A stretch of DNA of 64,000 nucleotides, taken from Eledone cirrhosa (Eukaryota). The notes below the pieces were generated by a model. The model made no database searches, was not told the origin of the DNA, and worked only from the letters and a program-made list of their open reading frames with translations. How positions within the stretch are numbered: the first letter of the stretch is position 1; every line of letters starts with the position of its first letter. Shown here one piece after another: positions 1 through 64,000 of this stretch. The stretch spans positions 161,448,001-161,512,000 of the forward strand of contig OZ024743.1 of NCBI GenBank assembly GCA_964016885.1, written 5' to 3'. The translations under genes and the position numbers were made by a program.

Positions 1-879
1 AAATATTGCATGATTTCATCTGTGAGAGCTGAATTTCTAAAATCTGATGAAACTACTTTTAGCTAAAACCTTACAGTTCATAATAGACTTTGCATTTCAT
101 GACATTTTGTTTAGTAAAGGAAAAGGGGAGGCTGGATGTCTTCATCATGACACTTGCTCTAAAGCAATTCTTTTCACAAAACAGTATAGGAGGTATCTTT
201 TCCTCCTACATTTTCATCATTATCACCAGTAGCATCACCACAAACTATTGAGGATTTTAATTTTTTCAGATTGTAAATTAAAAAGTCAACCTACATTACA
301 GTAACATGGAATTAATTATTTCAATGTACGTTATCTGAAAGAAAAAATTTCATCATAGTATGTGTATGTGTGTATAGTGAAGGGACTGCATGTTTTTTTG
401 TCAATAACATTTCTCTTCTTCTCAATCAACATTCCTGGAACTGCAGTTATGACAAAGGCACTATGAATAAGGCTTTCTTCTTTCAATTTCATCTGACATA
501 GCTTTGTAGCTTTATTCATTATCATCATCACCATCATCCTTATTATCATTATCATTATCATCATCATTATTATCATCATCATCATCAATATTTCTACCTA
601 ACTACTACTGCTGAGAGCAGTCTATATCAAATACATTTTTGCTTTAGTTCTTTACATTTAGCAGAAATTACAAAAAAACTGTTTTCCATGGTAACAGTGT
701 ATCATTTAGATTTAAGAAGCCTTCTATAGTTATAGCAATGAGAAGTTAAGTTGGAGAAAGGATTGTATTGATGATAATTTTTCAATAACATCCTTATAAA
801 AAGTAAAAAATAATTATGTGTGTCTGTGTGTGTATATTTATATATTCTTGTTAGTAAGGAGAACAGCTGTTAAATGATA

Positions 880-2059
880 TCATCATTATCATCATCAGGT
901 TTAGCGTCCGTGTTCCACGCTTGCATGGGTTTGGACGGGGGTTTTCCCACTTGAGGCAAGAGTGGTTGTCTTGCTCGCATAGGACTGTCTGGCCGGATTT
1001 CTACAGTTGGATGCCCTTCCTAACACCAACCACATTTACAGTGTGGGGCTGGGAGGTTTTTACCGTGTTGCCTACACGGCCACATTACAGCGTGGACTGT
1101 CTGGCGGGTTTTCTACAGCTGGATGCCCTTCCTAACACCAACCACATTTACAGTGTGGGGCTGGGAGGTTTTTACCGTGTTGCCTACACGGCCACATTTA
1201 CAACGTGGACTGTGTGTTTTTTGTCGTGACACCTACACGATCTCATTTGTTTCGGCCTGGATGTTGTGGGACCAACATAACTTTACATTGAAAGGGGCAG
1301 TGTGGGTGGGGTGGAGGTGGTGGGACGGGGGTGTGTTTTGATAGAGATGCCTACTGACTGTAGTAGGTTTTTACTTTGTATTTAGGTAAGGCGGGTCTTC
1401 TCTATTACTGAGTACCGCCAAAGGTCTCGGTCCAGTGACATTGTCTTGGAGAGGTGTAAGCGTGTGAGGTCGGAATTTATCAGCTCGTCCCATGTTTTTC
1501 TGGGTCTGCCTACTCCGTGGCTACCGTCTATCTTTATTGCCCTGCACTTTGTTATACAGCTGTCGTCTTTCATGCGCATCACGTGACCGTACCAACGTAG
1601 CCTTCTCTCGAGTAAACAACATCTGATCCCTCTTATTTCTAATTTTTTCCTTAGTTTGTTTATGCTTTGCCGTTCACGTATATTACTATTGCACATCCAG
1701 CGGAGCATGCAAGCTTCGTTCCTCTCTAGTCTGCGTATATCCTCTGCACACAATGCCCAGGTCTCACTGCCATGCAGCATTGCTGTTCGTATGCAGGCAT
1801 CGTATAACCTGCCTTTCATTTTTAGGGAGAACCCTCTAGCGGCTAATAGTGGTATAAGCTCTCTGAACTTTTTCCATCCAGTTCTGACTCTAGCTACTGT
1901 ACTTTCAGAGCACCCTCCCCCACTGCTGATTTTGTCACCCAGATAATGGAAGCTGTCCACTATTTCTATAGAACCCTCTGCGCAGTTGAAGGAGCTAGTA
2001 TTTTGTGGGCACTTGCTGCTACTTATTGCACCAGAGCACCGGCCACATGTAAAATCTAT
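880..2059 (-). mobile_element. RTE-clade LINE, young 5'-truncated copy (ORF C-terminus, 3'UTR, (ATG)n tail)
   Basis: ORF 1382-2059 with YLGD...KGRLYDACIRTAMLHGSETW...RLRWYGHVMR...GRPRKTW; near-identical to 46868-48798 and 61200-62795. Confidence 0.92.
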
Positions 2060-2125
2060 ATATATATGTAAAATATATATATATATATATGTAAAATATA
2101 TATATATATATGCATGTGTGTGTGT

Positions 2126-4385
2126 ATCATCATCATCATCATCATTTAATATCCATTTTTCCATGCAAGCATAGGTTAGATGAGTTGTACTGATGTGAGA
2201 CAAGCCAGATCAGATGACCATGTCTTGCTCATACAGAACTGAGTCTGGCTTAAGATGCCCTTCCTCACACCAACCACATTTACAGTGTGTACTGTGTGCT
2301 TCTTTTGGCACCAAAATAACTACTTTGCAGTGTGGGCTGGCTGCTTTTTGTCGTAACACCTACACGACCATGATTCAGTGTAGACTGTGCACTTTTTATT
2401 GAGTCACCAACACAACCACTTTACAGTAGGGAGTGAGGTGGGGGCAGTGCTTTAGAATTGGAAAGGTAGATCTAGGGCGGGTCACTTATTTAGTGAAGAG
2501 TGGGGTGTTAGGATATGAGTGGAGTGTTAGGACGTGGGAGATGTATGGATGGAGGAGGGGAAGAAAGGGGAAAGCGATGCATGCTATATGTATGCTTCAA
2601 CCCGTGCACATGGGAAGACGGGTCATCTATATTACTGCATAATGCCAGGTATCTCAATCCTGTGTCATCACCTTTGAGCGGTGCAATTGTGCAAGTAGGG
2701 CTTTTGTAACCTCATCCTAAGTCTACCTAGGTCTTCCTACTCCAAAGCTTCCATCAACTTTGAATGCCTTTCACCTCTTTATACAGCTGTCATTTTTCAT
2801 ACACATCACATGTCCATACCACTGCAAATATTCTCTCCTGCACACTACATTTGATTCGTCTTATGCCCACTTTCTCTCTCAGTTCATTTATGGTTGCTGT
2901 TCATGTATATTACTATACATCCATTGAAGCATGTAACCATCATTTCTTTCCAATCTTCACAGGTCCACTAAATACAGCACTCAGGCCTCAGTACCATGTA
3001 ACATTGCTGTTCATATACACGCATCATACAGTCTGCCCTTCATTTTGAAGGAAAAACCTTTTGTAGCTAGCAGTGGTAGTAGCTCCCTGAACTTTTTCCA
3101 ACCTGTTCACACTCTGGCTAATATACTTTCGAAACACCCACCTCCACTGCTAATTTGGTCACCCAGGTAACAGAAGATGTCCACTGCTTCTATGGAGCCT
3201 TCCAAGAATTTGATAGCACTTGTTTCTTGTTGGCATTTGCTGCTTACTGCTCCTATGCAATGACCACATGTAAAACCTACATTCTTAGCTACCCTACCTG
3301 AGATCCCACTACATTTCTTGTGTACCCATATTTGCATTTGGGACAGAGGATAGATAGTCTACCTAATTCTTTCCTACACACTGAGCAAGGCCATTTCCCT
3401 GAGTAGATCTTGGCCCTTTGATTCTAACCCATACTTCCAGATTTGCAATTTTTTCTCTAATTTTGCCATAGATTCAGCTATAAGGAGTAGATCATCTGCA
3501 TACAGGAGTTCCCATGGGCAGCCAATATTAAACTACTCTATTATAGCCTAAAGGATGATAATAAACAGGAGAGGGATAAGAACAGAACCCTGGTGGACAC
3601 CTACCTCCATGCTAAATTCTTTGCTATAGTCATTGTTAATCCTAGCTTTGCTTATGGCTCCTCTATATATGGCTTGTACAGCCTTGATAGGCCACTCATC
3701 TATTCCTAGTTTTCTAAGAGCTCACCGCATTATGGCATGGGGAACTCTGTCAAAAGCTTTCTCCAGATCAACAAATGCCAAGTAAAGCGGCTTAATTTTA
3801 ACTAGGTACTTCTTCTGTAGTTCCTTCACAAGGAAGACGGCATCATTGGTATGTTAACCTGGCACAAATCCAAACTGCATCCCATCTAGGTTACCCAGTC
3901 CCTATTCATCTGTGCTATAACTTTTTCTGTGATCTTCATGACCTGGTCCATTAACTTGATGTCTCTATAGTTTTCTCTATCTAGTGCATCTCTCTTGCCC
4001 TTGCAGTAGTTGAAAATTATGCTGCTTGCCAGTCATTTGGTATGATACCATTTAGTATTACTAGTTAGTATTTAGTTTAAAATATGAGTGGTTAAAGTAT
4101 GACCCACCATCCCAGATGCTTCCACCATCTCAATGACCATCCCCAATGGACCGGCTGTTTTCCCCATCTTCATATCTTTAATTACCTTACTTACTATGTT
4201 GTTGCTGACTGTACAGCTGGACCCTCTGTTGGGTCTACTTGAGGTAGACCATCTTGCTCTGTTGCATTCTCCTCATTCAGGAATCTTTCATAATGGCTCT
4301 CCATGCTACTTTCTTTTCAGTGTCTGTGAGAACAAGTGCCCCTTTATAATCTTTGATACACTTCTCTCCAAAGAAATCACAATTT
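2126..4385 (-). mobile_element. Older degenerate RTE LINE
   Basis: Frameshifted RT fragments (FVDLEKAFDRVP-like, GVHQGSVLSP, WELLYADDL; ORF 3107-3337); (ATG)n tail at 2126. Confidence 0.85.
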
Positions 4386-4570
4386 TTCCTGACAGACACA
4401 CACACACATATATAGTTCATTGGTGTGTAATTTTTAGTTACTATTGGTTCACCAGTTCGATTATTTAATGCCAATATGGGTCTAGTTGCCAATGTGGTAT
4501 TCTATGTTTAATATTACACCATACTCAGTATCCGTAATAAGAGTGTTAATAATTTTAATAATAAGGATTA

Positions 4571-4807
4571 AGAATGAAGTATCAATATAGAATCATTATG
4601 TTTATTCACATGTGTTGCACATTTTGTGATCGATCAACTTAAGGTACAGTCAGTATTAATTGCACTTGACTCTTGAATCGATAGCTGATCGGACTTGAAA
4701 ATCCAGAGTCTGGTGTGATCAATACCAATTGTACCTTGAGCTGATTGATCATGAAATTCACATCACATGTGAAAAAATATAATGATGCTCTATTGATACT
4801 TCATTCC
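4571..4807. repeat. Imperfect foldback hairpin (MITE-like)
   Basis: Arms of ~105 bp: gaatgaagtatcaata...gactcttga pairs with tccagagtc...tattgatacttcattc. Confidence 0.75.
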
Positions 4808-7050
4808 TGCCCCCTATTATTGATATTATACATGCACACACACACACTCACACACCTGAGAATGGCTGATTTTTTTAAAAACCATAATTAGTCATTTAGT
4901 TTTCATATTGAGACCCCCAACACACTCTATTTATTTCATGATGAAATTGATTTCTAGTAATGTACTTTTTTTTTGTCATGTATAATGTTTTTTAATGTCT
5001 AAAGAAAATTATTTGTCACAGGAATGCTGCCATTTATAATAAAATTTCACTGATTAGCAAAATTTAATAAATAGGAGAAGTTGGAATGAAAGTGTGTGTG
5101 GGGGGGGGGGGGGGGGGGGTGTGTCTGAAAAATTAATAAGCGAGTGTGGGTGATTATTCGAGACCTATGAGTACTCAGTGCTCTGATAGTCTATTTTTTA
5201 AATATATATATACTAGAAGTTTACCTGGTATTACTCAGGATATAAAGTTCACTGTTGGTGACCAATTTGTTGAATGGGTAAAAGAATATTTCTGCATGAA
5301 TTTATTATTTCAAACAAAGTTTATTTTATTTATAATAGAGTTATACAGTTATTTCCTTTTTGCTTGTTAAAATTTTACTTGTGATTCAATATCTCATTAC
5401 AAAAAGTAATATCACAAATCCATTTATACCATGACATTCCAGATGAAATATTTTCTTAGAAAGCAAAGGGTCAAATCGACTCTTCAATTGTGTCAAAGAC
5501 ATAACCTCCTAGTGCCTGGTGTCACAAAAATGTACTTATGACACTTGTTAAAGATTGTAGGAACATATGTAAGATGTACCCTACCTTCTGTCTATCTCAA
5601 AATCTGTAGTTCTGATTTAGTCAGTCATGACTTGTTCAACATTTTCTAGTAGGGAGAACAATTATTATATGATAATGACATATATCAATGTACAGAGTTG
5701 TTTACTAAGCAGCTTCTAACTTTTATTTTTTCATTTATTTTTTTTCAATATTTTTTCAAATTTCTATAATTTAAAGAGTGGAGATTACGATTCTGCAAAA
5801 AACAAAACTATCTCAATTTTATTTCTTTTTTACAATTCCAGCTACTCCATTCATCCCTTTCCCTAAACCCTAACCATAAACCATGATCCCTAACCCTATA
5901 CCATAACATTTTTTCTTCCTTGAAGAATCATAATCTTCCGTGTTTAAGATATATAAGTTGAAGCGACCAGATAATTTCTTCATACTTGACAAACATACCT
6001 ATGTGATGGTGAGACAAGTGAAAATTGAGAAGAGGAAGGAATTCTATGTCTGTATACATGTGCATATGTGTACATGTACATATGTATACATGTGTATGTA
6101 TGTATGTGCATGTGTACTGTGGAGTTAAAAGAACAAAGAGCAACAGACATAATGGCTTCGTGTGTGTGGGGCGCTACTTTACTGAGCCATTAATTTAAAA
6201 GGTGGTAATTAAAAATGTTCAGCAAAGTTAGCGTAAGTCCTCTTGGCAATGGAATAGAAGGCCCAGCTGTAATTTCAAAGGTGAAAGTGCTTGGCAACTG
6301 TACAATGCATAAGGACATGCCTTGTTTTATCAATGGTCATCTTGCAGTCATTGCTGTGGTAATAAACACCTCCGAGTTGATCATGGTGTCTTCCAGCTTT
6401 TGTAAGCAGTGTTTACTGCTAGTACAGTTACTGCACGGCTATGAATGAACCACTTTGAATTATAAAAACTGTGGGGGCTTTACCATGAGGTCTGTGGGTT
6501 TTATGAGGAATGTGGAGGGATATACTTTGAAGAATGGTTTTAATCAGCTTCTCAGCTATTTTGAAACAATCAATACTGTCAGTCTACAATTTATTTTGTA
6601 TCAGCTGTATTGTAATACAACAAACACACATACAAACAGACCTATTATGAAAAGTATCTATATGTACTTCCTCCTGAGCTAAATTACATTATCCACCTGT
6701 ATCCTATCACACAAAATGTTTATATATACACATTAATTAACCTTTTCATTCAATATCTTGTCTTGTAGTCAGTGTTAAACCATTCACCATAACACCCCCT
6801 TTTCATTTCATGCAATGATACTTTGCACTTCCATTATTTCCTTTCAATTTACATTGTCAATAGAAACTTCTTTCACTGAATTCAACCTCTATTTTCTATA
6901 CAACAGAAAGAAAGCTTAATAATGTAAAGCTATATAATTCTATTGATACTTTCTGGACAGTAAGTAGATGTATCTAACAAAGGCTTACATACACACCCCA
7001 ACAGTCTCTCCCCTGATGCTGCCCCTCTACACTCTAATCTCTCTCTCTTT

Positions 7051-7081
<31 letters not shown>

Positions 7082-7106
7082 GTATATATATAAGGGCATT
7101 AACCCT

Positions 7107-7714
7107 AACATAGCTTTGTATATGAAATACATGAAGTTGTATATCTGGTGATATACAGTATATTTATAAATAAACATTTTGAAAGCCTTCCGCTATGAAT
7201 TTGAAAAAAAGTGTGTTCCAACAGCAGCTAAGTACGAGCAACCAGTGATGATGATGTAATCATTTCTGACTTTGGTCATTATCGAACTGGTACTGCTGAC
7301 CACTTACTGTTGGAACATAATATAAGCTAAAGCATACAGTTTAGAAGTCTATTTACATTGGCTGATCAGCGAAATTTGCATATAGAGTTATGGCTGGCTC
7401 AGCCGGGGATAAAATAGGAGCATTAACATAGCTTTGTATATGAAATATGTGAAGTTGTATATCTGGCGATATATGGTATGTTTATAAACATTTTGAAAGC
7501 CTTCTGCAGTAAGCGGTCGGCAGTACCAGGTTGATAACGACAAAAGTCAGAAATTATGACGTCATCATCACTGGTTGTCCGTACTTAGCTTCTATTGGAA
7601 CACACAAGATGGCGCTATGCTGATAGTTTTCGAATTCATAGCGGAAGACTTTCAAAATGTTTATTTATAAGCATACCATATGTCGCCAGATATACAACTT
7701 CACGTATTTCATAT
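7107..7714. mobile_element. Foldback/MITE-like element with ~190 bp inverted arms and an internal direct repeat
   Basis: 7119-7309 is the reverse complement of ~7507-7714; 7425-7506 directly repeats 7107-7192. Confidence 0.75.
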
Positions 7715-7914
7715 ATATATATATATGTTATCTAATATTTTCCTTCCCTCCCTCCTCCATTTTCCCAATAACTTACCGAGTTATTGAACGCTCTGGGGGT
7801 AGATATATTGTCTTTAAAGCGTTGAAATATCCGAGTCCCCCAGTAGACAACTGATGAGGAAAACCCCCTGTTCTTGCTTTCTTCTTATTCTTATTCTTAA
7901 GCCTACCTTAACTA

Positions 7915-8436
<522 letters not shown>

Positions 8437-10804
8437 GTGTATGAAACTTTGTTTACACTTTATTTCTATATATATGTACATATAATCTGTAGTGTCTTCC
8501 CTTTTTCCCAACATACAGATATATCCAACCATACTGTAGAAATACAGTGAATCTGTCTGTAATCTTCATGCTATCCTTCAGGTTTATTGGGAACACGAAA
8601 AGAAACACAATAACAGGTTATATAAACAGGCTGCATAGCTACCAACCACACTCTAATATACACCATCTTCATACACATATACACCATTTAGTTAAGACAA
8701 AACACAATTACAAATATCCATTGGCAACCTCTTTCATTTAGCATGTCAGTTGATATATGTAATGATTTCTTTCATTCTGAAAGTTTTCAGTAGGCTAAAT
8801 ATGACATAATATTTAGATGCTTCAAAATCTCCTCATTATACCTCATCCTATCAGTGGACATAGGCAGAAACAATCATTCACAACAATGAAATTGTTCTAG
8901 CCATTTTGTAAAATAGGTCAGTACTTAACTAAATTCACATAAGTCATAGCTTATTAGAATATTAATGTTATGAAGTCAGCATAGGATGAAGGACAATGTT
9001 GTGCAGGATCTCAGCAAAGTCAAGTTTTCCACATGTCTGATATCATGACCTTCACTCTATACAGATTTTTCCTGTATTCATCCATCATTATCTGAAACAA
9101 TCTTTTAGAATTTTCTGTTGGAATCATATTCATCTCTCTAACAGTGGATTAAATATTTAAATCTGAGAATTGCCTCTCATATTAAGAGTGTATATTTACA
9201 TTGTTTCAACTGGGTGGTGAATTGGCAGTATCGGTAGAGGGTCAGACACCATGCTTTCTAGCATAGTTATGTCCCTTTATGATCTGAGTTCAAATCCCAC
9301 CGAGATTAACTTTGCCTTTCATCATTACGGGGTCGATAAAATAAAGTACCAGTAATGTACTGGGTAATTGCTGGCCTTGTGCCAAAAAGTAGAAACAATT
9401 ATGTTTCAACTGGATATTAAACCAATTGGAATGCTGTCTAGACATATTGTAAATATACACTTTAAACATGAATTTGATCTCTATAGCAGTGCAGTTGTTT
9501 CGCTTGCTCACACTATTTATGCTTTGCACTTCTTCCATTTCTCTCCAATGGCAAGCTGACTTCAATGGGAAGTTCCATTGAAGTCAGCTTGCCCTTTCAT
9601 GAGAGGGGGACAATAAAATTCAGAGTAATGAACTGACCAAATTAGAACATTAGACAAGAGGCCTTGTAGTATTTGTTTGGGCTCTTGGACTTAATCTATT
9701 AGCAAATGTAATACCACCACCTAGTTTTTAGGTGCCTTTAGTGGAGTTAACTGAGTTACAAGTATTCCAAGTAGGCCTTCAGTTATTTTCTATTCAATTG
9801 TTTTCCATTTCACTCAAAATAAGGTTAGTGCTGAAGAGGTTTCCACCAGAAATTTATTTTTTATTGAGATGCCATCTCTACAAGGTATTTTAAACAACTC
9901 ATAGGGACCATCATATCTTAAATATGAGGTAAGCTATTCTGCGCTGGACACCAACCCAGTACTTTATACTCTGCAGCATTATTCTTATTGTTTTTGTTTA
10001 CACGTTTCCCATGCAGTGTATATGTTATTGTTACTATTGCTGCTGCTATTATTATCTTTTTGTTTTCTTCTACTGTTATTATCATATTGGACACGTCTGA
10101 AATGGTTGAAGACAAGCACTTTCCTCTTTGGTAAAGCCTTGATTAACTTTGTCAGGTTTCACTTTAAGAGGAAAATCAGGGTGGAGAGAGAAATGCTGCC
10201 TTCCAACCAGTTTGTTGAAAGGTGGGTGAAAGAGGTGAGCATGGCCCAAGTGAATGGGTCTGCTCTGAGTATGCACCTGTAGATTGGAGGAAGACAATTT
10301 GGAGAGGGCACTTGCCCTAGTGGTCAGGGTGATGGAGGCTTTTTGTGGGCTTTCTCCATGTGTGACCCTGGGGGATTTATTTTGTTTGAATTTTTACATC
10401 TTTTCCTCGTTTTTGTTAAAAACCTTTTACAATCAGAAACCCTGAACCCTGCATGGCTATTAAAGTAATCATTATCTTATATGTTGTTACTACTGTGGTG
10501 GTTATTGATGTTGTTTTTGTTGTTAATGTTTTCTTTTGTTGTAGAAGTGGTGGTCACTATTGAGTTGTTGTTACTCGACTAATTATCACTACAATTTCTC
10601 TATGTTTTTTATTTTTTTTATGCTGGAGTGGTGGTGATGGTGGAATAATTGTGGTGGCAGTGGTGCTGATAAAGTAGTGGGTGTTGTTGTTTTTGTGTTT
10701 TGTCTGGGTTTAGTTTTGTAGCCATAACATAGGGGTGTTGTTTTTGTTTATGTCTGGGCCAATAAAGAAATTACTATTATTGTTATTATTCAGTCTTGTG
10801 GATC

Positions 10805-11263
10805 AGGGCAGTGGATTGGCAGTATCGTTAGAGCGTCAGACACCACATTTTTCAGCATAGAGTGACGGCCCTTCATGATCTGAGTTCAAATCCCGCCAAG
10901 GTTAACTTTGCCCTTCAACCTTACGGGATCGATAAAATAAAGCACCAGTAATGTACTGGGGTCGATTTAATCGACTCCCCACCCCCCAAATAATTGCTGG
11001 CCTTGTGCCTACTAGAAATCATTATTGTTCAGTCTTGTAGGGTGGTGGATTGGCAGTATCGGTAGAGGGTCAGATGCCATGCTTTGCAGCATAGAGTTAC
11101 GGTCCTTTATGATCTGAGTTCAAATCCCGCCGAGGTTAACTTTGCCTTTCATCCTTACGGGGTTGATAAAATAAAGTACCAGTCACGTACTGAGGTCGAT
11201 TTAATCGACTTTCCCCTCCCCCAAAATTGCTGGCCTTGTGCCTATATAAGAAACCATTATTAT
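10805..11263 (+). mobile_element. Two tandem tRNA-derived SINEs
   Basis: TGGCAGTATCGG A-box-like and GAGTTCAAATCC B box, core aactttgcctttcatccttacggggtcgataaaataaagtaccag, (ATT)n tail; same family at ~9210-9400, 12860-13003, 17955-18298, 18800-18975(-), 31785-31950, 35148-35286, 41400-41602, 42500-42680(-), 58135-58315(-). Confidence 0.85.
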
Positions 11264-11379
11264 TCAGTCTTGTATTTTGTTTGTTCTATGTTGTTGTTGG
11301 TAGTGATTGTGGCCATGTTTGTGATGTCTGTCATGGTGTTAGCGGGATTGGTGGTGGTGGTGTTGGTGGTTGTAGAGTG

Positions 11380-11810
11380 ACTCTCTGATCTCCAAGGTAT
11401 GCACTCTATTGAGTAACGTTACTCCAAAGACCATTTAGAGGAACCTGATTTCGCTCGCTTGTATTTGCGATCATACTCTTTCAGTCACTACCCAAGATTC
11501 ATGACCATAGGTAAGGGTTTGCATTAATAACAAAGGGAAGATAGTGAGTTTGGCTTTTACACCTACCTCCCACATGATTACTGAATGCTGAATATGGCAC
11601 ATTACTGAGCCAGCTCCTGCAATTCTTGCACTTAATTCACCTTCCTGCATTCCATCACTCATGAACATGGCCTCAAAATACTTCAACTTCTTCACCTTGC
11701 CTCAGTGGAACTCTATTCACATGTAGAGTTCCCATGGGCAGCCAGTCTTAAGCTCCTCTGTTATAGCCTGTAGTACAATGATAAACAGGAGAGGGCTAAG
11801 GACAGAGCAC
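11380..11810 (-). mobile_element. Degenerate fragment of a second RTE-like family
   Basis: ORF 11471-11695 KYFEAMFMSDG...LTYGHESWVVTER; related fragments at 29280-29590, 12400-12650 and 52000-52400. Confidence 0.7.
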
Positions 11811-13518
11811 TGATTTTGAAAAACAATCAAGGGAGACAACCTAGAAAATTATCGATTTTCCACCCCCACCTCCTATTTAAAATTGAAGAACAATTATTTT
11901 TGTTTTTGATATTTTTATTACTGGATGTTTTTAGCTTAGTTATTATGTTAGTATTTATAATCCTTATTCACTATCTACATACCTATTACCACCACCGTCA
12001 TCTCTGTCATCAGTCCTCATTGTCATTTTTCATCAGCATCATTATTAATCATGATCATCATCACCATCATTATTATGCTTAGTCATGTTTGTCATCATCA
12101 TTATTCACTATCTTCCTCACTCCCACAATCACTATCATTCCTAATACTCATCTTCATCGTCACCAAAGGAATCTTTGTTTATTTTCATATGTACTGCTTT
12201 AATTACTAAACCACCTCCTCAGTCATATGAACAAAAAAATCTATTTCACTGCAGTTGGAGCTTTTTTTTTTGGGGGGGGGGGGGTAATCTTTAACATCTC
12301 TAAACCATCCTCATTTTTTTTCTTTTTGTCTTCATTGCTGGACTTCAAAATGTAGCACCCAGATTTAGTTGTAATACTCTCTATTTCTTTCTCCCCTACC
12401 TCAACTCAACAACTTCTTCTTCTGAGTGGGTTGTAGTGGCAGAGTCCTGAAACACTCCTTCCAGAGAAGCTTGTCAGAAGCAACTGTTTCCTACTGATTT
12501 GGCTGGATCCCCAAGTGTGACCATCTGAGCTCATGGATGTTATCCAACCATCTGCCTTGGGGGCTACCTGTGGGTTTCTTGCCAGTTAGTTTTGCCTGTA
12601 AAATTGATCCAACAATTCTTTCCTGAAGGCAACAACTTCTTCAGAAAATATATTCCTTTCATATCCAGCTGTATTCTTAACTGCTTTTATGCTTGTTGCC
12701 ATCTGTATAATACCTATTAAGAATATCAGCCAGGTCTGCCCAAGATTACACCATACTTCTTTAATCTCTTTGATAACAAACCACTTGACACCTCAACTTG
12801 TTCTATGATACAAAGCTATTTATCTAAAAACTTTCCATTATTGTGGTAGAGGATCAGACGACAGAGTTACGGCCCTGTATGGTCTGAGTTCAAATCCCGC
12901 CAAGGTTAACTTTGCTTTTCATCCTTGCGGGGTCGATAAAATAAAGCACCAGTAATGCACTGGGATAATTTCTGGCCTTCTGCCAAAAGTAGAAACAATT
13001 ATTGTCTTATGTAAGAACATTTGTTAAGTTATGTTCCAAGCACCAAAAAAAGGCCCCATTCGGTCATGAATGACCATGGGGTTTGCACCTAGAAAGTTCC
13101 CTTCCAAAGCACAAGTCTGGGAAAGATTGTTAATGGAAGGCCAGCAGTTGGCCATGCATTCTACTCACTCCTCTCCATGCCACCGATGTTGTTCAAGGAA
13201 AAGGCAATGACTGATACAGCTTGGCACCAGTGATGTTGCAACTTGTTTCTACAGCTGAGTGAACTGGAGCAACATGAAATAAGGTGTCTTGCTCAAGTCA
13301 CCCAGTCCAAGAATTGAACTCCCAAACTCCCAATTGCAAGCCCAACTCTCTATCCACTAAGCCATGTGCTTTCACTAACTTAATAATGAAAAGGTACTTA
13401 TATTACTAATTCCCTCCAAATTCTTAATTATTTTCAAAATCATTTGAAAATTATAAAGAGCATTCTTCTTAAAAAATATAGTAATGAAAGGGGCTTAAAA
13501 AGAAAGACACATTGAAAA

Positions 13519-13943
13519 CAGGGCAGGATTTAGAGCTTGGAGAGAGGGGCAGTGCACCTCATGTTTGGGGGGCTCATACACAAAAAGTTAGAATACACAG
13601 TAAACCCCCAGTTTTATATATCAAAGTCAGCTTGGCACTGAAAAGTTATGCATACAAGTATTAAATTTAAAAAATATAACCATCCTCATTTTACGTCCAC
13701 TTTCCACTCTGGCATTAGTTGGATGGGTTGTCACAGTCCAAGACCTGACATTTGATGAATTTTGCCACAGTAAAGACATTAAATACTTTTTGTTAAAAAT
13801 AGGATTCTCATTATCAAAGGGATAAAACTAAAAAGCTTGACAGAGGGCACCAATAAATTGCTATAGCCGTTGCTGGTGGTCCTACCCCCACTGCTTGGTG
13901 CCCCGAGCAATTGTTCCCTTTTCCCCTATTAAATCCGTCCCTG
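13519..13943. mobile_element. hAT-like MITE
   Basis: Imperfect TIRs CAGGGCAGGATTTA / TAAATCCGTCCCTG; flanks attgaaaa / aataaaaa look like a decayed 8-bp TSD. Confidence 0.55.
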
Positions 13944-15597
13944 AATAAAAAAAAATGTAGTTAATTTCCCTGTTTCTATATTGTTTGTTTGGAAGTACTT
14001 CTCCTATACATCCATTACCGGTACCATGATGAAGTTCCTCCAGCTCACCCTGTCTAGAGTATTGCCATCTGAATGTCCCTTGCCTCCAATCTGGTGTCAT
14101 CTTCAAGAACATCCTTCAGCATTGTGGTTTGTCTCCCAAGTCATCTGCTTGCTTTAGATTTCCAGAAAAGGACTCTGCCAGCAGGTTCAATGTGATGTTT
14201 CACATGTCCGGCTAATGCAAGCCTATTATGCCTTATGATGCCAGAAAGGCAAAAGTGTGAGCTTTAGAGCAATTTATTTTCTACATTTGTTTTCCAGGAT
14301 ATGTTCTGGACCTTTCTCAGCATCAGGTGACCATTAATCCCCTCTTTGTGAGTGTTTTGGTAGTATCCATGAATCACATCTGTAGAGGAGAATGGTCTCA
14401 TTGAATAGCCTCATTTTTGTAGTTTTCTTAACTGGAGACACCCACACCTTTGATAGGGAGCTGAGAGCCCCCTATGCTTTACCTATCCTGGTAACATGGC
14501 TAGGAAGTACTGTTTCTGTATTATAGTTCTCAAGAAGCACCCACTTTTCATTATGACTACTATGTTTGCTGCATAGAATATTTGATTTATTTTTTCTAGT
14601 TTTATTTATACTATTGTTAGTCTGATTATTTTAAACCTAAATGAATGAGTGAATGGTTGAGGGTCAGGCACCACTCTTTATGCTCTCTTCTGGATGAGTG
14701 GGCCTGATGAGCCCCAAGTTCTCTTCCAATCCAATTTACTGTCATGGTTAACTCCCTTAGCCTTCACCTCTATACAACAATGAGGGTTTATGCTCAGAGT
14801 TGTCCTCCTAGCCTGACTGCCTTCCAAGGGTGTCAAGCCCAGACCACTTGGAGTGAGGCACCCCTTAGCTTCTGTTAAATCATGTCTCTCAGTGTATTAA
14901 AATAATATTTCTTTAAACTGTTTCACTCTACTTTCAAAGGGACAAGGAGTAACAGAATGTCCTGTTCAGGGATAATGTTTTATTTTGTCTACTATTACTG
15001 TATGAAATAATTTCTTTTAATGCTGGATAACTTGGGGCAACTTAAAAGCTTATTGCATAAAAGATTTACATTTTGTCTGTTAAATTGCAGTATTTAGGTT
15101 TTTTTTATTTTTTATTTCTCTCAAATTTTTGATTTTGTCATTTTAATTGACTACATGACTGCTTATTTTCTGTCTTAACTACTAGTCTTTTGTCAATCTT
15201 ATAATTAACTAATTGGTATTTAGCCATGAATACACAAATCTCTTTTCCCAACATGTGCTACACATTATATACACACACATTATATTCAGCACATATCCGA
15301 CTTTAACATAATATTAAAGTCATTATTAACATCTACTCAAATGGCCACAACCACATCTTCCAAATGGGAAAATTACATGGAATAAAACGTTTAGTAGTAA
15401 ATGATTGTCAATTGAAAAATCAGCGAAATATATATTATTGTCTGTTTATTTCATCTACTTACTACTGAGAAAGCAATTCAAATTCTTAAATGAAAAAAGA
15501 AATGAATAAACAAATGTTACAGTCACAGCTTTAACACAAATGACTTGTGTATGGGTTTATATATTTCAATAAATAAATTTAGTTATATATATATATA

Positions 15598-16480
15598 TCA
15601 TCATCATCATCATCATAATCATTATCTAATGCCATTTTTCATGCTTGCATGGCTTAGATGGTTTGTCATGTTATGAGAAAATTCAGATCAAGTGGCTACG
15701 TATTGCTCATATGGATCTGTATTTCGGCTTAGTTTCTACAGCCTGGATGTTCTTCCGAATGCTAACCATGTTACAGTGTACACTGCATGCTTTTGGTCGT
15801 GTCACCAGCACAAGCACTTTACAGGGTGGACTGGGTGCTTTTTCTGGTGTCACCATCCTGACCACCTTACAGGATGGATTGGGTATTTTTGTTGTGGCAC
15901 CAGATCAGCATACAGGGTGGACTTAGTGCTTTTGTCATAGTAATGGCATTGTGGGAGATCAGATGTAAAGCGTCTCTAGTTTTCATGTTTGTATGTGTGG
16001 GTTAGGCAGGCAAGGTGTATTAGGGGTGTGGGTTTGGAAGGAGAGGGACAAGTAAGCAACATCGATGAGGTGCATGGGATATTTAGCTGGTTAGAGCAGA
16101 GTATTAAGATTGGGGAAAGTGAATGGGGAGGGGTGAAGAAAATATTGGTGCAGACTACTGTTTACTCTACATATATATTTCATTTCATTTTCTGCAGTAC
16201 AGCATGATGCCAGAGATCTCGATCCTGTGTCATCTTCTTTGTGAGGTTTAATTATGCAAGATCAGCTTTTATTACTTCATCTCAAGCTTTCCTAGGTATT
16301 CCTTTTCCACAGTTTCCATTGATTTTGAGTGTCCTGCACCTTTTTATACAGCTGCCATCCTGTATATACATCACTGTATATACCACTGCAATCTCCTCAC
16401 CCGTACACTGCATCTGACCCCATTTATGACTAGTTTCTCTCTCTGTTCATTGATGCTTTGTCCTTCATGCACACTGCCTG
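15598..16480 (-). mobile_element. Degenerate RTE 3' fragment
   Basis: (ATG)n tail, 3'UTR motif and decayed ORF C-terminus matching other copies. Confidence 0.7.
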
Positions 16481-17168
16481 CACAGTATATATATACACAC
16501 ACTATTACTACTACTGCTAAGCAAACTAGTTTAGTTCATAGTCAGTATCTTACTGTATTCTCCAAAGCCAAATAAAGTCTTGCTACAACATTAATATAAA
16601 AGGCTAAATTGTGAAACTTAAGATGTTTTGTCATGATTCAGTCCCATCTTTACAGAGGAGAGGTTTTTGATATTCATTGGCTTCTATCTATACTTTCTTT
16701 ACTCTTGTTCTCATACTACTAGCATATAGTTCACATTTACTTTTAGCAGCTAGTCTTTTATATTTACCTGCTGTTTAATGTATTTAGCATATGCTATTTC
16801 TTGAATTATTATATCAGAAATTATCTCATGCTATTAAATACAAACATCTGTCTCAAAAGATATCAATTCTTAACTAACAATTGGTTTAGATATGTGTTGA
16901 CAGCTGTCTTTAAGCTTCTTCCAATCTTGATAGAATCCTACATCAGAGAATCATGCTAACTAGATTATTTCTAAGGATATCATCTCTAATAACTACTGTC
17001 TTGTCATTGACAATGCCGTCACTGGGAAGCAAACCTAATACAGATGAGAGAGGAACAGGTAGTAAGGATAGCTAATGTCTGTCATTGAATTGTCATAGCA
17101 GGATCTGCTGGAGACAAAGTATAGCAACAGATGTACTGTTTACATCTTCAACTGATTGACTAAGTTAA

Positions 17169-17395
17169 CTCTTTCATTACCATATTTCTAATGAAATACA
17201 TTCTATTTCAAATAGTTAATGAAGAAGTTTGAAGGATTTACTAAAATTGTCAATTGTTTCATTACTAAGATAGTAACTTAATATATGGTTCTTATATAAA
17301 AATTATGTAGGAAGATTTTAATTGAAGACCTTTAAAATGGGTGATTTTATTTCATAGGATTAGAGCCAGTTTTGGTTGGTTTGGCAACTAAAGGG
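17169..17395. mobile_element. piggyBac-like MITE
   Basis: TTAA|CTCTTTCATTACC ... GGCAACTAAAGGG|TTAA; related copies at 21352-21596 and ~30067-30505 (the latter interrupted by an RTE tail). Confidence 0.65.
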
Positions 17396-20366
17396 TTAAG
17401 ATGTTCAATTCCAACAGAAGTAATAAGATTTACAATTTAACTCCCAAAAAGTAAAAAATGTTAATAGCTACTGATGTAATGTACCTTTGCCCCAGTTAAA
17501 TTGCAATAGACTAGTGGTCTATTCTGGGATAAACTTGTTTGAAACATTGTTTGGTACATTTGATGCTCCAGAAAATCTATAAATTATAATTAATGATTAT
17601 TTTATAATTATACTCACCTCCCATTTAACAAGCCTCCGTTTTGTTAAATGGGAGGTGAGTATAATTTCTTAACTGAGCACCACTATAAAATTAGCAGTTA
17701 TTTTAATAATTGGATTTTCCTGAATATGTGTTCAATTTCAAGGTGTATACAGTTTAGCAACAATTTATAGATTTCTCTGCTATCACTGTAAGAGTAACTA
17801 ACCTCTCTCTAATCTTTAGCCACACCAAAATTACCTTCCTTATGTAATGGAGCTTCCATTTTATACTGCACTACAAAATTGAAGGGAGATGTCATTGATT
17901 TCCCCTGTCTTCCACATCTCTGGTTTTATCTGATATGGTATAAGATATTCATGCTCTTTACATTCTGAGTTCAAATCCCGTCGAGGTCAACTTTGCCTTT
18001 CATCCATCACAAGTCAATAAAATAAAGTACCAGATAAATGATTTCCCTTCCCCACAAATTTCAGGCTTTGTGCCTAGATTAGAAATCATTATATGTGACT
18101 CATATAAGGGCGGTGGATTGGCAGTATCGGTAGAGGGTCGGACGCCATGCTGTGCAGCAGAGTTACGTCCCTTTACGGATTGAGTTCAAATCCCGCCGAG
18201 GTTAACTTTGCTTTTCATCCTTACGGGGTCGATAAAATAAAGTACCAATTATACAAAGAGATAATTGCTGGCCTTGTGCCAAAAATAGAAACAATTATAT
18301 GTGATTCATGCACTTTGCAGGACATTGCTGAAGAGCTTTTGCTGGAACTCTGTGATATAATCTTGAGCACCACATCATGGAAATACAGGGATTAGCCATC
18401 CATCCAAAATGTTCAACTTGATCTGAACAGACATGGGATGTTGCCCTGCTGACCTCCTAAATGCTATGCAAGTTCGAGATAGATTGTGAGATTTTATTAA
18501 GATCTCCCCCACTTGCAGAGGAGGGAACTCAAGTCTCTTAGAAATTAAAGTGAGTTATGTGAAACAACAAAGTAGATATGCAACCCTCTGCAGATAAATA
18601 ATCAACTCAGGCAGGATATTACTAGTACCTATGGTATGAGTATGTATGTACCCATAACTCCTGAATGATTCATAGGGCCGCCATATTGATATACAGCATT
18701 TCTAGGGCAATTTTAAACATGGCGAACCCCATCTCCTCTCCAGGTCTGATTACAGCAGATTTCTTCCAGAGAAGGATAGAGAATGGGAGAATGAAAGTGA
18801 GAAAGGTATATAGAGGAAGAATCAACCCCAGTATTAGACTGGTCCTTTTTTATCGACCTTAGATGGATGAAAAGCAAAGTTGACCTCAGCAGGATTTGAA
18901 CTGAAAGAGCAGAGTCAGAATGAATACTGCCAAACATTTTATCCGACTAATGATTTTGCCAATTCGCCACCTTCTATGGTATGAGAGAGATTTAAAATCA
19001 ATACAGAATGGTAATATAGTGAAGCAAATACAAATGGCATATATTCTAAATGTTGTATTGTCTCAGCTATCTCAACCAAAAAATAATTTATTTGTTATAG
19101 TTAGGGTTAATGTTCCCTATATGTTACTGGTGTGCTAAACAGTATGTTATTGGTACTGTATCAACTTCAGAAGGATGCAAACTGACTAAATTAAAGGATG
19201 CTGATAGGGTTTGAATTCAAGAAGTAGGAGGCTATGAAATTAAAAGGCTTACAACAAGCCGTCATCAATGTTTTAATACCACAATTTTTCTGCGTTGGCT
19301 TTAGCTGGACAGGTCTGTTATCCAAAAAGAACATCACCAATTACAATCTCATCTATGAAGACCAGGATTTGGGGATCTGACCTCGCCATTTTTTCTAATT
19401 ATTTCTCTTTCTCAAATATTCTATACCCTTATTCTACAAAACTTCACCCCCATTGTCAGAATCCATTTACATCACATCATCATCATGACCATTTAACGTC
19501 CATCTTCCCAAGTGAGCATGGGTTAGAGCATGTGAGACAAACCAAGTCAGATGACCAAGTCTTGCTCATACAGAACTGATTTGGGGCTTTGTTTCTATGG
19601 CTGGATGCCTTTCCTAATGCCAACCACATTTACAGTGTGTCCTGGGTGCTTTACAGTGTGGGCTGGGCACATGTTTATACAAACTGCATTCATCTATCCT
19701 GTATATATCAGCTCATGACTTTAATACCAAACCATTCCCTTAGCTCATGTATGCTCTGCCATTCATACAGGTTAACATTGTGCATCTAACAGATCATGCT
19801 CACCTCCTTTTTAGTCTCTGCAGATCTTCATCAATCAATCTCATTGTCTGATTGCCATAATTTCATAAAAGACTTTTCTACCTAAAGACTTTTCTATAAA
19901 CATCCTCTAGCTTATTATATATGATACTACGAATGTTAGAGTGGATAAGCAAAAATGGAAAGATTTTATTAAAATTATTATCATAGTCAAAGAAAAAAAA
20001 TATTCAAAATAATTGTTTTTGTTTTGATATTTCTTTTAAATCGTCATATTTCAATTTCTTTTTTGTTTTCCTTCTTTATATATTTTCTTTTTTTTTTCTT
20101 GCTATTTTTGGCAAGAAATTTTCAGCTAAATGACTAATAGCTAAAATATAGTAGTTTTTTTCCCTTCTTAACTTTTTCTATTTAATGATTTTGTTTTTCT
20201 TTTTCTTTTTATTGTTGCTATTGTCCTTCTTTTTCTTATTCTTTCACCCTTTTATCTTTTTCTTTCTTATTATTAATATTTTACAAGTAGTAGTAATAGT
20301 TAATCAGTTTTACTTCTCTGATAACAATTAGAGCTTGTGTTACTGACAGGAGTAACCTGCTGGGAA

Positions 20367-20441
<75 letters not shown>

Positions 20442-20786
20442 GGTAGACAAGGATGCAATTCAATTCAAGCACTCAACATCATATTACTTCTTCAAAATAA
20501 GGATGACGGAGAATAACAACTCAATTAATAAAGGGCTCTTTAACATCTACAATTTCGCATTTTCCTCATTACACATATATATATATATATATTGACGGGA
20601 ACAAAAAGATTGGTTTTCTATTCTCCTGCCACCACGTAAAATTTGTAAATTGGTGGCTAGTCGAGGGACAGTTGTATCGGGTTCCAGTTGCTAGTCGCTT
20701 TACCGTGTCAGTTGTCACAAACAGTCATGACCGGCATGGGCTGGGGTTTGGATTCTGTCGATCGATTGGTTATTGATTAGGCGATA

Positions 20787-20879
20787 CCCGCTGATGAAAC
20801 CACATAAGCCGATTATACATTGTTGCATAATATATGCAGACAGATGGTGCATTAAGTGTGGCTGAAACTCGAGTCCGGG
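20787..20879 (+). ncRNA. Type I hammerhead ribozyme with a canonical core, PLE-associated type
   Basis: Stem I CCCG/CGGG, CTGATGA, stem II AACCACAT/GTGTGGCT, GAAA, palindromic stem III ACTCGAGT, GTC cleavage triplet ending at C20875. Confidence 0.85.
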
Positions 20880-21660
20880 AAACAGTTATTGTCAAATATT
20901 TTGTAGCCTGTGTTTACATTTTTCTGTCAATATACATAAGGAAAAGATTCACATGCACACACATACACACACACCAGACTTTTGTGCAGCATCAGTCAGT
21001 GAAATTCTTCTCATGAGGTATTATATAATAATATTGTAGAAGACACCCAAAGTGTAACCCAGTGAGATCAAACCCCAAACAACATTGTTGCAAAGCCATG
21101 CATGTGTTCATATATCCCACCAATTTTTCAAGAAAGAAATAACAGTGAAAATTATTTTTTTCTTTTTAGCTTGCAGTGTTGAGTTGAAGATCTCCAAGGA
21201 TCTTTTGCTGATTATTGAAGTAGTCTTAGTCATCATAAATATGTTCACACTAATGCCATTTTTACTAATTCTTATATTTTGTTTTTTATTTTCTCTAAAG
21301 AAGTGGGTCTGTATCTTTTGGAAACCCTTATGCACTGGTTGATGCAGTTAACCATCTTGTTTCCATATTTCTATATAAATACACTGTCTATGTGTATCAA
21401 TTAATATTGAAAATTTGAAGAATGTAATAAGATAATTAAACTTTTCATTAGTAAGCTGGTGTTTGAAACATTATTTCACAAAAATGTCTTAAATAATGCT
21501 ATGATGAAAGATTTTAATATAAGTATAAACACTTTCGAATGAGCAGTGGTGTAACATAAAACCAGAGCAGTTTCAGGAATGTTTGTGCCAAACAGGTTAA
21601 TGTCAAATATTGACTCACTGTAAACAAAACTTTATGTATCCATATTTCTTGTATTTTCAG

Positions 21661-21817
21661 TCCAAGAAGCAAAAAACCTGGTGCCAATGGATCCCAATGG
21701 ATTAGCTGATCCATATGTGAAAGTGAAACTTATTCCAGATGAATCAAACAAAACCAAGAAAAAGACCAAAAGAACAAAAGCAACTTTGAACCCTATTTGG
21801 ACAGACGCGTTCAATTT
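21661..21817 (+). CDS. PKC: Conventional PKC exon, C2 domain N-terminal half
   Basis: tttcag acceptor and gtaagc donor; encodes [51 protein letters not shown], a typical cPKC C2 sequence; phase fits the next exon. Confidence 0.95.
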
Positions 21818-22393
21818 GTAAGCCACTTATATCATTTGCTAAACTCTTAACTGCCTCACATACTCTATGATTCCTATACTTCCCCAATATATATATATAT
21901 AGATATGTTAGAAAGTGAGGGTTTATTTACAAAATGAAAAATAACCGAGGTGTCCTACACGAGTGAAAGTATAAAGAAAAAAAGATGAAATCGAAAATGC
22001 AACTGGAGTCTTATTTTTTTTTAAATAAGACTCCAGTTGCATTTTCGATTTCATCTTTTTTTCTTTATATATATATATATATATACATATATGTAGATAA
22101 ATCTACCAAGAGTTTACGGTAGTGTCCAATCCGTATGAAGAACTCAATGTAATCAGGATATCATGGAAAGAAGAGATGCATTCAAAAATCACTTTCGGTG
22201 AAAGATAAACGGAATACAGAGTCAAGATAAAATATTAAAAAAATAATGAATAAAACAATGAAACAGTTCCTTATATTAAACAAAAAAAGTTCATTATTTA
22301 ACGATGTCCTAGAAACGATCGTTAAATAATGAACTTTTTTTGTTTAATATAAGGAACTGTTTCATTGTTTTATTCATTATTTTTTTAATATTT

Positions 22394-22435
<42 letters not shown>

Positions 22436-22794
22436 TGTGTGTGTGTGAATGTGTATATATAGATATAGATGCAGCATGTCTAGGTGTGTATATCATCATC
22501 ATCATCACCGTTTAAAGTCCATTTCCCATGCTTGCATCAGTCAGATGGCGGAGCCATCTGGCCAGATTTGTCTTAGTATTCCATTTCTCACTCTTAGTAT
22601 GGCACTTACTTAAATGTAAGTATGTATGTATACGTACATACATATATGTATACAGCTTGAAACTAGTACATCGTTCCTGTGTCAGTGTTGAACAAAAAGG
22701 TGACGTGGTTGCCTAAACACTGTACGGCATTATAATAAATGTTCAGTAAACCAATAGGTGCATATATATATGTGTATATATACATACTACTGTA

Positions 22795-22821
22795 CGTCTG
22801 TATACATATATGTATGTATGT

Positions 22822-22865
<44 letters not shown>

Positions 22866-22958
22866 ATGTATATATGTATGTGTTTATATATATGTATATA
22901 TATATATGTGTGTGTGTATATATGTATATATATATGTGTGTGTGTGTATATATATGTG

Positions 22959-23009
<51 letters not shown>

Positions 23010-23050
23010 ATATATGTATATATATATATATGTGTGTGTATATATATGTG

Positions 23051-23101
<51 letters not shown>

Positions 23102-23160
23102 ATATATGTATATATATATGTGTGTGTGTATGTGTATATATATGTGTATGTATATATGTG

Positions 23161-23215
<55 letters not shown>

Positions 23216-23222
23216 ATATATA
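22795..23222. repeat. Compound (TA)n/(TG)n microsatellite
   Basis: Directly visible; source of the spurious YIYI/CVCV ORFs. Confidence 0.98.
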
Positions 23223-23250
23223 ATTATGCAATAAACAATACAATATAATT

Positions 23251-23322
23251 ATTCCATTACCCAAGGTTTCACAAAGCTAACGATTCTAACAGAAACGCCT
23301 GATATCGTTCATCAGAAGGAAT
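23251..23322 (-). ncRNA. Hammerhead ribozyme-like motif, slightly decayed
   Basis: Minus strand ATTCCTT-CTGATGA-...-GAAA-CCTTGG-GTA-ATGGAAT; one mismatch in stem I and a weak stem II. Confidence 0.6.
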
Positions 23323-23508
23323 CTTTATTTGAATATAGGATAATAAATATATATATATATATATATATATATCATCATTATCACCATTTAACGTCCATTT
23401 TTTTCCCCCACAGACAAGGATTAGACGAGTTCTCCTGTTGTAAGCAATACCAGGACAAGTGACCATGTTTTGCTCATACAGAACCGATTTTGTGTGTATA
23501 TCTATATA

Positions 23509-23578
<70 letters not shown>

Positions 23579-24626
23579 AACAAATAAGACCTCGACGGCT
23601 GCGATTCGACGGCTAATTCTGGACTGAATGAAAATTTATTCTGGTATTTAAATAGCCGAGCTTGTCAAGGGGTAATTCCATATATGGTCAAAGAGATAAA
23701 CACCAGGATTGGTCACATCACAAGTTAGTAGTAAATCTGTGAAGGCAAAATGGTGGGGGAAGGGGTAGCTGAACCTGCCGGTAGGAGAAAAAGGGAGAGG
23801 GGGTGGAGTAGACCCATTCAAGCGTTGGTAGTGCCGGCTACAGCTGGGTGTGAGGTCAAAGAGGATACTGGGGAGGGGGAGGGGGAGGAAGTCGAAACGG
23901 TAAGTAAGAACAATGAAGGGTACAACTATGAAAAGTACTGGGAGAGAGAAAAGAAAAAATAAGCAAGGTCTGGTTACTAAGACTTAAGTCTCTCGCTATT
24001 GCTAGGCTAAAGAAATACATAAATAAACAAATAAGTGAATAAAAGAATAGATAAATAAATAAAAAATAAAAAAAATATATATATATATAATGAAGAATAA
24101 AAAATAAATAAAAATAAACTAGGTGGGACGGAAATAAAGGGACCCTTATACGAGGTATAAGTGCGTGTATCGTACGGTGACGGGTCAACAAAGGGGGGGG
24201 GGGGGGCGAAATACTAAAGAGACTACCACGAAATAATAAAGGTTTCTACCCCGATCACGGGGCCAGCAACCACCCAGAGCAAGAAGGTAAACTAGTACGA
24301 GAATATAATTCAGGGTCCCGCAAAAAAATACTCGTGCTAACTCTAAGGGTACCGCCACGAAACAAAAAGTCTTATACAGGCTACATGAAAGATCGTGCGA
24401 GGTAAAAGTAAGGAACGGAAAATTAATACAGAACTCCTCCCCCCCCTCCCCCCAAAAAAATGGAAAAAGAGGAAAAAAATACTGGTTAAACGAAAAATTA
24501 AAGCAAAAATGCCACTAAGAAATATAGAAGGCACGGAGAAAAGGGACAGCGGTCGGAGAAGGGAGCAAGTATCCGAAGTCTAACACCTCTGCTATAAAAA
24601 AAATCAGCAAAAACATCCTAGACCGC

Positions 24627-26141
24627 GTGATACCAAAAGTCAAGCAACACGCCCGCCTTAGCCTATGGATCAACACCCAGGAAGTTATCTCATGGTTCAG
24701 CAATATGGAGGATAAACGAGACACTAAATTTATCCAGTTCGACATAGAGAGCTACTATGCTTCTATCACCTTACCGCTACTTACTGCCGCCTTGGACTTC
24801 GCCGAAGCACTCGTGCCCATCACCGACCAGGAAAGAAAAATCATCCTCCACGCCAGGAAGACAGTCTTACTCTTTGACAACTCCAAATGGATAAAAAGAG
24901 CTCCCGACTCACCCTTCGACGTCAGCATGGGCGCTACGGATTCGGCGGAGGTCACAGATCTTATAGGATTATTCCTTATAGCCAAACTCACCGATATGTT
25001 TCCTGCTTTCGGTGGTGGATTGTACCGTGATGATGGGCTCCTTACCCTTAAAGGGTACAACCCCAGTAGTACAGATCGGGTCCGTAAACAATTAATCAGC
25101 TTCTTCTGCGACTGGGGATTTAAAATAACCCTACAAACGTCCCTGACCCGAGTTAATTTCCTGGACGTTACCCTCGATCTCAATAATGACCTGTACTACC
25201 CATACAGGAAACCCAATGACAACCTGCACTACATCCACCGCCGATCTAACCATCCTAGGAACATCACCAACAACCTGGTCAAAAACATCTCCCTCCGCAT
25301 ATCCCGTTTGTCAGCCAATGAGAAGATATTCGATGAACATGCGCCTTACTACAACCAGGCCCTCAAGCGGAGTGGCTTCCGGGAGGAAATATCCTACTGT
25401 CCAGCTCCCATTAGCGGAACCAGCAGGCGACACCGCCGCTCACGCAATGTAACATGGTTCAATCCTCCCCACAACGCAGAGGTGACAACTCCCATCGGGA
25501 AAATATTCTTTAGGCTCATTGAGAAACACTTCCCTCTACAACACCGCTACCACAACATAATTAACAAAAATACCATCAAACTCTCTTACAGCACTACACC
25601 AAACTTCGCACAAAACATCGCCTCCTCCAACAACAAAAAACTCAACCCTGATGGAAGAAATAACCTAAATAGCAGTGGAGAGCCGACCAGGAGGTGCAAC
25701 TGTCCTGATAGATCCATTTGCCCCCTCGACAACAGATGCAGAGACCGTAATGTGATCTACCAGTGCAACGTGAGGACGGACACCTCCAACAAAGCTTATA
25801 TAGGATTAACCGTATGTGACTTCAAGACCCGGCTATACCAACACAGACATACCTTCCGAAACCCGGCCCGGCGTCACGCCACTACACTTTCGGGCCATAT
25901 ATGGGACCTCAAGGACAACAACATCAACTATGATCTCACTTGGAAATTACTGTCCAGAGCCAACTCTTGCACGGGAGGACACCGTCCGTGCAATTTATGC
26001 TCGGAGGAAACTATACAAATGTTGTTTTCGACGAACCAACTCCTAAATAAGAAAGATGAACTGGTTACTGCATGTAAACACCGATTACGTAGGACTTACC
26101 TCGCCCTCAAACCCCATAATGACCCGGGGGGGGGGGGGTAG
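24627..26141 (+). CDS. PLE reverse transcriptase and GIY-YIG endonuclease, 5'-truncated with an uninterrupted frame
   Basis: FDIESYY, MGATDSAE, GLYRDDGL, FLDVTL, YRKP, CNC...CPL...C, NVIYQC...AYIGLT...FKTRLYQH, CNLC...LLNKKDEL; the frame runs upstream to the inverted-repeat junction near 24600. Confidence 0.93.
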   Translation: MIPKVKQHARLSLWINTQEVISWFSNMEDKRDTKFIQFDIESYYASITLPLLTAALDFAEALVPITDQERKIILHARKTVLLFDNSKWIKRAPDSPFDVSMGATDSAEVTDLIGLFLIAKLTDMFPAFGGGLYRDDGLLTLKGYNPSSTDRVRKQLISFFCDWGFKITLQTSLTRVNFLDVTLDLNNDLYYPYRKPNDNLHYIHRRSNHPRNITNNLVKNISLRISRLSANEKIFDEHAPYYNQALKRSGFREEISYCPAPISGTSRRHRRSRNVTWFNPPHNAEVTTPIGKIFFRLIEKHFPLQHRYHNIINKNTIKLSYSTTPNFAQNIASSNNKKLNPDGRNNLNSSGEPTRRCNCPDRSICPLDNRCRDRNVIYQCNVRTDTSNKAYIGLTVCDFKTRLYQHRHTFRNPARRHATTLSGHIWDLKDNNINYDLTWKLLSRANSCTGGHRPCNLCSEETIQMLFSTNQLLNKKDELVTACKHRLRRTYLALKPHNDPGGGG

Positions 26142-27342
26142 ACTAGGGCTATAACACTCCACTTGCCTATTTTGTAAGGGGTAACCCCTGCTTGCCAATG
26201 GAGACGTAAGACCTTCTTTTACTTTCTTTTATCGCTTCCTTTATATTTCCTCCTTACCCCCATCCCTCCCTAGCCCTTCTACCCCAGTTCCCTTTCTTTG
26301 TCGTCGTCTTTTTCTCGCCCACCCGAGGTAGCCCCTAGGTCCCTCGTCGCTTCAGCACCCCCCCCCCCCCTCCCCTATTCTATGATAGATTTGACTGACT
26401 CCGCTTTTTATAGCAGAGGTGTTAGACTTCGGATACTTGCCCCCTTCTCCGACCGCTGTCCCTTTTCTCCGTGCCTTCTATATTTCTTAGTGGCATTTTT
26501 GCTTTAATTTTTCGTTTAACCAGTATTTCTTTCCTCTTTTTCCATTTTTTTTTTTGGGGGGGGGGGAGTTCTGTATTAATTTTCCATTCCTTACTTTTAC
26601 CTCGCACGATCTTTCATGTAGCCTGTATAAGACTTTTTGTTTCGTGGCGGTACCCTTAGAGTTAGCACGAGTAGTTTTTTGCGGGACCCTGAATTATATT
26701 CTCGTACTAGTTTACCTTCTTGCTCTGGGTGGTTGCTGGCCCCGTGATCGGGTTAGAAACCTTTATTATTTCGTGGTAGTCTCTTTAGTATTTCGCCCCC
26801 CCCCCCCCTTTGTTGACCCGTCACCGTACGATACACCCACTTATACCTCGTATAAGGGTCCCTTTATTTCCGTCCCACCTAGTTTATTTTTATTTATTTT
26901 TTATTCTTCATTATATATATATATATATATATTTTTTTTTTTTTTAAATTTATTTATCTATTCTTTTATTCACTTATTTTTTTATTTATTTATTTATGTA
27001 TTTCTTTAGCCTAGCAATAGCGAGAGACTTAAGTCTTAGTAACCAGACCTTGCTTATTTTTTCTTTTCTCTCTCCCAGTACTTTTCATAGTTTTACCCTT
27101 CATTGTTCTTACTTACCGTTTCGACTTCCTCCCCCTCCCCCTCCCCAGTATCCTCTTTGACCTCACATCCAGCTGTAGCCGGCACTACCAACGCTTGAAT
27201 GGGTCTACTCCACCCCCTCTCCCTTTTTCTCCTACCGGCAGGTTCAGCTACCCCTTCCCCCACCATTTTGCCATCACAGATTTACTACTAACTTGTGATG
27301 TGACCAATCCTGGTGTTTATCTCTTTGACCATATATGGAATT

Positions 27343-27436
27343 ACCCCTTGACAAGCTCGGCTATTTAAATACCAGAATAAATTTTCATTCAGTCCAGAAT
27401 TAGCCATCGAAACGGCTTGAGCTCAGCCGTCGGGGT
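27343..27436 (+). ncRNA. Hammerhead ribozyme variant with U3-A8 core (TTGACAA) in the PLE pseudo-LTR
   Basis: Stem I ACCCC/GGGGT, TTGACAA-G, stem II GGCTA/TAGCC, C-GAAA, stem III ACGGCT/AGCCGT, GTC ending at C27431. Confidence 0.75.
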
Positions 27437-27528
27437 CTTATTTGTTCCTATTACCCACTCTACTACCCTAAGTATTGAGTACTTTGGTGCGTTATGGTCC
27501 ACTTGGTTCCTTACCACATTTCCTTCGT

Positions 27529-27647
<119 letters not shown>

Positions 27648-27699
27648 GTAAAAGATAAACAGAAATAACAACACAATCGGTACAGTATATGTTAGGAAT

Positions 27700-28662
27700 A
27701 TATTAGGTTAATGCTTGAAATAGTAGGAAGAGGGTCTTAACGTTTCGGTCGCTAGTCCTTCATCAGAAGAAAGAATGAGAAATCAAATAGGTTGAAGGGA
27801 CAAGCAGGGTGGAATTGGAAAAAATGTCTTTAGATAAAAATAACAGGTCAATTCATGTTGACATCTCTTGGGAAACTGTTGATGCTGGCGTTTTGAGTAT
27901 GATTTATTTTTTTAGAAAAGTGGATGATGGAGCGCGTCTACCTGAAATGGAAAAGAAACGTTTTGTATAAAGAGCTATACTTGTGCGCATGTGTGCATTA
28001 TTATACGTATGTACAAAGCTAAGAAGATATGTGTGTGTATATGTAAATAAAAGAGTGTGTGTGTGCTTGTAAGTATGGAGCTATGAGCAAAAGTATGTTA
28101 AAATAAGTGTGTGTATGTGTGTATACAGAGTTGTGAAGGGAAAAGTGGAGTGTGCATATTTTGTTGGTCTGTATTAGTTGTAAGAGAATATGTTTCTGAC
28201 CATAAGAGAGCCATAGGAATCTAAGAGTGAATGTACAAGCATGTGTGTGATAATGGACGGAGTATTAAAGAAATTGGGGAGGGGAGTTGAGTCCATGAAG
28301 GAAACAGGACCCAAGCTGGTAAATCAGACTCTGTTGAGTCCTGGTGTGCGAGGCCTGTGATCCGTGATGTAAAAGGACACCCTGGACTGAGACATGTAGG
28401 GAAGAGTGACCAGGAGAACAGAAATGACCAGTGACAGGAGTATCCAAACCGAGTCGTATGTCCCTCAAATGCACAGCAAACGCTCTGCCATACGGCGTCC
28501 CATTTGTCCAATGTATAAGGACCCGCAAACGGAACACTGGAGGGCATAGACAACGTGGGTGGATGTGCAGGTGAAGGAGTGGCAGATACAGAATGATCCG
28601 TTAGGGCCTGTGATAGTGTTGAGGGCGGAAATGAAAGGACAAGAGAATGCAGAGGCTGTCAT
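27700..28662 (-). mobile_element. Second PLE family fragment (GIY-YIG, Neptune-like) with 3' region
   Basis: FTCTSTHVVYALQCSVCGSLYIGQMGRRMAER, then frameshifted HLRDIR...PVTGHF...LIYQLGS...GLN. Confidence 0.8.
27735..27770 (-). ncRNA. Minimal type I hammerhead ribozyme of the second PLE
   Basis: Minus strand TCTT-CTGATGA-AGG ACTAGCGA CC-GAAACGTT-AAGA; palindromic AACGTT stem III. Confidence 0.75.
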
Positions 28663-28955
28663 CTAAAGAATCCCTTGACAGAATGTCTATTTGCTTAATT
28701 GGAAGATATAACCAATAAATTTCCTTCATTAAGCTTCTTACCATCTTCAGAATGGTAACTTTATTTCAATTTAAATCTTACAGTAGGATATTGTGATAAA
28801 GATAAAATAGTTTGTGTTAGAAAAGGAAGAAAACCCTTATTTTAAATAAGACTGACATGTCAAATATTTTAATTATTTTCTGTGAGAAAATATATCCATG
28901 GTATAGCTTCTAAATTCAACAGGTTCTAATTTTATTGTTTTCTTATCCATTCCAG

Positions 28956-29187
28956 TGAAATTGCCCCAGAAGATATGTCTAAGAGATTATCTCTAGAAGT
29001 CTGGGATTGGGACCGCACCACACGCAATGATTTTATGGGCTCACTGTCCTTTGGTATTTCTGAACTCATCAAAAACCCAGTAGATGGTTGGTTTAAGTTA
29101 CTGAATCAAGAAGAAGGAGAGTATTATGGGATCCCGGTACCTGATGAACTGTCACCAAGTATTCAAGAAATGAAGAGCAAATTTGAA
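28956..29187 (+). CDS. PKC: Conventional PKC exon, C2 C-terminal half and hinge
   Basis: ttccag acceptor and gtaatt donor; [62 protein letters not shown]...KSKFE. Confidence 0.96.
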
Positions 29188-31582
29188 GTAATTATCCTTG
29201 TCTTTTCAATTACTTTATTACTAACAGGATTGACATGCACAGTCGTGTTAGAAGTGGTATCAAGATTGGTGAGTGAAGGATCAGTTGGCTTGAATTTGCA
29301 GGCAACATGGTATTACTTAACTTGACTGAAGATGATCTCTGACATGAACTTGATAGGTTTGTTACTGAATGCTGCACGGCAGGAATGAAAATCAGTGCTG
29401 TAAAAACTGAGGCACTGGTCCTCTTAAGGAAGTTTGTGCCGTGTTATCTACATGTGAATGGAATTCCACTGAAGTAGGTGGAAAAGTTCAAATAACTCGG
29501 GGCCGTATTCATGAGTGATGGAAGGCAGGAGGCTGAATTAAGTGCAAGAATTGCAGAAGCTGGTGCAATAATGTGCCAGCTTCAGCACTTAAAGTTGAAT
29601 ATTTTAAAATCTAATGCAGTTCTTAGTATACTCTTCTAATCAATCAAGCTTGATATCTGATTTCCTCTCCTATTTACTATTATTTTAATTAAATTAAAAT
29701 AAAGTGTTTGTGTTGGTGACATGACAAAAAGTGCCCAGCCTACATTGTAATGTGGTTGTGTAGGCGTCAAGACAAAAAGCACCCAGTACACACTATAAAT
29801 GTGGTTGGTGTTAAGAAGGGCATCCAGCTATAGAAACCAAGCCAGAACCAGTTTTGTATGAGCAAGACACGATCACCTAATCTGACTTGCCTAACAACAG
29901 CACAACTCGTCTGACCTATGCTAGCATGGAAAAATAGATGTTAAACCGTGATGATTTTGATAATGATGAAATTGTAGGTATTTTAACAAAAAACATGAAT
30001 ATCAGATCCTTAATTTTTCTCTCTTCCTTATGAGATAACATTCTTGTATCATCATCATCATCTTAACCCTTTTGTGAAGGTATTTCTAATGAAATACTCT
30101 GTCTCATCATCAGTGTTTAACATCCATTTTTCGATGCTAGCATGGATCAGACAAGTTGTCCCATAGTGAGCCCAACCACATCAGATAACCATCTCTTGCT
30201 CATACTAGAATATTCTGGCTTGGTTTCAACAGATGGATGCCCTTCCTAATGCCAACCACATTTACAGACTGGCTTTCTTGCTTTTTATCATGACACATGT
30301 CTATAGATCAATTTTTTTAATAAAAAAATTGACGGATTTAGTAAAATAACTGGCTTCTTCATTATTATACAGATGTGGAGAACATAACAAAAGATACTCG
30401 AATATAATTATGATGGAGTCTTTAATCTAAATATGGACAATTTTAAATGAGAGATTTTTTATCATAAGATTAGAAGCAGTCTTGGACAGGCTGGTTTCAA
30501 ATGGTTGATATCTTCATTTTTCCCTGTCTAATGCTACTTATTAGTGTCTTTTGTATTATGAACATATTTATATATAAAGATTTAAGCCAGCAGGGCTAGA
30601 CTGAGGGGATGACGAAAGGCCAGATGGCATAACAATCTTCCCATTCCGTAAGAGTAGGCCCCTCATCTGGGATTCTCCGGGCTCTGCTATCTGCCAGTCT
30701 GAAGAGAGCAAACTGTCCAATTATCGGCCGCTCTCTGATAAGGCTTGGAGACTTCCAGCATTCTTTGGCCCCTGGACCACATTCCTATTCAACTGCTATG
30801 GAAGCAGTGTTGGATGTATGCAGGTGTGAGCCACGCAAGGTAGAGGGGCTGTTCCAGCTTATCTCCCTCATCACCCTCCAGGGCAATGTATTCTCCACCC
30901 TGTCGGCCTGGACTAAGAGGTGAAGGGTAAGTTAGTCGGAAGTAAAGGATACTTGTTCAGACATCACACATATACACACTTACACAAAATAGATGAAAAC
31001 AAGGACATTATATATGTGTAAGTGTGTGTGTCATTTCTAAAGTTTAGATTTAGCAGAAAGAAAAAAAAAAACAATGAAGAGACACAATATGGTCAAACTC
31101 CTACCCCATCTAATACTATGCTCCAAACACCATGCACATACTTTCAGTGTATAACACATAAAATCTCTGGGATATCATGGTATCCTACATGATAAATCAC
31201 TTCATGTTTGCAGTGTGACCACCAAATAAGCAAAAGCACTATATACCTGGAGTATTGGATCTGTGAATTACACCTAATCATTTGATTAACAACCTATGAA
31301 CCATAAGTCTATTGGATCAGTACTTTCCTGGGGTTATACAAGAATGATATGATTTACTGATATTGATGTATGTGTATATTGTGTATCTATATAATTTTCT
31401 AACATGAGTTTAAATGTAAGGCTCTTCCTTGCTGAAAAATGTAAACTAACTCTGAAGGAACATATCATTGATGTCCTAAATCTGTTGCTAAAGCCCCAAA
31501 CTGTTCATTAAATTATTGATTTCATATTTTTCACTAAATATTTTATCTTCCATGCTAACCAGTTTAATTTCTAATTGTTCAG

Positions 31583-31708
31583 AAACAACAAATTGCTGAG
31601 CGCAATCTTCCATCATCTTTGAATGATCAAAATATGAGCAAGCAAGACCTTGTCCGTGCTAGTGATTTCAATTTCATGACAGTGCTTGGGAAAGGCAGTT
31701 TTGGAAAG
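31583..31708 (+). CDS. PKC: PKC exon, hinge and glycine-rich loop
   Basis: ttcag acceptor and gtaagc donor; KQQIAERNLPSSLNDQNMSKQDLVRASDFNFMTVLGKGSFGK (GxGxxG). Confidence 0.95.
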
Positions 31709-32139
31709 GTAAGCAAATGCTAAATGTTTCATATTTCATTCCTGTCAAATTTGAATTTTCTTTTCTTAATTATCAATATGGGGAATTGGCAGTGAATATA
31801 GCATGAGGTTAGGTCTAACAGTATTTCTTCTGCTTTGAGTTCAAATCCCATTAAAGGCAACTTTGCCTTTCATCATTTTGGTTTTTATAAAAAGAAACAG
31901 TTCAGTGCACAGAATTGCTGGCAGGTTTGTCAAAGTATTAGAGGAGATGATTTTCAATATCTGTTCCTGCTCTATATATTCTGACTTCAAACTCCACCTT
32001 ATGATACTGAGAAAATGATGACAGGTTTTAAAAACATTCCCATAAGTAGCTGGCAAAATTTCCACAGGTTTGAGCTATAACAACAATAGCAATAGTCTTC
32101 ATGCCACCAAGTTTTCAAGAGCTTAAAATATTGTTTCAG

Positions 32140-32607
32140 AACTACAAAAGGACAACTGTATGACACCTGTGTGCAAAGAGCAATACTGCATGGTAGTGAA
32201 ACATGGCCAGTGACTGCAGAAGACATGCATAGACTGGATAGAAATCAAGCAGCCATGCTTTGTTGGCTGTACAATGTAAACATGAGAGAAAGGCAGAGCT
32301 TGGATGAACTGAGGGAGATGCTGTGTTTAAGAGGAATCTGAGGTGGTGTGCAGGAGAGAAGACTGCATTGGTATGGACATGTGATATGCATGGATGATGA
32401 TCGTTAGGTGAAGAAGTGCCAGGAAATGCCAGTGGAAGGAAGCCATGGTGGAGGTAGATCGAGAAACCTGAGCAGAGGTGGTGAGAGCTGACCTCAAATT
32501 GCTGAGATTCTCAAAGAAATGCGGTGAGTGGAGAGGTGCTGTCCTGAAAAGGACCCATCCAACCCACACAAGCATGGTAAAACAGATATAAAAACGATTA
32601 TGATGAA
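32140..32607 (+). mobile_element. Degenerate RTE 3' fragment
   Basis: KGQLYDTCVQRAILHGSETW and RRLHWYGHV read across frames; ATG tail. Confidence 0.7.
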
Positions 32608-34726
32608 TTTTTAAAAGCTTTCATCAGGATGTTTATTTCATAAGATAAATGTATTGTTATGCTACATTTCTTGTTTACCAAACAATTCAGAATATGAAAG
32701 CATATAATTATTATTTATAACAGCATTAATATGCTTAAAGCATATTTAGTCTCTCTGCAAAAAAAGTAATTATAATGGAGGTATAACTGTAAATATATAT
32801 TGGAAAGTTACATCTTAACACCTCAGCCAATAGTTTCAGCAACTTGTTCGCTTTCTTGGTAGGTTGTAGGTGTTATATACCTAGCCAAAGAGAGCTTAGA
32901 TCTCAACCAGTAATAAACTGTATTTTACATTCATATGTAGATCTAAAAAATAGACAACATTTTTACCAAACAGTTCAGCATATTTAATGTGTATACCTTA
33001 TTAATATGATTAAGTCATATTGATTAAGTACACATATTAGTAATTCATTCAATAAATTAGAAGAGAATTTTCTACCTGCTTCTACTTACCTTTACCATCC
33101 ACACAATAAAAAGGCCAGACACTGCTTGCTTCAAGGCCATCTCCAGGAACCAACACTTCTTCTCTCACAGTAGCATGCCCTTCCCATCTACCTCAGCAAG
33201 CAAAATATAGCCAGCCCTCACTCTCATTCTTAACCTCCAACTCCTATCAATCTCTACCCAGCCTAGCCGAAGACACAAGAACCTTAGTGTTGTAATGAGG
33301 TAGTGCTGGTGCCATAACAATATGCAGCCCATTCTGTAAAGTTGTAATGTTGATGCCATGATAAAAAGCACTCAGTCCACCATATAAAATAATGAGTCAC
33401 AATAAAATGCTCCCAGTACATGCTGTAAAGTGGTTCACATTGGGAAAGACATCCAGTCATAGAAGCCAGGCCCAAAACGGAGTGTACAAGCAAGCTGTGA
33501 TCACCTGACCAATCTAGCTTCAGTACATGATGACCAATCTATCTCATGCAAGCATGGAAAACAGATGTTAAACATTGATGATATGGTGATGATTGTTATT
33601 TAGTGTTGTTTATTATGTTGAAGTGTTTTATTTTGTCCAAATAGCAAAGGAAGTGCCCATAATCCTACTAGGTTTCAGGAACTGGAATTGTGAGATTTTG
33701 CTCGTGATTAATTCTGTTAAAGTTTAATTTGAGTTGATGTAGTTTAGTAGAAAGTCATTCAGTACTTATGTTGATGGGGTGGAGGTACTTCCAGTGGGGT
33801 AGTGTGAGGGATTTATCCATGAACTGGTTATTAGTTACAGTAGTAGTTAACAAATGCATTGAAGCAGCAGTGGTGATGGTGTTGATAGTAGCAGTAATAA
33901 TTGTTGTCCAAAGTACGTAACCCTTAATAAAGGGTCAAAGATGCTCTTGACTAACCCATCTTTCATCATTGCTCCATTTCTTTCTAACAATGTTATCAAT
34001 GTGAGAGTGCAAGCTTTGCAGACAAGGTAAATAGAAATAATTAGATGTAATATTCATGTTGGCGTTCTGTTATCAGCTGATCCTTAACATGAAAAGATAC
34101 AGAGGTGTAGGAAATAAGATTCAGTTTTTGTTCAATGCAAAGTTAACAACCTCATAGCCTTCATTTTTGTGTAAATATTTTTTTCTTAAGATCTTATCTA
34201 ATTACATTCTTTCTGGCATTGGATGATCTACTTTATAAATTATGAATTGATTTTAGGTTAGAATCATTTAGCTTTTGAAAGAAAAAAAAAATAAAGAAGT
34301 TAAATCCATTGTACTAATGGAATTTCTGATAATAAATGAACTAGACTGTCACAAAATTAGAGATAACCTTGCATTGTTAGATTATTTTGGCATCATTTTT
34401 TATTCTCAAGATCTTTATTATAACATAAACTTAAATTATAATTCAGTAGAGTTAAATTATAATACAGCAGAACTAAATTGTGATTTGGCTGAATTAAATT
34501 GTAACATAGCATTTATCTCCATTTCTATCTCCTCCACTCATCTTTATGTATTGATATAATTATATTTCTGTGAGAAATTTAATGCAATGATAAAACCAGT
34601 GCATCACTTGCAAATGTCAATAGGAAAGATGGGTTCAATGAGATCATTAAACATCCCTTCTAACAAATTTACTTCGTACTAGTAGGAACCGTGGAAATTC
34701 CAAAAGAATTAAGTGGAGCTATTTAA

Positions 34727-34936
34727 CCCTTTAATGTTCAAACCGGCCAGAATTCTCTATCTCTTTCTGTTGAAACTGGCTGTAACCGGTCGCTCAAACT
34801 GATGTTAAGGTATTGTTCTCAAAATAAATACTTTTAAAATCTCATAGATTCGATATTATGTGAGATAACTATGCGAGATAAAGCCTTTACTATGAAAATA
34901 TAATAGTATATATAGAGTAATGTAAATGCTAAAGGG
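34727..34936. mobile_element. piggyBac-like MITE nested in the Helitron 3' end
   Basis: TTAA|CCCTTTA ... TAAAGGG|TTAA. Confidence 0.7.
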
Positions 34937-37900
34937 TTAAGAAAAAAAGGATGATTTGCTTTTCTATTGCATATAAATCTTATTGTTGCTTATGCAATAA
35001 ATGATACACAAATATACAATAACAATCTATACAATACTTAATACACATATCATTTGTTAGTATTTAATTCTATAGAAACCACAAGATTAATATATAATAG
35101 CATATTCTTCATTACGCAATATTTTATCATAATTACTTTACATTATACAGTTACGTCCCTTTACGGACTGAGTTCAAATCCCGCCGAGGTTAACTTTGCC
35201 TTTCATCCTTACGGGGTCGATAAAATAAAGTACCAGTAATACACTGGGATAATTTCTGGCCTTGTGCCAAAAGTAGAAACAATTATATACAAATACAAAA
35301 CGACATAGAGAATATACAAACTTTTTATTAACTTGATTGGCTTCAATTTTATTGCAACTTGCAATTGACTCAGAATTATTTTAATAGCTGTTTGCATACA
35401 ATGTTTTTGTCACAGTTTATTATCTCATCTCCCTTGCTTATCAGTGTTCAATACTTCAATTTTTACATCTGACTGTCTGCGAAGTCTTGAAAAAGTGACA
35501 TACAATTGCCCATGGCTAAATACTGGCTCAGGAAGCAACAGACCCACTTTATCATATGTTTGATACTGGCTCTTGTTGATTGTCATAACATATGATTGTC
35601 TTAATGGAAACTGGGTTATTTCCAAAATAAAATGGATGTTGGGATCACTGCCTATCAAAGGAACATTCATATGAGAAGCTTTGATAAAATGTTGATGCAG
35701 TCTCACTACTTCTAATCTTGTGCCATTGCATAATCCGTTCTGGATTGAAATATTCCATAAAAGCATCATTATTCCATAAAAGCATCCTGCTTTTAACTAG
35801 TGTTTGAAGGCGGCATCACAAAAGGTGGAAGCAAGTTCAGAAATTCAGTAGAATATCTGTCCACCTCTGTATTGATTAATAGGCAATCAGCATTCTTGGA
35901 AGATAAAATCAGATGCTATGCCAGTCCAAGCACTGCAACATACCTGATAGTTATTGATCTGGAGGTGAAAAGTCTGTGTATTGAACAGATATGTTTTGCC
36001 ACACCCTCCAGGTGCTACTGCATAAAAGCAAGTATGTGCAGGCCTTTCACCTTTTCTTCTCTGTTGAACAGCATCTATTACAGCATCAGCAATCATTTGT
36101 TGCTCTTCAATAAAAGAATCAATATCAAGGAGGTTGATGTCAACTTGAGGATCAGGTTGAAGCATCTCAATGGGCTAAGGTAGGCCCAGTCTTGTGCAGT
36201 TGGTACCATTTTTAATCAATATTGCATTAATGTAACCAAGTGCCATATTTGCAGCTTGCTGACCATCCATTCCTTGATGCAAATAGTCCTCAATCATTGA
36301 CACCTTTTGAGAGTTTCATAATTGCAATGCATTGGCTGGCTCAGAATAAATGCACAGAACAGCGAACATCATACAAAGTTGTGTTGCCATGTGGTGGGAA
36401 GCTGCTTTCTACAGAGCTTGGCTGAAATAGTCATCATTTTCACTAAGACCAAGTCACAAGCAGGCCTCTTTGAAGGCTGGAAATGTTTCTCCCTCCACTG
36501 TTCGTAGTTCTTCAAAACACTTAGCACCTGGCACGGGAAGTAGCAATACTCTTAAATAAAATTTTTCAACAACTCTAGGGCTGACTGTTCATTCTACTAA
36601 TGATATTATTGTTCCTTCTTCTTTGCATCCATTTTCTGTTGGTTTCATTGAACACATAGTGGTATGTAATTTCTGGTTATAGGTATTTGCTTGCATTTTT
36701 GTCTTCTTCATTTAGCTTGAGCCAGGCAGTAAGGGTCATGTCTCAGTGTCTCTGCATTTCTACTGTGACCTGAGCATTGCCTCTTTGAAAGTAAACTCTG
36801 TTCTCCAGGTATATGGCTATCCTGTAGACTGTATGTGATGTGCCATGATGCTTAAATTCAGAGAAACACCATACTGGTTCTGACAGAGATACATACCTGC
36901 AACCAAGATAGTTCCTTATTTCATCGTGGTTGTGTTGGTTCTGAGCAGCATTAGGTAATGCATTATTCGTTACTTCTATAGATGGACAATCATGCCCCTT
37001 GTAAACATATTTAAAGATGGACTTGATGCTTTTTACAGAAGAGCAAACTTAAACATTAATATGTGCACGATATTTCTTAAGCAAAAAAGGCATTAAATGG
37101 CACAATATTCCTGTCAACTATTGAATGTTATCCAATTTGCACTGCAGTTCCTGTCTTGCACCTCCTGTACTCTGGATATCCATTTAGGTTCAATAATATT
37201 TCCTCTCTGTAGGTTTTTGGATAGTTCTTTTGGTAAAATCCATTTTGCATATATGGGGGAAATGGGTTTCCAGAACCACATGGCCCATGGATCATAAACT
37301 TTTTAACCTACTCATGTAGTACCGGATGATCTTCCAATGCAGGTATTTCTGCTGACACGATTCTGTCAATGTCTTCTCTGTTTCTTACCATGTCTTCATT
37401 TCTTAAGATGACTAACATATGGCAATGTGGAAGTCCTCTTTTTTGGAACTCAATGACATGAATATGAGCCACCGGCACACCAAGAATGTATCATTCTGTG
37501 ATATCTTTAATCGTTTCAGAAAGATGAGCCTTAAAAACCCATGCAACTAAATCTGGTCTGTTTTCTGCTGCTTCATTTTGATTTAAATTATTTCGAACAT
37601 CAGGGTATTTAGGGTTGCATGTATAAGTTATAATATCTGGCTTGCCATATTTGGCAACAATTGTCATAGCATCCTGAAAGTACTGATGCATGTTTCTTGG
37701 GCTGCCAGTAAAGGATGATGGCAAAATAACTGGCACCCCAAGCTTATTACTATCATTTGCTCCTCTCTTTAGAAAATCCATTAATCCATTGTACTCATCT
37801 ACTCGCAATTGGGCTTGATTGTTCCTCAAGTATTGGAGCTTGCATCCCTCTACTTTCACATAGGCATCCACTACATACTGCTGAAGTAATCTGCCTCTAT

Positions 37901-38409
37901 ATGCTATGCAGTATCTGTAATACTCCTGCATTGTCAGTCTATAGCGGATGCGGATCCTACATTCCTCCACATGCTGCATACCACTATGCCGCCCAAATTG
38001 ACCATGTGGAAACAATAAATGGTAGGACATGGGGTCTAAGTGGCATGAATTATATGGTTTTTCTAAAGAAGATGCTATTTAGGGTAGATGACAATATCCC
38101 TGTGTACAGGTGGTGCACCATCTATCCCCATAAAAACAACAGTTATTTCATTGCTAGCTGATAAATTGTAGTGTCTCATATCTGATCCTCTTGTAAATCT
38201 TAATCCACAGTTTTGTATGGGACGATTTTCTCTTCTTTCTCTTTGCTGCTCTTCATGTTCTATGGCATGCAGTTTTGTACACTTCAACATATGGATTACA
38301 TTCATGCAACACTTCATTTATCATAGCCATTGTGGTGAACAGTCATTATTTTGCAGTACTTCCAATCTGTGCTTCACAGCTTCATTTCAGTCAATAATAT
38401 ATAGCTGGT

Positions 38410-38950
38410 CATCATATCATCGTTTTACATTCATTTCTCCATGCTGGCATGGGTTAGACAAGTTGTCCTGTTGTGGGCAATGTTTGTGACCATGTCTTGC
38501 TTATACAGAACTGATTTTGGCTTGGTTTCTACAGCTGGATGCTCTTCCTAATTCCAACCTCATTTACAGTGAGTACTGGGTGCTTTTTGTCATACCTCCA
38601 TGACCTCTTTACAGTGTGGACTGGGTGCTTTTTGTCATGACACCTACACAACAACTTTACAGTGTGGGCTGGGTGCTTTTTACCATGTCACCATGACGAC
38701 CACTTTATAGTGTTTCAGCCTGTCATCATGGGAGATGTATGGGAGGGTGGGATGGGGTAGTGCATACTGTATATATGCTTCAGCTTCGGCCTGTTCCCAT
38801 GGGAAATTGGGTCTTCTATATTACCGCATAACGCCAGAGATCCCGGTCCTGTGTCATCGTCATTGAGAGGTGCAATTGGGCAAAGTCGGCTTTTATCACT
38901 TCATCCCAAATCTTCCTGGGTCCCTCCACTTCAAAGCTTCCATTGACTTT
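38410..38950 (-). mobile_element. RTE 3' fragment inserted in the Helitron ORF
   Basis: RTE 3'UTR motif and tail interrupt the RepHel frames. Confidence 0.75.
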
Positions 38951-41900
38951 GAGCCATATTGTGGTGTATTTTCTGCAGGGTACGGAGGTGTGTTATTATA
39001 TGTTTGACCCTGAATACGAAAGCAATACAGGCCTCTGCCAGGTGATAAGGAAAGTTTAACACCAAATGAAGAGAAAGAAAATGCACAGTTGTAATTGGGA
39101 TGTTTCTGTGGAATGCTTCCTGGCCTCCTTCATAGAGATTTCGCAGTCTCTCAGGGTATATTTGCAATGGAGGCAGCACAACTTTTCCCTTACTACAACA
39201 GTTATAATTTGCATTTCTAAATTTCGAAGCTCAACAATGATCACACAAAACATTCATATTACCAATATGAAATTCTTCTACATTACCATTAATATTAATT
39301 GTTGGGTAATTTCTTCTACGACGCTCATTATGCATTCTATTGTGTGAAATTGAGCAGTTCTTCAGCATTCACGTTTTCTATTCTGAGTCTATGCACATCT
39401 CTCTGCTGATCAAGATAATGTGATCATTCATTCTTATGCATGTGATCTCACCTTTCTTGTTGCCTAAGCCGATCACACTGTAAATGTAATGCATGTTCTT
39501 CTGTAATCATATTATCTCTTCTTTCTTGTTGCCTGAGTCTTTCTTTCTCCAGCTATTCTTGAAACATATTTTCTCCTTTTTCTGTTGTCTTAATCTAGCT
39601 TGCTCTAAAACGACATGTCTCTGTTCTTCATTCATTTCCTCACTTCTCTGTTGTTGTCTTCTTTCTCTTTCTATTATTTCTTCTTGTTATTCATGTCTGA
39701 TCCTTGCACTTTATCTGTGCATTCTTTCTTAAACAGCTTGCAATCGTCTTTCTTTAGCGTAGAAAGAATAGATACATTTTATTAAGGGCTTCTTTGTGCA
39801 AATAATAAATGTATGTAATAAATTTCTTAATATAGATATATTAGGCACATGTATGAACTGCTAAGTTAAGGGTAAATGTGTATTTGTATATATGTAACAA
39901 AATTTGATACTCTTTTCAATAGAGTTATCACATAGATACATACACAGCGTTGTGTTCTATGAATCATTATTGTGTGTGTGTGTATATATACATTTATATG
40001 TATGAGTTACATATGTATACATTTATATGTATGAGTATATAAATGTAAAGGTGCAAACTCACATACACTCATGCACACATACACTCTCATATATACTCAC
40101 ACACATATACTAACACAAACACACAGACATACATTCACACAAATAAACACATAGCGTTTCACCACCCTTCCTTCCTCAGTCATCACATAGATTAATGTAA
40201 TAGTTATTTATGTATGTGTATGCGTAGATGTGTGTGTACTTCTGTTGTCTGTTTATGTATCTACATGTAGATGTGTGTGTATGCAACTTACGAAAGCATA
40301 ACATATGTTACGAACGAACGAAACACAAGCAGAATTATGATATGATTGCCCAACTAGTCTAAAATTCATGGAGTTGTGAATTTTTCCTCTTTCTTCTGCA
40401 TCAAAAAACCAGTTGTAGTCACATCCATCTCATCTCTGATTGGGATATTTAAGTCTGTCATACTTATTTCTTTTGTTAATCCAACAGTTATAGCACGCTT
40501 TAATTGAAACAGTGAACCATGAAACTTTATTAAACAGCCAATCAATCAACCTCCATCCAAGTAATTATCTCTTGCTCCCTCTACTTGCTCTAAACACTTT
40601 GCTTAATCCTTCTGCCCCAGAACCACAACTATTTGAAACTTCCTCCATCCCAACCCCTACCCATTGTTTTTCTACAGGTACCAACTTACTGAAATTCAAG
40701 CTGAATGTCAAGCACTTCATTAGCCTCAGGGTATGTAGTAAAGGTCATAGCAAGAGCTAAATGATATTGATATTTAATATTGACTGAATAATATTAATTT
40801 TAGGTCTAAGGTTGGTACAGTTAATGTTTATCTGCAACTGTTGCAGATTGATGAGTGTATGTAAACCATGAGCTGAGAAGGATTGAATGGGAGTCTTTAA
40901 TATATGTTTTGTGGAGTAAGATATGAGAATGATAAAAGGAGAGAATAATTGGGTGCATAAAATGGTACACAGTTCAGGTGGGGGATATTAGAGTAAGTAC
41001 AATGCTAGACTTGCAGTATTTTGTTACATACTTGTACATCCTAAGTTCATATCCTACCATAGTTGCCTTTGCTTTTTATCCTCCCAGCCTCAATAAAACA
41101 AGTATCTGTCCAGTTCAGGCCCAGAAGTCTTTTTGAGGTCCCAAGCATTTAAAACATTATGGTGCCCCTGCCCCCTATATATAATCTGCAAAAAATATTT
41201 TTTGTAGAATGTTAAATACATTTAATTCAAATGAAATAGTACTCCTTTCCCCTTGATGCCGCAAGCTTGTGTTTGTTTTGCTTCATGGTTAATCCACATC
41301 TTGTCAAGTACCAAAGTCCATTTAATTCCTTACTCTAGCACAAAATGTATGGTCTTGTGATTATATTGTATTATTAGGAATACTAGTAAGGTGAAAAATG
41401 ATGGTGGACTGGCAGAATAGTTATAATGTTGGACAAAATGCTTTGCAGCACTTGTTTAGGCTCTTTACATTCTGAGTTCAAACTTCAACTTTGTCTTTCA
41501 TCCTTCCGATATCACTAAAATAAAGTACCAACTGGGTTCGATTTAATCAACTTTCCCCTTATCCAAATTGTTGGCCTTGTGCCTGAATTAGAAATCTTTA
41601 TTAGTAGAAACATGAAATAGAAATGCATTCAAAGTTTAAATCCCAATGATAAGTAACAGTAGTTTACTAGATGAATTTAGTCACTTGTAACCTTCTATGA
41701 ATTTTCTTTATTTTTATTTTTAGTGGTTCGTCAGGAGGAAAGGTAGTGTCTATGATCCTTTTCAGGTTCTCTGGGGGTGGTAAGACTTGAGAGAAAGAGG
41801 AAGATGAATGCTTGTAAAAGCACCAATCAACCATGTTTAAAATTAAGCAATGAATTAAGTCTACCCAAAGACTCCATTGTGTAGTGTAAACTGACAATAC

Positions 41901-42844
41901 AAAACACCAGAACAAGTCTCAACACATCCTCTGAAGGATTAAAGGCAAATTTGAGCTTGGTGGAATTTGAACACAGAACACAAGTAGCCAGAATAAACAC
42001 CACAGGTTATTTCATCTGATGCTCTTATACTTTTGCCAATTTGCTGACTAGAAATGTGGAGTCTTATGTCAATGTGAAATATCATTATTATGATGGCTAA
42101 TCCATATTGATAGATTTCTAAGAAAAGGGCATAATGAATTGTATTTAATTTTACTCTGTTATTAATAATTTATCAAAATCTATAAATATGAAAGTCAAAA
42201 TCAATCTAGTAGGATTTGAATTTAAAATCTAGAAGGGTGGAACTAAATATGACAGGATATCTAATCCAGCATTGTATCATGTCTGCCAGCTCCATCAAAA
42301 CAGAACTACTACTCGTCCTACTAAAAATGTCCTTTAATTCTCACCCAATGATTTTGAAAGACAGAAGGAAACATTGCAGTTCTTATTAAAGATCCCATAA
42401 CTCCTTGTGGAGTCGTAGAGGCACCATAATACAGCCTGTCTAGGCCACTTTTAAACCTGGCAGAGCCCAACCCTCTCCAGGTCTGAACACAGCCCATTTT
42501 TTTCTATAGAGGAAGAATCGACCCCAGTACTGGACTGGTACTTTTTTTATTGACCTCAAAAGGATGAAAGGCAAAGTTGACCATGGTGGGATTTGAACTC
42601 AGAGTGCGCAATGAGGTGGGACGAATACTATAAAGCGTTCTATCCCATGTCTTAACGACTCTGACAATTCACCACCTTTAGTTCTTGTTACATTATGCTA
42701 AAAAGAAATATGGAATTGTTATAGTTGAAACATCTTTGATCATATATATGCTCAATCAAAGTTGATCTGAGGCTAAGCAACAACAATTCTATTGAGCTTT
42801 ATATGAATGTTGATATTATTATATATCTGTTTGTTTCAATTTAG

Positions 42845-43048
<204 letters not shown>

Positions 43049-43970
43049 TAATGCCTACTCACTCTACTAGCAAGGGTTAGGCAGGTTGTTAGCAAACCAG
43101 GTTGGTACTCAGTGGAGGTACTGACCCTACAGGGTGCCAGAAGACTTCATCTTTCTTGCATTCCTGTAACCTACCAAATATTCAGATGGGTCAGTGGCCC
43201 ATGACTCACTTATATTTGTCCCCATGCACTACCAATTGCATTTTATTGTGACACAAAAAGTAGGGTGATTGTCATATCTTTGACACAGCTGAGGAGTCAC
43301 TCACATGAATATATCTAACATAATATATTAAGAAGTGTGAGATAACTACATGGTAATATAGTTATATGGAGGCTGGAAAGAAATGAAAATAGCATGATCC
43401 AATTGATGTGTTAATCTACAGGAAAGACAGATTTCAAGTGAACTGAGAGAATAGTTAGATATTAAAGGTATCAAGTTGATGTAAGTGAGATGAATATGTT
43501 GGTATTAAGATATGATGTGAATGTTGTATATCATTTAAGAGTATCTCTATTTACTGTGGTGAATTCCAACTCACAAGTGAGATAAGTCCACCACAGAATT
43601 GTTGTTAAAATGTGGGCTGGCCTGCATATCGTTTTCTCCACATAGAACTTCAGATTGGACTTCTATCCATGTATTACAAACTGAAGTGGGCCTCTGTAGG
43701 ATTCCAGCAATGTGTACTAATTGTTCGATTAATGGTATAGCCAACTCATGAAATTCATGTGAGAGATTAAATATTTTTGACATATAATGTTAATGCAGTT
43801 CTCAGGGAGATTCAATATGATACAGTGTGATGAGATTAGCTCTTTGAATTGCAGGTAAGGTACAGTCTAGGTAGCAGGCTTCTAAATAGGTTTTGTCTAT
43901 CCAATTCCATTCAAGGCTTGGATTGACCTAAGGCTGCAGTAAATACATTTGCCCAAGATGCCACACACAG

Positions 43971-44003
<33 letters not shown>

Positions 44004-44194
44004 TATATATATAACAGGCTTCTGAAATGTCTTTCAAATTATATTCAATAAGGCATTGGGAAACCTGAGCCAATGTTATATACAAGCTATAATATGAAAC
44101 CCAGAACCACATGGTTGCTACCTACATAGCCATGCCTGCAACCTGGAATTGCATCATTTTTTGGAGTCTTTCTGCTTTCTACTTCTTTTGACAG

Positions 44195-44286
44195 GATCGG
44201 TTGTATTTTGTGATGGAATATGTTAATGGTGGTGATCTTATGTACCGAATCCAGCAGGAGGGCAAGTTTAAAGAACCAGTGGCGGT
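44195..44286 (+). CDS. PKC: PKC kinase exon (subdomain V)
   Basis: gacag acceptor and gtaagt donor; [31 protein letters not shown]. Confidence 0.96.
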
Positions 44287-44479
44287 GTAAGTTGCCTTCA
44301 GCTTTTTATCTTGTAATGTTTTTTAATGCCATTGCCACACAACTGTATATATAGTCACTATGTCATAACTCTTTCTCTAATGCATCATCATCATATTACT
44401 GTAGTGTACTGTTGTGTTACTGTTCTATCACTGTGTTATTGAGCTGCTGTACTCTTCCGTTGCTATTATAATAATAATG

Positions 44480-44790
44480 AAAATATTGTGTACAGTGCTC
44501 AGGTGCACTACACCTCATCAAAAGTGTATGTATAGTACATAGGGTAATATACAAACGTCAGGAAAATGAACAGTGCATGAGTCATGATATACACATGTGT
44601 GCATGTGTATGGAAGGGGGACACCAGGTGAAGTTTTGGCGAATTTCGGGAAGCATGAGGGTTTTAAAGGATGCAGTGTCTCGGCAGCTAACAACTGACGC
44701 AGGCAGTTTGTTCCATGCTTCAGCAACTCTAAGCGTGAAAAAATGTTTCCGAAAGTCATGGGAGCTGTGCTGTTTTCTGACTTTGCCTGA
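44480..44790 (-). mobile_element. CR1-group LINE 3' fragment
   Basis: KVRKQHSSHDFRKHFFTLRVAEAWNKLPASVVSCRDTASFK, a typical CR1-like ORF2 C-terminus. Confidence 0.75.
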
Positions 44791-45235
44791 TAGTGGGGTT
44801 TGAAACCATTTAAAAAATGGAAAAGGATGCGTATTGACATACATGTACGTCAATATTATCCTTTTCCATTTTGAGAGGGTTCTAAACCCCACTATCAGGC
44901 TAAAATTTCTTTAGACAAAAATATGGTGAACGCTTCTATTTCTACTAAACTTCAAACTTCACTCGCTTCAAACTTCACTTATTTGTCATATGAATTTCAG
45001 TCCTAGATAGGAAACCTACTTCTGGAATTGTGGTATAGACAAATGACAATGAAATTAGCTTTTACCATAACAATCTCTGGGTGATTTTTATGAAAGGTGT
45101 GAAGGCACTTCAACTAAAGATAGGCTAATTTAAAGGGGGAATAGATAGTTAAATCATTAGTCATCTTGTTTTTACTAGCTACCTATTAAATATAATATAA
45201 TTGATTTATTACCAATATAAAAATAGATTTTATAA

Positions 45236-46283
45236 GTGGCCGATGCTCAGGTGCAATAAGTAGCAAGTGCCCACAGGATACTAGCTCCTATTGCCCAGAT
45301 GGTTCTATAGAAATAGTGGACACTTTCTGTTACCTGGGTGACAAAATCAGCAGTGGTGGAGGGTGCTCTGAAAGTACAGTAGCCAGAGTCAGAACGGGAT
45401 GGAAAAAGTTCAGAGAGCTTATACCACTGTTGGCCACAAAAGGTTTCTCTCTCAAAATGAAAGGCAGATTGTATGATGCCTGTATACGAACAGCAATGTT
45501 ACATAGCAGTGAGACATGGGCATTGCATGCAGAGGACCTGCGCAGACTGGAAAGGAATGAAGCATGCATGCTCCATTGGATGTGTAATAGTAATATATAC
45601 ACAAACGGCAAAACATAAATGAACTAAGTGAGAACTTAGGAATAAAAGGGATCAGATGCTGTTTACTTGAGAGAAGACTATGTTGGTATGGTCACATGGT
45701 GTGCATGAAAGACGACAGCTGTATAAAAAAGTGCAGGGCAATCAAAATTGATGGACGTTACGGAGCAGGTAGACCCAGAAAAACCTGGGACGATTTGATA
45801 AATTCCGACCTTACACACTTGCACTTCTCTAAGACAATGTCACTGGACCGAGATCTTTGGTACTACGTAGTAATACAGAAGACCCGCCTTGCCTATATAC
45901 AAAGCGAAACCTACAGTCAGTAGGCACCTCTTAACCAAACATACACCCCAACCCACTACCCCTACTCCATCCTCCCACTCCCACCAACACAACCCTTTCT
46001 TTGTAAAGTTATGTTGGTACCACAACATCCAGTCCAAAATAAATGAGGTCGTGTAGGTGTAACGACAAAAAAAACACACAGTCCACGCTGTAATGTTGCC
46101 GTGTAGGTAACACGGTAAAAACCTCCCAGTCCACACTGTAAATGTGGTTGGTGTTAGGAAGGACATCCAGCCATAGAAAACCTGCCAGATAGTCCTATAC
46201 GAGCGAGACACAGTCACCCGACCAATCTTGCCTTAAGTGGGACAACTCCCATCTAACCCATGCTTGCATGGAAGATAGACGTT
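45236..46283 (+). mobile_element. RTE LINE 3' portion ending ~45 bp before a PKC acceptor
   Basis: ORFs 45316-45618 and 45696-45923; ttaaacgatgatgatg tail. Confidence 0.9.
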
Positions 46284-46326
46284 AAACGATGATGATGATG
46301 ATAAACATTATTTATTTATTTTTCAG

Positions 46327-46389
46327 ATTTTATGCAGCAGAAATTGCAATAGGCCTTTTTTACCTTCATCATCAAGGTATAGTTTACAG
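46327..46389 (+). CDS. PKC: PKC kinase exon (subdomain VIa)
   Basis: tttcag acceptor and gtgagg donor; FYAAEIAIGLFYLHHQGIVYR. Confidence 0.96.
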
Positions 46390-46867
46390 GTGAGGTAAAA
46401 ATTATATACATGTGTCTTATTATGATAGTTTTGTTTTGTAAGAAATACTTGTTCTGATATTAAGGATTTACACTGACTTATTAGTTCTCAATTTTATAAG
46501 ATCAAACCTATAATTTTGTGTACACCATGATGATTGTCATGGTATGTTTGAGATAAGTATTAAGCTCTTTACTTGCTTGGCTCTACCTAGTATGAGCCAC
46601 ACCTACTTCAGATATGAATATTTTATAATAGAAAAATGAATACTGATTTTATATACCTCCACAATTCATTTGCAAATACTCATATTTACTGAATCATTCT
46701 ATTTATGCAGTATGATAATAGGAATAAAATATGAATGTATTCTTAACTATTTTTTATCATTATTTAAGTGAAATCACCATAATATTATACTTACTGCATT
46801 ATCAACACACAGCCTTCTGTTCCTGATACTCTCTTGTATACCATCTCTTATTATAATCTATTTATCA

Positions 46868-48798
46868 ATCTGGAACGGTGGGACACCATGGTCACCCGGA
46901 TAGTAAACCAAGTCATACAGAATGGAGTTGTTCCAAAGGACTGGCGTAGCAGCATCATCATTAACTGCTACAAGGGTAAAGGAGATGCCATAGATAGGAG
47001 TAACTATAGAGGCATTAAATTAATCGACCAGGTCATGAAGGTCACGGAAAAAGTAATAGCGCAACTAATCAGAGAGAGAATTGATCTAGATGAAATGCAA
47101 TTCGGTTTTGTGTCAGGCAAAAGTACCACAGACGCTCTTTTCATTGTACAACAACTACAGGAGAAGTACCTAGCTAAAAGTAAACCCCTATACTTAGCTT
47201 TTGTTGACTTGGAGAAAGCCTTCGACAGAGTCCCCCGTTCCATTATCTGGTGGGCTCTTAGAAAACTAGGTGTTGACGAATGGCTTGTGAGAGCTATACA
47301 AGCCATGTATAAAGAAACAGTCAGCAAGGTTAGAATTAACAACGAATATAGTGAAGAGTTTAGTGTAAAAGTTGGTGTTCATCAGGGCTCTGTTCTTAGC
47401 CCCCTACTATTTATTATTGCCCTTCAGGCTATAACAGTGGAGTTCAAGACCGGCTGCCCATGGGAACTCCTATACGCAGATGATCTAACGCTCATAGCTG
47501 AATCAATGGCCGAGCTAGAGAAGAAATTCCAAACATGGAAGCACGGCCTAGAATCAAAAGGCCTTAAAATTAACCTGGCTAAGACTAAAGTTCTAGTTTG
47601 TAGGAAAGAAAATAAGGCGCCGGTCCCTAACGGGAAAAGGCCATGCTCAGTGTGTAGGAAAGGCGTAGGTAGAAACTCCATTTTATGTCCCAAATGCAAA
47701 GTATGGGTGCATAAAAGATGTAGTGGGATCACAGGTAAGCTAACTAAGAACATAGATTTTACATGTGGCCGGTGCTCTGGTGCAATAAGTAGCAGCAAGT
47801 GCCCACAAAATACTAGCTCTTTCAATTGCGCAGAGGGTTCTATAGAAATAGTGGACAGCTTCCGTTACCTGGGTGACAAAATCAGCAGTGGGGGAGGGTG
47901 CTCTGAAAGTACAGTAGCTACAGTCAGAACTGGATGGAAAAAGTTCAGAGAGCTTATACCACTATTAGCCGCTAAAGGGTTCTCCCTAAAAATGAAAGGC
48001 AGGTTGTATGATGCCTGCATACGAACAGCAATGTTACATGGCAGTGAGACCTGGGCATTGTGTGCAGAGGATATACGCAGACTAGAGAGGAACGAAGCTT
48101 GCATGCTCCGCTGGATGTGTAATAGTAATATACGTGAACGGCAAAGTATAAACGAACTAAGGAAAAAATTAGAAATAAGAGAGATCAGATGTTGTTTACT
48201 CGAGAGAAGGCTACGTTGATATGGTCACATGATGCGCATGAAAGACGACAACTGTATAACAAAGTGCAAGGCAATAAAGATAGACGGTAGCCACGGAGTA
48301 GGCAGACCCAGAAAAACCTGGGACGAGCTGATAAATTCCGACTTCACACACTTACACCTCTCCAAGACAATGTAACTGGACCGAGACCTTTGGCGGTACT
48401 CAGTAATAGAGAAGACCCGCCTTACCTAAATACAAAGTAAAACCTACTACAGTCAGTAGGCATCTCTAACAAAATACACCCCCACCCCATCCACACCGCC
48501 CCTTTCAATGTAAAGTTATGTTGGTGCCACAACATCCAGGCCAAAACAAATGAGATCGTGTAGGTGTCACGACAAAAAAAACATACAGTCCACGCTGTAA
48601 TGTGGCTGTGTAGGCAACACGGTAAAAACCTCCCAGCCCCACACTGTAAATGTGGTTGGTGTTAGGAAGGGCATCCAGCTGTAGAAAACCCGCCAGACAG
48701 TCCTATGCGAGCAAGACAATCACTCTTGCCTCAAGTGGGAAAACTCCCGTCCAAACCCATGCAAGCGTGGAACACGGACGTTAAACGATGATGATGAT
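46868..48798 (+). mobile_element. Young RTE LINE, 5'-truncated (RT domain to tail), with premature stops near the 3' end
   Basis: ORF to 48219 with NYRGIKL, QFGF, FVDLEKAFDRVP, GVHQGSVLSP, YADDL, YLGD; TGA replaces the W codon; (GAT)n tail. Confidence 0.95.
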
Positions 48799-49897
48799 AT
48801 ATCTCTCTTTCTTTCTCCCCCTCTATCTATATATATCTTCAATCTATCTCATTTCAAGTTATATCAACATTATTATCATTTAACATCTGTTTTCCTTGCT
48901 AACAAGAGTTGGATGGGTCACCACAGACCAAGTATGTACACAAGTAGGGCTACTGACCTCTCAGAGGGGCAGGGGACCTGTCTTGCTCACTTATGTCCCC
49001 ACTCTGTACAAAGATGGTTGAGCAGACTAGGGAGCTGCATGATGTTTACAAAAACGTTTTCACACTCTACCAAGTGCAATTTATTGTGGCACCAGCACTA
49101 GGGAGGTCACCATTCCACTCTATTACTTTAAAGCTTCTGTCTGATCAATATCCCTACACTATCTTACAAATTACTTTGCCAGTATGTGAAGGAGGCTATT
49201 CCAATGATATCTTGAGGATATGTCTAAATGGCAAGATCCGTTGTAACATCACTCCAATTAAAATATTGATGATGTATGTAGCCAATCTGTTGTGAATACA
49301 CATTGATAGCTCTAGGATACTTAACAATTTTTCATACATCCTGTCCCAACAATGTCATATATCATCTTCAATTGTTTTATTCCTTCAGTATGGGCATCCT
49401 TAGCCTGACTGATGATATATATACTCAAGCTGTTGCATCAACATCTTTTTTCTGTTGTTTAGCCCAAGGTGAACCCTGATTGAGCAGACCTATGATCTAA
49501 GACATTTCCACTATGACTTTCCTGTCTTTAATTTAGGCATAGTGTATCAAGGATTACTTCATCCAATGTGCTTTTTTAGGATAGAAGGGTATGATTTGAG
49601 GGAGATTATTGCTCTTATTTCCAACAGGGTGTGACTATGAAGTTGTTCTAACACTGATTATAGTATTAATGGTTTTGATAGTGGTGGTGTTGTGTAGACC
49701 TATGATCAAACATTCCAGTCTCAACTATTTCTAGCATGTAAAACTACTTCATAGAGGCTATTATATTGACTCTAAGGATGCTGTCTCTAAAAGGCTATTT
49801 AACCTTTTCTTGATTATTTTAGACAAGGCCTTTATTTCCTAAACAAATAATAAAAGAAAAAGAAAGCTGCAATCATTTAATTTTTATCTTTTTCTGA

Positions 49898-50098
<201 letters not shown>

Positions 50099-50355
50099 TA
50101 AAATATAGAGAGCACTTTTGCTTTATGTGAGCCAAATTAAAATATAGAAACCTCTCTTAATTTATGATTTTTTACGGTTTAGTGAGAGGAGGGAGTGCAG
50201 AACCATGATCTTTTATGGACCTCTGAGAGAAAATCAAGAAGCCATCGTAGTAGGCACTGCTTGGAAAAGTTGGCTAAATCATATCTCGTTACAGATGTTA
50301 CTACCTCAATAATCAGATATACACAACACCCCAAAACAATAAAACAAACAGTTTA

Positions 50356-50791
50356 GTTCATGGAAAAATGAGAAAACTCATTGTTAGAACAGCTGTTAGA
50401 CCAACCAAATGCTGTCAATGACAGCGATGGACAAAAATGCCTCAGAGGACAGAGACCAGCGGTCGGCAGAGAGACAGTCCAGGAATTTTGTAAAAGCGGA
50501 GGAAGACAAGGTGAATTGTGTTGCTGCACAGAAATATAGAAAAGATTAAGAGAGGAGGAGAAGAAGAAGTGTGTTGGTGCACAGAAGTCACTTCCATGTG
50601 CTGACACACTTCTTCTTGTCTTCCTCCTCTCTCAATCTTTTCTATATTTCATCTGTCTGTCACCCACCTTGTAGATTGTCTTTCTGATGACCACTGGCTG
50701 CTGGTCTCTGTCCTCTGAGGCATTTTTGCCCATTGCTGTCTTTAGCTGTTTTAACAGCTGTTCTAGTGAGTTTTCTCATTTTTCTATGAAT
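50356..50791. mobile_element. Foldback MITE-like element of ~435 bp
   Basis: Extended imperfect inverted arms centred near 50590 (gaagaagtgtgttggtgcac / gtgctgacacacttcttc). Confidence 0.75.
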
Positions 50792-51039
50792 TCAAATATA
50801 CTTCACTTCGTCTTGAGACAACAATACTTATTCATGAAACAGTTTAGTATTTAGAGTTAATTCTTTTACAATTTCTTTGTCATATTTAACCTGGGCAGAG
50901 CTGCAGTCTTATGTATGATCTTCCTGAACTAATAAGGTTGATATAATAATTGCTATTCAAAGTGTGATTAATATTCAGATCTGTATAATTCACCATATTC
51001 ACAGTATCTATTCAAGACTATATTTCTATCCATAACTAA

Positions 51040-51255
<216 letters not shown>

Positions 51256-54200
51256 TAGGAACTTTAATTTAGTTTTCAATTTTAGTCTCCAATATAATCT
51301 TCAGGTTTACTGAATTTTCCATTATTTATTCAGACATTAACTAAGTTTGTTCATTCTAAGAACTACCACTCATCTGGAACTTTTTCTTTTCAGTATGTTC
51401 CTGTAAAAGTACTCACTTTCAACTGTTTTTATTATCAACAATCTTACTCAAACTCAAAACTCTTCTTCTCTGTGAGACATTCTCTTGGTTATGGTCAATG
51501 CCTTTTCTTTTCAAATATATAAACAAAAAAGATTTTTAAAATACAAACTTAGTTTTGATATTTATGACACTTGGGAAAAAGCTAGTATCACATTACAGCA
51601 GGTGCTTTAGTCAGATTTCTAAGCAACACTGAATAAATTTCGAAGTAGTGTTGTTGTTTAGGCCCAGGTCAGTCCTGAACAAATCAGAATTATGGTAAAA
51701 GACCCCCTTTTTTCCAGACATTACCCAATGTGTCCTTTCATTTTTAAGATTTGAGGAAACTTTTACTGATATTTTTTGTAGATTGAGTGACCATAAAGAG
51801 GCTCCCTCATTAGCTTGTAAAGCTAGTTTTAATTATAAGCTAACTAAAAGATAACCTGTCAAAAATAGTGAAAAAAATGAGAAAAGTATTCATCATTTTC
51901 TCCTCTATTCTATATTTTTCATTCACAATGAAATTATAGAAATAATTCAAACAGTAATTTTATTAAAATCTATGACCCACAGCAACTTCTTTTTCTTCAC
52001 CCACTTATTCCCAGAAGGGTCATGGTAGCAAAGTCCTGAAGCACCCCTTCCAAGGGGTCCTGTCAGAAGCAGCTGTCTCCAATTGATCTGGCTAGATCCC
52101 CAAGTGCGACCAGCCAAACTCATGAATGTTTTCTAGCCATCTTTCTCGCAGTCTACCACTAAGCCTCCTGCCAATTGCTTTTGCCTGTAAAATCTATCCA
52201 GTGATTCTTTCCTGAATCATTCTAACCTCATGTCCATAGTATAGGAGCTGTGATCTCTCAATTTGGCAAAGTAGCAGCTCTACCTGGAGCAACTCTCTGA
52301 TCTTCAAGCTATGCACTCTATTAAGTAATGTTACTCCAAGGACCCTTCAAAGGAACCCCATTTCGGCCACTTGTATTTGTGATAATATTCTTTTGGTCAT
52401 TATCATATTTTTGGGGGCATTTTCTTAAACCATGACACCCCGTTCATGCTGTTTTTTTGTGCAAGTCTACCCTCCAAGGAAGATATGATGTTGAAATTGA
52501 ATAAAATTGCCTGTGGACTATTTAGCAAAATAATATTCACATTAGGTATCTTTGTTTGAATAATTCTTAAATTATAATCAAAATAATGTTGTCTCTTTTA
52601 TAGTTATTGTTATAAACAAACAAATATTTGATATATACCGAGACACAATGGCTGAAAGGTGCTGAATTATTGATCATATTGTCATTATGTTTACCTGTGA
52701 AAAATTAGCTAATTCTGCTTGCCTGTGCATTTCTGACTGTATAGAAAAACCAATAAGCTCAAATCCCTTCATCACTTGAATGCTTTTCAGTTAGAAGGCC
52801 ATCTAACTGCTAGCACAATTGTTCCATCAAAGAAACACTTCCTTAAAGACACAAAGCAGTAACTAGAACAAAATTGGAATGAAAAAGAGACATAGAGGGT
52901 TAAAATAGTCTTTAAAGTCATAAAATGTGTGGCAATTCAATAATCATCCAGTTAATAAATCAACCAATTAATGTATTAGTTACTTAATTAATAAAAATTG
53001 AAAAGAAACTCAACTGGTGTGAGTGTGTTTATTGGTAGCAGGGTACCTCCTAATCGATAAAAATATAATATATAATGTGTGTGTGGTGTGAGAGAGAGAT
53101 ACATTAGCATTAACATATTTCATGTATGTTACATTAAAAAGCTAACTAGAAATACATATGTGGTGAAGAAGAAAACAATATTAATAAATTGCTAATATTA
53201 ATTTTCATTTGTCCAGCTGGTACCAGAGACACCGCCAGGTGTGATCTGGTCTAATACTGACTTTGTCTAAAAAGCATGGCTGTCACCATAGTTACCAAAG
53301 TAATAATGAAAGAAACACAAGAATCTCTAAGAAATTTTATAAATATAGTAAAGTAGAATTGTTTTAAAATCAAATGATGTAAGATTTTGAAATATCATTC
53401 ACTTAGTTTTTCATGCAAATTGCATCTCTGAATTATATATATATATATATCACTATCACCATCATCCTCATCATTGTTTAGTGGTTGTTTTTCCTGCTAA
53501 CAAGGGCTACCTGTCTTTTGTCACAGACCATTCAGTACTCAAGAGGAGCCACTTACATTCAGGTGGGCAGTGAGACTGGCCTATCACCAACTACTTTACA
53601 TGGTTTACTGGGTGAATTTTTCATGGCACTGGCACTAGAGAAGTCATTGGTTATTGGTTGACCTGAAGAGCCCTCTCTATATTATGGACAGGTGTGGGGT
53701 GTATATCATGGGTATGTGCCAAGGGTGGAAGGATTTGATAGGACTTTGACTGCAGAAGACCCGAGAAAGCTTGAAAGAAAGAAAGTATACTCCACTTAGT
53801 GTGGAATGTTAGTTAGCATGGACAATATAATATAAGTAAGCTGGCATAAGAAGAATTGGATTTAGTATGCAAGAGATAAGACTGCACTGATATAGACATG
53901 ATGCATATGGAAATTGACAGCTGTATAAAGAAAAGCAAAGAAACCTTATTGGATGGGAATCAGTGAAGGCATGAGATGGTGAGGACTGACCTTAAGAGAG
54001 CTGAACCTCACAATGGATATGACAAAAAACTGTGGGGATTGAAGGTTTACTTTACTGGTAAAGATCTGCCTATGAGCCTAAAACTTGACCTGACCATCCC
54101 ATGCACTCCCCTAACATCCACTATTCACCCCTTAGTCACTAAACCTAACTTGGTCTCTTCCATGCCTTACAGCATCACCTTCTAGTAGCTATCCCCACTA

Positions 54201-56009
54201 TTACAGCACCCCCACTCCACACTTTACATTCCTCCTCCCCCTAACTGCTGTGCACAAAGTAGCTATTTTGTACATCACTGTACATCCCCACATCGACTCT
54301 ACCCATGATCACTCCCACACTTTTCATACCCTGCCCCCTACAAACAGCCATTCGCATAGTGTCGATTCTCAGCATCACTTAACACCTCAACACTATTATC
54401 ACAGTACCTTTCCACACTGTCAAAGGTCTCTCCTCCCACTCACCACCATTTACTCTGTCATTATATACTCATCTTCATCATTATCATTTTATGTTCACTT
54501 TTCATGTTGGCATGGAAAGTCAGTTTTTATTTGGAATTACAACCTTCCAAGATGAGTCAAGTGATTGCTTCTTGTTTGTATATATCACATTTTGGCATGG
54601 TTTCTATGGATCACTACCTTTATTAATCCCAACCACTTTATAAAAAGTATTGGATGCATTTTGTTTAGGCATAATCATAATGAGATTAACAAGTCCTCTC
54701 TACCCTATATTATCTCTATTTGATTACCAACAACATTACAAAGTGTACTAGGTGCATTTTGTCATGGCACCAGCACTAGAGATGTTGCTTTGTCATCTGT
54801 AAGTCTTATGAGTCTTATTTACCCTGTAATCTGTATTATTTCAAGTCAAACATAATTGAAAATGTCAATAGAAAGGGAGTGATGGTCAAGATGTTGAAAA
54901 GAAGAGAGTATGGGTATGGTTGTAAGTGGAGTAGAGGAGATTGAGATGCAGTAGCAGCTACATGGTGCTTCTTGGTAATGAGAAGGAGATTAAATAAAAA
55001 CCAGCATGGGCAATATGAGAAGATAGTAATAAAATGTAATGATATGACAGAATAAATAATGGATAGCAATAGAGATGGATGGTGGTAAAAGACAGTGTTA
55101 GATGTCATCTAAGGGTCACATATAGGAGAGAAAACGATGGTTCGTAATTGAGAGTGAAGGCATTGAATATGGACAGATCCAATGCCATTCCTGTTACACG
55201 GACATCATCATGAGAAAGATAGAGTAGTAATGATGAAGGGGTTAAATGAGGACAGATCAGGTTCCCTCCCACTTTTCTTAGACAGAATACAACCTGTGAA
55301 TAAGATAGAGTGTGATAGATGAGAGAATAAGGAATAGGGCAGTAGAAGACTTAATAGAAGTATACTGGGTGAATGACCTAATGACATATTATACATCCAA
55401 ATCTCGATCACCACCACCATTATATTAACTATTTTACCTTGCTTACACAATTAACCAGGTCCTTCCCTGCACATTATTGGACACTTAATATAATATTCAT
55501 AAAATATGATAATAAGGCTAATGCCTCTATAAGCACTCATATAACACCAGATTTTATAGTATGGAGTGCTAGGTAAGAATTTCCCTGGATAATGTACTAG
55601 ACTATTTCAGTTAACTTTGCAAATACAGTATTTCTTTGCCAGTCCCAGCGACCTTCAGAATGTAAAATTGTTCTGGCTAAAGAGACAAGAACATTTGTCA
55701 CAGATGTAAATTAAAAAGCCAGCCTTATCAACTTTACGTATAACAGAATCCTTATTTTTATTTTTACATTCTCTCTCAAATTATGGCTGTTGTTTTATGA
55801 TAAAGTCTGTTTTCTTGACTTGAGGCTGCTACTGGTACCTATCCTCATATTTCTTAATACCTGGTCTATTTAGAAATTTGTTTAAATTATTCTCTTAAAT
55901 TGTTCCAATATACTAAATCAACTTCTATAACGTCTACAAATATTAACCACTTATCTTCATATGTCACATTATAACAGTGTGTATATATATATATATATAT
56001 ACACTGTAC

Positions 56010-56635
56010 TAATAAGAAATGTGTTATATGTAGAATAAATCCACAAATAAATTGCTAAAGTAGAAATGTAGTCTATTGCATAAGATATACAGAGGGTACT
56101 TGCAGAAACATGACAACGACATACATACGATAGACAGCTCAGAGCATAGAGGAGAGAATAGACCAAAACTGGGGGTGAACTAAAAGGACAAAAATACAGA
56201 TTGGTACTGTATGAACATGCCAGACAAAGACATGATGGTAATATAGACAACATAGAAATTAAAATAATATCTAAACATAGAAATGACTCAACAGGTAGAC
56301 AAATCAGAGAAGCAACTGAAATAGAACTAAGAAAACCAAAGTTGAACAGAAAAAATGAATGGAATAACAACCATATACAAACACACAATAGTGACCTAAG
56401 ATAAATATAAATAAATATACACAGGTACTATAACAACAACCACACATAAACACACACTAGTGAGTAAAGACAGAATGCAAACACACACAGACTCAAACAC
56501 AAATGCACACCAAACAGAAAACACACACACATACGCAAACAGAGACAAGAATAAAGAAATAAAAAATAGAATAGACATTACAATACAACGTACCACTGAT
56601 GATGTCACTGGTATGTGATGAAAGAACTTTGATAG
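56010..56635 (+). mobile_element. Third PLE family remnant (GIY-YIG pseudogene) with a decayed hammerhead
   Basis: CVIC...NC*SRNVVYCIR...TYIR*TAQSIEER...LYEHA...RQIREATEI...KLNRKNEW; CTGATGA-TGTCAC..GTGAT-GAAA at 56596-56623. Confidence 0.7.
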
Positions 56636-57052
56636 ACTATATATATATTTTGTGTACCCATTGCTTGCATTTGGTACATAGAATGGAATTTCTACCTACT
56701 CCTTTTCTGCACACTGAGCAGGGCCATTTCCCAGAGGAGATCTGGGCCCTGTTATCCCTTCTACTTACTAGTGAAATAACCATATGTGTAAAAACCACCC
56801 TTAGTCTTAAAGATAGTACTAATCATCTCTTCTCTAGTACTGTTGTAAATTATCTAAGGTTCTATAGCAAAGTAAATTCCTCAAAAGGCCTGAAAATGCA
56901 AACTAACAATAACATAAATACATTATGCTAGCCTCTTTGACTATATATGTCGAAAATATATTTTCTCTCATTTGTTTCTTTCTCTTTGAATTGAAGTTAA
57001 GCACAATACCGTTTCTATAGATTAGAAATAGTTGTTTAGGATAAAATCTCTC

Positions 57053-57450
57053 TTAATGGCATGGCTGAGCACCTGACCGGCTTGGCACTTTCAGGTCAGT
57101 TTGTCTACTCACCCCTTCCACCTCGTATTTCGGCCTGTCTAGCACCCCACCACCAAGAAGGTAATAAACTATATGCATGACATTAAGCAGGACTAAACAA
57201 GCCATTTGATCTGGGGAAACATCCCACCCCAGCCTCCGATTACTGATCACTCCCAGAGAAAAACAAGAAAAATAACCAACTTTTATGATCTTTTGCATAG
57301 ATTTTTTGCTTTTTTGCTTTAACTGCATGTCCATATATGGACTGTACCCCTTGATAAGTTCAGCTAGATTCCCGCCGTTCTAATACTGGAGGCTTAATTC
57401 GGGTCTAACTATCGAAACGGCTGGAGCTCAGCCGTCAGTGTCCTGAATCT
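57053..57450 (+). mobile_element. Diverged PLE pseudo-LTR fragment with a U3-A8 hammerhead
   Basis: ccatatatgg...ACCCC-TTGATAA-G...C-GAAACGGCTGGAGCTCAGCCGTC, homologous to 27329-27436. Confidence 0.7.
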
Positions 57451-58097
57451 TTTCATATATATGTGTGTGTGTATATCATCGTTATCATCATCATCATCAT
57501 CATCATCGTTTAATGTCCATCTTAAACGATGATGATGTATATATATATAAGTGAAGGCGTGTGGCTGAGTGAATTGGATTCGCAATCGTAAGGTTGTGAG
57601 TTCGATTCCTGGACAGGGCGATGCGTTATGTCCTTGAGCAAGACACTTTATTTCACGTTGCTCCTTCTACCTGGAGTTGCGACCAATAGATAATATTAGC
57701 AATTTGAAAGACCAACGGAAACATTGTTTCAACGGTCCGATTTGATGAAAGTCGATCGTTCCTTTATATATATATATATGTATATATATATGTATATATA
57801 TATATATACATGTATATGTATATATAAACATATATTTAACTTTAATTTTATACCTAATTGTGTATGGTTGACGGTATATTTAATCGATTTCCACGTGCTA
57901 TTGAAATGTTGGGTAAATATTCTATAGCGGTTGATCGCGAATAGATGGCTGTCGTTTATTTATCTACTATTTCTTCATAGGTGCCTTTTAATCTTATAGC
58001 CTGGTTTAATTGGTTTTTTGTGTGGTTGATTATGCTAATTGGGAGAGGAAATGGTGTATATATATATTATCAAATGATTCTATGGACATACTTTATA

Positions 58098-58141
<44 letters not shown>

Positions 58142-58313
58142 GTTTTTACTTTTGGCACAAGGCCAGCAATTACCAGTGCATTACTGGTACTTTATTTTAT
58201 CGACCCCGTAAGGATGAAAGGCAAAGTTAACCTCGGCGGGATTTTTGAACTCAGATCATAAGGGAGGTAACTCTATGCTTCAAAGCATGGCGTCCGACCC
58301 TCTACCAATACTG

Positions 58314-59268
58314 CCATCATCATCATCATCATCACCGTTTTACGTCCGTTCTTCCATGTTAGCATGGGTTAGTCGGGTTGTCCTGTTGTGGGCAGTGTCT
58401 GGTCGGCTGACCATGCCTTGCTCATACAGGAACTGATTTTGGCTTCATTTCTACAGCTGGATGCCCTTCCTAACACCAACCTCATTTACAGTGAGTGCTG
58501 GGTGCTTTTTCCGTGGCGCCAACACGTCCACTTTACAGTGTGGGCTGGATGCTTTTTTGCCGTGGCACCTCCACGACCACCTTGCAGTGGGAGGGTGTGG
58601 GGGCATATTGTCTATATGCTTCAGCTCGTACCCATGGGAGGTCGGGTACTCTGTATTACTGTGTGACGCCAGAGGTCACGGTCGTGTGTCATCGCCTTTG
58701 AAAGGTGTAATTGGGTAAGGTCGGCTTTTATCACCTCATCCTAGGTCTTCTTGGGTCTCCCCATTCCGCGGTTTCCATTGACTTCTAGTGCTATGCACCT
58801 TTTTATGCAGCTGTCATCCTTCATACGCATCACATGTCCATACCAACGCAACCGCCTCTTATGCTCAGTCTCTCTCTCTCATTTCATTTATGCTTTGTCG
58901 TTCACATATATTACTATTACACATCCATCGGAGCATGCAGGCTTCATTTCTTTCTAATCTACGTAAGTCTTCCACCTTCAGCGCCCAGGTCTCACTACCA
59001 TGTAACATTGCTGTTCGGATACACGCATCATACAGTCTGCCTTTCATTTTGAGGGAGAAGCCTTTTGCAGCTAGCAGTGGCAGTAGCTCCCTGAACTTCT
59101 TCCATCCCGTTCTTACCCTAGTTATTGTACTTTCTGAACACCCATCTCCGCTGCTAATTCAGTCACCTAGATAGCAGAAGCTGTCTACTGTTTCTACAGA
59201 GCCCTCCCAGAGATTGGTGGTACTTGTTTCCTGTGGCTGTTTGCTGCTTGCTGTCCCAGCACAGCTGC
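58314..59268 (-). mobile_element. RTE LINE 3' portion (related subfamily)
   Basis: ORF 58865-59047 KGRLYDACIRTAMLHGSETW; 3'UTR and tail. Confidence 0.88.
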
Positions 59269-59681
59269 ATATATATATATATAATAAGGAGTTGATGGAC
59301 CCAACATATATATCAATGCCAGGACTGGTTGTATCTCAGCGTACTCAATAGGCAATGTAGGATACATTCCCAGAATATACACATAGTTATTCGCTTCAAT
59401 ACAACACATGTAAACGGGTGCCTATAATAGTTCCTGGACTCGAGTTTCGGCCACACTTAGTGCAGCAGCAGGGTGCACTGCACCCTCTGTCTGCATATAT
59501 TATGCAACAATGCATATATATATATATGTATATATATAATGAAAAAAGTGTGGTAAGGAACCAGGTGGACCATAACACACCAGAGTACTTGATACTTTGT
59601 GAAGTAGAGTGGGTAATAAGAAAATAGTCAGAACACCGACGGCAGAGCTCAAGCCGTTTCGACAGCTATTTCTGGACATAC

Positions 59682-59712
<31 letters not shown>

Positions 59713-59713
59713 A

Positions 59714-59749
<36 letters not shown>

Positions 59750-59769
59750 ATACATATATGTATATATAA

Positions 59770-60148
59770 CTTTGATAGGTTTTGGCCAGTATTATCCCAG
59801 GCCATGTCTAACTTAATAGCACCACCTGGCGAAGTCTTTCAAATCAGGATTTGGACACCATGGCCCACTCAAGCAGAGAGTTATTGTTTATGGAAACATA
59901 TCCGGGTGTAGGCGGTTTATCCGGGATTTTTTTAAGGAATTTGTCCAAAGACTTCTTGAATTTTATTGGGTCTGTTTCTTTTTTAATGTGCTTTCGTGTA
60001 ATGTTGAAGAGAGCAGGGCCAATTGAGATCAAATAATTGCACCGTATTGGTGTTATCAGATGCAAGTGAGATTTTTGTTGTGGCTAGATAGCACGAGGCC
60101 CAAGCCTTGGGTGTACCTTAAAGGTGATGCCAACATCATTTGGGCATA
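59770..60148 (-). mobile_element. CR1/Jockey-group LINE 3' fragment
   Basis: IGPALFN...FKKSLDKFLKKIPDKPPTPGY...NNSLLEW. Confidence 0.7.
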
Positions 60149-60465
60149 TATGTATATATATATATATATACATGTATGTATATCATCATCATCATCATCA
60201 TTTCATTTTACGTCCGCTTTTCCCTGCTTGCAAGGGTGGTACGGGAACTGATTCTGGCTTGATTTCTACAGCTGGATGCCCTTCCTAACACCAACCTCAT
60301 TTACAGTGAGTGTTGGGTGCTTTTTTGCCGTGGCGCCTACACGTCCACTTTGCAGTGGAATGATAGGGAACCCAGTCCCTATCATCTCATTTCTACAGCT
60401 GAGTAAACTGGAGCAATGTGAAATAAAGTGTCTTGCTCAAGGAAACAACACATCACCCGATCTGA

Positions 60466-60505
<40 letters not shown>

Positions 60506-60651
60506 AAAAAATTAAATTTCATTTCTCACTCTTATATATATAGAGATATATAGATATAGATATATAAATATATATATATATGGACATATATATATATATA
60601 TATGGACATATATATATACACATATACATGTGATGGACATATATATATATA

Positions 60652-61131
60652 TGGACATGTGATGCATATGAAGGATGACAGCTGCATAAAAACGTGCAGA
60701 GCACTAAAAGTTGATGGAAACCTTGGAGTGGGGAGACCAAAGAAGACCTGGGACGAAGTGATAAAAGCTGACCTTGCCCAATTGCACCTCTCAAAGGCGA
60801 TGGCACAGGCTTGAGACCTCTGATATTACGCAGTAATACAGAAAACCCGGCTTTCCACAGGTACAAGCCGAAGTTGAAGCATATAGAGTGTATGCCCCAA
60901 CACCCTCCCACTGTAAAGTGGTCGTGTAGGCGCCACAGTGAAAAGGCACCCAGTACTCATTGTAAGTGAGGTTGGTGTTAGGAAGGACACCCAGCTGTAG
61001 AAATCAAGCCAAAATCAGTTCTGTATGAGCAAGACATGGTCACCTGACCTGGCATTGGCCACAACAGGACAATCCGTCTAAGCTATGCTAGCGTGGAAGA
61101 ATGTACGTAAAACGGTCATGATGATGATGAT
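60652..61131 (+). mobile_element. RTE 3' fragment
   Basis: YGHVMHMKDDSCIK...GRPKKTW, 3'UTR and ATG tail. Confidence 0.8.
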
Positions 61132-61158
61132 ATATGTATCTATCTATATATATATAGG

Positions 61159-61199
<41 letters not shown>

Positions 61200-61200
<1 letters not shown>

Positions 61201-62795
61201 TCATCATCATCATCATCATCAACGTTTAACGTCCGTGTTCCACGCTTGCATGGGTTTGGACGGGGGTTTTCCCACTTGAGGCAAGAGTGGTTGTCTTGCT
61301 CGCATAGGACTGTCTGGCGGGTTTTCTACAGCTGGATGCCCTTCCTAACACCAACCACATTTACAGTGTGGGGCTGGGAGGTTTTTACCGTGTTGCCTAC
61401 ACGGCCACATTACAGCGTGGACTGTGTGTTTTTTTGTCGTGACACCTACACGATCTCATTTGTTTCGGCCTGGATGTTGTGGCACCAACATAATTTTACA
61501 TTGAAAGGGGCGGTGTGGATGGGGTGGGGGTGGTGGGACGGGGGTGTATTTTGTTAGAGATGCCTACTGACTGTAGTAGGTTTCACTTTGTATTTAGGTA
61601 AGGCGGGTCTTCTCTATTACTGAGTACCGCCAAAGGTCTCGGTCCAGTGACATTGTCTTGGAGAGGTGTAAGTGTGTGAGGTCGGAATTTATCAGCTCGT
61701 CCCAGGTTTTTCTGGGTCTGCCTACTCCATGGCTACCGTCTATCTTTATTGCCCTGCACTTTGTTATATAGCTATCGTCTTTCATGCGCATCACGTGACC
61801 ATACCAACGTAGCCCCCTCTCGAGTAAACAACATCTGATCCCTCTTATTTCTAATTTTTTCCTTAGTTCGTTTATGCTTTGCCGTTCACGTATATTACTA
61901 TTACACATCCAGCGGAGCATGCAAGCCTCGTTCCTCTCCAGTCTGCACACATCCTCTGCACACAATGCCCAGGTCTCACTGCCATGCAACATTGCTGTTC
62001 GTATGCAGGCATCATACAACCTGCCTTTCATTTTTAGGGAGAACCCTTTAGCAGCTAATAGTGGTATAAGCTCTCTGAACTTTTTCAATCCAGTTCTGAC
62101 TCCAGCTACTGTACTTTCAGAGCACTCTCCCCCACTGCTGATTTTGTCACCCAGGTAACGGAAGCTGTCCACTATTTCTATAGAACCCTCTGCGCAGTTG
62201 AAAGAGCTAGTATTTTGTGGGCACTTGCTGCTACTTATTGCACCAGAGTACCGGCCACATGTAAAATCTATGTTCTTAGTTAGCTTACCTGTGATCCCAC
62301 TACATCTCTTATGCACCCATACTTTGCATCTGGGACACAAAATGGAGTTTCTACCTACGCCTCCCCTACACACCGAGCATGGCCACTTCCTGGAAGGGAC
62401 CGCCGCCTTATTTTCTTTCTTACAAACTAGAACTTTAGTCTTAGCCAGGTTAGTTTTAAGGCCTTTTGATTCTAGGCCGTGCTTCTATGCTTGGAATTTC
62501 TTCTCTAGCTTGGCCATTGATTCAGCTATGAGTGTTAGGTCATATGCGTATAGGAGTTCCCATGGGCAGCCGGTCCCGAACTCCTCTGTTATAGCCTGAA
62601 GGGCAATAATAAATAGTAGGGGGCTGAGAACAGAGCCCTGATGGACGCCAACTTTTACGCTAAACTCTTCACTATATTCGTTGTTAATTCTAACCTTACT
62701 GACTGTTTCTTTATACATGGCTTGTATAGCTCTCACAAGCCATTCGTCAACACCTAGTTTTCTAAGAGCCCACCAGATAATGGAACGGTGGACTT
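61200..62795 (-). mobile_element. Young RTE LINE copy with an A-to-G excess
   Basis: ORFs 61594-62373 and 62485-62736; near-identical to 46868-48798. Confidence 0.93.
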
Positions 62796-62830
62796 TATTT
62801 ATTTATTTATATTCTCTTAGGTCAGTATTG

Positions 62831-62901
<71 letters not shown>

Positions 62902-63496
62902 AATAGTGAGATATATGGTTTGTTGATTATTATTCAACAGAATTAATTTTATAACAGATTTGAAGCACTCTACAAGATTTATCTGGAGTATTATTAAAAT
63001 ATCTTTATACTACCATATTCATTTTATTATGCGCACTTCAAGGACACCAAATTTCAGCGTGCTTTCATCAGTGATTTTGAATGTTTACCTCACTGCATAT
63101 AGTGGGCTTATACTATTAAGTTTATGCTAAGTTATGTCAATATCTTAACACCGAATATTATATTTTATCTGATGTAAGCACACTAAAATTTAGTGTCCCC
63201 GAAACACGCATAATAAAATGAATATGGTATTATAAAGATATTTTCCATTTATTAATATTGTTAATTTTATCATCATCATCATTGTTTATCGTCTATCTTC
63301 TACGCTAGCATGAGTTTGTATATATTTATATACATATTGTATATATTTATATACATATTGTATATATTTATATACATATTGTATATTTAATAATATACTA
63401 TATGATTATTTTAAAACATCTTGAAGGCCTATGAATTTAAAGTAGTGACTCAAGTCTCATACCTAGCTTCAGCAAAAACAAGGGGGAATGACTGAT

Positions 63497-63970
63497 GTGT
63501 TTCTCGCTGTTTAAACTCATTAACATACTGAGCAGTTACATTTTGAAGGGCTTTCACTATGAATTTACAGTACTGACTATAGCCACATACCTAGCTTCAC
63601 AAAAAAAAAAACATATATATATAATGACAGTGGTATAAAAGGGGAGAGAGAAAGACAAAAATATAAAAGAAGAATGTGTCTATTCTTTCTGTGGCAAATT
63701 GTCTGATTGCACACAGGAAAACAGACATACACAGTGTTTCTCGCTGTTTAAACTCATTAACATACTGAGCAGTTACATTTTGAAGGGCTTTCACTATGAA
63801 TTTACAGTACTGACTATAGCCACATACCTAGCTTCACAAAAAAAAAAACATATATATATAATGACAGTGGTATAAAAGGGGAGAGAGAAAGACAAAAATA
63901 TAAAAGAAGAATGTGTCTATTCTTTCTGTGGCAAATTGTCTGATAGCACACAGGAAAACAGACATACACA
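63497..63970. repeat. Near-perfect ~237 bp tandem duplication
   Basis: gtgtttctcgctg...gacatacaca starts at 63497 and again at 63734. Confidence 0.92.
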
Positions 63971-64000
63971 AATGCACACACACACAATGCCACAACCATC

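What the first reader, a model, noticed from the sequence alone, without database searches (positions are those of the whole stretch)
27329..27436. Non-canonical hammerhead (C3-G8 replaced by U3-A8) in a Penelope pseudo-LTR, present in two diverged copies
Seen: a full type I hammerhead scaffold (stems I-III, GAAA, GUC) with core TTGACAA here and TTGATAA at 57351-57357, instead of CTGANGA. Both copies keep an upstream CCATATATGG palindrome and a GAGCTC palindrome in stem-loop III, while the stem II insert has diverged. A third half-copy lies at 59632-59677(-). Known: positions 3 and 8 form a tertiary base pair in the active core, so U3-A8 is compensatory; PLE pseudo-LTRs commonly carry hammerheads. 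Inference: an active variant that CUGANGA-based searches would miss.
Basis: partly seen in the sequence, partly recalled or inferred. Interest (0 to 1): 0.75.

Follow-up and report, generated by a model that had tools for sequence, protein, structure and literature searches.

The report
Mismatch-tolerant hammerhead in Penelope retrotransposon
This is a hammerhead-shaped RNA motif at the end of a Penelope-type jumping gene; its U-A core pair is already in print, but hundreds of genomic copies begin exactly at the predicted cut site, likely a record of self-cutting in the animal, and this likely holds even for subfamilies whose core pair is mismatched and would be expected not to cut.

Summary
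The motif is real: a type I hammerhead scaffold (27343-27436) with core UUGACAA, in the end repeat of a 5'-truncated, (TA)n-inserted, Hydra-like Penelope-like element. U3-A8 is published for natural hammerheads (PMC3088659) and for PLEs (PMC4209133), and this scan noted it before on other DNA. 'Compensatory' fails as covariation here: genome-wide the scaffold is U3-A8 2263, C3-A8 1088, U3-G8 29, C3-G8 8. The C3-A8 mismatch ran through several successive subfamilies that kept the scaffold conserved. About 485 copies start exactly at G27432, the first base after the predicted cut, against about 87 and 43 at two neighbouring control sites; inverted partner arms often end there too, and C3-A8-type tails are not depleted among them. 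So the RNA is likely cut in vivo, probably as a dimer through the GAGCUC loop, while most insertions span the site and come from uncut or re-ligated RNA. The 57 kb copy is a decayed member of a sister family, and a fourth, broken copy (23588-23674, -) was missed. Cleavage itself is untested.

The parts
27343..27436 (+). Type I hammerhead scaffold, family A (youngest subfamily, core U3 C7 A8)
   Evidence: Sequence; own CM 104.8 bits (self-match); 39 of 39 parsed copies in the 30 closest loci are U3-A8
27348..27354 (+). Core strand U3 U4 G5 A6 N7 A8 A9
   Evidence: Position 7 takes all four bases among subfamilies, 8 is A in 3351 of 3388, 3 is U or C
27355..27408 (+). Long stem II: G10.1-C11.1, 2x1 pyrimidine loop, CGGCUA/UAGCCG helix (27358-27363 with 27401-27406), variable distal arm
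   Evidence: 3 pairs with two-sided changes between families A and B
27412..27430 (+). Stem-loop III: ACGGC/GCCGU closing NN-GAGCUC-N; palindrome 27419-27424, predicted dimer contact
   Evidence: Stem invariant in 19 of 19 aligned copies; flanking loop bases vary, hexamer kept; cofold energies
27431..27432 (+). Predicted scissile bond C17/G1.1; hotspot of 5' ends of short genomic copies
   Evidence: About 485 true breaks vs about 87 and 43 at control sites
27329..27338 (+). Small hairpin upstream of stem I (CCATATATGG); hairpin kept, palindrome not invariant
27432..27530 (+). Tail with two fixed element ends (about +19 and +99 from the cut); in tandem copies it continues into the 5' UTR, ATG 191 nt after the cut
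   Evidence: 127 of 165 copies end in two peaks; full unit in L132, 3,603 nt cut to cut
24601..26141 (+). 5'-truncated Hydra-like PLE ORF (RT + CxCX5C linker + C-terminal GIY-YIG-type endonuclease); the open frame from 24528 begins in the inverted arm
   Evidence: motifs as in Craig 2021 section 11
26142..27530 (+). 3' UTR / pseudo-LTR of the direct arm
23574..24600 (-). Inverted 5'-truncated arm (95.5% identical to 26405-27451), ending at the short end
23588..23674 (-).
23500..23573 (.). (TA)n left flank
27531..27609 (.). (TA)n right flank
57345..57442 (+). Decayed U3-A8 hammerhead of sister family B (stem I and stem II partly broken)
59529..59677 (-). 3' half copy (stem III + long tail, no core strand) of another subfamily

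Best explanation
This is the type I hammerhead motif in the end repeat of a Hydra-like Penelope-like retrotransposon, carrying the published U3-A8 core, and it likely cuts the element's RNA in vivo after C27431, probably as a dimer paired through the GAGCUC loop. Shown: scaffold, element context, two fixed 3' ends at about +19 and +99, a 5'-end hotspot at G27432, and a long C3-A8 phase of the lineage. Inferred: the element's RT starts at either fixed site downstream of the ribozyme; on a cut template it runs off at G1.1, adds a few untemplated bases and leaves 19- and 99-nt stubs, often head to head; on uncut or re-ligated (circular or tandem) RNA it reads through the site and gives the ordinary longer copies, which are the majority. 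Inferred: the 3-8 pair is not strictly needed in this scaffold in vivo (weak C-A pairing, the alternative C3-G7 register, protein help, or cutting in trans by a U3-A8 partner in the dimer). The window's own copy is 5'-truncated and likely not a source element.
For: Core kept across three families whose stems differ: family C has stem I AUUCUC/GAGGAU and a palindromic stem III ACUGCGCAGU around the same UUGAUAA core (21 of 46 matches), and a CM built from A/B alone scores it at E 3e-4 to 9e-3 (6 of 6 motifs). N7 is free. Copy ends: 633 pattern hits at G27432 with 23 of 30 loci true breaks (about 485) vs 118 with 22 of 30 (about 87) at 27429 and 71 with 18 of 30 (about 43; 19 on re-call) at 27436. 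Partner arms not selected by the pattern end at 27432 in 13 of 33 cases in cut-site loci, at 27431 in 1. Base before the junction T 21, A 11, G 6 of 38: no cap-G signature (C excluded by design). C3-type tails: 7 of 23 cut-site breaks vs 9-10 of 41 control breaks; 0 of 13 cut-site copies of the mixed group carry the U3-subfamily marker seen in 8 of 8 U3 and 0 of 15 C3 intact copies. Scaffold conserved along the C3 lineage: 2 of 58 vs 49 of 213 fixed differences upstream, p 2.6e-4. Double-hammerhead fold is below two monomer MFEs in 17 of 19 copies. PAc hammerhead cleaves only with protein and is dispensable for insertion in vitro (PMC11167929 passages).
Against: No cleavage assay. Monomer MFE is not the hammerhead: 3.5 kcal/mol ensemble penalty for the window copy, a strand-swapped rod wins. 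No 3-8 covariation. A natural CUGANAA motif was inactive in a co-transcriptional assay (PMC8490949 section 11); in a pairwise scan only the G3-C8 swap rescued this region (PMC9901934 passage). Frangieh et al. saw no RNA-seq reads ending at the PAc cut site. Stems I and III are invariant within A/B, so they give no covariation, and the count of two-sided pairs is not above shuffles (415 of 500). Only two control positions were counted and 27431 and 27433 were not searched genome-wide; partner arms in cut-site loci may not be independent events. For the 5' half alone, conservation in the C3 phase is borderline (1 of 21, p 0.054), and upstream indels are counted per column.
Confidence: 0.68

Rival explanations
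1. The hotspot is a reverse-transcription stall or fold-back at the foot of stem-loop III (or a GGGG/CCCC artefact), and the hammerhead is catalytically weak or vestigial; the scaffold is kept as a protein-binding or dimerisation structure.
For: C3-A8 lineages show the same hotspot although CUGANAA was inactive in vitro elsewhere; nearly all long copies span the site; HHR mutants do not affect PAc insertion; monomer misfolds.
Against: A stall at the hairpin foot should usually include the unpaired C17, but partner arms end at 27432 (13) not 27431 (1); the first helix met by RT (stem I, 27436) is not a hotspot; U4 G5 A6 A9 and GAAA stay fixed across families with unrelated stems.
Confidence: 0.17
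2. Only U3-A8 ribozymes are active; C3-A8 transcripts were cut in trans inside mixed dimers with U3-A8 RNAs of co-expressed families.
For: Stems I and III and GAGCUC are identical among subfamilies and family B, so mixed dimers are compatible; in a double hammerhead each site is cut by the partner's core (PMC4209133); literature calls CUGANAA inactive.
Against: The C3 lineage kept its own catalytic half (1 of 21 changes, borderline p 0.054) and returned to U3; the hotspot is not weaker for C3-type tails. This rival is compatible with the main statement for the window copy.
Confidence: 0.3
3. G27432 is a transcription start site of the pLTR promoter, not a cleavage product.
For: C/G fits a pyrimidine-purine initiator (general knowledge); pLTRs hold promoters (PMC6765202 passage); the ATG lies 191 nt downstream.
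Against: Coincidence with the hammerhead bond to the base would be chance; only 6 of 38 junctions have G before the end, no cap signature.
Confidence: 0.07

Closest known systems
U3-A8 minimal hammerheads of S. mansoni Cercyon PLEs (Cervera and De la Pena 2014, PMC4209133)
   Same: Type I, in PLE end repeats, U3-A8 core, G10.1-C11.1, palindrome in loop III, mostly solo truncated copies
   Different: Here stem III has 5-6 bp and a 9-nt loop (could close as monomer), stem II spans 54 nt, no extra base between A9 and G10.1, and a third of copies are C3-A8
Hydra clade of PLEs incl. Hydra-1_Obim (Craig et al. 2021, PMC8557442)
   Same: C-terminal endonuclease, CxCX5C linker, DKT motif, CxxC and CxH, (TA)n targeting, inverted truncated arm, tail
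   Different: All Hydra hammerheads listed in File S2 part read are CUGANGA with short stems; Hydra-1_Obim has CTGAAGAG and a different sequence; unit here is 3.6 kb, tail about 80 bp
Natural U3-A8 hammerheads (Perreault et al. 2011, PMC3088659)
   Same: Same core change, called active in vitro
   Different: There reported as covariation; here position 3 toggles against a fixed A8
PAc Poseidon element of Anolis (Frangieh et al. 2024, PMC11167929)
   Same: Two RT start sites downstream of the hammerhead define the tail; insertions span the cut site
   Different: Canonical C3-G8 core; no RNA ends found at its cut site, whereas here DNA copy ends pile up at it

Membership tests
Hammerhead ribozyme, type I | Three helices around the core, open ends in stem I | tested here: met
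   92.6% of cells paired over 19 copies, slid controls 25-56%; family C changes stems I-III and keeps pairing
Hammerhead ribozyme, type I | U4 G5 A6 N7, A9, G12 A13 A14, A15.1-U16.1, H17 | tested here: met
   (3' core partly fixed by the search pattern)
Hammerhead ribozyme, type I | Watson-Crick pair 3-8 | tested here: inconclusive
   Met in the window copy (U-A) and 2271 of 3388 copies; not met in 1088 C3-A8; no covariation
Hammerhead ribozyme, type I | Self-cleavage 3' of H17 | not testable with these tools
   Indirect only: 5'-end hotspot at G27432
Hammerhead ribozyme, type I | Tertiary contact between stems I and II | not tested
   No contact modelled; stem II is too long for the usual loop-loop geometry
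Hammerhead ribozyme, type I | Match to an Rfam hammerhead model | tested here: not met
Hydra-clade PLE | RT with C-terminal GIY-YIG-type EN, CxCX5C linker, CxxC and CxH around E/N | tested here: met
   CNCPDRSIC, VIYQC..AYIGLT, CNLC, CKH in P0001; Pfam gave no hit
Hydra-clade PLE | DKT and RWK motifs | tested here: met
   SDKTGN and RWR (variant) in the full-length copy L132
Hydra-clade PLE | (TA)n insertion, pLTR/tandem and inverted arrangement, tail | tested here: met
Hydra-clade PLE | Canonical CUGANGA hammerhead; length under 3 kb (typical, not diagnostic) | tested here: not met
   U3-A8 core; 3,603-nt unit
Hydra-clade PLE | Placement inside Hydra in an RT tree | not tested
   Reference proteins seen only as supplement text; compared by eye
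Non-LTR retrozyme | Non-coding tandem units of a few hundred nt bounded by hammerheads | tested here: not met
   Unit is 3.6 kb and encodes RT-EN

The most novel reading that the evidence does not exclude
A natural hammerhead with a C3-A8 mismatch (core CUGAGAA) self-cleaved in vivo for about 0.2 substitutions per site of retroelement evolution, using a non-Watson-Crick 3-8 pair or a shifted C3-G7 register inside a kissing-loop-nucleated dimer, and the genome keeps a base-resolution fossil record of that cleavage in hundreds of cDNA stubs.
Probability: 0.3. Interest if true: 0.78.

Novelty: new variant of a known kind. Interest (0 to 1): 0.5.

Why it matters
Whether PLE hammerheads cut in vivo and what for is open (Craig 2021 calls their function unclear; Frangieh 2024 found no RNA ends at the site). 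Copy ends at the scissile bond give a DNA-only readout that can be applied to any PLE family. The family also offers a natural allelic series in one scaffold (U3-A8, C3-A8, U3-G8, all four N7), so the need for the 3-8 pair can be tested with real sequences; an active C3-A8 core would widen hammerhead search descriptors. The U3-A8 swap alone is ordinary.

Tried and rejected
RNA evidence: no RNA holder listed; the four listed runs are contigs of unrecorded kind and show no starts or ends, so they say nothing on expression. Rfam: no hammerhead hit. Pfam: no family for the ORF. An alternative stem pairing U3-N7 with the base before GAAA was considered and dropped because N7 takes all four bases. 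Covariation of the GAGCUC hexamer: 50 copies with both ends changed look sporadic, 13 remain palindromic by hand count, no subfamily: uninformative. Rooting family A on family B is unstable (vs 98), so direction rests on the unrooted ladder and terminal branch lengths. The A/B labels, the p72 labels and the end calls at 27387/27391 are script artefacts and are not used. Linking family C to an ORF failed (a Hydra-like fragment about 5 kb away in 1 of 3 stretches). An extra G at the cut junction (23 of 100 rows; 3 of 175 unselected copies) could not be told from slippage. Four primary papers on 3-8 mutants and PLE dimers were not held (Przybilski and Hammann 2007, Nelson and Uhlenbeck 2008, Martick and Scott 2006, Lunse 2017); they may contain C3-A8 data. 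The supplement search of PMC3088659 returned nothing (figure content may be invisible); bioRxiv supplements are closed.

Full report
Observation. The described bases are present at the stated places: stem I ACCCC 27343-27347 with GGGGT 27432-27436, core TTGACAA 27348-27354, G10.1 27355 with C11.1 27408, GAAA 27409-27412, stem III ACGGC/GCCGT around TT-GAGCTC-A, and GTC ending at C27431. The copy at 57345-57442 has the TTGATAA core but broken stem I and II pairs; the copy at 59632-59677(-) lacks the core strand; a fourth copy at 23588-23674(-) has lost stem III. Rfam does not see the motif.

Context. The motif lies near the 3' end of a 5'-truncated element: ORF remnant 24601-26141, 3' UTR to 27530, an inverted arm 23574-24600 (95.5% identical to 26405-27451), (TA)n on both sides. 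The protein has 1,588 relatives at E<=1e-20 among 7,994 scored candidates, about 40-44% identical and typically 700 aa, and shows the features Craig et al. give for the Hydra clade (section 11 read): CxCX5C linker, CxxC and CxH around the endonuclease end, DKT. A tandem full-length relative has 3,603 nt from cut site to cut site and an ATG 191 nt after the cut, so the tail is the 5' UTR of the next unit. Of 165 copies, 63 end 16-18 and 64 end 96-97 nt after C17 as measured to the TA run, i.e. two fixed ends near +19 and +99, matching the two RT start sites that define the PAc tail (PMC11167929 passages). Long copies therefore span the scissile bond and must come from uncut or re-ligated RNA (inference).

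Is it a hammerhead? Position 7 takes all four bases. Over 19 copies of families A and B, 92.6% of cells pair against 25-56% for slid controls; three stem II pairs change on both sides, but that count is not above shuffles and stems I and III never covary. Stronger support comes from a third family found with a relaxed pattern (21 of 46 matches): same UUGAUAA core, but stem I AUUCUC/GAGGAU, another stem II, and a palindromic stem III ACUGCGCAGU; a model built from A/B scores its 6 motifs at E 3e-4 to 9e-3 (these loci were picked by a core-containing pattern).

Is U3-A8 new or compensatory? It is in print: Perreault 2011 (section 8) and Cervera and De la Pena 2014 (parts 1-2 of 4 read: about 1,300 motifs in S. 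mansoni PLEs). The Hydra hammerheads listed in Craig's File S2 (part 2 of the supplement) are all CUGANGA. Earlier notes of this scan report U3-A8 PLE motifs in this and other genomes. Genome-wide exact patterns give U3-A8 2,263, C3-A8 1,088, U3-G8 29, C3-G8 8 (reversed controls 0). C3-G8 is no more common than independence predicts (12 expected, p 0.22). So position 3 toggles against a fixed A8. 94 of the 100 listed C3-A8 rows have G7 (hand count).

History of the mismatch. A tree of 92 copies and one of 56 of them with position 3 masked (near-duplicates and apparently recombinant or sporadic rows such as L117, L130, L061, L074, L007, L025, L110 left out) give the same ladder: U3 (A7/C7) - C3 G7 (several subfamilies, inner branches summing to about 0.2) - U3 G7 - U3 U7/C7, the last including the window copy. 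Neither C3 nor U3 copies form one clade (AU p 4e-6 and 1e-5). The root is not stable between the two trees; terminal branches suggest the A7/C7 end is oldest. Between the two ends of the C3 stretch there are 49 fixed differences in 213 upstream columns and 2 in 58 scaffold columns, both at non-core loop positions (p 2.6e-4; 5' half alone 1 of 21, p 0.054).

Footprint of cleavage. At G27432: 633 hits, 23 of 30 inspected loci true breaks, about 485. At 27429: 118 hits, 22 of 30, about 87. At 27436: 71 hits, 18 of 30, about 43. Many cut-site copies are head-to-head stubs in which an inverted short arm ends at the same base with a few foreign bases between; among 33 partner arms in cut-site loci 13 end at 27432, 3 at 27433, 1 at 27431, 1 at 27434, against 2 of 33 in control loci and 2 of 91 in unselected loci. 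The base before the junction is T 21, A 11, G 6 of 38. Tail markers assign lineage: in the mixed group a C at tail position 94 marks 8 of 8 U3 and 0 of 15 C3 intact copies, and 0 of 13 cut-site copies have it (p 0.03). C3-type tails are 7 of 23 cut-site breaks and 9-10 of 41 control breaks. So the hotspot is as strong for the mismatch lineages. Limits: small samples, two control sites, an unsampled U3 subfamily with the C3-type tail cannot be excluded, and partner arms may not be independent.

Folding. Stems II and III share strands (CGGCU, AGCCG), so monomers prefer a strand-swapped rod; the hammerhead fold costs 3.5 kcal/mol for the window copy and 1.6-4.5 for most intact copies. A double hammerhead joined through stems I, III and GAGCUC is lower than two monomer minima in 17 of 19 copies (-8.1 for the window copy), and within about 2 kcal/mol of the dimer minimum for typical copies, 5.4 for the window copy; the 57 kb copy is unfavourable either way. 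Self-complementary RNAs gain energy on dimerising regardless, so this is permissive, not proof. The 2+6+1 loop geometry resembles retroviral kissing loops (recalled, from no call). Dimer action of PLE hammerheads is described in PMC4209133 and PMC6765202 (passages).

Against activity. A natural CUGANAA motif was inactive in vitro (PMC8490949 section 11); a pairwise scan found only the G3-C8 swap rescuing this region in its construct (PMC9901934 passage); PAc hammerhead mutants still insert, and no RNA reads ended at its site. PMC3884650 (passages) notes that tolerance of core changes differs among scaffolds.

Literature coverage. Searches for C3U/G8A, C3-G8, C3-A8/CUGANAA and truncated PLE copies at the cleavage site found no report of an amplified C3-A8 lineage or of copy ends at the cut site, within the open-licence library; four primary papers were not held. 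The 2026 retrozyme preprint was read only in part 1 of 5; PMC7151607 gave an irrelevant match.

Verdict. A real PLE hammerhead of a published core type in an unusual long-armed scaffold. The headline swap is ordinary; what deserves follow-up is the base-exact genomic trace of cleavage and its persistence in a mismatched-core lineage. New variant of a known kind; interest 0.5.

Noticed in passing
L134-L148 (e.g. L140:1505-1598 -): Third (TA)n-associated family with U3-A8 core, unrelated stems and a perfect 10-nt palindromic stem III; often in inverted pairs; no ORF linked
   Followed up: partly
L061, L096, L101: About 13 of 29 U3-G8 matches share linked changes and look like a small subfamily with a U-G wobble at 3-8; the 59.6 kb half copy resembles it
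   Followed up: partly
window 21975-22065: Near-perfect 42-bp-arm palindrome (z -19.5); the same sequence start appears beside TA runs in L082 and L099, suggesting a fold-back or MITE-like element
   Followed up: no
window 50527-50657: Another long palindrome, seen only through weak miRNA-model hits
   Followed up: no
window 46783-48219 (+), 61516-62794, 1369-2059, 58600-59265: LINE-like family with RT followed by a PHD finger, several copies, one inverted pair 95% alike
   Followed up: partly
window 37491-38078 (-): Helitron helicase-like fragment (PF14214, E 3e-36)
   Followed up: no
window 9265-9404, 10861, 11095, 12865, 18161, 35149: Dispersed 140-nt repeat with a tRNA B-box-like stretch, likely a SINE
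   Followed up: no
L025 (+ strand, near 2400): Tandem duplication of stem-loop III between the repeated AGCCGTCG words
   Followed up: no
rows; window 27431-27436: An extra G right at the cut junction in about 1.7% of copies (3 of 175): slippage or template jump across the cut
   Followed up: partly
window 27396-27523 vs 27060-27380: In runs of organism A the 3' half and tail are far deeper than the core half, and no C variant is listed at position 3 (27348) above 5%, so the C3 phase may be lineage-specific
   Followed up: no
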